64,000 nucleotides of DNA from an uncultured Lachnospiraceae bacterium. Lineage in GTDB: Bacteria > Bacillota > Clostridia > Lachnospirales > Lachnospiraceae. The translations under genes were made by a program, and so were the position numbers. The stretch spans positions 779-64,778 of the forward strand of contig CADACD010000013.1 of NCBI GenBank assembly GCA_902786365.1, given 5' to 3'. Shown here in pieces: positions 1 to 64,000 of this stretch (position 1 is its first letter; each line of letters opens with the position of its first letter). The notes beneath the pieces were generated by a model. It was not told the origin of the DNA, searched no databases, and saw only the letters and a program-made list of their open reading frames with translations.

Positions 1-30
1 GTGAAAATATTAGCTTTTCTTTGAAATTTT

Positions 31-309
31 TTATTTTTTTAATGCATCCATATATGCCACTAATCTTTCTAAATCTGAAAGCGTAATATCAGATTTATTA
101 TATTGCTTTTTTTCCTCTATACCTCTGCTTGGTTTTGAACCTGGTATAAATGGAAGTTGCCCTTCTCTAATCATCTGTTTCGCAAAGATTGTAATAGCAC
201 CTGACACTGACATGCCAAGTTCTTCACATATTTCTGCAAATTCATTCTTTACATTTTCATCTATTGTAATTGTTAATGTTGTCTTTTTCTCTTCTTTTTT
301 GTTAGCCAT
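31..309 (-). CDS. RelB/DinJ-family antitoxin-like ribbon-helix-helix protein
   Basis: 92 aa; TLTITIDENVKNEFAEICEELGMSVSGAITIFAKQMIREGQLPF matches the RelB/DinJ pattern (beta strand, two helices, ending in LPF); RBS GAGG upstream. Confidence 0.75.
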   Translation of the reverse strand: MANKKEEKKTTLTITIDENVKNEFAEICEELGMSVSGAITIFAKQMIREGQLPFIPGSKPSRGIEEKKQYNKSDITLSDLERLVAYMDALKK

Positions 310-345
310 ATACTATTACCTCATACTAAATGATTCTTTTTTATA

Positions 346-888
346 TTAACATGATTGTAATACCATCTCATACAAGTTGTTTCCTTTAGAATCTATCACA
401 ACAATTGCCGGAAAATTTTCTACTTCTAATTTTCTGACTGCTTCCGTTCCCAAATCATCATATGCTATTACTTCACTTTTTTTGATGCTCTTCGATAAAA
501 GTGCTCCTGCTCCTCCGACAGCCGCAAAATAGACTGCATTATTCCGTACAATTGCACTCTTTACTTCTTCGCTTCTCTTACCTTTTCCAATCATTCCCTT
601 TAATCCTAAATCAAGCATTTTAGGTGCATATTTATCCATTCTGCTTGCAGTAGTAGGACCTGCAGAACCTATCGGTCTGCCTTCTCTCGCCGGCGATGGT
701 CCCATGTAATAAATAACATTATTTTCTAAATCAATTGGCAATTTTTCTCCTTTTTCAAGAGCTTCATACATTCTCTTATGAGCTGCATCTCTTGCTGTAT
801 AAATTGTTCCTGTTATATAGACATAATCTCCTGATTTCAGTTCTTTGATTTCACTTCCAATAAGTGGTGCTGTTATGTTTTTCTCCAT
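346..888 (-). CDS. Fe-S hydro-lyase beta subunit (fumarate hydratase class I / tartrate dehydratase family)
   Basis: Motifs TARDAAH, GPTTASRM, GKG, GGAGAL, LGTEA. Confidence 0.9.
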   Translation of the reverse strand: MEKNITAPLIGSEIKELKSGDYVYITGTIYTARDAAHKRMYEALEKGEKLPIDLENNVIYYMGPSPAREGRPIGSAGPTTASRMDKYAPKMLDLGLKGMIGKGKRSEEVKSAIVRNNAVYFAAVGGAGALLSKSIKKSEVIAYDDLGTEAVRKLEVENFPAIVVIDSKGNNLYEMVLQSC

Positions 889-1124
889 TTTTCTACTAAG
901 CCTGTCTTTGTTTTACAAATTTTAAATATTAGATTTATAATTTTCAATCTTGCATTTAATCTGAATATTTAATTTTATATAAGGCTTTTACCTTTCTAAA
1001 TTGTATATCATATATCTTTATAAATATGTCAATGCCTACAAGTAAAGTTTCATAAACTTACCATATCATAATTTTACTACATCTTGAATTTTAAGTATAA
1101 TTTAAGATAATTACCAACATGTTC

Positions 1125-1967
1125 TTACAATTCTCTTGTCACATGTCTGTTCACATGACAGCATATATTGATTCCAACCGGAAGACCTGCTATATGAGTT
1201 GGGTATGTTTCAATATTGACTGCAAATGCCGTGTTTGTGCCTCCCAGACCTCCCGGTCCTATTGAAAGTTGATTGATTTTTTTAAGCAATTCTATTTCCA
1301 ACTCTTTGACATATGGTATGTCTGAATGTACACTTACATTTCTGGTCAATGCTTTCTTTGCAAGGATTGCACATTTTTCAAAATCTCCGCCTATTCCTAC
1401 ACCTATTACCATTGGAGGACAGGCATTCGGACCTGCATCTTTAACTGCAGTGAGAACTGCATTTTTGACTCCCTCTATCCCGTCTGCTGGTTTTAACATA
1501 AATATGCGGCTCATATTCTCACTTCCAAACCCTTTCGGTGCCATCGTGATTGTAACTTTATCTCCATTTACTATTTCGTAGTGTATGATAGCCGGTGTAT
1601 TATCTTTTGTATTTTCTCTGATAAGCGGGTCATTGACAACAGATTTTCTCAAAAATCCGTCAATATACCCTCTCCTAACACCTTCATTAATTGCCTCTTC
1701 AAGGTTTCCTCCTGTGAAATGTACATCCTGACCAATTTTAATAAAAATAACCGCCATTCCTGTATCCTGACAGATTGGTATCATGTCTTCTCTGGCAATT
1801 TTAAGGTTTTCTTCCAATGAATTCAAAACCTTCTTTCCAAGTTCACTCTTTTCACTTTCCACTGCATTTGTAAGACATTCTTTCATATCATCTGAAAGAA
1901 AATGGTTTGCTTCGATACACATTTCTTTGATATTTTCTGTAACTGTTTTTACATCTATTTCTCTCAT
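1125..1967 (-). CDS. Fe-S hydro-lyase alpha subunit (fumarate hydratase class I / tartrate dehydratase family)
   Basis: Motifs PICQDTG, KGFGSEN, NACPP, GPGGLGG, C-terminal CCHVNRH. Confidence 0.9.
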   Translation of the reverse strand: MREIDVKTVTENIKEMCIEANHFLSDDMKECLTNAVESEKSELGKKVLNSLEENLKIAREDMIPICQDTGMAVIFIKIGQDVHFTGGNLEEAINEGVRRGYIDGFLRKSVVNDPLIRENTKDNTPAIIHYEIVNGDKVTITMAPKGFGSENMSRIFMLKPADGIEGVKNAVLTAVKDAGPNACPPMVIGVGIGGDFEKCAILAKKALTRNVSVHSDIPYVKELEIELLKKINQLSIGPGGLGGTNTAFAVNIETYPTHIAGLPVGINICCHVNRHVTREL

Positions 1968-2062
1968 ATTTGTTCTCCACTATCTCTGTATTTTTAACAT
2001 TTTAAATATTTTAAAACATGCGAAATATGCCTTTGTAATTTTATCTTTTTCACTAATACAAT

Positions 2063-2103
2063 AATTCAAGCGGGCTGCTTCATTTAACATTCCCGCCTGA
2101 ATT
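2063..2103 (-). terminator. Hairpin downstream of gyrA, possible terminator
   Basis: aattcaagcggg (2063-2074) / cccgcctgaatt (2092-2103); weak U tract. Confidence 0.4.
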
Positions 2104-2113
2104 TCATCTTTCA

Positions 2114-4843
2114 CTACATCTTATTTTCATCTGCAGTATCTGAATTTTCTACATCTCCCACAGATTGTCTCTCTTCACTATCTTTTTTAGCTGCTTCTAA
2201 CAATCTCTCCAATGAATTATCTTTTACATTACTTGTTACATTATTTTCATTATCTGTGTTCTCATTTGAGATGGTATCTTTTTTTATTTCTGTGGTTTCA
2301 TTCAAATTTTCATCTGCATTTTCACTAATTGTTTTATTAGCATTTTCATTCATATTGTCATCTTTTTCGATAATCTTTACAGTCGAATCTTCTGCATCTT
2401 TTGGATTTTCTCTTACTTTAGCGATGCTTGCTACTTTTACTTTTTCGTTATCAATATTCATCAATTTGACACCGGAAGTATTTCTTCCGATTACGGAAAT
2501 GGTATTTACAGGGAACTGTATGATAATACCCTCATTTGTAATCAACATGACTTCATGCTCGTCATTGACTGCCTTTACACCGATAACATATCCTGTCTTA
2601 TCATTGACTCTGTAGCATTTAAGTCCCTTTCCACCTCGTTTCTGTGTCTTAAATTCAGCAATATCCGTTCTCTTGCCCATTCCGTTTTCAGTGACAATTA
2701 AAAGTGCGTCTCCCTGATTATTAAACTGCATTCCAACAATCTCATCACCGTCTTCCAAATCCATACCAAAGACACCCATCGATGTTCTCCCTGTGTTTCT
2801 GACATCTTTTTCATGGAATCTGATACACATTCCGTACTTGGTAACAAGGAAAATCTCTTTCTCATTATTTGAAGTTTTTACCTCAATTAACTCATCATCT
2901 TCCTTGAGATTAATTGCCTGAAGTCCTGTCCTTCTCATATGTGAAAAATCACTGATATGTGTTTTCTTTACAATACCATGTTTTGTAGCCATGAACAGAT
3001 ATTTCTTGTCTTCATAATTCTTGACAGCTATCACTGCCGATATCTTTTCTCCTGGCTGAAGCTGTAAAAGATTAATTAGTGCTGTTCCTCTCGCTGTTCT
3101 TCCAGCCTCTGGTATCTCATACGCTTTCAGCCTGTAGACTCTTCCAAGATTGGTAAAGAACATAATATAATTGTGAGTATTTGTCATCAACAAATCGACA
3201 ATATAATCGTCATCGATTGTCTGCATACCCTTGATTCCTTTACCTCCTCTATGCTGGCTCTTGAAATTATCTACTGTCATTCTCTTGATATATCCATAAT
3301 TTGTTCTTGCAATAATTGTATTCTCATTAGGAATCAAATCTTCATCTGAAATTTCATCGTCAAAGCCAATCTTTGTTCTCCTGTCATTTCCATATTTTTC
3401 GGCAACAATCATAATTTCTTCTTTAATGACACCGAGAAGTTTCTTTTTATCAGCAAGAATTGACCTAAGCTCGTTTATCTGAATTTCAAGCTCTTTTAAT
3501 TCATTTTCAAGCTTCTCTCTTTCCAAACCTGTCAGAGCTCTCAGACGCATCTCAACAATACTGTGAGCCTGCGCCTCGGTAAGTGAGAATTTTTCCATGA
3601 GAGCTTCTTCTGCTAACTTGGCAGTTCTAGAACCTCTGATAATACTAATAACCTTGTCAATATTGTCAAGTGCAATCAGCAGACCTCTCAAAATATGAGC
3701 ACGCTCTTCTGCCTTATTTAACTCATATTTTGTTCTTCTTGTGACAACATCCTCCTGATGTTTTAAATAATATTTTAACATCTGATAAATATTTAAAATC
3801 TTTGGCTGATTGTCAACAAGTGCCAACATGATGACACCAAATGTGTCCTGGAGCTGAGTATGTTTATATAAGTGATTGAGAATGATGTTAGGGTTCACAT
3901 CTCTTCTCAATTCAATTACAACTCTCATTCCGGACTTGTCTGACTCATCACGCAAATCGGTAATACCGTCTACTTTTTTTTCTTTGACAAGATCTGCTAT
4001 CTTTTCAATCAATTTTGCTTTATTGACCATGTATGGAAGCTCAGTAACAATAATTCTGCTCTTGCCGCTGTCCATCGGTTCGATATTCGTTACTGCTCTT
4101 ACCTTTATCTTTCCACGTCCTGTTCTATAGGCATCTTCTATCCCTCTTCTTCCAAGAATAGTCGCACCTGTCGGAAAATCCGGTCCCTTAATCACATCAA
4201 GCAATTCATCAATATCAGTATCTCTATCTTCATTGACTTTGTTATCAATCAATTTGATAACACCATTTACCACCTCTCTTAAATTGTGAGGTGGAATATT
4301 CGTAGCCATACCTACAGCGATACCACTTGTTCCGTTGATTAAAAGATTCGGCACTCTTGCCGGAAGTACAACAGGTTCTTTTTCTGTTTCATCAAAGTTT
4401 GGTGTGAAATCGACTGTGTCTTTATTGATATCTGCGAGCATCTCCATAGAAATTTTGCTGAGTCTTGCCTCTGTATAACGCATGGCTGCAGCTCCGTCAC
4501 CATCCACTGAACCAAAATTTCCATGTCCGTCTACCAATGGATATCTTGTTGACCATTCCTGTGCAAGATTAACCAACGCTCCATAGATGGAACTGTCACC
4601 ATGTGGATGATATTTACCCATTGTATCACCTACAATACGTGCACATTTACGATGCGGCTTGTCAGGTCCGTTATTCAGCTCTATCATTGAATACAAAATT
4701 CTTCTCTGAACAGGCTTTAAACCATCTCTTACATCCGGAAGGGCTCTTGCCGCAATAACACTCATGGCATAATCAATATAAGACTTTTCCATTGTCTTTT
4801 TCAGGTCTACTTCATGAATTTTGTCAAATTCCTTTTCATCCAT
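2114..4843 (-). CDS. gyrA: DNA gyrase subunit A with long acidic C-terminal tail
   Basis: [25 protein letters not shown] (catalytic Tyr), GyrA-box QHRGGKG. Confidence 0.98.
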
Positions 4844-4864
4844 TCTATCATTACTACCTTTCTA

Positions 4865-6934
<2,070 letters not shown>

Positions 6935-6962
6935 TTACTCTGTCAATTTACTCTTACAAAAC

Positions 6963-8063
6963 TTATTTTTCCAATTGGTACAAACTTGCTGTACCTTCTA
7001 CAATCCTGTATATTTTATTGACATTAATCCTGTTTTCTATAAATTCATCTAATCCTGTACATGTGACAATTGTCTGTGTATCATTGATACTATCTATGAG
7101 ATAATTCTGTCTGTTACTGTCAAGCTCTGACATGACATCATCCAAAAGAAGTATCGGATTATCATTGATAATAGTTTTCACTAATTCTATCTCTGATAAT
7201 TTGAGTGACAGAGCCGCTGTTCTCTGCTGTCCCTGACTTCCAAATTTTCTCAAATCTATCTCTTCTAAGTAAAACCCCATATCATCCCTGTGTGGTCCCA
7301 CATTTGTTGTCTTTAATTTAATATCTTTTTCTCTTGAAGCTCTAATTTTATCCTCTAACTCGTTTTCTCCCACATTAGGCTCGTATCTCAAGTGAATAGT
7401 TTCCTTTCCACCTGTTAGTTTTTTATGAATATCGAGAATAATATCATTAATTTGTAGTATAAATTCTTCCCTTCTTTTAATGATTTTATTACCATAATCT
7501 GACAGTTGTATATCCCAAATATCAAGTGTATCATAAAGAGATTTGTCAAAATTAAAACTTAAATCTTTTAAAAGCTTATTTCTCTGGTTCACTATTTTGT
7601 TATAGCTGACCAAATTGTGAAGATAAACTTTATCAATCTGACAGAGCTCCATATCTATAAATCGTCTTCTCTCTGCCGGACCATTCTTGATAATAGACAA
7701 ATCTTCTGGTGAAAAAAATATCACATTGACAATACCAAACAAATCACTTGCTTTTTTGATTGGTATTCCATTAATGGCAATGCCTTTTGTTTTTGACTTT
7801 TTAAGATGAATATCAATCCTGTATGGAACCTCATTCTTAACCACTTTCAGTTTGATATGAGCCTCATTTTCTTTAAAATTGATGATATCTTTATCCTTTG
7901 AACCACGGTGGGATTTGGTGGTGCTGCACAGATAAAGTGCCTCTAAAATATTCGTCTTTCCCTGAGCATTATCACCATAAAGTATATTCTTACCACTGTC
8001 AAATTCAATTTCTAATTCGTTGTAGTTCCTGTAATTTTTAAGTTCAAGAGCTTCGATAATCAT
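6963..8063 (-). CDS. recF: DNA replication and repair protein RecF
   Basis: Walker A GDNAQGKTN, GSQGQQR, LLLDDVMSELD; canonical position. Confidence 0.97.
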   Translation of the reverse strand: MIIEALELKNYRNYNELEIEFDSGKNILYGDNAQGKTNILEALYLCSTTKSHRGSKDKDIINFKENEAHIKLKVVKNEVPYRIDIHLKKSKTKGIAINGIPIKKASDLFGIVNVIFFSPEDLSIIKNGPAERRRFIDMELCQIDKVYLHNLVSYNKIVNQRNKLLKDLSFNFDKSLYDTLDIWDIQLSDYGNKIIKRREEFILQINDIILDIHKKLTGGKETIHLRYEPNVGENELEDKIRASREKDIKLKTTNVGPHRDDMGFYLEEIDLRKFGSQGQQRTAALSLKLSEIELVKTIINDNPILLLDDVMSELDSNRQNYLIDSINDTQTIVTCTGLDEFIENRINVNKIYRIVEGTASLYQLEK

Positions 8064-8078
8064 ATGAATCCTTTCAGT

Positions 8079-8285
8079 TTAACTTATCTTTATCTCTTCA
8101 CCATTGTAGCTTACAATGTCACCTGAAAACAGCTTTTTGCCTCTCTGTGTTTCCACATTTCCATTGACCTTGACTTCTCCCTCAAGTATGACAATTTTTG
8201 CTTCAACACCTGAATTGACAAGACCAGCTGCCTTAAGAGCTTGACCAAGTTTAATGTAATCCTCTCTTAAATTGATTGTATGCAT
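8079..8285 (-). CDS. yaaA: S4-domain RNA-binding protein (YaaA family)
   Basis: YIKLGQALKAAG...GEVKVNG..ETQRGKKL; lies between dnaN and recF; ATG 8285 follows GGAGG. Confidence 0.9.
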   Translation of the reverse strand: MHTINLREDYIKLGQALKAAGLVNSGVEAKIVILEGEVKVNGNVETQRGKKLFSGDIVSYNGEEIKIS

Positions 8286-8321
8286 CTTATCCTCCAACTA
8301 TTTTTTGATTTTTATTCCCGA

Positions 8322-9437
8322 TTACTCTTTGTTCACAGCCTTAAAGTTAACCGGCAAAATCAGGTATATATATGACTCATCTTCAGCCTTTATAAAACAT
8401 GGAGCTTTTGCATTCAGTAAATAGATGTCTATTTCCTCGTCATCTATTACTCTGAGTGCATCTATCAAAAACTTAGGGTTAAATCCAATCATCAAATCTT
8501 TACCCTCTTTGTTGATAAAGATACTTTCATTCATGGAACCCATACTTGAGTCAATCTGTAAATCAAGTGAACCATCCTGTATAGTGATAATAATAGGTTT
8601 TTTATCGCTGTCTCTTACTAAGAGGGTTGCTCTGTCTATCGAAGATAAAAATTCCTTTTTGTTAATTCTGATTTTTGTCTGATAGTCAGAAGACAACATC
8701 TGGTTAATTTTAAAATACTCACCTTCAATTAGTCTGGAAACGACAGTTGTATTGTCAAATTCAAATACAATATGGTTTGATGTAAAGAAAATCCTTACGT
8801 CATCATCATTTCCACCGGTAAGTATTTTTACCATTTCGTTAAGTGTTTTTCCCGGAACAATCACGCTTATTTCATCAAATGATTCTTTTAATTCTATTTT
8901 TCTGATAGATATTCTGTGTCCATCAAGTGAAACTACTTTAAATTCATTTCCTTTAACCTCAAATAATTCACCTGTCATAATCTTATTATTGTCATTATCA
9001 GAGATGGAAAAGATTGTCTGTCTGATAATCTCTCTTAGGCTGAACTGAGAAAGATAGATAAATTTATCTTTTTCCACCATAGGGAGATAGGAAAAATCTT
9101 CACCTGATTTACCAGGTATATTAAATTTAGATTTTTCGCAGTTGATTGTCATAAAACAATTACTGTCAGTTGTAATTGTAATATCATTATCAGGAAGTTT
9201 TCTAACAATTTCAGAAAATATCTTTGCTTCAATAGCAATCTTGCCTTTTTCTAAAACTTCTCCTTCGACAAGTGTCTCTATTCCAAGTTCCATATCATTA
9301 GCTGAAAATTTTATATGATTTGTTGTAGCATTAATCAGTATACATTCAAGAATGGACATTGTTGTTTTGGATGGAACTGCCTTCATAACAATATTCACTG
9401 CATTTGTCAAATCAGACTTCTTGAAAATAAGTTTCAT
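8322..9437 (-). CDS. dnaN: DNA polymerase III beta sliding clamp
   Basis: 371 aa; SLDGHRIS, RLIEGEY, IGFNPKFLIDAL, YLILPV; follows dnaA. Confidence 0.98.
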   Translation of the reverse strand: MKLIFKKSDLTNAVNIVMKAVPSKTTMSILECILINATTNHIKFSANDMELGIETLVEGEVLEKGKIAIEAKIFSEIVRKLPDNDITITTDSNCFMTINCEKSKFNIPGKSGEDFSYLPMVEKDKFIYLSQFSLREIIRQTIFSISDNDNNKIMTGELFEVKGNEFKVVSLDGHRISIRKIELKESFDEISVIVPGKTLNEMVKILTGGNDDDVRIFFTSNHIVFEFDNTTVVSRLIEGEYFKINQMLSSDYQTKIRINKKEFLSSIDRATLLVRDSDKKPIIITIQDGSLDLQIDSSMGSMNESIFINKEGKDLMIGFNPKFLIDALRVIDDEEIDIYLLNAKAPCFIKAEDESYIYLILPVNFKAVNKE

Positions 9438-9469
9438 GTGGATTCTCCTTTCAGGCGCAAGGCCATGTG

Positions 9470-9700
9470 AAAATATATATAATTTAATTTAGTAGTAATA
9501 GTAATAGGCTATGTGGATTTGTTGAAAAGTGCCTCAAAGCCTCGTGGTTGAAGGATCCTTGAAGTGGACAACCCTGTTTTTAAGATGTTAAACCGGGGGG
9601 GATAACCCTTAAATTTATCAACATGTGGATAATGTGGATAAAAAGGATAAATTAGTTATGCACATATAAGTAACATGGATATAAACAATTTATCAACATC
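9470..9700. other. oriC, dnaA-dnaN part: DnaA boxes, DnaA-trios and AT-rich DUE
   Basis: Perfect TGTGGATAA at 9624-9632 and 9633-9641; 1-mismatch boxes at 9615-9623, 9656-9664 and 9690-9698; TAG/TAA trio run at 9490-9507 next to box-like sites at 9512-9528. Confidence 0.9.
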
Positions 9701-9769
9701 TTAAGAATAAATATGACTTTCTCATTCTATATAAGATATTTGCTATAGCATAAGAAAAAATTTTGTATA

Positions 9770-11161
9770 TCAATTTGGAAGTATTTTCTTTTTTATTACT
9801 TCAATTGTATTATTAAGCTGCTCATTTGTCAGAATATCAGCTGAAATCTTTTCATAGCCGTGAATCACTGTAGAATAATGTCTGTTTCCTATTAAAGAGG
9901 CGATATATGAATAGGAATCTTCTGTGAGAAGGCGACACAAATACATGGCTATCTGTCTTGGCATAGCGATATCCTGGCTTTTTTTCTTTGAGGCAATATC
10001 TGTATCAGCAAGTCCAAAATGCTCTGATACAATCTGAATAATCAGAGGGCTTGTCACTTTTACCTGCGAATTAGGGACAATAGAATCCTTTAAAATATCT
10101 TTGGCAAGTTCTAAGTTAATCTGTAAAGGTGAAATCTTTGAATAAGAAATAACCTTTGCAAGTGCACCTTCTAATTCTCTGATATTGGAAACGATATTCG
10201 TTGCAATATAATCTAAAATCTCATCATCCATATCGTAGTCTTCCAGTTCACATTTCTTTTGTAGAATTGCCATTCTGGTTTCATAATCAGGAAAAGAGAT
10301 GTCAACGGAGAGTCCCCATTCAAATCTGTTTCTTAAACGCTCCTCAAGCATTGTAAGTTCTCTCGGTGATTTATCAGAAGATATAATAATCTGTTTTTTT
10401 GCTTCATATAATGTATTGAATGTATGGAAGAACTCTTCCTGGGATCTTTCCTTACCTATAATAAACTGTATATCATCAATCAAAAGAACATCAATGTTTC
10501 TGTATTTGTTTCTAAATTCGTTAACAGCAACAGTGTTCTGATTTTCATTTCGAATGACATTGATAAGTTCATTTGTAAAAGTTTCACTTGTTACATAAAG
10601 AACTTTTTCTTTTATATTATTTTCTAATATATAGTGACCGATGGAGTGCATCAGATGTGTCTTTCCAAGACCGGAACCACCGTATAAAAACAGTGGGTTT
10701 CGTATTTCGCCAGGAGCTTCTGCTACCTTAAGAGCATAGGCATGGGCAAAATTATTGTTTCCACCGACTACAAATGTATCAAAAGTATATTTAGGGTTAA
10801 GATTGGCTTCTTTGAGCTTTATATCAAGAGAATCATCATTAATAATAACAGTATTGTGTTTCATATTATGCATTGGAACCTCAGGTTCACTTTTCTTAAT
10901 ATCTTCAGGCGCTATAAATACTATTTCAAATTCCTCGTGCATAAATTCAGCAATGGTTACTTTGAAATATTTCGTAAATTTTTTTCTGACGTATTCAAGT
11001 GCAGGTTCTTCCTCTACAACGATAGTGACAACTCCGTTTGTTACAGAATATACCTGAAGAGGTGAAAGCCATGCATTAAAAGAAACATCAGTAATATCAT
11101 ATTCCTGTTTCATATAGTCAAGTATTTCATTCCATTTGTTTTGTAATGTTTCTAACATCAT
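9770..11161 (-). CDS. dnaA: Chromosomal replication initiator DnaA
   Basis: LNPKYTFDTFVVG, Walker A GGSGLGKTHL, LLIDDIQF, NIRELEGAL, domain IV RQIAMYL. Confidence 0.99.
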   Translation of the reverse strand: MMLETLQNKWNEILDYMKQEYDITDVSFNAWLSPLQVYSVTNGVVTIVVEEEPALEYVRKKFTKYFKVTIAEFMHEEFEIVFIAPEDIKKSEPEVPMHNMKHNTVIINDDSLDIKLKEANLNPKYTFDTFVVGGNNNFAHAYALKVAEAPGEIRNPLFLYGGSGLGKTHLMHSIGHYILENNIKEKVLYVTSETFTNELINVIRNENQNTVAVNEFRNKYRNIDVLLIDDIQFIIGKERSQEEFFHTFNTLYEAKKQIIISSDKSPRELTMLEERLRNRFEWGLSVDISFPDYETRMAILQKKCELEDYDMDDEILDYIATNIVSNIRELEGALAKVISYSKISPLQINLELAKDILKDSIVPNSQVKVTSPLIIQIVSEHFGLADTDIASKKKSQDIAMPRQIAMYLCRLLTEDSYSYIASLIGNRHYSTVIHGYEKISADILTNEQLNNTIEVIKKKILPN

Positions 11162-11471
11162 TCCATAACCTTTCTAAATCCTAAATATGTAATAAAATTG
11201 TTAAAATTTATCCTAAAAGTGCTAAAATCGGGTTCTAAATGGTAACATATAAAGACGCCAATAAAACATATTTATTCTTTTTTATAAATATGTTTATCAA
11301 TAATAGTTATTGCCTGTTTTTGCTACTGCCTACAGGAATACACCAGGAGAAACAGTAATCAGTGTACAAAGATATATAAGGACAATAATAAAATATGAAT
11401 AATTAATAATATAATTTGTAAACCAACATTATATGTAATAGAACCAAAATCAAAGTACATTCGGTACATTA

Positions 11472-11967
11472 TGTGGATAAAATAGATTTGAAGCACTTAA
11501 AAATGTACTAAAATCTAAAATTAGTCACAAACATATATATATTCTATAACAAAATTAATAAATTTTCAATGATAGATTTTGTTTCGATATGAATAAACTA
11601 TTTATAATAAGAAGAAACGCAATAAGGTTATTATGTGGATAACTTTGTGGATAACATGGATAACTTTTTAGTAGAATTTATAAAAATCCTTGAAAAACCG
11701 CGAAAAAAGCTGGTGTTAAGGAAAAATATTAAGATGTTAATAAATATAATGTGAAAATTATAAAAAATGGTTACAAAAAAAGTAGTTTGAATTTTATGTG
11801 AATTGTGTATAAATTTCAATCAACATTATCAATGTAAAAAAATCCTTGTAAAATAAGGGAAAAAATAGGATAGTAAACATATGTTTATCCACAAGTTATC
11901 CACATTTTATGGATAACTTTATGTAAATCTTAGGCCGAAGTTTATAAAGTGGATAACTTTATCCACA
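11472..11967. promoter_or_regulatory. DnaA-box array between dnaA and rpmH (second part of oriC / dnaA autoregulation)
   Basis: Perfect boxes at 11472-11480, 11634-11642, 11646-11654, 11885-11893, 11896-11904 and 11959-11967; near-matches at 11655, 11908 and 11948. Confidence 0.92.
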
Positions 11968-12001
11968 AAAAAAAGGGAAAACTTTTAAAGAAAAAAAGTG
12001 C

Positions 12002-12030
12002 TTGACTTAATAAGGGTTTTACACTATAAT
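12002..12030 (+). promoter_or_regulatory. Sigma-A promoter of the rpmH operon
   Basis: TTGACT-N17-TATAAT. Confidence 0.85.
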
Positions 12031-12081
12031 TCAAATGATATTTTCAATTTTATAGTTCGATGAAGAGGAGGTGTGTTTAAT

Positions 12082-12216
12082 ATGAAGATGACATTTCAGC
12101 CAAAAAAGAAATCAAGAGCAAGAGTTCATGGTTTTAGAAAAAGAATGAGTACTTCAAGCGGAAGAAAAGTTTTAGCAGCTAGAAGATTAAAAGGAAGAAA
12201 GAAGTTATCAGCTTAG
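12082..12216 (+). CDS. rpmH: 50S ribosomal protein L34 (absent from the ORF track)
   Basis: Translates to [44 protein letters not shown]; RBS GGAGG. Confidence 0.98.
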
Positions 12217-12243
12217 ACCGCATTTAATTGTGGTCTTTTCTTC
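12215..12243 (+). terminator. Intrinsic terminator-like hairpin after rpmH
   Basis: agaccgca / tgtggtct stem followed by ttttcttc. Confidence 0.55.
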
Positions 12244-12450
12244 TGTATGAAGCTGAATAGGATTCATAATAATTTGATTTATGAATTAGATTGATTATAC
12301 ATGTATTATGATATAATCGAATATCAGAGTGAATATCAACATATTATATGATAAATGCTGTGTATATATTGTAACCGGTCTGGAGGTGCAATATATACTG
12401 TTTTATTGTATTTATCAGATTTAATCTATCATTATGGAGTAAATATATAA

Positions 12451-12795
12451 ATGAAGAATTTTAATTCTATAAAAAAGAATAGTGAATTTCAGAATGTATA
12501 TAAGTATGGTAAATCTTATGCAAACAGAAACCTTGTTATGTATGTTAATAAAAATAAACGAAAAACAAGTAGAATTGGGATATCAGTAAGTAAAAAAGTA
12601 GGTAACAGCGTAGTGAGGCACAGACTGACCAGATTACTCAGAGAATGTTATAGGTTGAATGAAAATCGATTGAAAGAATGTGTAGATATAGTAGTAGTTG
12701 TCCGGGTAAATGCAGCGGACATTCAATATGAGGAGATGTTATCATCATTTCTTCATTTATGCAGATTACATGATATTATAGAAACGATGGTGTAG
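12451..12795 (+). CDS. rnpA: Ribonuclease P protein component
   Basis: [25 protein letters not shown] (RNR-like motif); synteny. Confidence 0.96.
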
Positions 12796-12797
12796 CT

Positions 12798-13064
12798 TTG
12801 AAGGGTAATAAGAATATTTTTAGAGCATTTTATGATTTTATTACAAATATTTTCAAAAAGATATTTATTTCATGTATCAGATTTTATCAGATATATCTGT
12901 CTCCATTAAAAAAAACGACACATTGCAGATATATACCGACATGCTCACAATATGCGATAGAAGCAATTGAAAAATATGGACCTGTCAAAGGTACGTTTTT
13001 GGGTTTAAGAAGAATATTAAGGTGCAATCCGTTTTCAAAGGGCGGTTGTGATCCTGTTCCATAA
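12798..13064 (+). CDS. yidD: Membrane protein insertion efficiency factor
   Basis: [15 protein letters not shown]...[17 protein letters not shown]. Confidence 0.95.
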
Positions 13065-13085
13065 AGGAATATCCGGAGGTTATTG

Positions 13086-14552
13086 ATGTTATTAAATAAT
13101 ATTTTATTGACACAGAATAGTACGCCTATTATAGGGGTTTGTGCGAAAATTCTTGGTTATGTAATGAGTTTTATATACCAGTTTTTCAGCAAGGGAATGA
13201 ATATTGAAAACATTGGTCTGTGTATTATTATTTTTACATTAATTGTTAAGCTGTTAATGATACCGCTTACTGTTAAGCAGCAGAAGTTTTCAAAACTTTC
13301 AACTCTTATGAATCCTGAACTTCAGGAAATACAGAAAAAATACAGAAATAAACGTGATACAGAATCAATGATGAAGATGAATGAGGAGACTCAGGCAGTT
13401 TACCAGAAGTATGGAACTTCACCAACAGGAAGTTGTCTTCAGTTATTGATTCAGATGCCAATTTTATTTTCACTGTATTATATTATCAGCAGTATTCCTG
13501 CCTATGTACCAGAGGTGTACAATCACTATAAAGATGTAAGTCAGGCAGTAGTTGCAGACTATGATTATTATAAGTATATGAATAAGGCATATGATAAATA
13601 TGTAAAAGAAGATGGTCAGTCTGATCAATACAAATATGTAGACGAGATGCTTGATTCGTTTGATAAGATTTCTGAAAAAAAAGTAGTAGATGTACTTGCA
13701 AAGTATTCTACAAAACAGTGGGATAATCTTATAAAAAGTTATGAAAATGTAGATAATATGGCAAATGATTTGTCTTCCGTAACAGATAATGAATGGAATG
13801 AACTGATTGAAGAAATCAATAGTGAGACGAAGCAGGATAAGATTAAAAAATTATCAAAAGCTATACAGGAAGGCCATTTATCTCAGATCTATAATGATAG
13901 TGATAAGACAAAAACACTAACTTCAGATTTTTCTGAAAATGTGAAAAATACGAAAAGTAAGATTATGAAGATTAATCAGTTTGGACCGATTAATCTCAGC
14001 CAGTCACCAAAATCAGTGATGGGAATAGCTCTTATAATACCTATTCTTTCATTTCTTTTGCAGTGGCTGAGTGTAAAGATTTCGATGAGTTCAACGAAGG
14101 AACAGATGGCTGATAATCCTATGGCAAGTTCTATGAAGGTAATGAATATTATGATGCCTTTGATGTCTGCCTTTATCGCTTTTTCAGTTCCGGCAGGTCT
14201 CGGACTTTATTGGGCTTTTACGGCATTTTTCCAGGTTATCACGCAGCTTTGTATTAATGCATATTTTAAGAAAGTAGATGTTCAGGATATCATTAACAGT
14301 AATGTTGAGAAGATGAACAAGAAAAAGGAAAAAATGGGAATTGATGCTAATAAAGTGTCAAGTGCCGCTTCTACAAATACAAAAAATATTAATGCCAAAG
14401 CTAATTTGAATAAGAAATCTGATAAAAACAGTCATCAGAAAAATAACAAAAATAGCAAGGATAATCAGGCAGATTCGGTAAAGTATAAGGCAGGAAGTAT
14501 GGCAGCAAAAGCGAATTTGGTTAAAGAATATAATGACAAGAACAGAAAGTAG
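13086..14552 (+). CDS. yidC: YidC/Oxa1 membrane protein insertase with a large extracytoplasmic insertion
   Basis: IIIFTLIVKLLMIPL, PELQEIQKKY, CLQLLIQMPIL, GLGLYW; synteny. Confidence 0.93.
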   Translation: MLLNNILLTQNSTPIIGVCAKILGYVMSFIYQFFSKGMNIENIGLCIIIFTLIVKLLMIPLTVKQQKFSKLSTLMNPELQEIQKKYRNKRDTESMMKMNEETQAVYQKYGTSPTGSCLQLLIQMPILFSLYYIISSIPAYVPEVYNHYKDVSQAVVADYDYYKYMNKAYDKYVKEDGQSDQYKYVDEMLDSFDKISEKKVVDVLAKYSTKQWDNLIKSYENVDNMANDLSSVTDNEWNELIEEINSETKQDKIKKLSKAIQEGHLSQIYNDSDKTKTLTSDFSENVKNTKSKIMKINQFGPINLSQSPKSVMGIALIIPILSFLLQWLSVKISMSSTKEQMADNPMASSMKVMNIMMPLMSAFIAFSVPAGLGLYWAFTAFFQVITQLCINAYFKKVDVQDIINSNVEKMNKKKEKMGIDANKVSSAASTNTKNINAKANLNKKSDKNSHQKNNKNSKDNQADSVKYKAGSMAAKANLVKEYNDKNRK

Positions 14553-14561
14553 GGTGTAGTA

Positions 14562-15185
14562 ATGGAGTTTGTTGAATTTACAGGAAAAACAGTAGATGAG
14601 GCAGTTACGGCAGCCGCATTAAAATATAGTGTACCCAGTGAAAATATCGAATATGAGGTGCTTGAAGAGGGTAGCAACGGTATACTTGGATTAGGCAGAA
14701 AACCTGCGAAGATTAAGGCAAGAAAGAAAGTTGGCATCACAGATATTGCACAGGAATTTCTTGATAAGATTTTTAAAGCAATGAATCTTGTAGTTGAGAT
14801 AGAGATTAAGTATTCTGAAAGTGATAGAGCAATGGACATTAATCTTTCAGGTGAAGAGATGGGACTTTTGATTGGTAAAAGAGGACAGACTATCGATTCA
14901 TTACAGTATCTTGTAAGCCTTGTTGTTAATAAAGAAAGCAAAGAATATATCAGAGTAAAAGTAGATACAGAAGATTACAGAAACAGAAGAAAGAAAACTC
15001 TTGAAGAACTTGCAAAAAATATAGCGTATAAGGTGAAGCGAACAAAGAGATCTGTTTCACTTGAACCAATGAATCCTTATGAGAGAAGAATTATTCATTC
15101 TGCTTTACAGAACGATAAATATGTAACTACGAAGAGTGAGGGTGAAGAGCCTTACAGACATATTATTGTGCTACTTAAAAAATAA
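14562..15185 (+). CDS. jag: Jag/EloR (KhpB) RNA-binding protein
   Basis: Jag_N GKTVDEAV; KH LIGKRGQTIDSLQYL; R3H ERRIIH. Confidence 0.95.
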   Translation: MEFVEFTGKTVDEAVTAAALKYSVPSENIEYEVLEEGSNGILGLGRKPAKIKARKKVGITDIAQEFLDKIFKAMNLVVEIEIKYSESDRAMDINLSGEEMGLLIGKRGQTIDSLQYLVSLVVNKESKEYIRVKVDTEDYRNRRKKTLEELAKNIAYKVKRTKRSVSLEPMNPYERRIIHSALQNDKYVTTKSEGEEPYRHIIVLLKK

Positions 15186-15255
15186 GTTATGATAAAAAGG
15201 ATATGATGTGCAGGTGAGAGATACCTGCAAACAGTAACTAGCAGCTAAATAAAAA

Positions 15256-15284
15256 AAGGGGACTGTCAATTTGACAGTCTCCTT
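15256..15284. terminator. Inverted repeat after jag, probable terminator
   Basis: aaggggactgtcaa / ttgacagtctcctt preceded by an A run. Confidence 0.6.
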
Positions 15285-15420
15285 GTTGACATTTTATTAT
15301 TAGTGTCAAAAAATTGAGACTAAGGTTGAAGTTTTTTTGATTGGAAAGAATATATGAGATTGTCAGAATTTTGAGATGATTTGTTAAGAATTTAGTTTTT
15401 GGGTTTATGGAGGTGACAAG

Positions 15421-16797
15421 ATGTTTGAAAAGGAAACAATTGCCGCAATTTCAACAGGAATGAATAATTCTGGAATAGGGATAGTAAGAATCAGTGGACC
15501 GCAATCTTTTGATATTATCAAGAAGATTTTTGTGCCGTATAAGGAGAAAGATGTAGAAAGTTTTTCATCACATACAGTTCATTATGGAAATATAGTGGAT
15601 GGGGAACATGTAATAGATGAAGTGCTGGTTTTGATTATGAAGGCGCCGAATACCTACACTCGTGAGGATGTTGTCGAGATAGATTGTCATGGTGGAGTAG
15701 TCGTAGTAAAAAAGGTACTTGAAACCGTATTAAAAAATGGGGCAAGATGTGCAGAGCCGGGCGAATTCACAAAACGTGCCTTTTTGAATGGAAGGATAGA
15801 TTTGTCTCAGGCAGAGGCTGTGGCAGATATTATCAATGCAAAAAGCAGCATTGCGCTTGATGCATCTCTTTCACAGCTCAAAGGAAATATAAGAGATATT
15901 ATAAAAAAAGAGCGTGAGAAAATTGTATACCATATAGCTTATATAGAAGCAGCATTAGATGATCCTGAACATATGAATGTTGATAACTATGGGGAAGAAT
16001 TGAAGGAAGATGTAGATAAAATACTTATTGATCTTGACAGATTGTTGAAAACTTCTGAAAATGGAAAGATAATATCTGAAGGGATTAAAACAGTGATATT
16101 AGGAAAGCCGAATGCAGGAAAATCATCACTGATGAATACACTGCTCGGTGAGGAGAGAGCAATAGTGACTGATATTGCTGGAACAACAAGGGATACTTTG
16201 GAAGAGTCTATGAGGTTGTCAGAGCTTCAGTTAAATATTATCGATACAGCAGGAATCAGGCAGACGGATGATGTTGTAGAAAAGATCGGAGTGGAGCGTT
16301 CGAAAGAAATGGCGAAAAATGCAGACCTTGTGATTTATGTGGTAGATGCATCAGTTCCATTCGATGATAATGACAAGGATATCATTCAGATTATTTCTGA
16401 TAAAAAATTTATTGTCTTATTGAATAAAACAGATTTAGAGTGTATAGTTAATGTGGAGGATATTAAAAATATTATCGATACAGATCCTATTGAAATTTCT
16501 GCCAAAAATAACATAGGGCTTGATATGTTTGAAAACAGAGTAAGAGAAATGTTTTATGATGGCAAGGTTTCATTTAATGATGAAATTTATATTACTAATT
16601 TGCGACATAAAGAATTATTATCAGAGGCAGTGAATAGTTTGAATCTTGTGAATGAGAGTATAGAAAGCGGAATGCCGGAAGATTTTTACTCAATCGATTT
16701 GATGAATGCATATGAAGTGCTTGGAAAAATTATCGGGGAAGCAGTCGAAGATGATGTTGTGAATGAGATTTTCAGTAAGTTTTGTATGGGTAAGTAG
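15421..16797 (+). CDS. mnmE: tRNA modification GTPase MnmE (TrmE)
   Basis: GEFTKRAFLNGRIDL, GKPNAGKSS, GTTRD, DTAG, NKTD, terminal FCMGK. Confidence 0.98.
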   Translation: MFEKETIAAISTGMNNSGIGIVRISGPQSFDIIKKIFVPYKEKDVESFSSHTVHYGNIVDGEHVIDEVLVLIMKAPNTYTREDVVEIDCHGGVVVVKKVLETVLKNGARCAEPGEFTKRAFLNGRIDLSQAEAVADIINAKSSIALDASLSQLKGNIRDIIKKEREKIVYHIAYIEAALDDPEHMNVDNYGEELKEDVDKILIDLDRLLKTSENGKIISEGIKTVILGKPNAGKSSLMNTLLGEERAIVTDIAGTTRDTLEESMRLSELQLNIIDTAGIRQTDDVVEKIGVERSKEMAKNADLVIYVVDASVPFDDNDKDIIQIISDKKFIVLLNKTDLECIVNVEDIKNIIDTDPIEISAKNNIGLDMFENRVREMFYDGKVSFNDEIYITNLRHKELLSEAVNSLNLVNESIESGMPEDFYSIDLMNAYEVLGKIIGEAVEDDVVNEIFSKFCMGK

Positions 16798-16897
16798 GTA
16801 GTTGAATTTGAAGCAACATTATATGGGAAATTGAATTTTATAATAGAGGTATGTAGTTTATTAATTATATTGAATTGTTTAGAGAGGTAGAATTGAA

Positions 16898-18808
16898 ATG
16901 CCGAATATTTGTGAAGAGTATGATTTAGTTGTGGTTGGTGCAGGCCATGCGGGATGTGAGGCAGCACTTGCCGGTGCAAGGCTTGGACTTCGTACAATTA
17001 TGTTTACGGTAAGTGTAGATAGCATTGCACTTATGCCTTGTAATCCTAATATTGGTGGAAGTTCAAAAGGTCATTTGGTGAGAGAAATAGATGCATTGGG
17101 TGGTGAGATGGGAAAAAATATTGATAAAACATTTATCCAGTCTAAAATGCTCAATTCTTCAAAGGGACCTGCTGTACATTCACTTCGTGCGCAGGCTGAT
17201 AAGCAGGCATATACAAGAAGTATGAGGTTGGTACTTGAAAATACGGATAATCTTACAATAAGACAGGCAGAGGTATCTGAAATTATTGTAGATGATGGTG
17301 TGATAAAAGGTGTCAAAACTTTTTCAGGTGCAGAATATCACGCAAAGGCAGTAGTACTATGTACGGGAACTTATCTCAAAGCAAGATGTATATATGGAGA
17401 TGTGAGTAATTATACAGGACCAAATGGATTGCAACCTGCAAATTATCTGACAGATTCTTTGAAGGCAAATGGAATTGAAATGTTCCGGTTTAAGACAGGA
17501 ACACCGGCAAGAGTTGATAAGCGTTCTATTGATTTTAGTAAAATGGAAGAGCAGTTTGGAGATGAAAGAGTTGTTCCATTTTCATTTTCAACAGATCCTG
17601 AGTCGGTTCAGAAGGAACAGGTTTCATGCTGGCTTACATATACAAATGAGGAAACTCACAAAATTATAAGGGATAATCTTGACAGGTCGCCTTTATTTTC
17701 GGGAGCAATTGAGGGAACAGGTCCAAGATATTGTCCTTCGATTGAAGATAAAGTAGTAAAATTTGCTGATAAAAACAGACATCAGGTATTTGTTGAACCG
17801 GAAGGATTGTATACAAATGAGATGTATCTTGGTGGAATGTCAAGTTCACTTCCAGAAGATGTGCAGTATGCAATGTATCGGACCGTCAGGGGACTTGAAA
17901 ATGTGAAAATAGTGAGAAATGCATATGCGATAGAGTATGACTGTATCAATCCTATGCAGCTTAAGTTGACTTTGGAATTTAAGAAAATTAAAGGATTGTT
18001 CAGTGGTGGTCAGTTTAATGGAAGTTCAGGATATGAGGAAGCAGCGGCGCAGGGATTGATAGCAGGTATCAATGCATCGTTATATGTGCTTGGAAGAGAA
18101 CAGATTGTACTTGACAGGTCTCAGGCTTATATCGGTGTTCTCATAGATGATTTGGTTACAAAAGAAAATCATGAGCCATACAGAATGATGACTTCCAGAG
18201 CAGAGTACAGGCTTTTGCTTAGACAGGATAATGCAGATATCAGATTGAGTAAGATAGGATATGAAGTAGGACTTGTAAGTAAAGAAATGTATGACAAGGT
18301 TTGCAAAAAAGAGGAACTCATTGAGAAAGAAATTGAGAGATTGAATAAAGTTCCAATTGGGGCAAACAGTGAGGTTCAGAAGTTTTTGGAAGAGCATGGC
18401 AGTACACCTTTAAAAACGGGTTCAACACTTGCAGAATTGATTAAACGACCTGAGCTTAATTATGATATGCTTAAAGTATTCGATTTAAACAGAGTGGACT
18501 TGCCTTATGATGTAATCGAACAGGTAAACATTCTTATTAAATATGAAGGTTATATTACAAGACAGCTTAAGCAGGTAGAGCAGTATAAGAAGCTGGAAAA
18601 TAAAAAGATAGATGAAGAGATTGATTATAATGATGTAAAAAGTCTCAGAAATGAGGCAAGACAGAAATTAAATAGTGTAAGACCTTCATCAATAGGACAG
18701 GCATCAAGAATATCGGGCGTTTCTCCGGCAGATATATCAGTACTTCTTATTTATTTGGAACAGTACAATCATGAAAAACATTTGAAAGATAAGTTGGAAA
18801 ATGGTTGA
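16898..18808 (+). CDS. mnmG: tRNA uridine-5-carboxymethylaminomethyl modification enzyme MnmG (GidA)
   Basis: [53 protein letters not shown]. Confidence 0.98.
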
Positions 18809-18860
18809 AATAAAAATGCTAGTATATAAAATATAAATAAAATAAAGGTAACAAATTAAT

Positions 18861-19607
18861 ATGTATCATAAAGAATATATATATGAACAATTCAAAAAAA
18901 TTAATATAGAACTAAATGAAAAACAAATTAATCAATTTTATCATTATTTTGAAATGATTGTTGAAAAAAATAAAGTTGTCAATTTAACAGCAATTACAGA
19001 ATATGAAGATGTAGTGATTAAGCATTTTGTAGACAGTGTTCTCGTATCACAAATTGATGGTATCAGAAACTTATTAGAAGTTAATGAAAATACAGAGGTG
19101 CAATTGATAGATATTGGTACAGGAGCAGGCTTTCCGGGAATACCATTAAAAATAGTATATCCGAACATTAGTATTACATTATTAGATTCACTTAATAAAA
19201 GAATTACTTTTTTGAATGAAGTGATTGAACAATTGGAATTAGAGGATGTAAATTGTATTCATGGAAGAGCAGAAGATTTTGGTTCCAACAATGATTATAG
19301 AGAAAAATATGATATATGCGTTTCAAGAGCAGTGGCGAATCTTTCAACATTAAGTGAATATTGTGTACCATTTATAAAAGTTGGGGGAATTTTTGTATCA
19401 TATAAATCTTCAGGAGCTGCAGAGGAAGTAGTGAATGCGAAAAATGCAATGAAAAAATTAAATTGTCGAATCAAGGAAGTAAAAGAATTAGAACTTATTC
19501 AATCAAATGAAGTATATCAGAGAAATTTCGTGATAATAGAAAAGAAAAAAAATCTTGATAAGAGGTATCCTAGAAAGGCAGGAATGCCAGCCAGAAATCC
19601 TTTGTAG
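18861..19607 (+). CDS. rsmG: 16S rRNA m7G527 methyltransferase RsmG (GidB)
   Basis: NLTAIT, HFVDS, DIGTGAGFPG, GRAED, SRAVA. Confidence 0.96.
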   Translation: MYHKEYIYEQFKKINIELNEKQINQFYHYFEMIVEKNKVVNLTAITEYEDVVIKHFVDSVLVSQIDGIRNLLEVNENTEVQLIDIGTGAGFPGIPLKIVYPNISITLLDSLNKRITFLNEVIEQLELEDVNCIHGRAEDFGSNNDYREKYDICVSRAVANLSTLSEYCVPFIKVGGIFVSYKSSGAAEEVVNAKNAMKKLNCRIKEVKELELIQSNEVYQRNFVIIEKKKNLDKRYPRKAGMPARNPL

Positions 19608-19708
19608 ATGAATTGGTATGTAGATAGAGATGAATAAGTAATTTAGCTTACTATGTTATTTGTGATTATATTTGGAATATGAAAAGTAAAAAATTTTAGT
19701 AGAAGGTT

Positions 19709-21229
19709 GTGAATAAGATAATGAATAATTTAGTTTCTTATTTGAATAATGAAAGAAATAGTATTGCAAATTCTATCAACGAAATAAATGAGAAAATAAA
19801 TAAGAGTAAATATGAATTAGAAAATATAGAGAAAAAAATTGTTGAACATTCTAAAAATGTTGATACAACTTATGAGATTTTTTCGCCAAATGCATATGAT
19901 AAAGACTACTACATTATTGAAATTCAAAAACTCAATCAAACTAAAAATGAAATCAGTAAAAAAATAGAAAGTATGTTAGAAGAAGAAAATCAGCTTTTGA
20001 AACAACAAAGGGTAATTGAATTGGCATATGAAGATTATGTAAAATTCCAACAACATCTTTTTGAGGAAGAAGTAGAAAATAAAAGAATAATGGAAAAGAA
20101 AATAAATGAGTTAAATTTGAAACATTCAAATGAGATCATTCAAGTTTTGGAATACCAGATTAATAAAGATAATCATTTTTTAAGTGATGAAGTGGTAAGA
20201 CAATTAGATATTATAAAAAATAAATTGTCTTTATGTGAAAATTTTGTTGACATGGATATCAACAGAGCAAAATTGGAAATGTTAAAAACAGCTGAAGAAG
20301 TATCTTATTTCAAAAAGCGACTAGACTCCGAAATGTTTCACGTGAAACATTTTGATAGTAACAGCAGACTTAATTTGAATAGTGAGATAAAAAAATTTAT
20401 AAATCAATACAAAAAATCTATTAATGCTCAGCTTGAATACAATTATATTGGAAGAAAAATTGAAGATAGTTCTTATAATATTGTAAATCTTATTAGAATA
20501 ATTAAAGAATCAATTGATAATGCTGATAATCATGCAAATGGAACTAATATTAGTGTTACAGTTATTGTTGAAGATAATAAGCTTAATGATGATTATTTTG
20601 ATGATTATGATATAGAAAAGGCAGTGAACAATCAAAAGGAGAGTATTATTGATATAAGTATGTTTAATGCTAGGAGAGTTAGTAAAGAAGAAAAATATGA
20701 AGACTCAGATTTTCATGAATTTAAAGAGAATGCTGATATTGATAATTATAATTTAAATGATGAAGATGTAGGTCTATCTGATAATAGTTTAGAAAACATG
20801 GATATAGATTTAATTAATAACAGTGTAGAAAACAAAAATAAGGATTTATTCAGTAACAATATAGAAGCTTATGAAACAGATTCAGATTTATTTTCCAATT
20901 GTATTAATAATGATGAAACAAATAATAACTTATCAAATAGTAATGAAAATGATGAATTATTTAATACTGTTTTAAGTGATAAGGCCAACAAAGATATGCA
21001 TCAGATTAATTTTATCATTGATGAAACGACTGATAAGTTTAATGTCATTATAAAAATATCTGATAATGGAGATGGATTTAATCTTTATAATGAAAATATG
21101 TTAATTGAAAATGGGCTGTTTGGTATTTATATGATGAAATACAGAACTAAAAAAATAAATGGTAAATTTCATATTCAATCTGATCAGGGTATAGGAACTA
21201 CTGTAACTATTATTTATCAAGCAGGATAA
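19709..21229 (+). CDS. Degenerate DegS/NarX-type histidine-kinase-like protein (coiled coil, DHp-like region, split HATPase_c)
   Basis: N-box IIKESIDNADNHA, G1 ISDNGDGF, G2 FGIYMMKYRTKKINGKFHIQSDQGIGTTV; H-box reads FLSD; about 150-aa Asn/Asp-rich insert. Confidence 0.7.
   Translation: MNKIMNNLVSYLNNERNSIANSINEINEKINKSKYELENIEKKIVEHSKNVDTTYEIFSPNAYDKDYYIIEIQKLNQTKNEISKKIESMLEEENQLLKQQRVIELAYEDYVKFQQHLFEEEVENKRIMEKKINELNLKHSNEIIQVLEYQINKDNHFLSDEVVRQLDIIKNKLSLCENFVDMDINRAKLEMLKTAEEVSYFKKRLDSEMFHVKHFDSNSRLNLNSEIKKFINQYKKSINAQLEYNYIGRKIEDSSYNIVNLIRIIKESIDNADNHANGTNISVTVIVEDNKLNDDYFDDYDIEKAVNNQKESIIDISMFNARRVSKEEKYEDSDFHEFKENADIDNYNLNDEDVGLSDNSLENMDIDLINNSVENKNKDLFSNNIEAYETDSDLFSNCINNDETNNNLSNSNENDELFNTVLSDKANKDMHQINFIIDETTDKFNVIIKISDNGDGFNLYNENMLIENGLFGIYMMKYRTKKINGKFHIQSDQGIGTTVTIIYQAG
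20334..20349. promoter_or_regulatory. parS site inside a CDS
   Basis: Perfect palindrome TGTTTCACGTGAAACA. Confidence 0.92.
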
Positions 21230-21756
21230 AATTATATATTATTTAATCATACTGTGTAAAATAATTTTACACCAATTGATATTAGCCGATAAAAACAATA
21301 ACATAGTTTACATTGATTATCATTTTATCGAATAGTCTATAAATTATATAAAAAATCTAGTGATTAATTTATATAATAAACAGATGGGAAGTAAGCAACT
21401 CTTATTATATCTGAAAAAGGATATAGTAGGAGTTTTTATTAATTAGAAATATTTTAGAATTACTTATGATTCTGCAACTTTGGAAATGGAAAAGTTATAT
21501 AATATTGTAGGCAGTTACATATTAATTTGCTTGTAATAAACTGAAGATATTATTTAACATAAGTAGCAGATAGGAAAACAATGTCAATTTGTATAATGTT
21601 ACTAGAAGAGAGGAGCATTTTTACGAGTTTAAATATTTGTATTAGTATAATTTATTGAAGAAAAGAAAAGCTGAATGGAGTGAAGCATTCCTTTCACTCG
21701 ATAAATCAGCAACATACTCAAGGTCTGGGGCACTATCATGTTGAAGAAGTGGTTAA

Positions 21757-21772
21757 TGTTTCACGTGAAACA
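21757..21772. promoter_or_regulatory. parS site, intergenic
   Basis: Perfect palindrome TGTTTCACGTGAAACA, 233 bp upstream of parA. Confidence 0.95.
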
Positions 21773-22005
21773 TTTTATGGAAAAAAAATGGTATTTGTAG
21801 ATTGAATTAGAAATAACAAATCTGTATATTATTACACGATTAGTGAATAATAACTATTTAGTAAAATTATCATAAATTTAATAATTATAGATGGATAAAA
21901 AAAAACATTCGTGCTATAATCGTGTAAGAAAATAAAACAAGGAGTAGTGCAAAATACACAGGTTAGAAGGTAAATCATAATAGCCTTAATATGCATGGAT
22001 GAATA

Positions 22006-22899
22006 ATGAGTAGAGTAATTGCAATAGCTAACCAAAAAGGTGGAGTAGGAAAAACAACAACATCTATTAATCTTTCAGCATGTCTTGCAGAAAAAGGGAA
22101 AAAGGTTCTTGTAGTAGATATTGATCCTCAGGGTAATACGACAAGTGGGTTTGGAGTGGACAAGAATAATCTTGAGAATACAATATACGAATTATTTCTT
22201 GGAGAGTGCGATATAAATGATTGTATGATTAAAGATGTCATTGAAAATCTTTCTTTGTTACCGGCTAATGTGAATTTATCAGGAGCAGAGATTGATTTGC
22301 TCAGTGTGGATAAAAGAGAATATATTTTAAAAAAGTATATTGACAAAGTAAGAGATGAATATGATTTTGTGATAATAGATTGTCCTCCTTCATTGAATAT
22401 ACTTACTGTGAATGCGATGACCACGGCTGACACTGTTTTAGTAACGATACAGTGTGAATATTATGCATTAGAAGGATTATCACAGTTAATACATACTATC
22501 AATCTGGCAAAGAGCAGATTAAATCCATCACTCGAGATGGAAGGTGTAGTATTTACAATGTATGATGCAAGAACAAATTTATCTTTAGAAGTAGTAGAGA
22601 ATGTAAAGCAAAGTCTTTCACAAAGTGTATATAAAACAATTATACCAAGAAATATAAGACTGGCAGAAGCACCTAGTCATGGTATGCCAATCAATCTGTA
22701 TGATTCAAAATCTGCAGGTGCTGAAAGTTACAGACTATTAGCACAGGAAGTGATATGTAATGATGAGGGAATAGAATTTGATATCAATAGTTTTAAAGAT
22801 AGTAATGAAAAAACTGGATCAAAGGAAAACGATAAGAATAAAAATACGAAAAAAGGGAGAGTATCTAAGATAAAAAAAAGGATCAATAAGGAAAAATAG
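22006..22899 (+). CDS. parA: Chromosome partitioning ATPase ParA/Soj
   Basis: NQKGGVGKTTT, DIDPQGN, IIDCPPSL, QCEYYALEGL, PRNIRLAEAPSHG. Confidence 0.97.
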   Translation: MSRVIAIANQKGGVGKTTTSINLSACLAEKGKKVLVVDIDPQGNTTSGFGVDKNNLENTIYELFLGECDINDCMIKDVIENLSLLPANVNLSGAEIDLLSVDKREYILKKYIDKVRDEYDFVIIDCPPSLNILTVNAMTTADTVLVTIQCEYYALEGLSQLIHTINLAKSRLNPSLEMEGVVFTMYDARTNLSLEVVENVKQSLSQSVYKTIIPRNIRLAEAPSHGMPINLYDSKSAGAESYRLLAQEVICNDEGIEFDINSFKDSNEKTGSKENDKNKNTKKGRVSKIKKRINKEK

Positions 22900-23082
22900 A
22901 AGTAAGATATTATTATAGATAATCTCTTTATTATACGTTAAAATGTATAAAATAAAGAGATTAAATTAAGTAATTAATGTCAAATGCAATAGAGATGTTG
23001 CATTAACTAAAATATCAATAAAATAGAAACGTTGTATTAAGTAAAAATACTAGATTAAAAGAAATTGTTAAAAGAGGTAAAA

Positions 23083-23970
23083 ATGGCAACAAAAAGAGGA
23101 TTGGGTAAAGGATTAGATTCACTGATTCCTATTGGTGAAGTAAAAGAAATTAATAAGCATACTGTTTCAAAGGAAGTAGAAGATGGAGTTACTACAATAA
23201 AAGTTAATTCGATAGAACCAAATAGAGAACAGCCAAGGAAGAATTTTAATGAGGATTCTTTGATTGAATTGGCAGAATCTATAAAACAGCATGGAATAAT
23301 ACAACCTTTAGTAGTTCAGAAAAGGGATGATTATTATGAAATTATTGCCGGTGAAAGAAGATGGAGAGCAGCAAAGCTGGCAGGAATTAAAGAAGTACCT
23401 GTTATTATAAAAGATTATACAGGTCAGCAAGTAGTTGAAATTGCACTTATAGAAAATATCCAGAGAGAAGATTTGAATCCAATTGAAGAGGCGATGGCTT
23501 TTAAGAGACTTATGACAGAGTATCATTTAAAGCAGGATGAATTGGCAGAGAGAGTATCAAAGAGTAGAACGGCAGTTACAAATTCTATGAGACTTCTAAA
23601 ATTGTCAGATCCTGTTCAGCAGATGGTGATAGAAAATCTTATCTCAAGTGGCCATGCAAGAGCGTTGCTTTCGATTGAGGATCAAAATACTCAGGAAAGA
23701 ATTGCTGAAAAGATAATGGATGAAAAATTGAGTGTAAGAGAAACAGAAAAACTTGTTAAAAAATTAACAACCTCAAAAGAAAAAAAACAACCTGAGCCAA
23801 TTGTAAATGAGTTTGTTTACAGAGATATTGAAAGTAAAATAAAGGATATTGTGGGTTCAAATGTTAAAGTAAATCATAAAGCAAATGGAAAAGGAAAAAT
23901 TGAAATAGAGTATTATTCAAATGCAGAACTAGACAGAATATATGAGTTATTTTTAAATATGAATAAATAA
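23083..23970 (+). CDS. parB: Chromosome partitioning protein ParB/Spo0J
   Basis: GLGKGLDSLI, QPRKNF, IIAGERRWRAA, ENIQREDLNPIEEA; start at ATG 23083 after GAGGT. Confidence 0.97.
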   Translation: MATKRGLGKGLDSLIPIGEVKEINKHTVSKEVEDGVTTIKVNSIEPNREQPRKNFNEDSLIELAESIKQHGIIQPLVVQKRDDYYEIIAGERRWRAAKLAGIKEVPVIIKDYTGQQVVEIALIENIQREDLNPIEEAMAFKRLMTEYHLKQDELAERVSKSRTAVTNSMRLLKLSDPVQQMVIENLISSGHARALLSIEDQNTQERIAEKIMDEKLSVRETEKLVKKLTTSKEKKQPEPIVNEFVYRDIESKIKDIVGSNVKVNHKANGKGKIEIEYYSNAELDRIYELFLNMNK

Positions 23971-23990
23971 TTTTTTTGATGGAGAATAAC

Positions 23991-24515
23991 ATGGAAAGTA
24001 AATTACTAGAACAATTGGGATTGGAAAATCTTGATCCAGCATATTTTATTTTAGGATTGATAATAATATGTATAGGTTTATTATTATATATTATTTATGT
24101 GAATAAGAAATTAACAGTATTGACAGAAAAGTATAAAAGATTTATGAGTGGCAAAGATGGAAAAACTCTTGAGCAGACAATTACAAGACGATTTAATCAG
24201 GTTGATACTGTGATGTTGGATAATAAAGAGATAAATGATAAAATAGATGCTATAAATGAAAATATGTTAAAAGTATTTCAAAAGATAGGAATTGTCAGGT
24301 ATGATGCTTTTAATGAAATGGGTGGAAAACTAAGCTTTGCTGTTGCGCTACTTGACAAAGAAAATACGGGATTTGTAATGAATTCCATGCATAGCAGAGA
24401 AGGATGCTATACTTATATAAAAGAAATTATAAAAGGGGAATCGTATGTAATTTTAGGTGAAGAAGAAAAAGAGGCGGTAGATAAAGCTGTCAATTCTGAT
24501 AATTACATGGAATAA
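23991..24515 (+). CDS. DUF4446-family membrane-anchored protein
   Basis: N-terminal TM; KIGIVRYDAFNEMGGKLSFAVALLD...NSMHSREGCYTYIK; typical position after parB in Clostridia. Confidence 0.8.
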   Translation: MESKLLEQLGLENLDPAYFILGLIIICIGLLLYIIYVNKKLTVLTEKYKRFMSGKDGKTLEQTITRRFNQVDTVMLDNKEINDKIDAINENMLKVFQKIGIVRYDAFNEMGGKLSFAVALLDKENTGFVMNSMHSREGCYTYIKEIIKGESYVILGEEEKEAVDKAVNSDNYME

Positions 24516-24595
24516 TCTGCACCAAAGTTATCTGCACCGGTACAAGTTACAAGTAGTATATATAATATGGCAGTTATATGAGGAAACGAGGAAAA

Positions 24596-25456
24596 ATGCA
24601 TAATTATTTTAGAGCAATTGGTTTTGGAAAAGGATATAAGAAAAATTTAATAAGAAGTATTATCAGCAAAACTGTGTATGATTACAGCAAGAATAATACA
24701 AAAGATACATTTGGAAAGATCATAGAAATTTTTGTTAAGTTTGATAAATCAATAGGGCTAGTAATTCATGGTGAGTTTGTTGAAAATGATAAATTTGAGA
24801 TAGAATATGTTTTTCCATATTTGAAGGCAAAAAATTTCTCTTTTTATGAAGAAATTGTCATAGAAAAGAATGTATATAATTATTCATTCTCAGCGGGGTG
24901 CGATAATAAAAGTACAGGGGTTACAATCATTTTTTATCTACAGAATGATTTGGATTATGTCAATAATCGATTTCCAAATAAACTATCAGCGGAAGTAGGA
25001 CTGTCAGGTCTCGCACTTGATGGAAAGATTATTTTTCCTGCTAAGGAATACGATGAGTATAACTCAACATATAATAAGATGATGCAGGATAAAATAAGAC
25101 TTATTACAAAGGCGCAAAATGGTGATGAAACAGCAATGGAGAACCTTACAATTGATGAAATGAATGAGTATACAAAATTGTCAAAAAGAATTATGACTGA
25201 AGATGTTTTAAGCATTGTAAATACAAGTTTTATGCCGTATGGAATGCAGTGTGACAGATATACAGTGATAGGCAAAATTCTTGATATCGAGGTTTGTACT
25301 AATAGAATTACAAAAGAGAAAATTTATAATATGACATTAGAATGTAATGAGATAATTTTCAATATTGCGATTAATGAAATTGATTTGATTGGCCAGCCGA
25401 AAGTGGGGAGAAGATTTAAAGGAAATATCTGGTTGCAGGGTGTGATTAAATTTTAA
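24596..25456 (+). CDS. DUF3881-family protein
   Basis: MHNYFRAIGF start, FYLQN, SFMPYG..CDRY, GRRFKGNIWLQG end. Confidence 0.75.
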   Translation: MHNYFRAIGFGKGYKKNLIRSIISKTVYDYSKNNTKDTFGKIIEIFVKFDKSIGLVIHGEFVENDKFEIEYVFPYLKAKNFSFYEEIVIEKNVYNYSFSAGCDNKSTGVTIIFYLQNDLDYVNNRFPNKLSAEVGLSGLALDGKIIFPAKEYDEYNSTYNKMMQDKIRLITKAQNGDETAMENLTIDEMNEYTKLSKRIMTEDVLSIVNTSFMPYGMQCDRYTVIGKILDIEVCTNRITKEKIYNMTLECNEIIFNIAINEIDLIGQPKVGRRFKGNIWLQGVIKF

Positions 25457-25565
25457 AATAGTTAGAGAATTTATTACACATCGCAGATGTACGAATTATG
25501 CAAATGGGTATTCAGTTTGGTGGAGATACTGTAACCATTTGTAATATATTTAGAATATCACATAC

Positions 25566-25594
25566 TTGACTAACGAAGTTAACTATGATAAAAT
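25566..25594 (+). promoter_or_regulatory. Sigma-A promoter of tRNA-Arg
   Basis: TTGACT-N17-TAAAAT with extended TG. Confidence 0.8.
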
Positions 25595-25607
25595 TTGTAG
25601 TAGCGAT

Positions 25608-25681
25608 GTTCGTGTAGCTCAGCAGGATAGAGCACTTGCCTCCTAAGCAAGGGGTCGTACGTTCGAATCGTATCACGAACG
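25608..25681 (+). tRNA. tRNA-Arg (anticodon CCT)
   Basis: Acceptor stem GTTCGTG/CACGAAC; anticodon arm CTTGC-CTCCTAA-GCAAG; T-loop TTCGAAT; CCA not encoded. Confidence 0.96.
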
Positions 25682-25686
25682 CTATT

Positions 25687-25725
25687 AGTCATCCTTCGCG
25701 TTATATAGAAGTGATGGCTTTTTTA
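25687..25725 (+). terminator. Intrinsic terminator after tRNA-Arg
   Basis: agtcatc-cttc / gaag-t-gatggct stem followed by a T run. Confidence 0.7.
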
Positions 25726-25785
25726 TTTATCCGGGTAGAATAGTAATTATGTAATAAATTATATGGTAAATCAAAGGATTGTGGC

Positions 25786-26772
25786 ATGAATTATATAGTA
25801 TTGGATTTAGAATGGAATCAGCCTATACATACAGATTCAAAATCAAATGAGATTACAAAATCAAAGTATATGTTATTTGAGATTATTGAAGTAGGTGCTG
25901 TAAAGCTGGATGAAAATTTGAATGAGATTGATAGATTTAATAAACTAATTAAACCTGTTCTTCACAAAAAAATAAATCCCATTATCAGTAATATTACAGG
26001 GATAAAAGAAAGAGATTTAAGCAAGGAAAAAAAATTTCCTGCGGTGTTTGAAGAATTTATTAATTGGTGTGGAGAAGATTATATTATGTGTACTTTTGGA
26101 AATCAGGATATTTATGAGCTTGAGATTAATATGCAATATCATAATATCAACATTCCATGGAAGTACCCATTGAAATATATAGATGTGCAAAGAATTTTTT
26201 CGATTGAAAATGATGAAATTAATGAACAGAGATCGCTTGAGATGGTTTGCATGTTTATGGGAGTATCAGGAAAAAATGCATATCACAGAGCACTCAGTGA
26301 TGCAATTTATACAGCAGAAATTATGAAAAAAATGAATCGAAATAATTTCGAAAAGTATATGTCATTAGATTATACTAATCTTCCGTTAGACAGAAGTGAA
26401 GAAAAGGAAATTAATCTTGGAACGCATTTGGAGTTTTTATCAAGAAGTTTTAAAGATAAAGAAGAAATGCTTGCAAATAAGGATATATACATCACACGTT
26501 GTCCGGTTTGTCTGAAAAAATGTAGAAAGAAGATAAAATGGTTTTCGGATGGGGCTAAATATATTTGTATGGCGAGATGTGAGAATCATGGATTGATGGA
26601 AGGAATCTTATATATAAAAAAGAATTACAATGGTTATTATATTGTGAGAAAAACGACAGGTGTAGATGAAGAACGATTTATGGATGTTGTTAAAAAAAGA
26701 AATATATTAAAAGAAAAGAGAAAAATCAGAAGAATAAAAGAAAAGGAAAAAAAGAAAAAATTCAATGATTAG
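25786..26772 (+). CDS. DEDDh 3'-5' exonuclease family protein
   Basis: ExoI VLDLEWN, EIIEVGAV; ExoIII HRALSDA; C-terminal Cys cluster (CPVC, CENHG) and basic tail. Confidence 0.85.
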   Translation: MNYIVLDLEWNQPIHTDSKSNEITKSKYMLFEIIEVGAVKLDENLNEIDRFNKLIKPVLHKKINPIISNITGIKERDLSKEKKFPAVFEEFINWCGEDYIMCTFGNQDIYELEINMQYHNINIPWKYPLKYIDVQRIFSIENDEINEQRSLEMVCMFMGVSGKNAYHRALSDAIYTAEIMKKMNRNNFEKYMSLDYTNLPLDRSEEKEINLGTHLEFLSRSFKDKEEMLANKDIYITRCPVCLKKCRKKIKWFSDGAKYICMARCENHGLMEGILYIKKNYNGYYIVRKTTGVDEERFMDVVKKRNILKEKRKIRRIKEKEKKKKFND

Positions 26773-26778
26773 AAAAAT

Positions 26779-26828
26779 AAAAATGAGAGATGTCAAAAGT
26801 CAAATGAATTTTGACATCTCTCATTTTT
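26779..26828. terminator. Bidirectional terminator (20-bp perfect inverted repeat)
   Basis: aaaaatgagagatgtcaaaa / ttttgacatctctcattttt between convergent genes. Confidence 0.85.
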
Positions 26829-26900
26829 CTCATGTTAATGAATGTTAATAATATATTTTGATTGATAAATTACAATATTATCAATATCGAATGCTTGTTA

Positions 26901-27662
26901 TTAAAAATCTTCCTTATATTTTTTAGGTAATGACTGATTAAAGTTTTCAAATAAAGTTTCAATCTCTTCAAGTAAACAGTCAACACATCCAAAGAATGCA
27001 TCATTGTTACATGGATCATCAAATTTATCACGAATCGTTGCAAGCTGGTCGATTGCTGAATTTAAACGATTTTTACCTGAATTGTTAAGATAGAGAATAT
27101 ATCTGCTTCGTTCATTTTCTTCAGGAGTCATCTTTTTTAGAGCAACTTCAACATTTGGCTTTTCTCCAATATATCTGTATGTTATCGCAGGAGAAGCGTG
27201 ATTAAATAATTGCTGCAAATAAGCAATGTCTCCTGTCGATTTATAGTAGCGCCAAGCAAATGTTTTTCTCATTGTCTGGGCACCTAAAGCTGATAAGCCA
27301 ACCTGTTTTCCAATAGTTTTGAAAACTCTGTAGGCTTGTTCGCGTGACAGAGGAGCAGAAGAATTAGGATGTCCTAAAATAAGGTAAGAATTAGGATTTT
27401 TTCCTTCTATATATCCATTAATTGCTTCTTGTACGTCTTTTGGAATTTCATATGTACGTTTCACTTTGTGTGCTCCAATATAAACATCAATTGATTTCTT
27501 TTGGTATACATCTTTGTTTTTTAGACGTAAAATATCCTGCAGTAACAGCCCAGTTCCAATACCGATTTCAAACATGATATAATACTTCTCATCTACTTTT
27601 CTAAGTCCCTGTTTGAATCGTTCTAATGTTTCATCATCTTTAATTGGAGATACCCAACCCAT
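26901..27662 (-). CDS. Tyrosine-recombinase-fold protein with degenerate catalytic site
   Basis: Short phage-integrase-like architecture (SPIKD, GIGTGL, LSREQAYR, TMRKTF, FNHASPAITYRYIG); box-I Arg is Leu and HxxR His is Gln. Confidence 0.85.
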   Translation of the reverse strand: MGWVSPIKDDETLERFKQGLRKVDEKYYIMFEIGIGTGLLLQDILRLKNKDVYQKKSIDVYIGAHKVKRTYEIPKDVQEAINGYIEGKNPNSYLILGHPNSSAPLSREQAYRVFKTIGKQVGLSALGAQTMRKTFAWRYYKSTGDIAYLQQLFNHASPAITYRYIGEKPNVEVALKKMTPEENERSRYILYLNNSGKNRLNSAIDQLATIRDKFDDPCNNDAFFGCVDCLLEEIETLFENFNQSLPKKYKEDF

Positions 27663-27825
27663 AAAAACACCTCTTTCATTTTAAGTTTCATATTCAATTT
27701 TAATATTAAATATGGATTTTTCTAAATAATTTATTGTTTTAAAACTAGCAATTAATAAGTTTAGATGTATTACAGTATTAAATAAATTCATTAGTAAATC
27801 AAATTTGCAATTAATGTATTTTATA

Positions 27826-29457
27826 TTATCTGCGTCGTCTTCTGCTTGACGAGTAAGAGATACTGTTGGAAGAAGATCTGGAATATGAGCTTCTGCGTCG
27901 TCTTTTTTTAGAATTTCTATTTGCATGAAAAATTCTGTTGTATATAAATGCAATAATTGCAAGTATTGCAAATACACCACCAAGCAGCCAGCGAATATTG
28001 ATGTTGATATATTTGTCTTTTTTTTGTTTTACAGTTGTTGGTGTTTCTTTTGCAGGTCCAAACTTAAATGATTCATCATTCTTGTGAAGAAGGAGATCTG
28101 CTTCACCTACTTTTACATCATTATAGTAGTAATTTAGTTTAGCAATTTTTGAGTCGTCAGCAACAATATCTTCATCATCAAATGTAAGTTTGGAAGTGCA
28201 GTCAGTAATTTTAATGTCTTTAGGAAGAACAACATTTCCATCAGTGCTTAGTTCTATGAGTGAAGAATCTGTGTCAAAAACACTGTTTAAATTGGAAAAA
28301 CTGCCTAATCCATTAAATGTAAATTTTGATTCGTTTTCAGATATATTGGTAAGCGCAAAATTGTCAAAGCCATAATCAAGCAGTAATCTTGTATCATTGT
28401 AAATATTTGCACCGTTTGATTTCATTACAACACTTATAAGCGTCATTCCGTTACGTTTTGCAAATGTAACAAGTGTTGAGCCGGACTGGTCAACATATCC
28501 GGTCTTGCCGCCAAGTGCACCTTCATAATAATTCTGATTAGATGGAAATAGCATTTTATGTCTGTTATATATCATTTGTGTTTCAGCATTTTTATTTGTT
28601 ACAGGTATTTCATAAGAAGTATTTGCCTCAATTTTTAAGAATTCATCAAGTTTAATTGCATCTCTTGTAATCATAGCCATATCATAGGCAGTAGTGTAAT
28701 GGTCTTCTGAAAATAATCCGTTAGGATTACTGAAGTGTGTACCAAGAGCACCGGCTTCTTTGGCACGTTCATTCATCATATCAGCAAATACAGAAATGGC
28801 AACAAGTTCTTCATTATAGTCTTCTCCTGATGCTTTGAGTTCTTCAATTTTATCTGTAAAAGCAGTAGTTCTTCTTGCTACATACTCACCAGTTGCATTT
28901 GCACATTCGTTTGCAGAGGCAAGCATAACAGCGTAGAGAGTATCTTTGAGGGACAGAAGTTCACCCTCCTGTCTTGCAATACTGGCATCACCGATCTCGA
29001 GAGAATAGACATCATAATGATAATATTCAACCATATCTGAAAGATTGCCATTTTCAAGAGCCAGCATCGTAGTCATAATTTTTGTGATACTTGCAGGATA
29101 CATCTGCTGATGGCAGTTTTTGTCATACAGAACAGTTCCTGTGGATGCCTCGATAAGTACGCCCGCCTCTCCGAATATCTCAGGGGCACCAGGCCATGCT
29201 ACATTTTTCGTAGACTCTGTCTGCGTCTGAGAATTTATCGAATCATTTACAGTGGAATTGTTATTGGAGATATCGTTTGCTGAATTATCAGAAGACTCTG
29301 TATTGTTTTGTGAAGTCTCTACAGATGTTTCCGTGGACTGTGTTTCATCTGGTTCGGCATATGTTGCTGCACAGTCACCGGCAATAAGAGAAAATGATGT
29401 GATAATTGCTAGTGACATTGTAAAAAATTTATGTAGAAATTTGTTTTTTGAATTCAT
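27826..29457 (-). CDS. D-alanyl-D-alanine carboxypeptidase (peptidase S11, PBP5/DacB-like)
   Basis: Signal peptide; SxxK in PASITK; SAN; KTG; C-terminal TM and Arg/Ser tail. Confidence 0.9.
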   Translation of the reverse strand: MNSKNKFLHKFFTMSLAIITSFSLIAGDCAATYAEPDETQSTETSVETSQNNTESSDNSANDISNNNSTVNDSINSQTQTESTKNVAWPGAPEIFGEAGVLIEASTGTVLYDKNCHQQMYPASITKIMTTMLALENGNLSDMVEYYHYDVYSLEIGDASIARQEGELLSLKDTLYAVMLASANECANATGEYVARRTTAFTDKIEELKASGEDYNEELVAISVFADMMNERAKEAGALGTHFSNPNGLFSEDHYTTAYDMAMITRDAIKLDEFLKIEANTSYEIPVTNKNAETQMIYNRHKMLFPSNQNYYEGALGGKTGYVDQSGSTLVTFAKRNGMTLISVVMKSNGANIYNDTRLLLDYGFDNFALTNISENESKFTFNGLGSFSNLNSVFDTDSSLIELSTDGNVVLPKDIKITDCTSKLTFDDEDIVADDSKIAKLNYYYNDVKVGEADLLLHKNDESFKFGPAKETPTTVKQKKDKYININIRWLLGGVFAILAIIAFIYNRIFHANRNSKKRRRRSSYSRSSSNSISYSSSRRRRR

Positions 29458-29709
29458 ATTTATACCTTTCGAAAATTTAATTTTATATGCCTATATAAAA
29501 TGACTTTAAAATTATGTATAGTTGTTTTTCGTTAGCATTTTCAAATAGGCTGTACATAAAAGTACATTGTAATATTATACACGATTGAAATTAAATATGC
29601 AACTAATTAAAGTCATTTTTTGTTATGAGAACTATTAATTTATATAATCAAACTTCGCACATAAATTTAGCGCATTCCAGCGACAGCATCATGCATCGAG
29701 TAAAAACAA

Positions 29710-29862
29710 TTATGGAGGAGTTTGAAGCCAGATTTTGAATGGATCACAATATGCAATAAATCTTAAACCATCCAACTTCAATTCAAATATATAATCAGAA
29801 TTATCAAATGGTTTAACCTGTTCAGTTTTATAATCAAAAATATCCAATGATAAAAAACTCAT
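29710..29862 (-). pseudogene. ATP-dependent DNA ligase N-terminal fragment
   Basis: 50-codon frame MSFLSLDIFDYKTEQVKPFDNSDYIFELKLDGLRFIAYCDPFKIWLQTPP carries ligase motif I (E-x-K-x-D-G-x-R) and then stops. Confidence 0.6.
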
Positions 29863-29898
29863 TTATAAATTAGCAAATAACCGATTAGAAAAAATACA

Positions 29899-29927
29899 TT
29901 GACAAGACAAATTAAATTAACTATAAT
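29899..29927 (+). promoter_or_regulatory. Consensus sigma-A promoter upstream of the glycosyltransferase
   Basis: TTGACA-N17-TATAAT, exact consensus. Confidence 0.85.
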
Positions 29928-30108
29928 ATTTGCAAATTTATATGGGACTTTTGCAAAGTGACATGCTCAGCGAAAGGTTTTAACTTCCAGAGATCGGTAT
30001 TCAATGGCTGGGAGAATCTAAGTGATAAAGATCAGAAGTGAGATGTGGCTTGGGTTAAAAGGCTGCTTTTAAGTTTTGAGAAGTATAGTGGTACGGAGGG
30101 AGCAATTC

Positions 30109-31179
30109 ATGGCTGAGAAAAAGAAAATGTTGTACATAGTTGAAGCTATGGGTGGAGGCGTTTTTACCTACATAGTGGATTTGGCGAATGAACTTGTAAA
30201 TGACTATGACATGTACATTGCATATGCAGTGCGTAAACAAACACCGAAAAATTATAAAGAATACTTTGATAAAAGAGTTCATTTAATTGAAGTCAAAAAC
30301 TTTGGTAAAGCAATTAATCTGGCGAAGGATATCGCGTCATTCTTTGAAGTTAAAAGGATTGTTGCTAAGGTGAAGCCGGATATGATTCATCTTCATAGTA
30401 GTAAGGCTGGAGCGATTGGGCGTATGGCGTTTAATGGGAAAATTCCTATGTTTTATACGCCACATGGCTACAGTTTTTTAATGGAAAATTACAAGCCGAT
30501 GAAACGCAGAATGTTCAAGTTGATTGAATGGTTTTGTGCTAAAAGAAATTGTACTACTATCAGTTGCAGCGCAGGTGAGCATCAGGAAACTCTAAAACTT
30601 ACAGATAAAGCTATCTATGTAAACAACGGTATTAATATAGTAGAACTTCAGAATATCATGGATAATACTAAGGAAATACCACACCCTTTTACAGTATTTA
30701 CATTGGGGAGGGTTTGTTATCAAAAGAATCCGCATTTATTTAATGAAATAGCTGAAAAGTTGCCGGATATCAGATTTGTCTGGATTGGTGATGGAGAACT
30801 TCGTGAGGAGTTAAAGAGTGAAAATATTGAGATGACTGGTTGGACAGAGAGAGCTGATGCCATCAAATATGCAGTGAATGCAGATGTATTTCTGCTCACT
30901 AGTCGTTGGGAAGGTTTGCCGATAAGCTTACTTGAGGCTATGTATATGAAGAAAATTTGTGTTGTTAGCAATGTGATTGGCAACAAGGATGTAATTCATA
31001 ATGGTGAGAATGGATTTGTTTGTAATACAGTAGATGAGTTTGTAAGAGCGATAAGCGAAGCAAAGAATGAAATCACTCAAGAGCTTTCTGATAATGCCTA
31101 TGCAGATATTCTACAACAATATAATACAAAGGTAATGGCTCAGTCATACAAAAATATTTACAAAAATGCTGAAAAGTAA
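30109..31179 (+). CDS. Glycosyltransferase family 4 (GT-B), polysaccharide-biosynthesis type
   Basis: GGGV, IHLHSSKAG, YTPHG, LGRVCYQKNP, SRWEGLPISLLEAM; ATG 30109 after GGAGG. Confidence 0.9.
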   Translation: MAEKKKMLYIVEAMGGGVFTYIVDLANELVNDYDMYIAYAVRKQTPKNYKEYFDKRVHLIEVKNFGKAINLAKDIASFFEVKRIVAKVKPDMIHLHSSKAGAIGRMAFNGKIPMFYTPHGYSFLMENYKPMKRRMFKLIEWFCAKRNCTTISCSAGEHQETLKLTDKAIYVNNGINIVELQNIMDNTKEIPHPFTVFTLGRVCYQKNPHLFNEIAEKLPDIRFVWIGDGELREELKSENIEMTGWTERADAIKYAVNADVFLLTSRWEGLPISLLEAMYMKKICVVSNVIGNKDVIHNGENGFVCNTVDEFVRAISEAKNEITQELSDNAYADILQQYNTKVMAQSYKNIYKNAEK

Positions 31180-31272
31180 GTGATTGGAAATAGTAGTAAT
31201 ATGGGTGAAGCAAAAAAGTAGGTATAGTAGCAAGGTGGGTAAACCAACTTGAATACTTGTTGAAACAATCAG

Positions 31273-31314
31273 AGAACCGCTGATATCAAAATGGGAGATA
31301 TTAGCGGTTTTTCT
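31273..31314 (+). terminator. Intrinsic terminator after the glycosyltransferase
   Basis: agaaccgctgatatc / gatattagcggtttt stem with T run. Confidence 0.75.
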
Positions 31315-31667
31315 ATAACAAGATAGACGGAATTTCTGCGAATTATCCGTTACTTGAGGGGAATCCTTACAGAGAGCTGGCGATTAGTCAGCTTGGTGGA
31401 AAGGCAGGCGGAATATTTACACTCAGAGTCAGAACAAAAGAGAGGGCTTACAAGCTTATGAATCAACTTAAATATTCGCTAAAAGCTACGAATATAGGCG
31501 ATTCGAGAACACTTGTTATCCACCCTGCATCTACAATATATATCCATAGTACACAGGAGCAGAAGATTGCGGCAGGTGTATATGAGGATTCGATACGTGT
31601 CAGTGTCGGTATAGAGGATATTGAAGATTTGATAGAAGATTTTAGAAATGCGATTGAAAGTGACTAG
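31305..31667 (+). pseudogene. 5'-truncated O-acetylhomoserine sulfhydrylase (MetY/Met17 family), C-terminal third only
   Basis: Frame open from 31305: KIDGISANYPLLEGNPY...GGIFTL...TNIGDSRTLVIHPASTI...IRVSVGIEDIEDLIEDF; no start codon for the homologous part and no PLP-Lys region. Confidence 0.85.
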
Positions 31668-31722
31668 AAAACGAATGTGTATTGATAGTATGAAAAATGA
31701 ATTATGAGAAAGGAGTGAGCAT

Positions 31723-32586
31723 ATGGCTACAGATTATGCACTTTTGAAAAAAGGTGGTTTCATGAGGCAAAAGCAGAAGAATAATTTTTCTCTGCGATTA
31801 AGAGTAGTAGGTGGCAACATCTCTGCAAAACAGCTTGCAAAGATTGCCGAGGTTGCAGAAAAGTATGGTGATGGTCATGTACATCTGACATCGAGACAGA
31901 GTGTTGAGATACCGTTTATCAAACTGGATCAGATAGATGAGGTGAAGAATGCACTTGCAGAAGGTGATGTAGAACCGGGGGTATGTGGTCCAAGAGTGAG
32001 AACGATTACGGCATGCCAGGGTGCTGCTATTTGTCCAAGTGGCTGTATAGATACTTATGCTCTGGCAAAAGAACTCGATGACAGATATTTTGCAAAGGAG
32101 CTTCCGCACAAGTTTAAATTTGGTATCACGGGATGTCGCAACAATTGTCTGAAATCAGAGGAGAATGATGTTGGTATCAAAGGCGGAATCAGGGTAAAAC
32201 CTATTCCTGAAAGCTGTATCAAGTGTGGTCTGTGTATCAAGGTCTGTCGTGAGGGTGCGCTTGTGATGGAGGATGAAAAAATTGTTTTAGATACAGAAAA
32301 ATGTAATTATTGCGGAAGATGTGTCAAATCCTGTCCTACAGATGCATATGAGCAGACACAGGGTTATGTAGTATCATTTGGCGGTTTGTTTGGCAATAAA
32401 ATTAATCAGGGAAAAGAAGTGGTAGACTTTATTGATGACCACAATACTTTACTGAGAGTATGTGATGCAGCAGTAGAATTCTTTAAGAATAATGCAAATG
32501 CCGGAGAAAGATTTAAATTTACCATAGACCGTATTGGACGCGACAAATTTGAAGAGGTAATAAAGGAGGCAATTAAGAATGAGTGA
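31723..32586 (+). CDS. Nitrite/sulfite reductase-family protein (siroheme/4Fe-4S) with two ferredoxin motifs
   Basis: LTSRQSVE, CQGAAIC, KFKFGITGCRNNC, CIKCGLCIKVC, CNYCGRCVKSCP, GERF. Confidence 0.88.
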   Translation: MATDYALLKKGGFMRQKQKNNFSLRLRVVGGNISAKQLAKIAEVAEKYGDGHVHLTSRQSVEIPFIKLDQIDEVKNALAEGDVEPGVCGPRVRTITACQGAAICPSGCIDTYALAKELDDRYFAKELPHKFKFGITGCRNNCLKSEENDVGIKGGIRVKPIPESCIKCGLCIKVCREGALVMEDEKIVLDTEKCNYCGRCVKSCPTDAYEQTQGYVVSFGGLFGNKINQGKEVVDFIDDHNTLLRVCDAAVEFFKNNANAGERFKFTIDRIGRDKFEEVIKEAIKNE

Positions 32587-32839
32587 ATTGGAACTTGACG
32601 GAATAAAGATTGATGAAGAAGTGGATATCACAGATGTTGTTTGCCCGGTCACTTTTGTAAAGGCAAAGGTGGCACTTGAGGAATTGGATGATGGTCAGGT
32701 GCTTTCTGTTCATTTAAATGATGGAGAACCGGTACTGAATGTGCCAAGAAGCATTAAGGAAGAGGGACATCAGATTCTAAAACTGATTGATAATGGCGAT
32801 GGTACATACAATCTGTTAGTGAAGAAAGTTGAGGAGTAG
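32579..32839 (+). CDS. TusA/SirA-family sulfurtransferase
   Basis: VDITDVVCPVTFVKAKVALEEL..GQVL; overlaps the preceding gene. Confidence 0.88.
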   Translation: MSELELDGIKIDEEVDITDVVCPVTFVKAKVALEELDDGQVLSVHLNDGEPVLNVPRSIKEEGHQILKLIDNGDGTYNLLVKKVEE

Positions 32840-32841
32840 AG

Positions 32842-33156
32842 ATGGCAGTTAGAGTAAACAAAGACAATTTCGATGAAAATGTGTTAGGCATAGGACTTCA
32901 TCTGGTAGATTTCTACTCAGACAGCTGTGTACCTTGCAAGATGATGTCACCGATTCTCGCTGATATTGAAGAAGAATTTGGTGAAAAGTTATCTGTAGCA
33001 AAAGTAAATTCAGCTTATGATGCAGAGCTTGTAGAAAAGTATGAAGTGCAGTCGGCTCCTACACTTATTTTTATTAAAGACGGCGAGGAAATAGGAAGAT
33101 TCAGAGGTGCACAGAAAAAGGCAGATTTGGTAAAATTTATTAATGAAAATATTTAG
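32842..33156 (+). CDS. Thioredoxin-family protein
   Basis: VDFYSDSCVPCK (CxxC); cis-Pro motif SAPTL. Confidence 0.9.
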   Translation: MAVRVNKDNFDENVLGIGLHLVDFYSDSCVPCKMMSPILADIEEEFGEKLSVAKVNSAYDAELVEKYEVQSAPTLIFIKDGEEIGRFRGAQKKADLVKFINENI

Positions 33157-33221
33157 TGGAAATCAAACATCATTTAAATAAATGCAATTGAAAATAATAT
33201 TTTAAGAAAGAGATATATATC

Positions 33222-33428
33222 ATGAAAATAACAGTAGCAGGAGAACAGAAAGAAGTAAAGGATGCAATTACAATTGCTGAGTTGATTATTTAGGAAAATG
33301 TGGAGACACCTGAGTATGTAAGTGTATCTATTAATGAAGAATTTGCTAAGCGTGAGGATTTCGAGACACAGACACTTAGCGAAGGTGATGTCGTAGAATT
33401 TTTATATTTTATGGGAGGTGGAAGATAG
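33222..33428 (+). pseudogene. ThiS-like sulfur carrier with in-frame TAG at codon 24
   Basis: MKITVAGEQKEVKDAITIAELII*ENVETPEYVSVSINEEF...EGDVVEFLYFMGGGR; TAG at 33291-33293; stop codon overlaps the ThiF GTG. Confidence 0.88.
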
Positions 33429-34234
33429 TGGCTTTCACAAACGAACAGCTGGAGAGATATTCCAGACATATTATATTAAAAGAAGTAGGACCGAAGGGAC
33501 AGAAGAAACTTTTGAATGCGAAAGTTCTTATCATAGGTGCCGGCGGTCTTGGTGCACCGGCAGCTATGTATCTGGCAGCAGCAGGTGTTGGTACAATCGG
33601 AATAGCAGATGCAGATGAGGTAGATTTGTCTAATCTCCAAAGACAGATTATTCATGCTACAGAGGATCTTGGAAAAGCAAAGGTACAGTCTGCAAAAGAG
33701 ACTATGGAAAAAATGAATCCTGATGTAAAGGTCAATACTTATCGTACATTTGTAACATCAGAAAATATATTGGATTTGATAAAGGATTATGATTTTATTA
33801 TTGATGGAACGGATAATTTCCCTGCAAAGTTTCTGATTAATGATGCGTGTGTGATGGCTAAAAAACCATTTTCCCATGCTGGAATCATCAGATTTAAGGG
33901 ACAGCTTATGACATATGTTCCGGGTGAGGGACCATGCTACAGATGCGTATTCAAAGATCCGCCTCCAAAGGATGCCGTGCCTACATGTAAACAGGCAGGT
34001 GTCATCGGTGCCATGGGTGGTGTTATTGGAAGTCTGCAGGCGATGGAAGCTATCAAGTATATCACAGGTGTCGGTGATCTTTTGACAGGTTCACTGCTTA
34101 CATATGATGCAATTAAGATGGATTTCAGGAAAATCAAACTTCCACACAAGGTCTCAAATTGTCCGATATGTGGTGATAACCCGACTATTACACATCTTAT
34201 CGATTATGAACAAGTTGAGTGTGATGGTGTGTAG
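33428..34234 (+). CDS. ThiF/MoeB (E1-like) adenylyltransferase
   Basis: RYSRH, GAGGLG, DEVDLSNLQRQ, DGTDNF, CYRC, CKQAGV, CPIC. Confidence 0.92.
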   Translation: MAFTNEQLERYSRHIILKEVGPKGQKKLLNAKVLIIGAGGLGAPAAMYLAAAGVGTIGIADADEVDLSNLQRQIIHATEDLGKAKVQSAKETMEKMNPDVKVNTYRTFVTSENILDLIKDYDFIIDGTDNFPAKFLINDACVMAKKPFSHAGIIRFKGQLMTYVPGEGPCYRCVFKDPPPKDAVPTCKQAGVIGAMGGVIGSLQAMEAIKYITGVGDLLTGSLLTYDAIKMDFRKIKLPHKVSNCPICGDNPTITHLIDYEQVECDGV

Positions 34235-34239
34235 AGTGA

Positions 34240-34952
34240 TGATGTACCCTGCTTTGCAAATAATGTACAAAGAGACAGAGGGGCGTGCCGATGGACTTGT
34301 CATCATCGAAAAGTGTAATATTGATGTTTTAAAGAGATGGCAGGGTAAATATAAAAATATTGTTTCTATCAATAGGAATTCTACAAATTATGAAGTAGAT
34401 GAAGTGATATGTGATGGAAAAAAAATAGCCATAAAAGCTGTTGAATATTTGATTTCGTTAGGACACGAACAGATAGCATATGTGGGAGAATGCCGTAATG
34501 AAACTAGATATAAGGGTTATGTTGAGGCACTCAACAACCATAATATAGATGTAGTTTGTGAACTGATTATTGAAACAAAACAGACAGAGGTCGAAGGTTT
34601 TGAGGCAATGAAAAAAATTTCAAAACTTGATGAACTTCCGACGGGAATCTATTGTGTAAATGATATCACGGAAATCGGTATGCTGAAATATTTAAACAAA
34701 GCGAAAATGAGACGATATATGCCATCCATTATTTCTAGTGATGACATAGAAGAGGCACAATTTACAAATCCTATGCTGACGACTATCCGGCTTCCAAGGG
34801 ATGAGATGGGTAGACTGGCAATCAGCATATTGTTAGACAGAATCAGAGGCGGACATACCAGTGCTGCCAGAATAGAACTTGAGGGAAAACTTATTGTGCG
34901 AAACAGCTGTATGGCAGCTTCTGAAAATGCGTGGAGTGATTATGTTATATAA
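34240..34952 (+). pseudogene. LacI-family regulator, ligand-binding domain only (HTH missing)
   Basis: ADGLVII, AVEYLISLGHEQIAYVG, RYKGYVEAL, GIYCVND, PMLTTIRLP; no N-terminal HTH; 5' boundary approximate. Confidence 0.75.
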
Positions 34953-35013
34953 ATCTTGGGGACAAAAAGTATTTTTACGGAATAGTGATAATTAACATAA
35001 ATTGTAATGAAAG

Positions 35014-35064
35014 GCAGTCTGATATACAGAAACGATGGTATATCAGGCTGTTGTGCTGTTTTTT
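35014..35064 (+). terminator. Terminator-like hairpin before trmB
   Basis: cagtctgatatac / gtatatcaggctg followed by T-rich sequence. Confidence 0.6.
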
Positions 35065-35192
35065 ATTGGTTGTGGTTGTTTTTTTTGTTAGTTTAAGTTA
35101 TTATTTTAAGGAAATGAAATGCAGCAATGAATATTGATTGTATGCAGACTTTGGTTTATTAAAAATTATGTCAGATAAGAGAGGTATATAAA

Positions 35193-35840
35193 GTGAGACT
35201 TCGAAACGTGAAAGGTTCCCGCGAGGCAATAGCAGACAGTGAATTTACAATTAATGATTTTAAGGAATATGCAGGAAGATGGAACGAACTTTTTGAAAAT
35301 GATAATCCCATCAGAATTGAAATAGGAATGGGAAAGGGCAAGTTTATCACTGAGCTTGCTCTCAACAATCCCGATATTAATTATATAGGAATTGAAAAGT
35401 ATTCAAGCGTATTGATTCGGGCAATTGAAAAGAGAAGGGAGCTAGATATCAATAATCTTGTTTTTATACGAATGGATGCAGTTGAAATTGAAGAGGCGTT
35501 CGGGGAAGGAGAAGTAGACAAAATCTATCTTAACTTTTCAGATCCTTGGCCAAAGGACAGGCATGCGAAACGTAGATTGACATCAAGACAGTTTTTTGAG
35601 AGATATGACCATATTTTGAAAAACAGTGGAAATGTAGAATTTAAGACAGATAACAGACCATTGTTTGATTTTTCTCTTGAAGAAATTCCGCAGACAAAGT
35701 TTAAAATTGATGAATATACATTTGATCTGCACGGTGATAAATCAGCAGCAATCTACGAGGGAAATGTTACAACAGAATATGAGGAAAAATTTGTTGAAAA
35801 AGGAAATCCGATATGCAAGTTAATTGCTTCAAGAACATAA
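35193..35840 (+). CDS. trmB: tRNA (guanine-N7)-methyltransferase
   Basis: EIGMGKG, GIEKY, FSDPWPKDRHAKRRL, FKTDN, TEYEEKF. Confidence 0.97.
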   Translation: MRLRNVKGSREAIADSEFTINDFKEYAGRWNELFENDNPIRIEIGMGKGKFITELALNNPDINYIGIEKYSSVLIRAIEKRRELDINNLVFIRMDAVEIEEAFGEGEVDKIYLNFSDPWPKDRHAKRRLTSRQFFERYDHILKNSGNVEFKTDNRPLFDFSLEEIPQTKFKIDEYTFDLHGDKSAAIYEGNVTTEYEEKFVEKGNPICKLIASRT

Positions 35841-35883
35841 GATAACTTATCAGGTGTTTATAAAAAGATAATGGAGGGGAAAA

Positions 35884-36018
35884 ATGATGCCATGTGGATG
35901 TCAACGAAAAAGAAGATGCGGGCGGAGGCCAAAATCCAGAAAAAGGGCTAGTTTTAACAGGTTTTGCTGTAAATTGAAGAAATCGTTTGATGAAATATAC
36001 CAAATGTTTAATCCATAG
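35884..36018 (+). CDS. Candidate 44-aa Cys/Arg-rich small protein
   Basis: GGAGG at 35873-35877 precedes ATG 35884; MMPCGCQRKRRCGRRPKSRKRASFNRFCCKLKKSFDEIYQMFNP. Confidence 0.5.
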   Translation: MMPCGCQRKRRCGRRPKSRKRASFNRFCCKLKKSFDEIYQMFNP

Positions 36019-36051
36019 CCCGTTCCAGTAAAAAGCAGCTGAAACTCTATT

Positions 36052-36102
36052 GATAAATAAGTATTTTCTTACGTGCAAGCACGGCGAATCTACTTATTTA
36101 TC
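36052..36102. repeat. Nested inverted repeat (REP-like hairpin)
   Basis: gataaataagta / tacttatttatc (12 bp, perfect) enclosing cgtgc-aa-gcacg. Confidence 0.7.
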
Positions 36103-36153
36103 CCACTGAGCTGTAATAGTGACAAATAAAAGATAAAAAAATAAAAAAAGTAC

Positions 36154-36182
36154 TTGCTTTTTTGGAATATGTGAGTTATAAT
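36154..36182 (+). promoter_or_regulatory. Sigma-A promoter of tRNA-Lys
   Basis: TTGCTT-N17-TATAAT with an A-tract UP element. Confidence 0.75.
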
Positions 36183-36203
36183 CATTCTTGCGTTAAGAAA
36201 TAA

Positions 36204-36276
36204 GCGCGATTAGCTCAGTTGGTAGAGCACCTGACTCTTAATCAGGGTGTCCAGGGTTCGAACCCCTGATCGCGCA
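36204..36276 (+). tRNA. tRNA-Lys (anticodon CTT)
   Basis: Acceptor stem GCGCGAT/ATCGCGC; anticodon arm CCTGA-CTCTTAA-TCAGG; T-loop GTTCGAA; CCA not encoded. Confidence 0.97.
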
Positions 36277-36279
36277 CTA

Positions 36280-36330
36280 AAGTACCAGTTTTGGAGACGG
36301 AAGAGCTCTGGGGTTGGTGCTTTTTTATTT
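36280..36330 (+). terminator. Intrinsic terminator after tRNA-Lys
   Basis: aagtacca / tggtgctt stem with G-U pairs and a T run. Confidence 0.6.
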
Positions 36331-36368
36331 GTTACATTTAAAAATCAATATAACGTTGTTAGAAATGT

Positions 36369-36400
36369 AAAGAGCGATAGAGGTAAGTCTATCGCTCTTT
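36369..36400. terminator. 12-bp perfect inverted repeat upstream of the DUF2726 gene
   Basis: aaagagcgatag / ctatcgctcttt. Confidence 0.55.
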
Positions 36401-36426
36401 TGGTAAAGTTTTAAAAGGAGTCAGAT

Positions 36427-36924
36427 ATGAAATATGCAATTATTATTTTATGTGTATATGTAATTTTTCTTATAGGAAGAAGTAATGCACACAGTAGAAC
36501 AAAGACAGATATAAAATATTTCCCATATAAAAAGAAACATCTTCTGACAAAAGCAGAATATGTCTTTTATAATGAACTGGCAGCCAGGACAAAGAAATAT
36601 AATATAATCATCTGTCCTAAAGTGAGAATGGAGGATTTTATTGATGTGACCGATATTCAAAATAGACAGAAGTACAGAGGATATATTAAGTCAAGACATG
36701 TTGATTTTTTACTGTGTGACTCAAAATTGAATATTTTAGGAGCAATAGAATTAGATGATCCATCGCATAATTATGAATCTGTACAGAGAACAGATGATTT
36801 TAAGAATAAAGTGTACAATGCTATTGGGGTGAAATTATATAGAATTACCTATCAACAGGAATATGACTTGCAGATTACGAATATGTTAAAGGATCTGACT
36901 GACAGATATAAGAAGCAGAATTAA
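36427..36924 (+). CDS. DUF2726-family membrane-anchored protein
   Basis: N-terminal TM; LLTKAE, CPKVRMEDFI, HVDFLLCD, IELDDPSH, RTDDFK. Confidence 0.85.
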   Translation: MKYAIIILCVYVIFLIGRSNAHSRTKTDIKYFPYKKKHLLTKAEYVFYNELAARTKKYNIIICPKVRMEDFIDVTDIQNRQKYRGYIKSRHVDFLLCDSKLNILGAIELDDPSHNYESVQRTDDFKNKVYNAIGVKLYRITYQQEYDLQITNMLKDLTDRYKKQN

Positions 36925-36940
36925 TATAAAAAATAATATT

Positions 36941-37033
36941 AATGGCTGCCACACTAACCGGTTAGCTGCGTATTATAGTAATTTTATGAATTTTAGAATA
37001 CTATATATTGCAGTTTTTAGTGTGACAGCCATT
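36941..37033. repeat. 93-bp element bounded by 17-bp inverted repeats
   Basis: aatggctgccacactaa (36941-36957) and the reverse complement of 37017-37033 match at 16/17; inner arms also pair. Confidence 0.7.
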
Positions 37034-37113
37034 GATGGAATCTGCTATTTAATGCAGTTATTTGTTCAGACTATTTGTTACGGACATTTAGATATCATGC
37101 GTTATACAATTAA

Positions 37114-38295
37114 TTATTCTACTTTTTTATCTAAACGGATAGATTTTTCTTTTAACCGTCTGCTGATAAATCCTTCTATTAGAAAGGCAATGATACCTAC
37201 ACAAGGAACACCGAGAAACATTCCTAACGGTCCGGCAATCCAACCGCCAACTGTTATGGCAAATATAATCCACACAGGACGCAGACCGATACTTTCACCG
37301 AGAATCTTTGGTCCAAGATAGATACCATCAAATTGTTGCAGAATAAAAATCATGACGGCAAAGATAAGTGCATGATTGAAACTTTTGGTTAACAGTATCA
37401 GTATGGCGGGTACAGCACCTATGAACGGACCGAAATAAGGAATCATATTAGTAATTCCAACAATTACACTTATGAGCATGGCATAATCAAGGTTAAGTAT
37501 TCTCATGAAGAGAAAACACATAAATCCTATAATGACCGAATCTATCGTTTTGCCAACAACAAAGCTGCTGAAAATTTTGTTGCAGTCATGAAGCAGATGA
37601 ATAAATTTTTCGGCTTTTTCTTTTTTGGCAACAGCAAAAATCAGTCTTTTAGAATTAAGTAACATTCGTTCTTTGTCAATCAGAAGATAGCATGAAACCA
37701 TTATAGCAATAAGAATATTGATAGCCCATGAAATAACTGATACTGAGGTGTTGTAAAGCAGTGGAAGCAATGTATTTACAGAACCTTGCACGAAATCAAT
37801 TATATTTGAGCTGTTATCCTTTGCAAGATTACTAATATAGGAAATGTTCCAGTCAGGATGTTTCTTACTTGTAGTATCAAGAAATTTTAAAAACTTATCG
37901 TAACTGTCCTGAATTCCTTCATAAATACTCTTAAGGCTTGAATATATTTCAGGAACTATTACAGAAATACAGATAACAATAATTCCTATTACCACAACAT
38001 ACACAAGTAGAATGGCCAAAAGTTTGCTGACATAATCCTTTTTTACACGAAACAGTTTTTTGAAAACAAGCCTGTCAACGAGCTTGACAAGCGGATTCAT
38101 CAGATATGCGATAAGGATACCGATAAGGAAAGGTGACAGCATGTCAATAATTTTTGTAATAATATCAATAGTTCCTTTCCAGTCCCAGATAGCCTTAAAT
38201 AATATAGTCGAAATACAAACAGTCAGAATAACATAAATGCATATTGTAAAATATCGGTTATTTTTTGTAAATTTATGTTTACTGTTATCTTCCAT
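37114..38295 (-). CDS. AI-2E (PerM) family transporter
   Basis: Multi-TM; ITNMIPYFGPFIG, QQFDG.YLGPKILGESIGL, GMFLGVP; ATG 38295 after GGAGG. Confidence 0.9.
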   Translation of the reverse strand: MEDNSKHKFTKNNRYFTICIYVILTVCISTILFKAIWDWKGTIDIITKIIDMLSPFLIGILIAYLMNPLVKLVDRLVFKKLFRVKKDYVSKLLAILLVYVVVIGIIVICISVIVPEIYSSLKSIYEGIQDSYDKFLKFLDTTSKKHPDWNISYISNLAKDNSSNIIDFVQGSVNTLLPLLYNTSVSVISWAINILIAIMVSCYLLIDKERMLLNSKRLIFAVAKKEKAEKFIHLLHDCNKIFSSFVVGKTIDSVIIGFMCFLFMRILNLDYAMLISVIVGITNMIPYFGPFIGAVPAILILLTKSFNHALIFAVMIFILQQFDGIYLGPKILGESIGLRPVWIIFAITVGGWIAGPLGMFLGVPCVGIIAFLIEGFISRRLKEKSIRLDKKVE

Positions 38296-38313
38296 GCAAT
38301 TCCTCCACATAAA

Positions 38314-38631
38314 TTATAAATATTTTTTTAATTTCTGTTCAATCACAGATTTAGTCACAACGCCCTCTATTCGTCCGGCAAGAGTTCCGTCTTTAAAAAT
38401 AAGAATTGTAGGAATTGAAAGTACCCTGTAGTCAAGAGCAATATCAGGATTTTTTTCAATATTAAGTCTGTTGATGATAATATTATCTTTATATTCCATT
38501 AAAATTTGGGTAATGACGGGAGCCATAACTTTACTTTGGGTACACCATTCAGCAAAAAAATCGACCAAGAACAATTTATCTGTTGCAGTTAATATTTCTT
38601 TAAAATCAGTTGAATTAATCTCTTTAATCAT
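38314..38631 (-). CDS. Thioredoxin-like protein with CxxS active site
   Basis: VDFFAEWCTQSK; SIPT cis-Pro loop. Confidence 0.85.
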   Translation of the reverse strand: MIKEINSTDFKEILTATDKLFLVDFFAEWCTQSKVMAPVITQILMEYKDNIIINRLNIEKNPDIALDYRVLSIPTILIFKDGTLAGRIEGVVTKSVIEQKLKKYL

Positions 38632-38732
38632 TATACTGTAAATGTCCTTTCAAATTTGATTTAACTAAATAAAATAATAACCTAAATCAGTAAAAAAAAC
38701 AATAAAAGATTAATATCAATTTTCTAAAAAAG

Positions 38733-38761
38733 TTGTAAACATTCATTCCTTTTGATATAAT
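38733..38761 (+). promoter_or_regulatory. Sigma-A promoter upstream of the PIN-domain gene
   Basis: TTGTAA-N17-TATAAT with extended TG. Confidence 0.65.
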
Positions 38762-38821
38762 TTAATAGACTGTTAATGTATCAATATCCTGCATCAACAA
38801 ATCAGGGAGGAAATTTTAACA

Positions 38822-40042
38822 ATGACAGTATATTTAGTTGATTTTGAGAATGTACGTTCTGCCGGGCTGAAAGGTGTTGAAAATCTTGATGAAGATGATA
38901 AGGTAATTATTTTCTATAGTAAGAATGCGGATGCTATTACTTTTGATGTCCATATGCTGCTCAGTAAAAGCAGAGCAGAGATTGAGACATATATGATAAT
39001 CAGAGGAGGAAGAAATTCACTTGATTTTCAGCTCTCCACATATCTTGGTTATCTTGTTATGGAAAACAGATATAGAAATATCGTGATAATCAGTGCAGAT
39101 AAAGGCTTTTTATGTGCAATCAATTTTTGGGACGAAAATAAAGAATTATGTAATGCACATATAACAATGAGTAAAAGCGTACAGGCATTTGTAAGTAATG
39201 AGCCGGATGATGATTTGGAAAATGATATGCTTGAATCTAAGTTTATTGAGAAGGTTTCAGTTCTGCCGCCTAAAAATATGTTTGATATTAAAGAAACGGT
39301 AAGACTGAATGACACACAGCCGCAGGAAGAAAGTACCTCAAATGAAAAATCTAAATTTGATAAGTCAAATGAATCTAAATTGATTGGTGTAAATCAAAAG
39401 GATAACAGAGAAAAACAAGAGATTAAAAATGACAGGTCATATTTTGACAACATAAGAACAGACAGACAGAAAAATTACAATTATTATGAAAATAGAAATG
39501 AAAACAGAAACGGAAACAGAAATGAAAATGGTTTCCAGAGAAACAGCAGACCGGAAAATACTCGGTTTAAAACAAACAGAACGGAAGGAAGTCAGGCAAG
39601 GAGCACAAATCAGTATCACTATAACGGGCGATTAAATTCACAAAAACCTGACAACAGTTCAGATAAGGAAAAATTTGTAATTGAATTGACAAAGAGACAG
39701 CCTGACAGACTGAGTACCAAAGCGGTAAATAAAGCGAGAGTCGCACTAACAGCAAAGCATGGAGTTGAACCGAAAAAGAAAGGGGCACCACAGATACAGA
39801 ATCCTACATCAAAGAATAAGATATTTGCAGCAGAAGTCAAGCTTAATATCACAGATGATGTCAGAGAGATTGTTGGTGAAAAATATGGTGAAGAATACGT
39901 TCCTGTACTTGTAGAAGCGATAGGTAAATCTACAGGAAAACAGCATTTGTACAGAATGCTTGTCAGCAGATTGGGGCAGGATGTCGGTAAGGACATATAT
40001 ATGATGATTAAGGGCCAATATGCTAATTTAAAGAGAAAGTAG
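38822..40042 (+). CDS. PIN/NYN-like domain protein with long low-complexity linker
   Basis: YLVDFENV, KNADA, NSLDFQLSTYLG, IISADKGF; central Asn/Arg/Gln-rich segment. Confidence 0.75.
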   Translation: MTVYLVDFENVRSAGLKGVENLDEDDKVIIFYSKNADAITFDVHMLLSKSRAEIETYMIIRGGRNSLDFQLSTYLGYLVMENRYRNIVIISADKGFLCAINFWDENKELCNAHITMSKSVQAFVSNEPDDDLENDMLESKFIEKVSVLPPKNMFDIKETVRLNDTQPQEESTSNEKSKFDKSNESKLIGVNQKDNREKQEIKNDRSYFDNIRTDRQKNYNYYENRNENRNGNRNENGFQRNSRPENTRFKTNRTEGSQARSTNQYHYNGRLNSQKPDNSSDKEKFVIELTKRQPDRLSTKAVNKARVALTAKHGVEPKKKGAPQIQNPTSKNKIFAAEVKLNITDDVREIVGEKYGEEYVPVLVEAIGKSTGKQHLYRMLVSRLGQDVGKDIYMMIKGQYANLKRK

Positions 40043-40303
40043 GGAATCGTCTTATTTCGTGTATGCGTTGCATACAGTAAGAAAAATGCGGATATTGATA
40101 CAAAAACAGCAAAACGAATAAAAAGTAAATTGTATATGATGATGAAAATGATTATTCTTTAGAGATAAGAATTGAATATAAACAAGGTACATTTCTGTTT
40201 GCCTCAGATAACTGTCCTATCATGGGAGATTGAGCAGAAGTCATACAGTTTATTGATGAGGTAAACCCGAATGTAGATAAATGGCAGGGAGAAATCATAA
40301 ACT

Positions 40304-40780
40304 ATGGGAAAAGAAGTCAAAACAAATGCGATGAGAATACTTGACAAAAACAAAATAGAGTATGAACTGGGTATATATGAATGTGATGAATTTAAGGATG
40401 GAATCACAATTGCTGACAAGCTGGGACAACCTTATGAACAGTCTTTTAAGACACTGGTCACAATTGGCAAGAGTGGAAGCTATTATGTTTTTGTCATTCC
40501 GATTGATCAGGAGATTGATATGAAAAAGGCGGCGAAAGCAGTTGGAGAGAAGAATATTGAAATGATACATGTTAAGGATATCAATAAAGTAACAGGCTAT
40601 ATAAGAGGCGGCTGTACACCTATTGGAATGAAAAAACTTTATAAAACAGTCATTCATGAGACGGTGATGAATTTTGACAAGGTTATCATCAGTGGTGGAA
40701 GAATTGGTGCACAGATTTTTATCAGACCAAATGATCTGATAGCAGTGACAAAAGCAGATGTAACAGATGTAATAAAGTAA
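40304..40780 (+). CDS. ybaK: YbaK/EbsC-family aminoacyl-tRNA deacylase
   Basis: KTNAMRILD, FKTLV, TGYIRGGCTPIG, SGGRIG. Confidence 0.9.
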   Translation: MGKEVKTNAMRILDKNKIEYELGIYECDEFKDGITIADKLGQPYEQSFKTLVTIGKSGSYYVFVIPIDQEIDMKKAAKAVGEKNIEMIHVKDINKVTGYIRGGCTPIGMKKLYKTVIHETVMNFDKVIISGGRIGAQIFIRPNDLIAVTKADVTDVIK

Positions 40781-40791
40781 ATAGGTATCAA

Positions 40792-40815
40792 GGGGTCAAA
40801 ATATTTTTTGACCCC
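40792..40815. terminator. Hairpin after ybaK
   Basis: ggggtcaaaa / ttttgacccc. Confidence 0.6.
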
Positions 40816-40886
40816 AATATCATATTATGAATGAATTATACAAAATAATACAGATAAAAGAGAATGGAATTGAAGGAGGAAGATTG

Positions 40887-43800
40887 ATGTACTGGAAACT
40901 TGTGATATTATTTGGCGTGTTTCTGCTGATTGATATTCTGGGACATATCGGTTTCAAGATTAAAAGAAAGATTGCTGAATGGCTTCTGCTGATAGCTATA
41001 GCAGGGCTTTCAATTTGTTTTGTAGTATTGGGAATCACAAATTCATCAGGTAACAAGAAAAAGAATGGAGAAAATATCTATATGGCATATAAGTATTTGT
41101 CAGATGGCAATATTGAACAGGCAAAGCTTAAACTGGTCGGTGCGGTTGAAGGATATGAAGTGCAGGCCAGTGTCCTTGATGCCATGGCTGATATGGTAAA
41201 TAAAAATTATGTGCAGGGGTATTTTAAGTCACAGAGATTATTGAGCGACGGTGCTCTCAGTTCTATTGATAGAAAGTTTGTTCAAAAAGTGCAGACCCTC
41301 TGTATGAATGAACTTGGAATAGGTGATGCAAATGATACAGAAATAAATGAAATGGATAGTTATGAAGAGTATGTAAAAGAGCTTGAAGCACAGGATGAGG
41401 ATGCTCTAAGCCATGGTTATTCTGATAATTCAAAAAGTATAGAAGACTCTGAGAGTTCATCAGAGGCAATGGAAATTGTTGATGAATATGTAAATACACT
41501 CAATTTCACAAAAAAGCAGGAAAAGCAATATACAAAGGATTATGAACTAGACAGCAAGCTAACTTCAACAGATATCTATGAGATTACACTTGAGGATATT
41601 GATGAAATCAAAGATAAGTATGGAAATACAGAAGAAGTAAAGAAGCTGGAATGTAAATACTATGTCAAAGAAAATGATTATGAGCAGGCAAAGGAAAAGG
41701 CATTAGAGCTTGTAAAGAGTAACAGAAATGAAGAAAATTATGTCATTTATACGGATATTATTGCACAGGAAGCGTATGAGAATGAAAAGAAGATAGATGA
41801 TATCGGAGATATTCCGGCGGATGAAATTTTTGACATGACCGACAAAGAGGTTAAAAATCTTGTTGAAAAGGCAGAAAAGATTGATAAGCAGATAGAAGGT
41901 GTCAAAGAAAAATTTGATGCAGAAGATGAAGAGATTGCTGATAAACTTGACAAATTAGAAGAAGAAGCAGATGAGTTGTATACAGAAGCAGTCTATGTGG
42001 ATGTGTACAGAGCTATCAATTATATTATAGCGAAAGAGCCTGTCAATGGTGATACAACAGGTATGTATGATTTGCAGCTTGCAAAGTTATACCTTGTGGC
42101 AGGTGACAGAGATACAGCGAGCGAATATCTGTATAAGGTTATTGACAACAGTGTTGACATAAGTGATTCATCAGCGATAAAAGAAGCATTGAATGAGGTT
42201 GTTTCACAGTATAACCAGATTACCGGAGATGAGTTTAATGCAGAATTGAACACTGCCATTGAGGAGTTGATAAGAAAGCAGAGCAGCAACGTGGTAAGTA
42301 TCGGTGCTGGAACTATCAACGGAACATTTAATTCATATGTTGCAAGCTCATTAAAGTACGACAAAATTAATATACATATCAGTAAAATTGACACAGAAGA
42401 TTATCCAACAATAAAGGCATATGTCAATATAAATGGTGATAAAGACGGGAAGTCAGAGTTAGCATCTGATTTTACGGAAGCAGATTTTTCACTCATCGAC
42501 GCACAGTATGAGATTACTAATTTCAATATACTTAAAAATGGTGAGAGTAATCAGGTAAGTATTGGAATTGTAATGGATCACAGCGGAAGTATGAATGGTA
42601 CACCGCTTGCAAATGCAAAAATGGCAGCAGAAAGTGCCGTCGAGCATATGAATCGGGATAATCAGAAAATTTCGATTGTTGCATATGATGACAGGGCAAC
42701 AGTGATGTTTGGCCTTTCTAACAAAACAGAATCACTTAAAAGAGCAATTAATAATGTGAAAGAGGGCGGCGGAACGAATATTTCATCAGGTCTTTTTGCA
42801 GGTCTGGAAGAGATTAAAGATGAGGCAGGAAGCAGAGCAATCATTCTGATGTCTGACGGACAGGATGGCGGTTCAAAAGAAAGTATGCAAAATGCAATTA
42901 ATGAAGCAGTAGAGAATGGTATATGTGTCTATACAGTTGCATTTGGTGAATGTGATGAAGAATATATGAAATGGATTGCCGACGCAACAGGCGGTAAGTA
43001 TATGAAGGCATCAGACTCATCAGATTTATCAGAGATTTATCTGACACTTCAGAGATATATTGTCAACAACTACTGTATTGAATATAAAATTGAAAAGAAT
43101 GTTGATACGGACCCGAGATATCTTACAGTCAGTATCAATGAGTATAATGCGACAAAGACGAAAGATTACTATTTGAATGAGGAAAACAAACCGGAGAGTG
43201 AAGAAGATGAGTCAGGAATCATAAAGGTTGATGAGAATGCAATTGGTATTTCGTCAATGTCTCCATCAGGCGTCTCTGTAAAGGAAGTTGCCGATGGCAT
43301 GGAAGTGACGATGACAGGTAGTGGATTTGAAGATGGCATGAATGTTGTTATTGGAAATATTCCTCTTACCAATGTAATGGTAGAAGATAAGACAAGACTT
43401 ACAGGAACACTCAAGGGCGCTTTTGAGGCAGGTATATATGATGTTTATGTCAAGACGGAAGATGGAAAGATGGCAATTGCAAACAATATGTTCAAAGTCT
43501 TTAAGTCAGGAAAAACAAAATCTGTTCGACTTGGAAGTGTGACAATTACAGCAGATTCAATCGGACAGACAGGAGATTCTACATTAGTGGCAAGTGGAAA
43601 TGTCTTGATTAATGGATTTGTTCACAGTGCCGGTGATATGCAGATAGATGTGTCAGGCATGAATAAGGATATTGATCTTACAAAGAGTACATCCGTATAT
43701 GTCGGAGATGCAGGAAAATTAAGTGGCCAGTCTAAACTGTATGTAAGTTACGATCAGATGAAAGAAACGAATGGTAATTTTGCAAGTCTTGTTATGGCAG

Positions 43801-45080
43801 GCAAGGACTATATCATACAAAAGAATCAGTATGTTGCAGAAGTGACAAAATTGGGTACAACATTTGACAGTACAGTGGCGAATTTCGATTTGGAAATTCC
43901 ATTTATCATGGATATAGATGTGGCAGAGGTAAATCTTTATTCAAACAGACTTCAAGTGGATATTAAGACGTTTGATTTGTCAGAGATTGTGGAAAACTTC
44001 AATGATTCAATCAATCATAAGACAGGAGCCAATAAAGAAGAACCTAAAGTTTTAAAGAGAAGTGAAGCAAACAAGTTTGACATAAAGAAAGCAGTTGATG
44101 GTGGAATTTCAATGGCGATTACACCGGACGGAATACAGTTTGGTGGAGAGGTTTCATTAGATGTCAATGATGCACTTAATTTTGGAAATATAGGTGTCAA
44201 TGAATTTTCGATTAAATTAAATTCGCTTGACAGCGACCACGAATATTGGAAGATAGGCGGAAAGATTGATTTTGCAAGAACAATCAAAGGTTTTGCAAGC
44301 ACCGGAATAGAGGGATTTGAAGGAAGTATTTCATCGTATTACTGGCTTCCTGACAGCATTAGTATTGAAGCCTCGCTCAATCCGGGAATCACAGTATATA
44401 AAGTAATCGATATTAACAGTATTGATGGTAGCATGCAGGGAATCAGCACATTGATTCTGAAGCTGTATGAGAGTCTGGTATCACCCGGAACTTATGAGAT
44501 ACTTGGAGCAGGAATTGACAGTGATGCTTATGCCTACCAGGATGTAATACTAGAGGCAGGAATTGGTGCTAAGGCAAATCTGTTTGCATCATTTGATGAT
44601 GGTAATATATTGTTTAAAAAGTTTAAAGAGTGGGGCGAGATTGGAGAGATTAATGGAGATGTTTCGATTAATTTCTCAGAGCCGGAGCTTAAGATTACTG
44701 CGGATATGAATCTGTTAGGTTCAGAAAAAGCATCGGCAGAAGCGAAGATTAACAAGTCAGGACTTGATATAACAGCAGAGGTTGATTTATCACTTTCAGG
44801 ATTTGGAATGGAAGTTTCGGGAGGAGCAGATGCAAATCTTGGAGGAAATCTGACAGGTGCCTATATAGGAATTGGTGTCAACGGAAAGGTAAAATGCCCG
44901 GTACTTAGTATCAATTCAGAAGGTGAAGCGTCAGTAAAGGTTGATTTTGACTGGGATTTTAACAAGGCAGCAGTTACTGTCAATTATAAAGATGGAAGTA
45001 CGGATAAGGAAGCATCATTGTGGTATGAGGATAATGGAGAGCTGTTCTTAAAGGATAAGATACATACTTCTGTTGAGTAA
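40887..45080 (+). CDS. Large membrane-anchored VWA + IPT/TIG domain protein
   Basis: Two N-terminal hydrophobic segments; helical acidic region; VWA MIDAS DHSGS...GGGT...SDG; IPT-like SMSP..GSGF; beta-rich C-terminus; ATG 40887 after GGAGG. Confidence 0.8.
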   Translation: MYWKLVILFGVFLLIDILGHIGFKIKRKIAEWLLLIAIAGLSICFVVLGITNSSGNKKKNGENIYMAYKYLSDGNIEQAKLKLVGAVEGYEVQASVLDAMADMVNKNYVQGYFKSQRLLSDGALSSIDRKFVQKVQTLCMNELGIGDANDTEINEMDSYEEYVKELEAQDEDALSHGYSDNSKSIEDSESSSEAMEIVDEYVNTLNFTKKQEKQYTKDYELDSKLTSTDIYEITLEDIDEIKDKYGNTEEVKKLECKYYVKENDYEQAKEKALELVKSNRNEENYVIYTDIIAQEAYENEKKIDDIGDIPADEIFDMTDKEVKNLVEKAEKIDKQIEGVKEKFDAEDEEIADKLDKLEEEADELYTEAVYVDVYRAINYIIAKEPVNGDTTGMYDLQLAKLYLVAGDRDTASEYLYKVIDNSVDISDSSAIKEALNEVVSQYNQITGDEFNAELNTAIEELIRKQSSNVVSIGAGTINGTFNSYVASSLKYDKINIHISKIDTEDYPTIKAYVNINGDKDGKSELASDFTEADFSLIDAQYEITNFNILKNGESNQVSIGIVMDHSGSMNGTPLANAKMAAESAVEHMNRDNQKISIVAYDDRATVMFGLSNKTESLKRAINNVKEGGGTNISSGLFAGLEEIKDEAGSRAIILMSDGQDGGSKESMQNAINEAVENGICVYTVAFGECDEEYMKWIADATGGKYMKASDSSDLSEIYLTLQRYIVNNYCIEYKIEKNVDTDPRYLTVSINEYNATKTKDYYLNEENKPESEEDESGIIKVDENAIGISSMSPSGVSVKEVADGMEVTMTGSGFEDGMNVVIGNIPLTNVMVEDKTRLTGTLKGAFEAGIYDVYVKTEDGKMAIANNMFKVFKSGKTKSVRLGSVTITADSIGQTGDSTLVASGNVLINGFVHSAGDMQIDVSGMNKDIDLTKSTSVYVGDAGKLSGQSKLYVSYDQMKETNGNFASLVMAGKDYIIQKNQYVAEVTKLGTTFDSTVANFDLEIPFIMDIDVAEVNLYSNRLQVDIKTFDLSEIVENFNDSINHKTGANKEEPKVLKRSEANKFDIKKAVDGGISMAITPDGIQFGGEVSLDVNDALNFGNIGVNEFSIKLNSLDSDHEYWKIGGKIDFARTIKGFASTGIEGFEGSISSYYWLPDSISIEASLNPGITVYKVIDINSIDGSMQGISTLILKLYESLVSPGTYEILGAGIDSDAYAYQDVILEAGIGAKANLFASFDDGNILFKKFKEWGEIGEINGDVSINFSEPELKITADMNLLGSEKASAEAKINKSGLDITAEVDLSLSGFGMEVSGGADANLGGNLTGAYIGIGVNGKVKCPVLSINSEGEASVKVDFDWDFNKAAVTVNYKDGSTDKEASLWYEDNGELFLKDKIHTSVE

Positions 45081-45171
45081 TAATAAGCTGGAAAATCCAA
45101 GTGACTGATATTTAAGGTATGGATTTTTACAAAATATGAGAACCGGGAAAGGTTTAGGGTGAAAGAATTTT

Positions 45172-46728
45172 ATGATTAGTCTTATTAAAAAAAATGATGT
45201 GAAGATTGGAGTAAGTGAATATATTAAAATCCTGATATGTGCATTGATATTAGTTTTGATTTCTTCATTCAATGTATATGCTGATACAAAAGAACTGACA
45301 ATGAATGTAAATAATGATTACACGAATGCAGCATTTTCGATTACATGGGAAAAATATGATAAAGAAGCAGATGTAGAGATTGTTTCGCCGGATGGAAAGA
45401 CTTACAGCAAAAAAGAAACTCCTGATGCAGTATATGCTGCACCGGGAGAGGCTGTGATTAGTGTAGGACAGCCGGCAAAAGGGGAATGGAAGATAAAAGT
45501 GACAGGAGATTCTCTTGGTAAAATAGATGTGAATGTGGGACAGGTTCCAAATTCTCTTATTATTGATTCTTTTACCGTGAAAGAAAATGGCGACAAATAT
45601 GAGGCGGAGTATTCTGTAAGTGATTGTCCGGAAAGTATTGATGTGGAAATATTTGCAGATACTGACAGTGAAGGATTTGACGGAGAGGAAGTTTACTCCG
45701 GAAACGGAGGAGCAAGCGGAACCGTAGAACTCAATATGGGAATGGTTCTTTCGGGAGAATACCATTTTTATATACGTATTTCGTCAGATGGAACTTATAA
45801 AAGGAAATATTCTGACTCTGTTATCAGCTATCAGAATAAAGATGTCACGGATAAGGTACAAGGAGTGACAGGTGGAAAATATAATGACGGATATTATATA
45901 AGCTGGGAGTATGAAAATGAATATGATGATTTTAAGATTTATGTCTGGGACAAGGATATGAATCTTACATCTGAAGAAGAAGTCGAGGGAGAAGGTTTTT
46001 ATTACGGTGATTTTAATACAGATGAAAACGGTGATGATGAAGAGAAGGTTTACCTCGCAGTAGTGTATGCCAATAAACGCTGTAATTATGATAAGATTGA
46101 GGTGAAGTCAGATACGGAGTTAGATGCAGAAGTAACATTTGATGTAGAGGGAGATATCACATCACATAAATTCATAGAAGGAACAGTACAGTCAAGTGGT
46201 GACTGCATAATCAATGCATTTTTAAACGGTGAGCAGAAGATAGAAAACGAGACAGAGGCAGGTTCCTACAGAGTAATAATGAGTGATGGTGACAATGAGG
46301 TGATTTTTCTTGTTACTGATGAAGATGGCAATAAGAAGGAGTTTGTAAAGAAAATCTATGTAGATACTATTGCACCGGCACTGTCTGTTGCAGATGACAT
46401 CAATAATCTTGTGACTTCTAAAAGCTATGTCTATGTAAGCGGATATTCTGAAAATGGAGCTACTGTTACTTTGAATGGCAGAGAGATTGAATTACAAAAA
46501 GGTTATTTTAATGAGAAAGTGGACCTTGGTCTTGGTAAAAATAATATAGAGCTTATTGCGGAGGATATTGCAGGAAATAAAACAGTATACAAAGCGGTTG
46601 TGAGTTATGAAATTAATAAAAAGGGAAGAATGGAGCTTTATATTTTAACAGTTATTGCGATTGCGCTCGGTATTCTTTATATTATTGTTTTTGTAAAAGG
46701 AATTAGGAGAAGGAGGAGTACAAAATGA
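45172..46728 (+). CDS. Ig/cadherin-like beta-sandwich repeat surface protein with C-terminal TM
   Basis: Signal-like N-terminus; repeats such as VDTIAPAL, NGATVTLNG, GKNNIELIAEDIAGNK; C-terminal TM and KGIRRRR. Confidence 0.75.
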   Translation: MISLIKKNDVKIGVSEYIKILICALILVLISSFNVYADTKELTMNVNNDYTNAAFSITWEKYDKEADVEIVSPDGKTYSKKETPDAVYAAPGEAVISVGQPAKGEWKIKVTGDSLGKIDVNVGQVPNSLIIDSFTVKENGDKYEAEYSVSDCPESIDVEIFADTDSEGFDGEEVYSGNGGASGTVELNMGMVLSGEYHFYIRISSDGTYKRKYSDSVISYQNKDVTDKVQGVTGGKYNDGYYISWEYENEYDDFKIYVWDKDMNLTSEEEVEGEGFYYGDFNTDENGDDEEKVYLAVVYANKRCNYDKIEVKSDTELDAEVTFDVEGDITSHKFIEGTVQSSGDCIINAFLNGEQKIENETEAGSYRVIMSDGDNEVIFLVTDEDGNKKEFVKKIYVDTIAPALSVADDINNLVTSKSYVYVSGYSENGATVTLNGREIELQKGYFNEKVDLGLGKNNIELIAEDIAGNKTVYKAVVSYEINKKGRMELYILTVIAIALGILYIIVFVKGIRRRRSTK

Positions 46729-47009
46729 TTATCGTATTATTTTTAGTAACAATCATTATCACATTGGCAGCCATTGCAGTATGTGCTTATTCAGCACATA
46801 TCAATTCAATGGTATCAGGAGAAAAACTCCTCACTCTGAACAGTAAACTTGGATATCAATACGCCACAACCTACCATTCGTGGCAGATTTATGCAACAAT
46901 TGCGGCGATAGCAACCGTTGTTGTGTGGGTGATATTTGTATGTATCTTTATAAAGCACAGAAAAAAGAGAAAAAAGCAAAAAATTGAAGCAATGAAAAGC
47001 AAAGTCTAG
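46725..47009 (+). CDS. Small two-TM membrane protein
   Basis: Two hydrophobic helices and a basic tail; ATGA overlap with the upstream gene. Confidence 0.7.
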   Translation: MIIVLFLVTIIITLAAIAVCAYSAHINSMVSGEKLLTLNSKLGYQYATTYHSWQIYATIAAIATVVVWVIFVCIFIKHRKKRKKQKIEAMKSKV

Positions 47010-47086
47010 TTTCGAAGCAAAGTATGTTTAGTAAATTTGAAATAAAGATGAAATTAAGCAATAGTGTTTAAAACCAGTAAAAAGTA

Positions 47087-47164
47087 TATGGATAAAAATG
47101 CAATAATGTGGATAATTTCCATAAACAAATCGATGTATGTGGGAAAAATATATGTTGTGGGAAT
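47087..47164. promoter_or_regulatory. Small cluster of DnaA-box-like sites
   Basis: Perfect TGTGGATAA at 47107-47115; 1-mismatch at 47087-47095; weaker sites at 47138 and 47156; all in the same orientation. Confidence 0.5.
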
Positions 47165-47260
47165 TGACAAAATTAGAAATGGAAAAATTAAATTGAAAAA
47201 GAATTGGTGATAAAAGGGAAAATAAAAAATAGAAATATGAAAAAATGCGAGGTATAGTCT

Positions 47261-48241
47261 ATGAGTGATGATATAAGAGTAAAGGAGTTTGAATTTCCAT
47301 CAAGTAATACGTATTATACAATACATGGTAAGATGTGGATACCAAAACACGATGTGATTGCGGTGGTTCAGATTTCACATGGTATGGCAGAGCATATTGA
47401 CAGGTATGATGAATTTGCAAGATTTTTGGCAGAGAGACAGATTCTTGTCATTGGAAATGACCACATGGGACATGGAAAATCAATTAACAGTGAAGAGGAT
47501 TTGGGATATTTTTCAATACCTTTTATCGGGGCAAAGGGAAAAGATAAAGAAAAATACACATCAAGCAGTCTGGCGGTACAGGATTTACGATATATTACAA
47601 AGGTGGTAAAGAAACATTATCCTGGAGTTCCATATATTTTGCTGGGACAAAGTATGGGTTCATTTTTGGCAAGAAGGTATATGATGGAATACGGAAGGGA
47701 GATTGATGGAGCTATCCTTATGGGAACTGGAAACCCACCATACAAAGAAGTTTTATTAGGCAAAATCTTATGTGGGTTAATAAGCAAAATAAAAGGCGAC
47801 AGACATAGAAGTAAGCTATTGTATCTGTTGATGTTTGGAACATATAACAAAAGGATAAAGAAGCCTGTAGGGAAAAATGCATGGATAACTTCTGATAATG
47901 AGAGGATAAAATTATATAATCAGGACAAGAAATGTGGATATATTTTTACAGTTAACGGAATCAAGGCATTATTTTCAACAATCCTGTTTGTAGAAAAAGA
48001 AAGCAATATTGCAAAAATACCAAAGGATATCAAGACACTTTTGATTTCAGGTTCTGACGATCCGGTTGGCGGATATACAAAACAGGTAAAAGAGGTGTAT
48101 GAGCAGTATAAAAAACACGGAATGGAAGATATATCTGTAAAATTCTATGAAGAAAGCAGACATGAGCTTATCAATGAAAAGGTGAGAGAGTATGTTTTTA
48201 AGGATATTGATGAATGGATTTGTGAACATACGGTCAGATAA
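47261..48241 (+). CDS. Alpha/beta hydrolase (lysophospholipase / monoacylglycerol lipase-like)
   Basis: SHGMAEH, DHMGHGKS, nucleophile elbow GQSMG, SGSDDPVG, RHELINE. Confidence 0.88.
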   Translation: MSDDIRVKEFEFPSSNTYYTIHGKMWIPKHDVIAVVQISHGMAEHIDRYDEFARFLAERQILVIGNDHMGHGKSINSEEDLGYFSIPFIGAKGKDKEKYTSSSLAVQDLRYITKVVKKHYPGVPYILLGQSMGSFLARRYMMEYGREIDGAILMGTGNPPYKEVLLGKILCGLISKIKGDRHRSKLLYLLMFGTYNKRIKKPVGKNAWITSDNERIKLYNQDKKCGYIFTVNGIKALFSTILFVEKESNIAKIPKDIKTLLISGSDDPVGGYTKQVKEVYEQYKKHGMEDISVKFYEESRHELINEKVREYVFKDIDEWICEHTVR

Positions 48242-48302
48242 GATTCTTCCAGACACTTTGGTGATAGATTTTCCGGATAATAATTCAACGAAATAAATGA
48301 AC

Positions 48303-48346
48303 AAGGAACAGCTTCGATAGTTACATGAAGTTGTTCCTTATTTTTT
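48303..48346. terminator. Terminator between convergent genes
   Basis: aaggaacagcttc / gaagttgttcctt followed by a T run. Confidence 0.75.
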
Positions 48347-48399
48347 ATCTAGTCTATTTAAATACTCACCTTTCTAATTATACACTAACCAGGACTATA

Positions 48400-49089
48400 C
48401 TACTCCATTGTAAGTTTTCCTTCAGCCTCCAGTTTCTTTCGTATTGTCTGCATCGTAGTGTCAGTTTCATATATGACATTTGCACATTGTGTAAGCTGTG
48501 CAATCACATCATCAACATTTTCCTGTGTCTTTTTGTAATGAATTTGATGTTCCAGACTTGCCCAGAAGTTCATAGCAATCGTTCTGATTTGCACTTCGAC
48601 TTTCATAAGACGCTTTCCGCTTGAAAGAAAAATAGGAACCTCCACAACAAGGTGAAGACTTCTGTAGCCATTTGGTTTCGGATTTTTGATGTAATCTTTT
48701 TTAGTGATAACACGGATGTCGTCCTGAGCGATAAGCATGTCTGCGACAGTGTATATATCATCAATAAACGGACAGATTACTCTCACTCCTGCGACATCAT
48801 GAAGGTTGTCAAGAATACTGTAAAGTGTGATGGGATAACCGCGACGTTTTAATTTGTCATAGATACTTTTCGGATCCTTTATTCTTGATTTGATATTATC
48901 AATAGGGTTTCGTGCATAATTAGCCTGAAAATCATCATTTAATACTTCAAGCTTTGTTCTTACTTCACGAATTGCACAACCGTACCAGCACATAATCTGT
49001 TTGAATTTTTCAACATTCTGAAAAGCCTCAGCAGAGTTGATGTAATCATCATCAATCTGTGGCATTTTATTATTAATATTTGTATTCAA
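48400..49089 (-). CDS. Small alarmone synthetase (RelP/RelQ-like GTP pyrophosphokinase)
   Basis: RIKDPKSIYDKL, DVAGVRVI, KPNGYRSLHL, EVQIRTIAMNFWASLEH. Confidence 0.92.
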   Translation of the reverse strand: MNTNINNKMPQIDDDYINSAEAFQNVEKFKQIMCWYGCAIREVRTKLEVLNDDFQANYARNPIDNIKSRIKDPKSIYDKLKRRGYPITLYSILDNLHDVAGVRVICPFIDDIYTVADMLIAQDDIRVITKKDYIKNPKPNGYRSLHLVVEVPIFLSSGKRLMKVEVQIRTIAMNFWASLEHQIHYKKTQENVDDVIAQLTQCANVIYETDTTMQTIRKKLEAEGKLTME

Positions 49090-49176
49090 TAGTAAAAACT
49101 CCTTCCAAATGATTGAATTTAATAAAAGCCTTATTACAGTTACAATATATCAAATAAATTATTCTGATGATTTTTG

Positions 49177-49662
49177 TTATTCAAATTTTACATTCTTCTC
49201 CGCCCATAGTTTAAGAGCTGTGGCATTTGAAGAAATTTTATCAAGTGAAGCTAGAATTTTAGCAAATTCTTCACGCTCATAAGAATCGACTTGTCCGTCT
49301 TCTGATATGGAAATCAGAGAAGTGCGGATGCTGTCAATATCATTTAAAGAGGCAAGGACCTTGAGTGATAACCTGTCAAAATCATCAATCTTGACTTTTG
49401 ATATCGTATTTTTACCGATAGGACATTGTTCAGCACAGTGAGAATTGCATAACTCCGGAGTATTATAATTTTTTGCCATCGACATCACCTCTTCCGGGTA
49501 GGGGGTGATATTTCCGAGTTCAATATTTGCAAGTCTTGTACGGTCTATATTAAGAATTTCTGAAGCCTTTTCACGGCTTGAAAATGAATCATTATTTTCG
49601 GCTGCCTCATATCTTGCCATACAGTACATATTGTCAGCAGCTTTTGTCGCTTTCTTTCCCAT
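49177..49662 (-). CDS. XRE-type helix-turn-helix regulator with Cys cluster
   Basis: SREKASEILNIDRTRLANIELG HTH; CNSHCAEQCPIG. Confidence 0.75.
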   Translation of the reverse strand: MGKKATKAADNMYCMARYEAAENNDSFSSREKASEILNIDRTRLANIELGNITPYPEEVMSMAKNYNTPELCNSHCAEQCPIGKNTISKVKIDDFDRLSLKVLASLNDIDSIRTSLISISEDGQVDSYEREEFAKILASLDKISSNATALKLWAEKNVKFE

Positions 49663-49787
49663 AAAACAATACCTTCCATATTATGTTCTTAAATTATATA
49701 AAATACCTTTATCTATAGTTTAATCAATACTTGGGCAAAAGTAAAGTAAAAATGAAAGAAAAAGTGACCATTATTCATAAAAAAAGT

Positions 49788-49816
49788 TTGCATAATTATA
49801 TGAAAATTAGTATAAT
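49788..49816 (+). promoter_or_regulatory. Sigma-A promoter of the hydratase-glgB unit
   Basis: TTGCAT-N17-TATAAT. Confidence 0.7.
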
Positions 49817-49852
49817 AGAGAGTAGCTAACCAGTAAAACAGGAGGATAAGAT

Positions 49853-52138
49853 ATGGTAACATTGAGCAAAGGCGGAGCATATCTGCTTAACGGAACTGAA
49901 GTAATTGAAGTTGCAGGAGATACAGATGAACTTTTAAAATCAAAATTAGGCAGGAGTGTTTCAAAAGAAGAAGCGGCAAAGAACACGATTGCCTACAACA
50001 TCTTAGAGCAGCACAATACATCAGGAAACATGGACAAACTCCAGATTAAGTTTGACAAACTTACATCACATGATATTACATTTGTAGGTATTATCCAGAC
50101 AGCGAGAGCTTCCGGACTTGAGAAGTTCCCTATCCCGTATGTTCTTACAAACTGTCACAACAGTTTGTGTGCGGTAGGTGGAACGATAAATGAAGATGAC
50201 CATATGTTTGGCCTTACATGTGCGAAAAAGTATGGCGGAGTATATGTTCCGCCTCATCAGGCTGTTATTCATCAGTTTGCAAGAGAGATGCTTGCAGGTG
50301 GCGGAAAGATGATATTAGGTTCAGACAGCCACACAAGATATGGTGCACTTGGTACTATGGCAATGGGTGAGGGAGGACCGGAGCTTGTAAAGCAGCTTCT
50401 TTCACAGACATATGATATCAATATGCCAGGAGTGATAGCTGTTTATTTGAGTGGTGAACCGGTGAAAGGTGTAGGACCACAGGACGTTGCACTCGCTATT
50501 ATCGGTGCAGTTTTTGCAAACGGTTATGTAAAGAATAAAGTACTTGAATTTGTAGGTCCGGGAGTTTCAAGCTTAAGTGCTGATTTCAGAATCGGTATTG
50601 ATGTTATGACAACAGAGACAACATGTCTATCATCTATCTGGAAGACAGATGATAAGATTAAAGATTTCTATGATATTCATGGCAGAAGTGAAGAATATAA
50701 GGAATTAAATCCTGGAGATGTTGCATATTATGATGGTGTGGTATATGTTGAACTTGACAAGGTGAAACCGATGATAGCAATGCCATTCCACCCAAGTAAC
50801 ACATACACAATTGAAGAATTGAATGCAAATCTGATGGATATTCTTGATGATTGTGAGAAGAAAGCACTTGTAAGTCTTGACGGACAGGTTGAATTTACAT
50901 TGAAAGATAAAGTAAGAGACGGAAAACTTTATGTAGAACAGGGAATCATTGCCGGATGTGCCGGTGGTGGTTTTGAAAACATATGTGCAGCAGCAGATAT
51001 TTTGAAAGGTAAGAGTATTGGTGCTGATGAGTTTACACTCAGTGTATATCCTGCAAGTACACCAATCTATGTGGAACTTGCAAGAAATGGAAAATTAGCT
51101 GATTTGATGGCAACAGGTGCGATTGTAAAGACTGCATTCTGCGGACCATGTTTCGGTGCAGGCGATACACCGGCAAACAATGCATTAAGTATCAGACATT
51201 CTACAAGAAACTTCCCAAACAGAGAAGGTTCAAAGCTTCAGAATGGACAGATTTCATCCGTTGCACTGATGGATGCGCGTTCTATTGCAGCAACAGCAGC
51301 CAACAAGGGATTCCTTACAGCAGCAACAGATGTGGATGCAGAGTTTACAAACCCAAGATATTTCTTTGATAAGACAATATACGAGAACAGAGTATTTGAC
51401 AGCAAGGGTGTGGCAGATCCGACAGTAGAGATTAAATTTGGTCCTAATATCAAGGATTGGCCGAAGATGGTAGAGTTGACAGACAATCTTATTCTTAAAG
51501 TAGTATCAGAGATACATGATCCGGTTACAACTACGGATGAATTGATTCCATCAGGTGAGACGTCGTCATACCGTTCAAATCCTTTAGGACTTGCAGAGTT
51601 CACACTCTCAAGAAAGGATCCGGCATATGTTGGAAAGGCAAAAGAGGTTCAGGCAGCAGAGAAGGCAAGAGAGGCGGGCGAATGTCCATGTACCGCACTT
51701 GATGAATTAAGACCGGTAATGGACACAATTAAGTCAGTATACAAGGATATTAATAAAGAAAATATTGGTATCGGAAGTACAATTTATGCTGTTAAACCGG
51801 GCGATGGTTCTGCAAGGGAGCAGGCAGCATCATGCCAGAAGGTTTTAGGCGGATGGGCAAATATTGCAAAAGAATATGCAACAAAAAGATATCGTTCAAA
51901 TCTTATCAATTGGGGTATGCTTCCATTTTTATTTGATTCAGATGATTTGCCATTTTCAAATGGTGATTATATTTTTATACCGGATATAGCCGAGGCCGTG
52001 AGAGAGAAGAGGTCTGAGATTAAGGCATATGTGGTAAAAGATGAGCTTAAGGAATTTGAACTTAAGCTTGGTGAATTAACAGACGATGAGAGAGAGATTA
52101 TCTTGAAAGGTTGTTTGATTAATTATAACAGAGTTTAA
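49853..52138 (+). CDS. Aconitase-family hydratase (YbhJ-like)
   Basis: [40 protein letters not shown]. Confidence 0.9.
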
Positions 52139-52157
52139 GAAAAGAGAGGTGTAGCAT

Positions 52158-54116
52158 ATGAATATCATTACAGAAACAGACCGGTATCTGTTTGGACATG
52201 GTTCTCATTACGAAATATATGAGAAGCTTGGCGCACATGTAATGGAGATAGATGGCGTAAAAGGGACTTACTTTGCAGTATGGGCTCCAAAGGCAAAGGC
52301 AGTAAGTGTAGTTGGAGATTTTAATGATTGGAATGGATATATCCATGTCATGCAGAGAATCGATAATTCAGGTATATGGGAAAGGTTTATACCGGGAGTT
52401 TTTGAAGGCCATTTATACAAATATGCAATAACGTGGCCGGACGGAACAACACATGACAAGGCAGATCCTTATGGAAATTATGCTGAGATGAGACCGGGCA
52501 ATGCATCAAGAATTACAAATCTGAACGGATATGAGTGGGGCGATGCAAAATGGATTGAAGAGCATGATAAGAATGCAGATAATATTGTCGATACTCCAAT
52601 GTCAATCTATGAGGTTCATTTAGGTTCATGGAAAAAAGATTATTCCTATAGTGTAGACGGTTTTTGCGGATACAGGCAGCTTGCTCATGAGCTTGGCGAT
52701 TATTTGATTTATATGGGATATACACATATTGAATTGATGGGTATCTCTGAACATCCGCTAGATGCTTCATGGGGATATCAGGTGACAGGGTATTATGCAG
52801 CTACTTCTAGATATGGTGAGCCAAAAGATTTTATGTATTTTGTAGATTATATGCATAAACTCGGAATCGGAGTCATTCTTGACTGGGTTCCGGCACATTT
52901 CCCGAGAGATGAGCATGGTCTTGCGTGGTTTGATGGTGGTCCTTTGTATGAGTATGCTGACACAAGAAAAGGTGAACATCCTGACTGGGGCACAAAGATA
53001 TTTGATTATAGCAAAACAGAGGTAGCCAACTTCCTTATTGCAAATGCGTTGTTCTGGGTAGAGAAGTTCCATATAGATGCACTCAGGGTAGATGCGGTTG
53101 CATCAATGCTATATCTTGATTATGGAAGAAAAGACGGTCAGTGGGTTCCAAATCAGTATGGGGGTAATGGCAACCTTGAGGCAATGGAATTGTTCAGACA
53201 TCTGACAAGTATTATGAAGAAACGTGATCCAAGAGCATATTTGATTGCTGAGGAATCAACTGCATGGCCAAATATCACAAAATCGCCTGAAGATGGAGGA
53301 CTTGGATTTACATTCAAATGGAATATGGGATGGATGCATGATTTTCTTGATTATGTGAAGTTAGATCCATATTTTAAGAAGTTCAACCACAATAAGATGA
53401 CTTTTAATATGACATACACATTCAGTGAGAAGTTTATACTTACGCTTTCACATGATGAAGTTGTGCATATGAAGAAATCAATGTTCTATAAGATGCCGGG
53501 TGATTTGGAGACAAAGGCAGCAAACTTAAAGACGGCTTATACATTTATGATGGGACAGCCGGGCAAGAAGTTGTTATTTATGGGACAGGAGTTTGGACAG
53601 CGTGAAGAGTGGTCGGAAGCGAGAGGTCTTGACTGGTACCTTCTTGATGAGCATATGCACAAAGATATACAGAATTATTACAGAAAATTACTTCATCTTT
53701 ATAAGGAAAATCCTGTGATGTATGCATATGAATCATCTGAGTATGAGTGTTTTGAATGGATTAACTGTGATGATGGTGACAACAGTGTATTCAGTTATAT
53801 AAGAAAGGCGCCGGGAACATTTAATGGAAGTCTTGCATTTGTATGTAACTTCACTCCAATACAGAGAGATGAGTATGTGATAGGTGTCCCACATCCGGGT
53901 GAGTATAAAGTTATCTTAAGTTCAGAAGATGTTGATGGTGTCGAGAGAGTTTCTTATGTGGCAGAGGAATTGCCTGAAGGTGAAAAGCAGGATAATTTTG
54001 ATTATAAGATTACAGTGAACTTAAGATCATTTGAATCGATTACTATGGAAGTACCTAAGCAAATTAAAAAGCCGGTTAGAACTGTTAAGAAAAAGACCAC
54101 AAAAAAAGAAAAATAG
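52158..54116 (+). CDS. glgB: 1,4-alpha-glucan branching enzyme
   Basis: VWAPKA, SWGYQVTGYY, DWVPAHF, catalytic RVDAVASM and AEES, LSHDEVVH. Confidence 0.96.
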   Translation: MNIITETDRYLFGHGSHYEIYEKLGAHVMEIDGVKGTYFAVWAPKAKAVSVVGDFNDWNGYIHVMQRIDNSGIWERFIPGVFEGHLYKYAITWPDGTTHDKADPYGNYAEMRPGNASRITNLNGYEWGDAKWIEEHDKNADNIVDTPMSIYEVHLGSWKKDYSYSVDGFCGYRQLAHELGDYLIYMGYTHIELMGISEHPLDASWGYQVTGYYAATSRYGEPKDFMYFVDYMHKLGIGVILDWVPAHFPRDEHGLAWFDGGPLYEYADTRKGEHPDWGTKIFDYSKTEVANFLIANALFWVEKFHIDALRVDAVASMLYLDYGRKDGQWVPNQYGGNGNLEAMELFRHLTSIMKKRDPRAYLIAEESTAWPNITKSPEDGGLGFTFKWNMGWMHDFLDYVKLDPYFKKFNHNKMTFNMTYTFSEKFILTLSHDEVVHMKKSMFYKMPGDLETKAANLKTAYTFMMGQPGKKLLFMGQEFGQREEWSEARGLDWYLLDEHMHKDIQNYYRKLLHLYKENPVMYAYESSEYECFEWINCDDGDNSVFSYIRKAPGTFNGSLAFVCNFTPIQRDEYVIGVPHPGEYKVILSSEDVDGVERVSYVAEELPEGEKQDNFDYKITVNLRSFESITMEVPKQIKKPVRTVKKKTTKKEK

Positions 54117-54138
54117 ATCATAAACATATGATTAATAT

Positions 54139-54181
54139 AAGTCATCTGTGTTCCTGACAAAGGAATGCAGGTGGCTTATTT
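54139..54181 (+). terminator. Intrinsic terminator after glgB
   Basis: aagtcatctg / caggtggctt stem with inner ttcct/aggaa. Confidence 0.65.
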
Positions 54182-54236
54182 AGTTCTGTGATTTGTACCA
54201 GAAGCAGTTTTCTTCCAAATTTTGTGCAGACACAAG

Positions 54237-54266
54237 TTGACGGTAATACTTATTATATGTTAAAAT
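54237..54266 (+). promoter_or_regulatory. Sigma-A promoter upstream of the EIIC-EAL gene
   Basis: TTGACG-N18-TAAAAT with extended TG. Confidence 0.6.
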
Positions 54267-54355
54267 TAAGACATTAAGATTTGCGTGGAACTATCAGAAT
54301 AGTTAAGAAGGCGGCAGTTGTAAATATGAATATATTTTGGAATGAAGGGATTAAC

Positions 54356-56557
54356 ATGGAAAGAATATTTTCGGCCGTTTTAAGGAAAATTGATAAAAGC
54401 CATATCATTAGTGCCGTCAGACGCGGACTTATTATGGTTATTCCGATTTTAATGCTTGGTTCAATGGCACAGGTACTTCAAAGTATACCATTAAGGGCAT
54501 ATCAAAATGTTTTAGAGATACTGCTTGATGGTGCATTTCGACAAATGCTAAACTTTATCTACGATGCGGCTTTTGGTATGTTGTCAGTGTATATCGTTTT
54601 TTCTATTACAAACTGTTATCTGAGCAGCAGAGGATTGTCTATCAATTATGTGTTTGTGGGTTCACTGACAGGAGTAGCTTCTTTTTTTGCGGTTTCCGGT
54701 GTCAGCATGGATAAGATCAGTTCAGGAGCATTGGGTACCAAAGGAACATTTTCAGCGATTTTCTGTGCGATTATTGTTTCAAAGCTTTATGAACATATTA
54801 TTAATAATGTAAAAATCCCGTTTAGATTGTATGCAGATGGAGTAGACCTTGAATTTAATGATGCTATTATAGCGATGATACCACTCATTTCAATAACCAT
54901 ATTATTTTCAATGTTCAACTATTTTGTATGTCAGATTTTTCATACAGAGAGTTTTCAGGATTTTTATGTGCACATAGTGAATGGCATCTTTGCAGGACGG
55001 GGAAGTTCATTTGTAAATGGTTTTATGTATATAGTGATTTCAGGAATTTTATGTTTTTTTGGAATATACGGAAGTAATGTGCTGGAGGTTACATCTAATA
55101 ATATATTTCATTCTGAACTAATAGCAGAACTTTCAGATGGCGCATATACAATAGCAGAGAAGAGCAAGGCAATACTCAGTAAAGAGTTTCTGAATGTGTT
55201 TGTGATGCTTGGAGGATATGGAACAGCATTTTGTCTGTTGATTTCAATTGTTGTATTTAGCAGAAGAAATATTAACAAAAATCTCACCAGAATATGTGCA
55301 ATTCCAATGGTATTTAATTTCAGTGATTTGTTGTCATTTGGGTTTCCGATTATTTTTAATGTATACCTTCTGGCACCATTTTTGGTGGTGCCGGTAGCAG
55401 CTTACTGTATCTCATTTTTTGCAATTTATTTCGGGTTTGTTCCTATGATAACCAGGCAGACGGCTCCAACAGTACCAATATTTATCAGCGGATATATGGC
55501 AACAGGCTCGGTAAGAGGAACATTGTTGCAAGTGGTTGTACTTTTGACAGGTATATTCATTTACCGGCCATTTGTCAGAGCATATGATGATTCGAAGAAC
55601 AGAAATGAAGCTGAAAGAATGCAGGAATTAACCGATATTTTAAAGAGAGCAGAGGAAGAGAAAACGGATATTGAAGTTTTGAGAATACCCGGTACCCCCG
55701 GAGCGCTTGCAAAATGTCTGGCTGTAGATATAGAGAGTGGCATTGATCATGAAGAGGTTGAACTCCATTATCAACTTCAGTATGACAATGAATATAATTG
55801 TATAGGGGCAGAGACGCTGATGCGGTATATTCATCCGATTCACGGATTTATTTACCCTCCGTTAGTTATAAAAATTGCTGATGAAGCAAAGATACTTAGT
55901 AAACTAGAAAGGTATCTGTTTGTACAGGCAGCAAAGGATTACAGAAAAGTCAAAAGTATTACAAGCAAGCCTTACAAGATTTCTGTCAATGTAACCATAT
56001 CAACAATTCTTGAGGGAGATTTTATTGATTTTTTAAGAGAGCTTAAGAAGAAATATAATATAGCAGACAGAGAGATGTGTATAGAGATTACGGAGCAGAT
56101 GGCGATTAAATCGGATGAACAGTTTGAAGTAGCACTTGGAGCGGTGAAAGAGTTAGGCTACATGATAGCGATAGATGATTTCTCAATGGGTTCAACCTCT
56201 ATTAAGTATCTGCAGAACAATCAGTTTGATATGGTGAAGCTTGATGGGGCTATTGTCAAGGGAATAATGAGTAATGAAAGAAGTAAAGAAATTATTTCTT
56301 CAATCGTTTACCTTGCCAATTCGTTGAATTTTACTGTACTTGCAGAATATGTAGAAACGGAAGAGCAGATAGAAGAACTAAAAAAGATAGGATGCAATTA
56401 TTATCAGGGTTATCATTTTAGTAAAGCTGTTAAGATAGATGATTTTTTGGCTGTATTAAAAGCTGAAAGAGAAGGAAAGAGTAAATTAAAAGCTGAGTAT
56501 GAAGGAAAGCTATCAGTGGAAAAAGAACAGAAAAAACAGGTAAAAATAGTAAAATGA
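54356..56557 (+). CDS. PTS EIIC (lactose/cellobiose-type) membrane domain fused to an EAL c-di-GMP phosphodiesterase domain
   Basis: N-terminal multi-TM region (LGGYGT, FNFSDLLSFGFPIIFN); EAL domain AETLMR, ISVN, EITE, DDFSMG, KLD, AEYVE, QGY; start approximate. Confidence 0.85.
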   Translation: MERIFSAVLRKIDKSHIISAVRRGLIMVIPILMLGSMAQVLQSIPLRAYQNVLEILLDGAFRQMLNFIYDAAFGMLSVYIVFSITNCYLSSRGLSINYVFVGSLTGVASFFAVSGVSMDKISSGALGTKGTFSAIFCAIIVSKLYEHIINNVKIPFRLYADGVDLEFNDAIIAMIPLISITILFSMFNYFVCQIFHTESFQDFYVHIVNGIFAGRGSSFVNGFMYIVISGILCFFGIYGSNVLEVTSNNIFHSELIAELSDGAYTIAEKSKAILSKEFLNVFVMLGGYGTAFCLLISIVVFSRRNINKNLTRICAIPMVFNFSDLLSFGFPIIFNVYLLAPFLVVPVAAYCISFFAIYFGFVPMITRQTAPTVPIFISGYMATGSVRGTLLQVVVLLTGIFIYRPFVRAYDDSKNRNEAERMQELTDILKRAEEEKTDIEVLRIPGTPGALAKCLAVDIESGIDHEEVELHYQLQYDNEYNCIGAETLMRYIHPIHGFIYPPLVIKIADEAKILSKLERYLFVQAAKDYRKVKSITSKPYKISVNVTISTILEGDFIDFLRELKKKYNIADREMCIEITEQMAIKSDEQFEVALGAVKELGYMIAIDDFSMGSTSIKYLQNNQFDMVKLDGAIVKGIMSNERSKEIISSIVYLANSLNFTVLAEYVETEEQIEELKKIGCNYYQGYHFSKAVKIDDFLAVLKAEREGKSKLKAEYEGKLSVEKEQKKQVKIVK

Positions 56558-56656
56558 ATAGCCCAATATAGCATCATTCAAAAAATAAAAGGTGTATAAA
56601 AGTAGTTATTATAAACAGTAATAGAAGATAATTAATATTAAAAGGAAATTGCAAAA

Positions 56657-58177
56657 ATGTCTGATTTGTATGAAAAACTTACACAATATTCTAAGATAGA
56701 TTGGTATCCGTTTCATATGCCGGGTCATAAGAGAAGGATAAAAGATGGTATCAATCCATATTTATATGATATTACAGAGATAGACGGATTTGATAATCTG
56801 CATGAGCCGGAGGAAATTATTAAAGAAGAGATGAAAGTGGCAATGCAGTTTTATCAGTCTGATGCAACATATTTTCTTGTCAATGGAAGCACATGTGGCC
56901 TATTATCTGCCATATGTGCTTTGACAAGTAAAGGTGAAAAAATTCTTGTTGCAAGAAACTGTCATAAATCAGTATATCATGCCATTTTTTTAAATGAACT
57001 TCAACCAATCTATATATATCCGGAATATATAGATGAATTTGGTATTAATGGAGGTATATCACCGGAGGTGATGAGAGATATACTTGACAGGAATAGAGAC
57101 ATACATGTGGTTATCATCACATCTCCGACTTATGAGGGAGTTGTATCGGACATCAAAACAATTGCAGACATTGTGCATGAAAGAGGAGCAGTTTTGATTG
57201 TCGATGAAGCACATGGAGCTCATTTTGGAATGCATGAGATTTTTCCGGTCTCTGCACTTCGGTATGGTGCTGATGTCGTGATACAAAGTGTGCATAAGAC
57301 TCTGCCATCACTTACACAGACAGCATTATTACATATCAAAGGGGACAGAGCTAATCTTAAGGAAGTTGAGAGATATCTTCACATATATCAGACAAGCAGT
57401 CCCTCATATGTGCTTCTGTCGAGTATTACCAGATGCATAAAAATGGCACAGGAAAGTATGGGAAATGGTCTGTTTGATAAATATGCAGCAAGACTTAAAA
57501 ATTTTTATAAACAATCAGAAAATTTTAATAATATACAAATTATTCAAGATAATATCAAAGGAAAAAATTCAGTCCATCATTTTGATATGTCTAAAATTGT
57601 TATTTCTGTCAAGAATAGTAATCTAACAGCAAAAAGTGTCTATCAGCGGCTTCGCAATCACTACCATCTCCAGCTTGAGATGTGTGCGGGCGACTATATG
57701 ATTGCAATGACATCATTTATCGATACAGATGAAGGATTTGAGAGGCTTTATAAGGCACTTGAGGAAATCGATGAAAGCATAAATGATATGAAACATAATA
57801 ATTTTGATAAAGATATGTTTTGGCATAACGATGAAAAAAAGTTTTGTAAAAAAAATATCGGAAAAGAAAGTGGTATAGAAGATAATACGATATTTAGAAT
57901 GCCACAGGCAATTGTTTTGAAGAAAACCAGTGACGCTATCGGATTGCATACAAAAATGGTTGAATTAAAAGATGCAAAAGGAAGGATGTCAGCAGAATAT
58001 ATATACCTATATCCTCCCGGAATACCGGTTGTTGCGCCGGGAGAAATGATCACAGGAGAAGTGATAGAATTAATTAAAAACTACAGGCGGGCAGGACTGG
58101 ATATACATGGTACTGAGGTGGAAAATGCACAGTATATTACAATAGCAGATGTGTATAGCCCACTAAGCTGCAGATAG
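56657..58177 (+). CDS. Orn/Lys/Arg decarboxylase family PLP enzyme (YaaO-like)
   Basis: FHMPGHKR, LVNGSTCG, RNCHKS, VDEAHGAH, QSVHKTL (PLP Lys), TSSPSY, YPPGIP. Confidence 0.9.
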   Translation: MSDLYEKLTQYSKIDWYPFHMPGHKRRIKDGINPYLYDITEIDGFDNLHEPEEIIKEEMKVAMQFYQSDATYFLVNGSTCGLLSAICALTSKGEKILVARNCHKSVYHAIFLNELQPIYIYPEYIDEFGINGGISPEVMRDILDRNRDIHVVIITSPTYEGVVSDIKTIADIVHERGAVLIVDEAHGAHFGMHEIFPVSALRYGADVVIQSVHKTLPSLTQTALLHIKGDRANLKEVERYLHIYQTSSPSYVLLSSITRCIKMAQESMGNGLFDKYAARLKNFYKQSENFNNIQIIQDNIKGKNSVHHFDMSKIVISVKNSNLTAKSVYQRLRNHYHLQLEMCAGDYMIAMTSFIDTDEGFERLYKALEEIDESINDMKHNNFDKDMFWHNDEKKFCKKNIGKESGIEDNTIFRMPQAIVLKKTSDAIGLHTKMVELKDAKGRMSAEYIYLYPPGIPVVAPGEMITGEVIELIKNYRRAGLDIHGTEVENAQYITIADVYSPLSCR

Positions 58178-58264
58178 TAACCATGAGATACAGATTGAAA
58201 GTGAAGAATACTCGTGAACAGTAAGTGATAAAAGGACAGAAAAATGAAAAAACGGAGGTGTGTT

Positions 58265-58867
58265 TTGGGAAATATATTTTATGTGATGGGAAAAAGTTCA
58301 TCAGGAAAAGATACAATATATAATATGCTTTTAAATGACAAAGAATTGGGATTGAAAAATATTGTCGGATACACGACAAGACCAAAGAGAGAGGGAGAAG
58401 AAAATGGAAGAGAGTATATATTTGTTGATGAAAATGAGTTGGATGAACTAAAAAAACAGGAAAAAGTAATAGAATCAAGAGTGTATAATACGATATACGG
58501 AAAATGGTATTATTTTACTGTGAATGATGAACAGGTTAATTTAAAACAATACAATTACATATTAATAGGAACACTTGAATCTTATGAGAAGGTGAGAGAC
58601 TTTTATGGGACAGATGAAAGTGGAAAGAGAATAGTAGTTCCTATCTATATCAATGTAGAAGATGGTGAGCGGCTTTTAAGGGCAATTGAAAGAGAAAAAG
58701 GTCAGAACACACCCAAGTATGCAGAAATGTGTCGCAGATTTCTGGCTGATAGTGAGGACTTTTCAGAAGAAAAAATAAAAAAAGCAGAAATAGGAATTAT
58801 ATATGAAAACGATATCTTGAAAAATTGTTATGATAAAATACGAAAAGATATCAAAAAATATATTTAA
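58265..58867 (+). CDS. Guanylate-kinase-like nucleoside monophosphate kinase
   Basis: P-loop GKSSSGKDT; YTTRPKREGEENGREYIF; TTG start after GGAGG. Confidence 0.8.
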   Translation: MGNIFYVMGKSSSGKDTIYNMLLNDKELGLKNIVGYTTRPKREGEENGREYIFVDENELDELKKQEKVIESRVYNTIYGKWYYFTVNDEQVNLKQYNYILIGTLESYEKVRDFYGTDESGKRIVVPIYINVEDGERLLRAIEREKGQNTPKYAEMCRRFLADSEDFSEEKIKKAEIGIIYENDILKNCYDKIRKDIKKYI

Positions 58868-58869
58868 AA

Positions 58870-58898
58870 TTGTAACCACTACTCAAATATGATATAAT
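58870..58898 (+). promoter_or_regulatory. Sigma-A promoter upstream of holB
   Basis: TTGTAA-N17-TATAAT with extended TG. Confidence 0.65.
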
Positions 58899-58935
58899 AT
58901 ACACTGAGGTGCTGAAAATCAAAGGAGATGTTTAT

Positions 58936-59928
58936 ATGGCAGGTTTTAACGAGATTTTGGGAAATGAGAATATAGTATCACATTTTAGAAAAGCGATAAG
59001 TAATGATAAAATTTCTCATGCTTATATTATAAATGGCGAAAAAGGAATGGGAAAGAAGACGATTGCAAAGGCATTTGCAATGACGTTGTTATGTGAGAAA
59101 AGGGGAAGTGAACCTTGTATGGAATGTCATTCCTGTATACAGGCAATAACAGACAATAACCCTGACATTATTCACATTTCAGCAGATAAACCGACTACTC
59201 TTTCTATCGACCATATGAGAGAAAAACTGGTTAATGATATAAGTTACAAACCATACAGTTACAGTCATAAAGTGTACATTATTGAAGACTGTGAACTGAT
59301 GAATGTTCAGGCACAGAATGCCATTTTAAAGACGATTGAGGAACCTCCGGCATATGCGGTTGTGATGCTTTTGACAACAAATGTTGGTACATTATTGCCA
59401 ACAGTTTTATCGAGATGTATCACATTAAATATGCAACCTTTGAAAAATGAAGTGATAAAAGAGTATCTTATGACAAAAGATAAGATTGTGGATTATCAGG
59501 CAGATGTGGCTGTATCAATGGCGGCAGGAAACCTTGGAAAGGCAAGAGAACTTGCGGTTTCAAAAGATTTTGCAGAAATGTTAAAAGAAGTGATACAGCT
59601 TGTGAAATATATTGAAGATATGCAGGCGTATGAGGTTGTGGCAGCAGTGAGGAGAGCGTCTGATTTTAAATTTAGATTTACAGATTACATTGATATTATG
59701 GTATTGTGGTTCAGGGATGTACTAATGTATAAGGCATCGATGGATATCAATTCTCTTGTATTTAAAGATGAGATTGTGACAATTAAGCAACAGGCTGCAA
59801 ATTCTTCCTATAACGGAATCAATCTGATACTTGAGGCTATGGATAAAGCGAAGGTAAGACTGAAGGCAAATGTTAACTTTGATGTTGCAATTGAAATGAT
59901 GTTTCTTACTATACGTGACCATATATAA
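58936..59928 (+). CDS. holB: DNA polymerase III delta' subunit
   Basis: SHAYII, GMGKKT, CMECHSC zinc module, AQNAILKTIEEPP, TVLSRC. Confidence 0.93.
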   Translation: MAGFNEILGNENIVSHFRKAISNDKISHAYIINGEKGMGKKTIAKAFAMTLLCEKRGSEPCMECHSCIQAITDNNPDIIHISADKPTTLSIDHMREKLVNDISYKPYSYSHKVYIIEDCELMNVQAQNAILKTIEEPPAYAVVMLLTTNVGTLLPTVLSRCITLNMQPLKNEVIKEYLMTKDKIVDYQADVAVSMAAGNLGKARELAVSKDFAEMLKEVIQLVKYIEDMQAYEVVAAVRRASDFKFRFTDYIDIMVLWFRDVLMYKASMDINSLVFKDEIVTIKQQAANSSYNGINLILEAMDKAKVRLKANVNFDVAIEMMFLTIRDHI

Positions 59929-59977
59929 GATATATAAATGCTGCCATAAAAATCGCTACGCGATGGGCAGCAAGTAC

Positions 59978-60020
59978 ATCATCACTGCTATGCAGTGATT
60001 CACTGCTATGCAGTGATGAT
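59978..60020. repeat. Tandem 18-bp palindromic units
   Basis: tcactgctatgcagtgat at 59982-59999 and 60000-60017; outer arms atcatcactgc / gcagtgatgat. Confidence 0.85.
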
Positions 60021-60049
60021 AATAATTGGAGAATGGAGAAGCATACAGA

Positions 60050-60958
60050 ATGGTAAAGATAATTGGTGTGAGATTTAGAAAGGCTGGAAAGATATACTAT
60101 TTTGCTCCGGGAAACTTAAAGATCGAAAAAGGAGATCATGTCATTGTAGAAACTGTAAGGGGTGTGGAGTATGGAAGTGTTGTACTTGGAATCCGGGAGA
60201 TTGAGGATGAAGAGATAACATCACCTTTAAAAAATGTGATAAGAATTGCAACACCTGAAGATGATGAAATAGAAAAGAATAACAGGGCAAAAGAAAAAGA
60301 TGCATTTAATATTTGTCTTGAAAAAATAGCAAAGCATGGTCTGGAAATGAAATTGATTGATGCAGAGTATACTTTTGATAATAACAAAGTATTGTTTTAT
60401 TTTACAGCAGATGGAAGAATTGACTTTAGAGAACTTGTAAAGGATTTGGCATCTGTATTTAAGACAAGAATAGAGTTAAGGCAGATTGGTGTCAGAGATG
60501 AAACAAAGATTTTAGGAGGATACAGCATTTGTGGCAGACCGTTGTGCTGTAGCACATATCTGTCAGATTTTGTACCTGTTTCTATCAAAATGGCAAAAGA
60601 CCAAAATCTTTCACTCAATCCTACGAAAATTTCGGGAATGTGTGGAAGACTGATGTGCTGTCTTAAGAATGAGCAGGATACGTATGAGTACTTGAACAGC
60701 CGCCTTCCGGAAGTGGGAGATATGGTTACTACAAATGATGGGCTGAAAGGTGAAGTTCAGAGTGTGAGTGTCCTAAGACAGCTTGTAAAGGTCTTAGTGA
60801 ATGTTAATGATGAAAAAGAAATTAAAGAGTATAAAGTAAAAGATATCAGATTTAAGAAAAAGAAGAAACATGAGAATGTGAATCTTGCCGATGATGCTGA
60901 ACTCAAAAAATTGGAGGCATTAGAACGCAAGGAAGGAAAATCAAAAATAAATGACTAG
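60050..60958 (+). CDS. ricT: RicT/YaaT (PSP1-domain) stage 0 sporulation protein
   Basis: FYFTADGRIDFRELVKDLA, RQIGVRDE, CGRPLCC, KISGMCGRLMCCL. Confidence 0.93.
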   Translation: MVKIIGVRFRKAGKIYYFAPGNLKIEKGDHVIVETVRGVEYGSVVLGIREIEDEEITSPLKNVIRIATPEDDEIEKNNRAKEKDAFNICLEKIAKHGLEMKLIDAEYTFDNNKVLFYFTADGRIDFRELVKDLASVFKTRIELRQIGVRDETKILGGYSICGRPLCCSTYLSDFVPVSIKMAKDQNLSLNPTKISGMCGRLMCCLKNEQDTYEYLNSRLPEVGDMVTTNDGLKGEVQSVSVLRQLVKVLVNVNDEKEIKEYKVKDIRFKKKKKHENVNLADDAELKKLEALERKEGKSKIND

Positions 60959-61790
60959 GACATATGATAACGATATGACTGATATGACAGATGAAGAGTT
61001 AAGTATGGAGATGGATGCAAAGATAAGTGAAGAAATAGATGCAGAGATAAATGCAGAGAATTTACTGCTTTCAGGTGAGCGTATCGATGATTTGGAGCGT
61101 AATGGTTACAGAATCATTCAGAATAAAGAAAAGTTTTGTTTTGGAATGGATGCTGTTTTGTTAAGTGCTTTTGCAAAAGTGTCTGAGAATGAAACGGTTC
61201 TTGATTTAGGATGTGGAACAGGAATTATACCGATTTTGCTGGAAGCAAAAACGTTGGGGGCTCATTTTACAGGACTTGAAGTGCAGGAACAGAGTGCTGA
61301 TATGGCAAGACGAAGTGTGATATTGAACAGACTTCAAAGTAAGATAGAGATTGTTACCGGAGATATCAAAGAGGTTGACAGGATTTTTAAGAAAGCGAGC
61401 TTTGATGTGGTAACATCGAATCCGCCTTATATGAATGACAATCATGGGATTAAGAATCCTGATTTGCCAAAAGCAATTGCAAGACATGAGATTTTGTGTA
61501 CACTTGATGATGTGGTGAAATCTGCAATGGTAATGTTAAGACCGGGTGGAAGGTTCTATATGGTGCACAGACCACACAGACTGACAGAGATTATTGTGAA
61601 ACTGAAGGAATACAGACTTGAACCGAAAAGGATAAAATTTGTGCACCCCTTTGCAGATAAAGAGGCAAATATGGTACTGATAGAGTCTGTCAGAGGCGGA
61701 AAGAGTATGATAAAAGTTGAAAGTCCACTTATTGTGTATGAAGCAGATGGAAGGTATACAGATGAGATTCATGAGATATATGGATTTTAG
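60951..61790 (+). CDS. tRNA1(Val) adenine-37 N6-methyltransferase (YabB-like)
   Basis: FCFGMDAVLL, DLGCGTG, NPPY, AIARHE, VHRP.RL. Confidence 0.9.
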   Translation: MTRTYDNDMTDMTDEELSMEMDAKISEEIDAEINAENLLLSGERIDDLERNGYRIIQNKEKFCFGMDAVLLSAFAKVSENETVLDLGCGTGIIPILLEAKTLGAHFTGLEVQEQSADMARRSVILNRLQSKIEIVTGDIKEVDRIFKKASFDVVTSNPPYMNDNHGIKNPDLPKAIARHEILCTLDDVVKSAMVMLRPGGRFYMVHRPHRLTEIIVKLKEYRLEPKRIKFVHPFADKEANMVLIESVRGGKSMIKVESPLIVYEADGRYTDEIHEIYGF

Positions 61791-61896
61791 AGTGAGATAT
61801 GGAGTCTCTTTGGCAAGGACTGACTGAGTATACATTTTTTGATTTTGATAAGGTAAATGAAATATATTAATAATGAAAAATAACGAGGTATCATTT

Positions 61897-62736
61897 ATGT
61901 ATGGAAAATTATATCTGTGTGCAACACCGATAGGAAATCTTGAGGATATCACATACAGAGTAATTAGAATATTAAAAGAGGTTGATATGATAGGAGCTGA
62001 GGATACAAGACACAGTATCAAGCTCTTAAATCATTTTGAGATAAATACGCCTATGACAAGCTATCATGAATTTAACAAATATGAGAAAGCAGAAACACTG
62101 ATAGGTATGTTAAAAGATGGAAAAAATATCGCACTCATAACAGATGCGGGAACACCGGGAATATCTGACCCGGGTGAGGTGCTTGTTGCAAGATGCTTTG
62201 ATGAGGGGATAGAGGTGTCATCAGTTCCGGGACCGGCCGCTTGTATCACAGCACTAACGATGTCGGGACTTCCAACAAGAAGATTTGCATTTGAGGCATT
62301 TTTGCCGAGAGAAAAGAAGGAGAGAGTAGCTGTACTTGAAGAACTTAAAAATGAAACAAGAACGATTATTATTTATGAAGCACCCCATCACCTTTTGGCT
62401 ACACTCAAAGAATTGTATCAAACAGTTGGGGACAGGCGGGTGACATTGTGTCGTGAACTTACGAAAAGATATGAAGAGGCAAAAAGAGTCAGACTTAGTG
62501 AGCTGATAGCCAGGTATGAAAGTGAAAACGCAAAAGGCGAATGTGTTCTTGTGATAGAAGGAAAATCTTATGATGAGCTCAAAGAAGAAAGTGAAAGTAA
62601 ATGGCAGGAAGTACCGATTGAAGACCATATGAAATATTATGAAGATCAAGGAATTGATAAAAAGGAAGCGATGAAAAAAGTTGCGAAAGACAGAGGGATA
62701 AGTAAGAGGGATGTCTATAAGTATCTTATTGAGTAA
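61897..62736 (+). CDS. rsmI: 16S rRNA C1402 2'-O-methyltransferase
   Basis: LYLCATPIGNLEDIT, AEDTR, DAGTPGISDPG, YEAPH, RELTK, KGECVL. Confidence 0.96.
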   Translation: MYGKLYLCATPIGNLEDITYRVIRILKEVDMIGAEDTRHSIKLLNHFEINTPMTSYHEFNKYEKAETLIGMLKDGKNIALITDAGTPGISDPGEVLVARCFDEGIEVSSVPGPAACITALTMSGLPTRRFAFEAFLPREKKERVAVLEELKNETRTIIIYEAPHHLLATLKELYQTVGDRRVTLCRELTKRYEEAKRVRLSELIARYESENAKGECVLVIEGKSYDELKEESESKWQEVPIEDHMKYYEDQGIDKKEAMKKVAKDRGISKRDVYKYLIE

Positions 62737-62770
62737 CAAATTTTACTATGTTCTTTTATTTAATGAAAAG

Positions 62771-62808
62771 AGTTCGCAGATTTGACCATAATGGTCAGTC
62801 TGCGAACT
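62771..62808. terminator. Bidirectional terminator-like hairpin
   Basis: agttcgcaga / tctgcgaact with inner tgaccat / atggtca, between convergent genes. Confidence 0.75.
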
Positions 62809-62823
62809 TGTGTATGATTGATT

Positions 62824-64000
62824 TTATGCTTTCGTCTTTTGGTTTTCAAGCCATGTATCAAATCGGTCATGAATAATCTCAAATTGTGCAGGACCTATGT
62901 CTAATAAAAACTTGTGGAATTCTTTAACATTAAACAAATCACCAAGCTCATCTTTGGCAGTTTCTTTCATATCCATAAATTCAAGATATCCCAAGTAATA
63001 TGTCATGTAAATACAAGGATTTTCAACCATTGCATTAAATACTTCTACAGCAGTATCTTCGTCATATCCAATCGATGTAACATAGTCGATGGTATCTTGC
63101 TTTGTCCAGCCTTCATAGTTGACACCTATATCACACAGACAATAAATATCATAAGACAGGCAATTCAGCACGCGGTTAAATTGTGCTACATTGTGTTCCT
63201 GACCTGATATATCATAGCTGTACAATTCGGAATATAAACCCCATCCCTCCACATATCCTGTATACCTGAAGATAGAACGCACAGGAGAAGGATTTGTATT
63301 TTGGAAATAGGTAGACTGATACATATGTCCCGGAAAACCTTCATGTGCCAGAACAGGGTATAAGTCCATGTCAGCATAGTCAGTATATCTGTTGATAAAA
63401 ATATTATTGACAGTTACATTATCAATAGAAGGAATATAATAGTATGCAGGACTCTGATATTTTTCAAGAGATTTTGGAACATCGTTTAAAGTGTAATTTG
63501 TCTCATAGCCTGATGGAAAATCATCCTTGATATTATCGAGAAGGTACTTTAAAATTTTGTCAGGATCTGAAGTATCAAAGGGATATTCTGACATTTTTTC
63601 ATCAAGTGAGCTGTCTTTATACATCAGTATGGAAAGATCAGATAAATCCTTGTCAAATTTGTCTTCTAATAATGCCTTTGCTTCGTCGACGGATTTATCA
63701 ATTGCAGTTTCCGATCTGAAAAGAAGTTCATAATATTCTTTACCACCATCAAAGCCACAAAGACCTCCTTCGTTTGTAGATTTACCTTTGAATACTTCTA
63801 ATTTTGAAGAAAAATCTTTATACAAAGGGATAATCGTATTTTTAATCAAATCAGCATTTTTATCCTTATAAGATGTCTTATCACTATCTGACAAATTAGT
63901 GAGTTTATCAATGCGCTCATCAAATGAAGTGATAAGGAAATGATTATCAGCCTCCTGAATAAATTCATTACACTCATCAATTATTTCGTCAATCTCGAAA
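62824..64000 (-). CDS. DUF885-family protein, 5' end outside the window
   Basis: Frame open to the window edge; AHEGFPGHMYQ, GYVEGWGLYSE, YYLGY, KEFHKFLLDIGP. Confidence 0.8.
   Translation of the reverse strand, partial: FEIDEIIDECNEFIQEADNHFLITSFDERIDKLTNLSDSDKTSYKDKNADLIKNTIIPLYKDFSSKLEVFKGKSTNEGGLCGFDGGKEYYELLFRSETAIDKSVDEAKALLEDKFDKDLSDLSILMYKDSSLDEKMSEYPFDTSDPDKILKYLLDNIKDDFPSGYETNYTLNDVPKSLEKYQSPAYYYIPSIDNVTVNNIFINRYTDYADMDLYPVLAHEGFPGHMYQSTYFQNTNPSPVRSIFRYTGYVEGWGLYSELYSYDISGQEHNVAQFNRVLNCLSYDIYCLCDIGVNYEGWTKQDTIDYVTSIGYDEDTAVEVFNAMVENPCIYMTYYLGYLEFMDMKETAKDELGDLFNVKEFHKFLLDIGPAQFEIIHDRFDTWLENQKTKA

Follow-up and report, generated by a model that had tools for sequence, protein, structure and literature searches.

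The window, i.e., the whole stretch of 64,000 nucleotides analysed here, carries in its rsmG-parA interval an open reading frame (ORF) for a histidine-kinase-like (HKL) protein, and the features of this locus are collected in Table 1. The gene order mnmG-rsmG-HKL-parA is shared by 11 further genomes of the genus, which was taken as Bovifimicola on the basis that the HKL protein of the window is 100% identical to its Bovifimicola homologue. The true start of the gene is probably ATG 19721 (502 aa) and not GTG 19709, since the homologues all begin at M5. The ORF is separated from parA by a 780-bp gap, and no structured RNA was matched in or near the HKL gene by Rfam at E ≤ 1.

Table 1. Features of the rsmG-parA interval and neighbouring genes (window coordinates; residues counted from GTG 19709).
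Feature	Position	Strand	Remark
dnaA	9770-11161		within window
mnmG	16898-18808		neighbour of HKL ORF
rsmG	18861-19607	+	upstream edge of rsmG-parA interval
HKL pseudokinase ORF (probable)	19709-21229	+	506 aa
N-terminal helical hairpin	19709-20143	+	residues 1-145; common to canonical interval kinases; presumed input domain
Loop motif	19853-19891	+	K49-N-V-D-T-T-Y-E-I-F-S-P-N61
Degenerate DHp hairpin	20144-20332	+	residues 146-208; HisKA_3-derived; no H-box, no DxxxQ
His156	20174-20176	+	H/N/K in family, not conserved
Ser159	20183-20185	+	canonical phospho-His position; S/G/N/K/T/E in family
parS-1	20334-20349	.	perfect TGTTTCACGTGAAACA; inside HKL ORF, DHp-CA linker
CA domain part 1	20366-20584	+	residues 220-292; N-box E267, N271 (20519-20521), H275
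Acidic Asn/Asp-rich insert	20585-21028	+	residues 293-440; in beta-hairpin of CA domain
36-bp tandem repeat	20781-20866		inside insert
CA domain part 2	21029-21226	+	residues 441-506; G2 (G472), R479, G3 (G496-T497)
G1 box	21062-21076	+	D452-N-G-D-G456; in CA domain part 2
Terminator-like hairpin	21397-21434	+	3' of HKL ORF; consensus scan only
parS-2	21757-21772	.	perfect TGTTTCACGTGAAACA; intergenic, 233 bp upstream of parA
parA	22006-22899	+	partition protein acting on parS
parB	23065-23970	+	partition protein acting on parS

Generally, HKL has the DHp and GHKL catalytic architecture of the HisKA_3-class kinases (NarX/NarQ, DegS, DesK, VraS and LiaS). Those kinases work with NarL/LuxR-type regulators, whereas HKL has no cognate regulator, and it also differs from them in lacking the phospho-His, the DxxxQ motif, a sensor or transmembrane region and a Pfam HisKA_3 match. 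Its AlphaFold model, a monomer of moderate confidence (mean pLDDT 68.9), consists of helices 2-51 and 62-177, a second DHp helix (184-208) and a catalytic domain of the alpha/beta type. The best matches of HKL in both sequence and fold are DesK and the VraS catalytic domain (4gt8; target-normalised TM 0.79). The loop motif K49-N61, which maps to the residue 52-61 loop of the model, is nearly invariant in the HKL family and has the counterpart D.(T/A)FE(I/V)FSP in the canonical relatives. Neither a DegS-type N-terminal domain nor any named sensor domain was matched by Pfam or NCBIfam in HKL or in the canonical relatives. No transmembrane segment was found either (maximum 19-residue Kyte-Doolittle hydropathy 0.49), in agreement with the initial annotation, which had described a soluble protein.

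The serine that the initial annotation had read in place of the H-box histidine holds its register: Ser159 lies opposite the canonical His of 'LHD' in both an hhalign profile-profile alignment and a gapless L-INS-i alignment. MAFFT --auto had placed V162 opposite this His, an assignment superseded by the other two, and none of the three alignments puts a histidine at the canonical phospho-His position of HKL or brings the nearby His156 into the canonical H-box. His156, which had been kept as an alternative phospho-acceptor, is indeed present here, a single turn of the helix before the canonical position, but its candidacy is weakened because 7 of 11 aligned genus orthologues, and several other family members, have Asn or Lys instead. 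The DxxxQ motif directly after the histidine is known from studies of NarX as the phosphatase motif. It is absent from HKL, which reads S159-D-E-V-V-R-Q here and S-N-I-V-K-K in the family consensus, against H-D-S-T-V-Q in the canonical relatives. HisKA_3 (PF07730) has no Pfam match in HKL even at E ≤ 10.

The sole Pfam match is HATPase_c (PF02518), which matches in two separate segments (34.6 bits; cut-off 26.4), while NCBIfam gave partial matches to NarQ, UhpB and NarX. The ATPase domain is thus split as had been proposed from about 150 Asn/Asp-rich residues with repeated DLFSN motifs, and in the alignment with the catalytic domain of VraS (4gt8), HKL is covered at residues 260-290 and 446-500 but not in between. 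The insert comprises 148 aa with 19% Asn, 15.5% Asp and a net charge of -28, is disordered in the AlphaFold model (pLDDT below 50) and has DLFSN twice, at residues 379 and 393, and ELFNT once, at 416. Its length ranges from 12 to 176 aa across the HKL family, and the Bovifimicola ammoniilytica orthologue, a protein of 390 aa, is among those with a short loop. The insert is hypervariable and of low complexity rather than conserved, and it also sets the catalytic domain of HKL apart from those of the HisKA_3-class kinases. On both sides of it, E267, N271, D452, G454, G456, G472, R479, G496 and T497 are invariant in the HKL family, although most members have another residue in place of the first Gly of G2, so that nucleotide affinity could be altered.

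The rsmG-parA interval was also surveyed in related genomes, and, as the initial annotation had predicted, some other genera of the same family carry there an intact HisKA_3 kinase ('ERQRIARDLHD') with a Response_reg+GerE regulator. Such a canonical pair is present in about 10 of the ~44 other genera or contigs examined, whereas in most genera of the family the interval contains no gene of this kind; in the genus of the window, the His-less HKL stands alone without a regulator. An intermediate form, a His-less kinase with a GerE-only protein, occurs in one locus (L018), and the pair has decayed further in three others (L057, L030 and L055), two of which (L030 and L057) keep N-terminal-domain remnants right beside parS or parA. 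One fixed slot thereby offers a natural decay series of a two-component system, from the intact pair through a His-less kinase with an HTH-only regulator and a lone ATP-binding pseudokinase to an N-terminal fragment or nothing, which is useful for asking what role kinase scaffolds play after phosphotransfer is lost. HKL aligns with the canonical interval kinases over 311 columns in hhalign (probability 100%, E 4e-40), and in the tree HKL forms a single clade (SH-aLRT 97) that branches from among the interval kinases on a long stem and does not group with the two HisKA_3 kinases of the genome itself.

The missing regulator was sought both at the locus and elsewhere in the assembly. Consistent with the earlier observation that no response regulator is adjacent, none lies in the interval, and no regulator remnant was recovered from the 780-bp gap by genome protein search or by blastn/tblastx against 59 related loci, among which only parS and a ~150-bp parA-proximal region of the gap are conserved. 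The assembly holds only two NarL-type regulators (C31 and C8), each beside its own HisKA_3 kinase, and no orphan NarL-type regulator; two proteins considered for that role (C65 and C58) are both OmpR-type. The loss of the regulator here, together with the lack of an orphan NarL-type regulator in the genome, supports the pseudokinase reading.

In addition to its kinase features, the HKL gene carries a parS site. The in-frame parS within the pseudokinase gene is a new observation, absent from the initial annotation. Both sites of the window match the 16-bp palindrome TGTTNCACGTGAAACA, the consensus of PMC7383237, where it was used experimentally as TGTTTCAC-GTGAAACA, and they have an identical core of 22 bp in common. 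Chance alone would give 0.19 matches with as many as 2 mismatches allowed; the window has two perfect sites, and these are the only parS sites with ≤1 mismatch in the 3.1-Mb assembly, a draft (126 contigs, 98% completeness) whose gaps could hold further ones. They are origin-proximal, ~9 kb from dnaA, and lie beside parAB. Across the genus, a genome contains between 1 and 4 perfect parS sites (typically 2), of which almost all map to the rsmG-parA locus, where parS is present in 13 of the 14 other genus genomes. In most other genera of the family examined parS is intergenic, while in four loci (L037, L040, L047 and L054) it lies within the 5' part of parB. A parS site within spo0J of B. subtilis was reportedly described by Lin and Grossman in 1998. 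The site in HKL resembles such coding-sequence sites in being a perfect 16-bp consensus palindrome, origin-proximal, beside parAB and embedded in an ORF; it differs in that it is one of only about two sites and keeps six successive codons of a signalling protein constant throughout the genus. ParB would be expected from the sequence to load at the in-gene parS, and the HKL gene would then double as half of the chromosome's centromere.

The in-gene site is read in frame as codons 209-214 (20333-20350; ATG TTT CAC GTG AAA CAT), and the resulting MFHVKH (M209-F-H-V-K-H214) takes the place of 'IYDLRPM' in the canonical DHp-CA linker. It holds the sole invariant histidines of the HKL family, His211 and His214, which are conserved in 110 of 110 members. 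At the DNA level, the in-frame parS was found in all 12 genus orthologues examined, and nowhere else does the gene have consecutive codons without any nucleotide variation: the 18 nt of codons 209-214, rare GC-ending codons among them, are invariant throughout. As candidate acceptors these two histidines were discarded, because their codons coincide with a perfect parS without variation at any nucleotide; the invariance of MFHVKH is attributed to the DNA-level constraint from parS and not to an alternative phospho-acceptor. A reading in which HKL is still an active kinase, phosphorylated on His156 or on His211/His214 and directed at a remaining NarL-type regulator or another substrate, can draw on the intact ATP-binding boxes, on the helical position of His156 and on the family-wide invariance of the linker histidines. 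We consider it improbable, as the parS constraint is enough to explain that invariance, residues 208-214 have low pLDDT and place these histidines in a low-confidence linker off DHp helix 1, His156 is readily replaced, DxxxQ is absent and both NarL-type regulators have adjacent kinases of their own. Since it is a ParB-binding site in the DNA, not protein function, that fixes these histidines, they would mislead any search for another phospho-acceptor, and this spurious 'conserved double-His motif' is a caution for motif-based inference.

The HKL protein diverges much faster than its neighbours (32-56% identity against 76-85% for ParA). The HKL ORF is nevertheless unbroken in 12 of 12 genus genomes examined, its dN/dS is 0.078 at dS 0.30 (one unsaturated pair), and neither the ATP-binding residues nor the loop motif near the N-terminus vary among proteins that share only 30-55% identity overall. 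The fast divergence, the hypervariable insert and the lability of the locus, where the kinase-regulator pair has decayed independently several times, could also suit a decaying relic whose ORF is kept only for an essential parS and whose protein is functionless. This idea, to which we give very little credence, was rejected on the basis of the dN/dS value and the motif invariance; moreover, parS requires only 16 bp and is intergenic in most genera. The invariant ATP-binding boxes and the dN/dS of about 0.08 fit instead a retained ATP-binding, non-catalytic role.

HKL is homologous to the interval kinases and their positional orthologue, evolves under purifying selection and has neither a conserved acceptor nor a partner regulator. 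The best overall explanation, which we hold to be probable on sequence grounds, is that HKL is a soluble, probably dimeric, ATP-binding histidine pseudokinase derived from a HisKA_3-type interval kinase. The soluble, non-phosphorylatable kinase derivative of the initial annotation is likewise favoured by the interval survey, the H-box register, the invariant ATP boxes and the low dN/dS. The ancestor would have been a cytoplasmic HisKA_3-type sensor kinase (NarX/DegS/DesK/VraS class) encoded with a NarL/GerE-type regulator in the rsmG-parA interval. In the Bovifimicola lineage, HKL would have lost its phospho-acceptor His and its DxxxQ phosphatase motif, and the regulator gene would have been lost as well. 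A beta-hairpin of the ATP-binding domain would have turned into the hypervariable disordered loop, and the DHp-CA linker would have gained the perfect parS read in frame as MFHVKH. Judged from its conserved residues, the present protein would bind ATP without transferring phosphate, and it may signal by protein-protein contacts through the conserved N-terminal hairpin. The scaffold or ATP sensor put forward in the initial annotation would be a candidate role for such a protein.

In Bacillus, the slot between rsmG and soj is occupied by Noc, a ParB paralogue. HKL lies in the same slot, between rsmG and parA; Noc, however, is a ParB-family DNA-binding protein, whereas HKL is a GHKL/DHp protein without a DNA-binding domain, and there is no homology between them. 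HKL could be a working accessory of ParABS or origin segregation in this Noc-like slot, for instance an ATP-dependent adaptor binding ParA or ParB at the centromere that its own gene carries. The strictly conserved rsmG-parA position, the in-gene parS across the genus orthologues and the N-terminal-domain remnants beside parS or parA in L030 and L057 point in this direction, and the presence of FHVKH and the loss of the H-box coincide perfectly across representative clusters. Synteny alone is weak, however, and parS commonly lies inside unrelated coding sequences, as in the parB cases above; most genera of the family lack such a gene in the interval, and the terminator-like hairpin and the 780-bp gap stand between the HKL gene and parA. 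We rate this role as unlikely. To a functional coupling of pseudokinase and centromere, in which the gain of parS disabled the kinase and freed the regulator for loss, or in which the His-less, ATP-binding protein was recruited as a ParA/ParB/SMC accessory at the centromere within its gene, we likewise assign a low probability; if true, the recruitment version would be a genus-specific analogue in the Noc slot built from a two-component kinase.

His-less precedents in cell-cycle or polarity complexes, which would favour the accessory role, are Caulobacter DivL, a histidine pseudokinase with Tyr for His (PMC4211667), and Streptomyces PsmA, a bacterial histidine pseudokinase (PMC12963549). HKL, preferably read as an ATP-binding pseudokinase, resembles both in having a kinase fold without the catalytic His that is retained under selection, and both have been proposed to act by protein-protein interaction in cell-cycle or polarity contexts. 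It differs from them in belonging to the HisKA_3 subfamily, not to HisKA or hybrid kinases, in having no PAS or receiver domains, in being confined to one genus of gut Lachnospiraceae-like Clostridia and in an acceptor position that is not fixed to one residue. The chromosome of this genus appears to depend on about two parS sites, one of them within a presumably transcribed gene. With Bovifimicola ammoniilytica as a named and presumably cultured species, ParB loading inside a coding region could be studied here in a simple system.

The window covers the origin region of a Clostridia genome with low GC, and the features around the histidine-kinase-like ORF (HKL) are collected in the table. It is placed in the genus Bovifimicola by a homologue named for Bovifimicola ammoniilytica, which is 100% identical to the orthologue in another genome of this genus. 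The genes for DUF4446 and DUF3881 are conserved in origin regions. The start of HKL is ambiguous (19709-19723), only 2 nt lying between a GAAGG motif and GTG 19709, and ATG 19721 is the more likely true start because every homologue starts at the equivalent of M5. The AT-rich segment downstream lacks ORFs and Rfam matches and does not resemble the corresponding stretch in relatives; the gap after HKL measures only 130-520 bp in other species of the genus.

Features of the origin region around HKL (window positions)
Feature	Position	Strand	Remark
dnaA	9770-11161	minus	
dnaN		minus	
yidC, jag, mnmE		plus	
mnmG	16898-18808	plus	
rsmG	18861-19607	plus	
HKL ORF	19709-21229	plus	506 aa counted from GTG 19709
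parS-1	20334-20349		inside HKL ORF
HKL insert	20585-21028		148 aa
AT-rich segment	21230-21750		~520 bp
parS-2	21757-21772		perfect copy, 233 bp upstream of parA; 22-bp core identical to parS-1
Gap			780 bp, between HKL ORF and parA
parA	22006-22899		
parB	23065-23970		
DUF4446 gene			after parB
DUF3881 gene	24578-25456		after parB and DUF4446

All elements of HKL listed in the initial annotation, including a split ATPase domain and the lack of a transmembrane segment, were found by Pfam, VraS alignment, AlphaFold, insert composition and hydrophobicity. HATPase_c was the sole Pfam match and fell into two stretches, and the VraS catalytic domain aligned to residues 260-290 and 446-500, with the gap between them empty. 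No hydrophobic segment was detected in HKL, and HisKA_3 gave no Pfam match even at E<=10, while NCBIfam returned partial NarQ, UhpB and NarX matches far under their cut-offs. The AlphaFold model (input alignment of 20 sequences, mean pLDDT 68.9) predicts a helical hairpin of helices 2-51 and 62-177, the latter continuing into the DHp; DHp helix 2 (184-208) and then an alpha/beta catalytic domain come after it, and residues 293-440 are disordered. The best Foldseek matches of the model were VraS (TM 0.79 on target) and DesK. The insert is rich in Asn, Asp and Glu (net charge -28), with two DLFSN motifs, one ELFNT motif and a 36-bp tandem repeat. Across the HKL family, the beta-strands flanking it are 12 to 176 aa apart (median 27), and two close relatives have spacings of 28 and 99 aa. 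The "split ATPase" is no conserved domain but a loop of low complexity, lineage-specific and prone to slippage, that sits at a tolerant hairpin. Right before the G1 strand, the HKL family has a short conserved element of its own, D-M/L-H-Q-I-N-F.

An initial MAFFT run that included distant canonical relatives set V162 opposite the phospho-His. A profile-profile alignment of 20 HKL family members against 21 canonical relatives set S159 there (L-S-D versus L-H-D; probability 100%, E 4e-40), as did a gapless L-INS-i alignment anchored on the conserved Glu148 and Cys176; both thus reproduce the earlier register, with Ser for His, the Ser codon being at 20183-20185 as first described, and the nearby His156 was not placed at the canonical position. 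None of the alignments made put a His at the phospho-acceptor position of HKL. In the HKL family, residue 159 is S/G/N/K/T/E and residue 156 is H/N/K, just 4 of 11 aligned orthologues from the genus having His. HKL lacks the DxxxQ motif, which comes after the His in canonical relatives (H-D-S-T-V-Q). The ATP-binding residues E267, N271, D452-x-G454-x-G456, G472, R479 and G496-T497 are invariant in the family. The closest unsaturated orthologue pair gave a dN/dS of 0.078 at dS 0.30, and the HKL protein is, therefore, under strong purifying selection.

The only invariant histidines of the HKL family lie in M209-F-H-V-K-H214 (FHVKH in 110/110), where canonical relatives have "IYDLRPM" at the DHp-CA junction. 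Codons 209-214 (ATG TTT CAC GTG AAA CAT) contain TGTTTCACGTGAAACA, the idealised consensus parS (PMC7383237), and the HKL gene thus carries one of two consensus parS sites. Even with two mismatches allowed, 0.19 sites would be expected by chance in the window, and the 3.12-Mb assembly (98% complete) has no site with <=1 mismatch other than parS-1 and parS-2. The in-frame parS is kept in the same frame in 12/12 genus orthologues, and when the 11 full-length orthologues are aligned by codon, the only run of fully nucleotide-invariant codons is 209-214, including the GC-ending CAC and the four-fold-degenerate GTG, while other invariant four-fold codons show just 45-64% third-position identity. 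Each of 15 genomes of the genus has 1-4 perfect parS sites, most often two, and almost all of these sites belong to the HKL locus. A search of cluster representatives from 1.84 billion proteins returned only 172 matches at E<=0.001; FHVKH without an H-box is found in all full-length HKL-clade members, and an H-box without FHVKH in canonical relatives. In the model, the hexapeptide maps to a linker of low confidence, where the structure is permissive. The "conserved double His" was considered as an alternative phospho-acceptor and rejected, since the nucleotide-invariant parS codons account for the motif; it is best explained as a putative ParB-binding-site constraint on the DNA.

The order mnmG-rsmG-HKL-parA(-parB) is kept in 11 other genomes of the genus, and the HKL gene is present in 13/14. 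On contigs of distant relatives, the rsmG-parA interval holds a canonical HisKA_3 kinase of ~340-376 aa, which shares the N-terminal hairpin motif D.TFE.FSP with HKL, and a Response_reg+GerE regulator directly 3' of it. A survey of the region 3' of rsmG in another 40 genera of the family found the kinase-regulator pair in ~10, and most had just 2-3 parS sites and parA. Several genera show decay of the locus. In L018 (8001-9298, own coordinates as for the other loci), a kinase that has "LNN" for "LHD" and so lacks the His precedes a GerE-only protein of 87 aa, a regulator without receiver domain; this locus seems to be at an intermediate stage of the decay seen elsewhere; L055 has a regulator with a broken kinase. 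A degenerate kinase-like ORF of 305 aa ends 10 bp before parA in L057 (4306-5223), and a 109-aa ORF with only the N-terminal hairpin domain precedes three parS sites in L030 (789-1118). The N-terminal domain apparently persists longer than the kinase core. The maximum-likelihood tree unites the HKL proteins in a single clade (SH-aLRT 97) with a long stem of 1.09 substitutions per site; this clade branches among the interval kinases, separate from the two HisKA_3 kinases that the genome itself encodes. The assembly has just two NarL-type regulators, one beside each of these two kinases, and no regulator remnant was found in the gap downstream of HKL. Two other candidate partner regulators were excluded as OmpR-type. 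The missing neighbouring regulator, as first described, and the intact pairs in other genera, the survey originally proposed, together support the pseudokinase reading.

HKL derives from a kinase and keeps an intact ATP pocket, but it has neither a conserved acceptor nor a partner regulator. Although homologous to HisKA_3 kinases, it fails three defining features (His, DxxxQ motif and cognate regulator). It should not be filed as a histidine kinase, the name that public annotations give to its orthologues (e.g., "sensor histidine kinase [Bovifimicola ammoniilytica]"). HKL fits among the bacterial histidine pseudokinases, of which DivL (PMC4211667) and PsmA (PMC12963549) are examples, but it differs from them in its kinase subfamily and has no known partner.

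HKL would bind ATP, dimerise via its DHp and signal through protein-protein contacts made by the highly conserved loop of its N-terminal hairpin (K49-N61), while ParB-CTP, whose loading at parS is generally established (PMC7333895), would load at both parS-1 and parS-2. The synteny of HKL with parA and its perfect association with parS are suggestive of the protein itself acting on ParA, ParB or SMC; however, a terminator-like hairpin sets the HKL gene apart from parA, and parS often lies inside other coding sequences in the family, such as the 5' part of parB (four genera) or the 3' end of the GerE-only gene of L018.

Sites within coding sequences are also known in Bacillus. In the family, the parB genes of the four genera each hold one perfect site (L037 5422, L040 4906, L047 6962, L054 4001), and in L018 the last codons of the GerE-only gene read ...NVSRETF*, with parS in another frame. 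L032 (3894-5543) has seven perfect parS in the stretch from the regulator gene to parA; five of these are spaced ~122 bp apart (4137, 4258, 4381, 4504, 4626) and resemble a tandem parS array. FHVKH also occurs in the more distant relatives P0267 and P0243; one predicted protein begins MFHVKH, and the ATG inside parS may therefore be taken as an ORF start by gene callers.

Follow-up and report, generated by a model that had tools for sequence, protein, structure and literature searches.

The sequence evidence supports the view, held in a preliminary description of this DNA, that a protein of an uncultured Lachnospiraceae bacterium, here called X, is a repurposed (domesticated), non-catalytic host protein built on a tyrosine recombinase fold. 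Its family has replaced three of the catalytic residues of these enzymes, keeps its genes intact and holds them at a constant place in the chromosome. All coordinates (Table 1) refer to the window, which is the whole 64,000-nucleotide stretch of DNA that was analysed.

Table 1. Features of the X locus in the window, with strand and the basis of each assignment
Feature	Position	Strand	Basis and remarks
X gene (degenerate tyrosine-recombinase-fold protein, 253 aa)	26901..27662	-	stop codon 26901-26903; ORF intact
Ribosome-binding site GAAAGAGGTG of X	27668..27677	-	5 nt 5' of ATG; read from sequence
X residues 1-169, catalytic-domain fold alone	27156..27662	-	PF00589, Foldseek, phrog_216
X C-terminal extension, residues 170-253	26904..27155	-	AF2: two long helices after a low-confidence linker
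Arg-I position, Leu40 (Box I TGLLLQD)	27543..27545	-	alignment; Arg lost
Beta2-beta3 hairpin, I62-R69 (IGAHKVKR)	27456..27479	-	catalytic Lys of EQKTGK aligns with Ala64
His-II position, Gln129 (AQTMR)	27276..27278	-	alignment; His lost
Arg-II, Arg132, kept	27267..27269	-	alignment; 81/81 species
His/Trp-III, His155, kept	27198..27200	-	alignment; 81/81 species
Tyr nucleophile position, Tyr164, kept in X	27171..27173	-	alignment; Phe in 8/81 species
dac, membrane-anchored Peptidase_S11 D-Ala-D-Ala carboxypeptidase	27826..29457	-	upstream of X; C-terminal TM and Arg/Ser-rich tail
DEDDh (RNase_T-type) exonuclease gene	25786..26772	+	convergent with X; Cys-rich C-terminal part, Lys-rich tail
Bidirectional intrinsic terminator of X and the exonuclease gene	26779..26830	.	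20-bp stem; -27 kcal/mol on each strand, z ~ -7
Putative sigma-A promoter of dac and X	29574..29602	-	TTGCAT, 17 nt, TG-n-TATAAT; genus-conserved

Fold and catalytic positions of X

The gene had been read by eye as a full open reading frame of short-integrase type, free of stops and frameshifts, and this reading holds: the frame is intact, and residues 23-166 match PF00589 in Pfam (E 3.3e-18; 66.5 bits against a cut-off of 27.1). The start codon is taken to be correct because the N-terminus, MxWVSPIKD, is common to all X homologues in the alignment. The best PHROG for X is phrog_216, 'integrase' (E 4.5e-39). Both Pfam and the AF2 model show that X has no N-terminal core-binding domain, the catalytic-domain fold beginning nearly at residue 1. 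The model was built on 44 homologues and has a mean pLDDT of 84.7; a Foldseek search of the PDB with it returned 59 matches at E<=1e-3, which are tyrosine recombinases exclusively. XerH, XerA and Tn1549 Int stand on top, followed among others by IntI4, the catalytic domains of HP1 and P2 Int, lambda Int and Cre, and the probability is 1.00 for XerH, XerA, Tn1549, HP1, lambda and Cre. The X profile also matched chain 14 of PDB entry 9i5v, which was set aside as irrelevant since it carries an intact recombinase motif set. That chain, deposited as 'Ribosome-associated translation inhibitor RaiA' (401 aa), has an apparently intact tyrosine-recombinase catalytic domain with the motifs GLR..., GKRNKER, HVLRHSFA and GHDS...Y, possibly through a fusion or a labelling issue.

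The helical C-terminal extension of about 85 residues that had been noticed in the sequence is modelled as two helices, residues 180-213 and 221-244, and the low-confidence linker before them spans residues 170-175. Across the family the extension is acidic (mean net charge -3.9, pI 4.9) and carries the conserved motifs ENERSRY and PxNxD..G, and the N-terminal domain is basic (mean charge +5.7, pI 9.2). A likeness of the extension to Talin-1 (E 0.009) was gone when the family profile was used and is attributed to chance. The most conserved segments of the alignment are GAQTMRKTFAWRYY, NHASPxITYRYIGEKPN and PLSREQAYR, with RKTFAW, NHASP and SREQAYR inside the conserved stretches, and by comparison with recombinases they would line the DNA-phosphate pocket and the helices that contact the DNA backbone.

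The catalytic positions of X were placed by phmmer alignment to XerA (5hxy) and by alignments to its nearest intact relatives. The three losses that had been described are borne out: Box I reads TGLLLQDIL where TGLRISD is expected, which puts Leu40 at Arg-I; IGAHKV replaces the EKKT-like Lys region, with Ala64 at the catalytic Lys position; and HxxR reads AQTMR, with Gln129 at His-II. The second Arg, the His and the nucleophile Tyr were correctly said to be kept, as R132, H155 and Y164. A nearby tyrosine, Tyr162, aligns with a Leu of active relatives, and it is Tyr164 that occupies the nucleophile position.

These replacements belong to the whole family. A word-indexed search for X homologues found 750 proteins at E<=0.001, the best 120 of which are 64-89% identical to X and nearly all 245-257 aa long. 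Residues were tallied in 121 protein clusters from the best matches and in a set of 81 species, made up of the window and the best 80 of 216 GTDB species with an X relative. Position 40 is Gln in 74 clusters, Leu in 36, Ala in nine and Ile or Met in one each, and Gln in 70 species, Leu in nine and Ala in two; it is Arg in no cluster and no species. Gln129, Arg132 and His155 are invariant in the 121 clusters and present in each of the 81 species, and every X frame in the species set is intact. A conserved Lys was found at no position of the hairpin among the 121 clusters; in the 81 species position 64 is Thr, Ala, Val or Ile, and position 65 is Lys, Arg or His. Phe replaces Tyr164 in 12 of the 121 clusters and Tyr162 in three, with both replaced in the protein P0090. 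No X homologue above about 40% identity was found to keep Arg-I, the Lys and His-II. The losses of Arg-I and His-II are thus family-wide in clusters and species alike, and X is neither a recent singleton nor surrounded by close homologues that keep the Arg, Lys and His.

In saturation mutagenesis of Cre, the Tyr and the hairpin Lys were strictly required, each Arg accepted one substitution alone and His-II was tolerant (PMC2943603). The absence of Arg-I, the absence of a fixed Lys and the dispensability of the Tyr, taken in combination, argue against recombinase chemistry in the X family as a whole. The earlier suggestion that X might serve as a trans-donor of Tyr is unlikely, since eight of the 81 species have Phe at the nucleophile position.

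Selection, distribution and genomic address

X is under very strong purifying selection. Pairwise dN/dS (NG86) is 0.041 (at dS 0.14), 0.013 (dS 0.40) and 0.047 (dS 1.0) in the three least saturated pairs, far below 1, and is at most about 0.2 in pairs that are saturated at synonymous sites. Between genera, X retains 64-66% identity, compared with 35-40% for Dac and the exonuclease and 52-60% for ParB. Within the window's genus, 13 of 14 genomes have one copy of it, and the remaining genome is 83% complete. Among 401 sampled Lachnospiraceae genomes it was found in 37, which represent 32 of 347 genera, about three of these matches being short relatives of the intact type. With each GTDB species represented by one genome, relatives turned up in 216 species, and the best 80 of these are all Lachnospiraceae or unclassified Clostridia-type MAGs.

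The order of genes in the window is dnaA (9770-11161, minus strand), then, further on, parA, parB, DUF4446, DUF3881, the exonuclease gene (plus strand), X (minus strand), the Peptidase_S11 gene dac (minus strand) and a glycosyltransferase gene. Conservation of the arrangement around X is evident across the family. A Peptidase_S11 gene lies directly upstream of X on the same strand in all 78 loci that have upstream DNA. The two are separated by -29 to 169 nt (median about 35), several pairs overlapping or nearly abutting, and by 163 nt in the window; dac is probably the operon partner of X. Downstream, most loci have the exonuclease gene in convergent orientation at a median gap of about 65 nt; in a single one (L086) it is co-directional with X. 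The orientation of X is identical in all 80 loci. This trio is kept amid outer neighbours that change (V-ATPase, murT-gatD, GH42/MatE, ABC transporters), and in some genera X sits within a murT-gatD-dac-X cluster.

Where relatives have no X, dac and the exonuclease gene either face each other directly across a 48-nt gap (genome G021) or converge with unrelated genes lying in between. It follows that X was inserted at the dac/exonuclease junction in a single lineage, or else that other lineages have lost it, and the linkage of X to dac may reflect an inherited order of genes and not functional coupling. The convergence of the exonuclease gene with dac is itself ancestral. The Cys-rich C-terminal segment of the window's exonuclease follows the pattern CxxC...C..H, and full-length orthologues of this protein are widespread in Lachnospiraceae. 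At the C-terminus of the Peptidase_S11 protein (window 27826-27990; also loci L105 and L106), a TM segment precedes a very Arg/Lys/Ser-rich cytoplasmic tail, which occurs in genomes with X and without X alike.

The X gene ends at the 20-bp bidirectional terminator that had been described, whose stem is stable on either strand (Table 1). The earlier reading of a locus with no att duplication and no mobile neighbour also stands: no att-like direct repeats were found flanking X, the terminator was the one feature of note in a search of the surroundings for inverted and direct repeats, no mobile-element genes were seen among the scanned neighbours in the window, and the genes listed for related loci include none of a transposon. 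Upstream of dac, the putative promoter was missed by a consensus scan and was read from the sequence together with an upstream alignment; the genus-level footprint there contains a conserved TTGCAT/TGTATAAT promoter with an extended -10 element and no palindrome. Neither the repeat search, the k-mer survey nor the genus footprint found a conserved operator or inverted-repeat site near the X locus. The k-mer survey, which covered 75 dac upstream regions, found a promoter-like TGTTATAAT-ATGTGATGTA block alone, in about 20 loci of several genera. It consists of TTGAAA or TTGTAA, 17 nt, TGTTATAAT and then a conserved ATGTGATGTA (L033, L035, L044, L062, L072 and L090, for example), is absent from the window, and possibly combines a promoter with an operator or an initial-transcribed element.

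The origin-proximal address of X is conserved. In the window dnaA and X are 15.7 kb apart. The two genes share a contig in eight of 13 other X-bearing genomes tested, at distances of 12.6, 14, 14.3, 15, 15.6, 26, 39 and 54 kb; in the remaining five they are on separate contigs, which are uninformative on distance. The position near oriC given in the preliminary description is therefore right, with the refinement that it is a property of the whole dac/exonuclease neighbourhood, because parB-DUF4446-DUF3881-exonuclease is also present in a genome without X. In the window the DUF4446 and DUF3881 genes follow parB at 23976-25456, and the order parB-DUF4446-DUF3881-exonuclease recurs in other genera.

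Ancestry and relation to known recombinases

An exhaustive HMMER search of 1.84 billion representatives gave 2295 matches to X at E<=1e-3. Beyond the core family these include a few proteins of about 242-260 aa that are 31-48% identical to X, possess the extension and have likewise lost catalytic residues, though not always the same ones: one of these distant long homologues has Arg-I and lacks the Tyr, and another has Lys at His-II. They also include a large set of proteins of about 180-190 aa that are 33-42% identical to X over its residues 1-168 and have the full catalytic motif set, in the form TGLRISD, EQKTGK, GTHTLRKTF and NHSSPSITLRY. A tblastn search placed such small recombinases on 2144 records of plasmids and 223 of phages, the plasmid hosts being Enterococcus, Bacillus, Lactiplantibacillus, Lactococcus, Clostridium and others.

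These small recombinases of Firmicutes plasmids and phages (phrog_216) are like X in having no core-binding domain, and the N-terminus MxxVxPIxD is common to both. Their size and build are similar to those of FimB/FimE-type invertases, and they are annotated 'site-specific integrase'. They differ from X in keeping R-K-H-R-H-Y and in lacking the extension of about 85 residues, a few having a non-conserved one; X shows the opposite on both counts. Their domain is more basic than that of X (+10.6 vs +5.7), and they reside on mobile DNA, whereas X is fixed beside dac. In Streptococcus phage Javan623 (L102:3501-4058) and other Javan phages, intact single-domain recombinases of about 185 aa are encoded away from the prophage end, in the middle of the genome, where early genes give way to late ones and the large terminase gene follows a few genes on. 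They may serve there in multimer resolution or in regulation; a literature search found nothing on a late-regulator role of small integrases.

A quick maximum-likelihood tree places the long degenerate forms in one clade (SH-aLRT 89), with the member that retains Arg-I basal and the dac-linked core nested inside, and is compatible with stepwise loss of the catalytic residues. One basal degenerate member, P0130, is encoded on a plasmid-like contig with Rep3 and ParB genes nearby, and its stop codon and the start of the adjoining MobA/MobL relaxase gene overlap; it may be a relaxosome or oriT accessory protein. Another adjoins rmuC and lexA. Given the setting of these basal members, the loss of catalysis may have begun before fixation in the chromosome. 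P0130 (L099:396-2398, contig CBDRQG010000045.1) has Ser at Arg-I and Lys at His-II, and its identity to X is 41% in the HMMER search and 38% in alignment A2.

Among characterised proteins, XerA (5hxy) and XerH (5jk0) of the XerC/XerD/XerA group are the best PDB matches of X in sequence and structure. Xer resolvases have a core-binding and a catalytic domain; X lacks the core-binding domain and three catalytic residues. Against the XerC and XerD models TIGR02224 and TIGR02225, X scores 28.8 and 30.3 bits (cut-offs 335 and 330), the catalytic part alone aligning, and the source genome has separate Xer-like genes besides X. Against the FimB and FimE models NF007371 and NF007370 it scores 13.3 bits (cut-off 222), and beyond the terminator it has no flanking inverted-repeat pair of note.

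Two degenerate recombinases are precedents. The streptococcal XerD-like protein/YnbA is a chromosomal recombinase homologue that lacks two of the R-H-R-Y residues and has no recombination activity (PMC1914069). This group (S. pneumoniae XerD, Reichmann & Hakenbeck 2002; L. lactis YnbA; NF002685) resembles X as a conserved chromosomal homologue with catalytic losses, and differs from it in lineage, in keeping the N-terminal domain, in missing the extreme C-terminus, and in context and taxon; at 19.3 bits against a cut-off of 178, X is not a member of NF002685. In Tn7-like transposons of the Tn6022 type, targets are selected by TnsF, an inactivated derivative of a tyrosine recombinase (PMC10293859), which like X has the recombinase fold with catalysis lost, in its case used for DNA recognition or bending. 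It carries N-terminal zinc fingers and tandem CB-like domains and is encoded inside a transposon; X, which has the catalytic domain alone, no N-terminal domain and no sign of a Tn7-like/Tsy element among the neighbours scanned, is set apart from it by the description of TnsF.

Across NCBIfam, X had far sub-threshold matches alone (XerA, XerD, XerC, integron integrase, XerD-like and Fim invertases), none of the PADLOC defence models matched it, and a search for a named family model specific to X found none. Members are labelled 'tyrosine-type recombinase/integrase' by NCBI, and no paper on the family, or on a recombinase linked to dac or to Lachnospiraceae, was found in the literature. Dead recombinases are a known kind of protein, and X is a new family among them, with a distinct build of a catalytic domain and a helical hairpin.

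Possible roles of a degenerate recombinase

We hold with moderate confidence that X is a DNA-binding protein that does not cleave, that oligomerises through its helical hairpin and that is co-expressed with the carboxypeptidase. Its ancestor would have been a small, catalytic-domain-only tyrosine recombinase of Firmicutes plasmids or phages that was exapted, and the acidic two-helix extension would have been gained or retained in the ancestor of some Lachnospiraceae. Having lost Arg-I, the hairpin Lys and His-II, the protein should no longer be able to cleave and rejoin DNA, and its gene would have become fixed in the chromosome, in one copy, at the 3' end of dac in the origin-proximal region. 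The recombinase fold would still bind DNA without cutting it. We propose DNA binding because Arg-II, His-III, the RKTFAW pocket and the PLSREQAYR helix are kept and the domain is basic (pI ~9.2); the affinity may be weak or need partners, since a core-binding domain is missing and the charge of the domain is less positive than in its active relatives. Also counting against this reading are the failure to find a conserved operator near the locus and the chance that the linkage to dac is inherited order alone. Some active recombinases, such as IntDOT, are said to lack a canonical Arg-I. X would probably act as a dimer or oligomer held together by the C-terminal hairpin, as a regulatory or architectural DNA-binding protein made together with dac.

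X might instead be a pseudoenzyme that acts away from DNA, its pocket or hairpin binding a protein or a phosphate-bearing ligand in the service of the carboxypeptidase or of cell-wall synthesis, for example by way of the Arg-rich cytoplasmic tail of the carboxypeptidase. The invariable same-strand linkage to dac, the murT-gatD-dac-X cluster of some genera, the lower positive charge of X compared with active relatives, the acidity of its C-terminal domain and the failure to find an operator would all suit such a role. We nevertheless think it unlikely: the most conserved segments of X are those that line the DNA phosphate pocket in recombinases, and the dac tail is equally present in genomes that have no X. 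To our knowledge, moreover, no role away from DNA is known for the tyrosine-recombinase fold.

A more specific proposal, which we regard as speculative and quite improbable, is that X, as a DNA-binding factor of the origin region, links the organisation or segregation of the chromosome to remodelling of the envelope. If so, X made from the dac transcript would attach to sites close to the origin, would be in communication with the machinery of the cell wall, and would be a clade-specific analogue of origin-tethering or nucleoid-occlusion factors, made from a dead plasmid or phage recombinase.

There is a small chance that X is a dominant-negative decoy, a defence factor directed at the related small recombinases that plasmids and phages bring in, whose binding sites it would occupy or whose assemblies it would poison. 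Its closest relatives are indeed plasmid and phage recombinases, and it has lost the chemistry and kept the fold. However, it is unlike defence genes in evolving very slowly and vertically and in standing as a single copy at a fixed locus among housekeeping genes, PADLOC has no match for it, and hetero-assembly is doubtful when the putative targets are only 33-42% identical.

Slimmer still is the prospect that X remains an active recombinase or invertase at a non-canonical site, for instance with an Arg or a Lys supplied from elsewhere or by a partner subunit. Most members of the X family keep Arg-II, His-III and the Tyr, and position 65 is always basic. Cre likewise tolerates changes at His-II; at the hairpin, however, Lys alone works in Cre (PMC2943603), whereas position 65 of X varies among Lys, Arg and His. 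The Arg-I position varies among Gln, Leu, Ala, Ile and Met, and in about 10% of species the nucleophile is Phe in genes that are otherwise intact and syntenic. No flanking inverted or direct repeats were found, and the locus has one orientation throughout the 80 loci.

That X is a pseudogene in progress, the decaying remnant of an integrated element, would fit its lost catalytic residues and its place between convergent genes, a typical neutral landing site, but is refuted by intact frames in 81 of 81 species, dN/dS of 0.01-0.05 and conservation greater than that of ParB, which bear out the preliminary description in reading a selective loss of catalysis with the fold kept as domestication and not decay.

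We know of few cases in which dead recombinase folds are kept as host proteins (streptococcal XerD-like/YnbA and TnsF), and the functions of these are mostly unknown. The X family adds a clean, datable example whose ancestry can be traced to small plasmid and phage recombinases, to which a new C-terminal module has been added, and which combines extreme constraint with a fixed address behind dac near the origin. Because X is present in cultured gut and rumen Lachnospiraceae, among them Bovifimicola, Hominisplanchenecus, Jingyaoa, Muricoprocola and Eubacterium album, the last with a natural Y164F form, its function is within experimental reach. The family also bears on how these genomes are read, since X genes annotated 'tyrosine-type recombinase/integrase' could be miscounted as markers of mobile elements.
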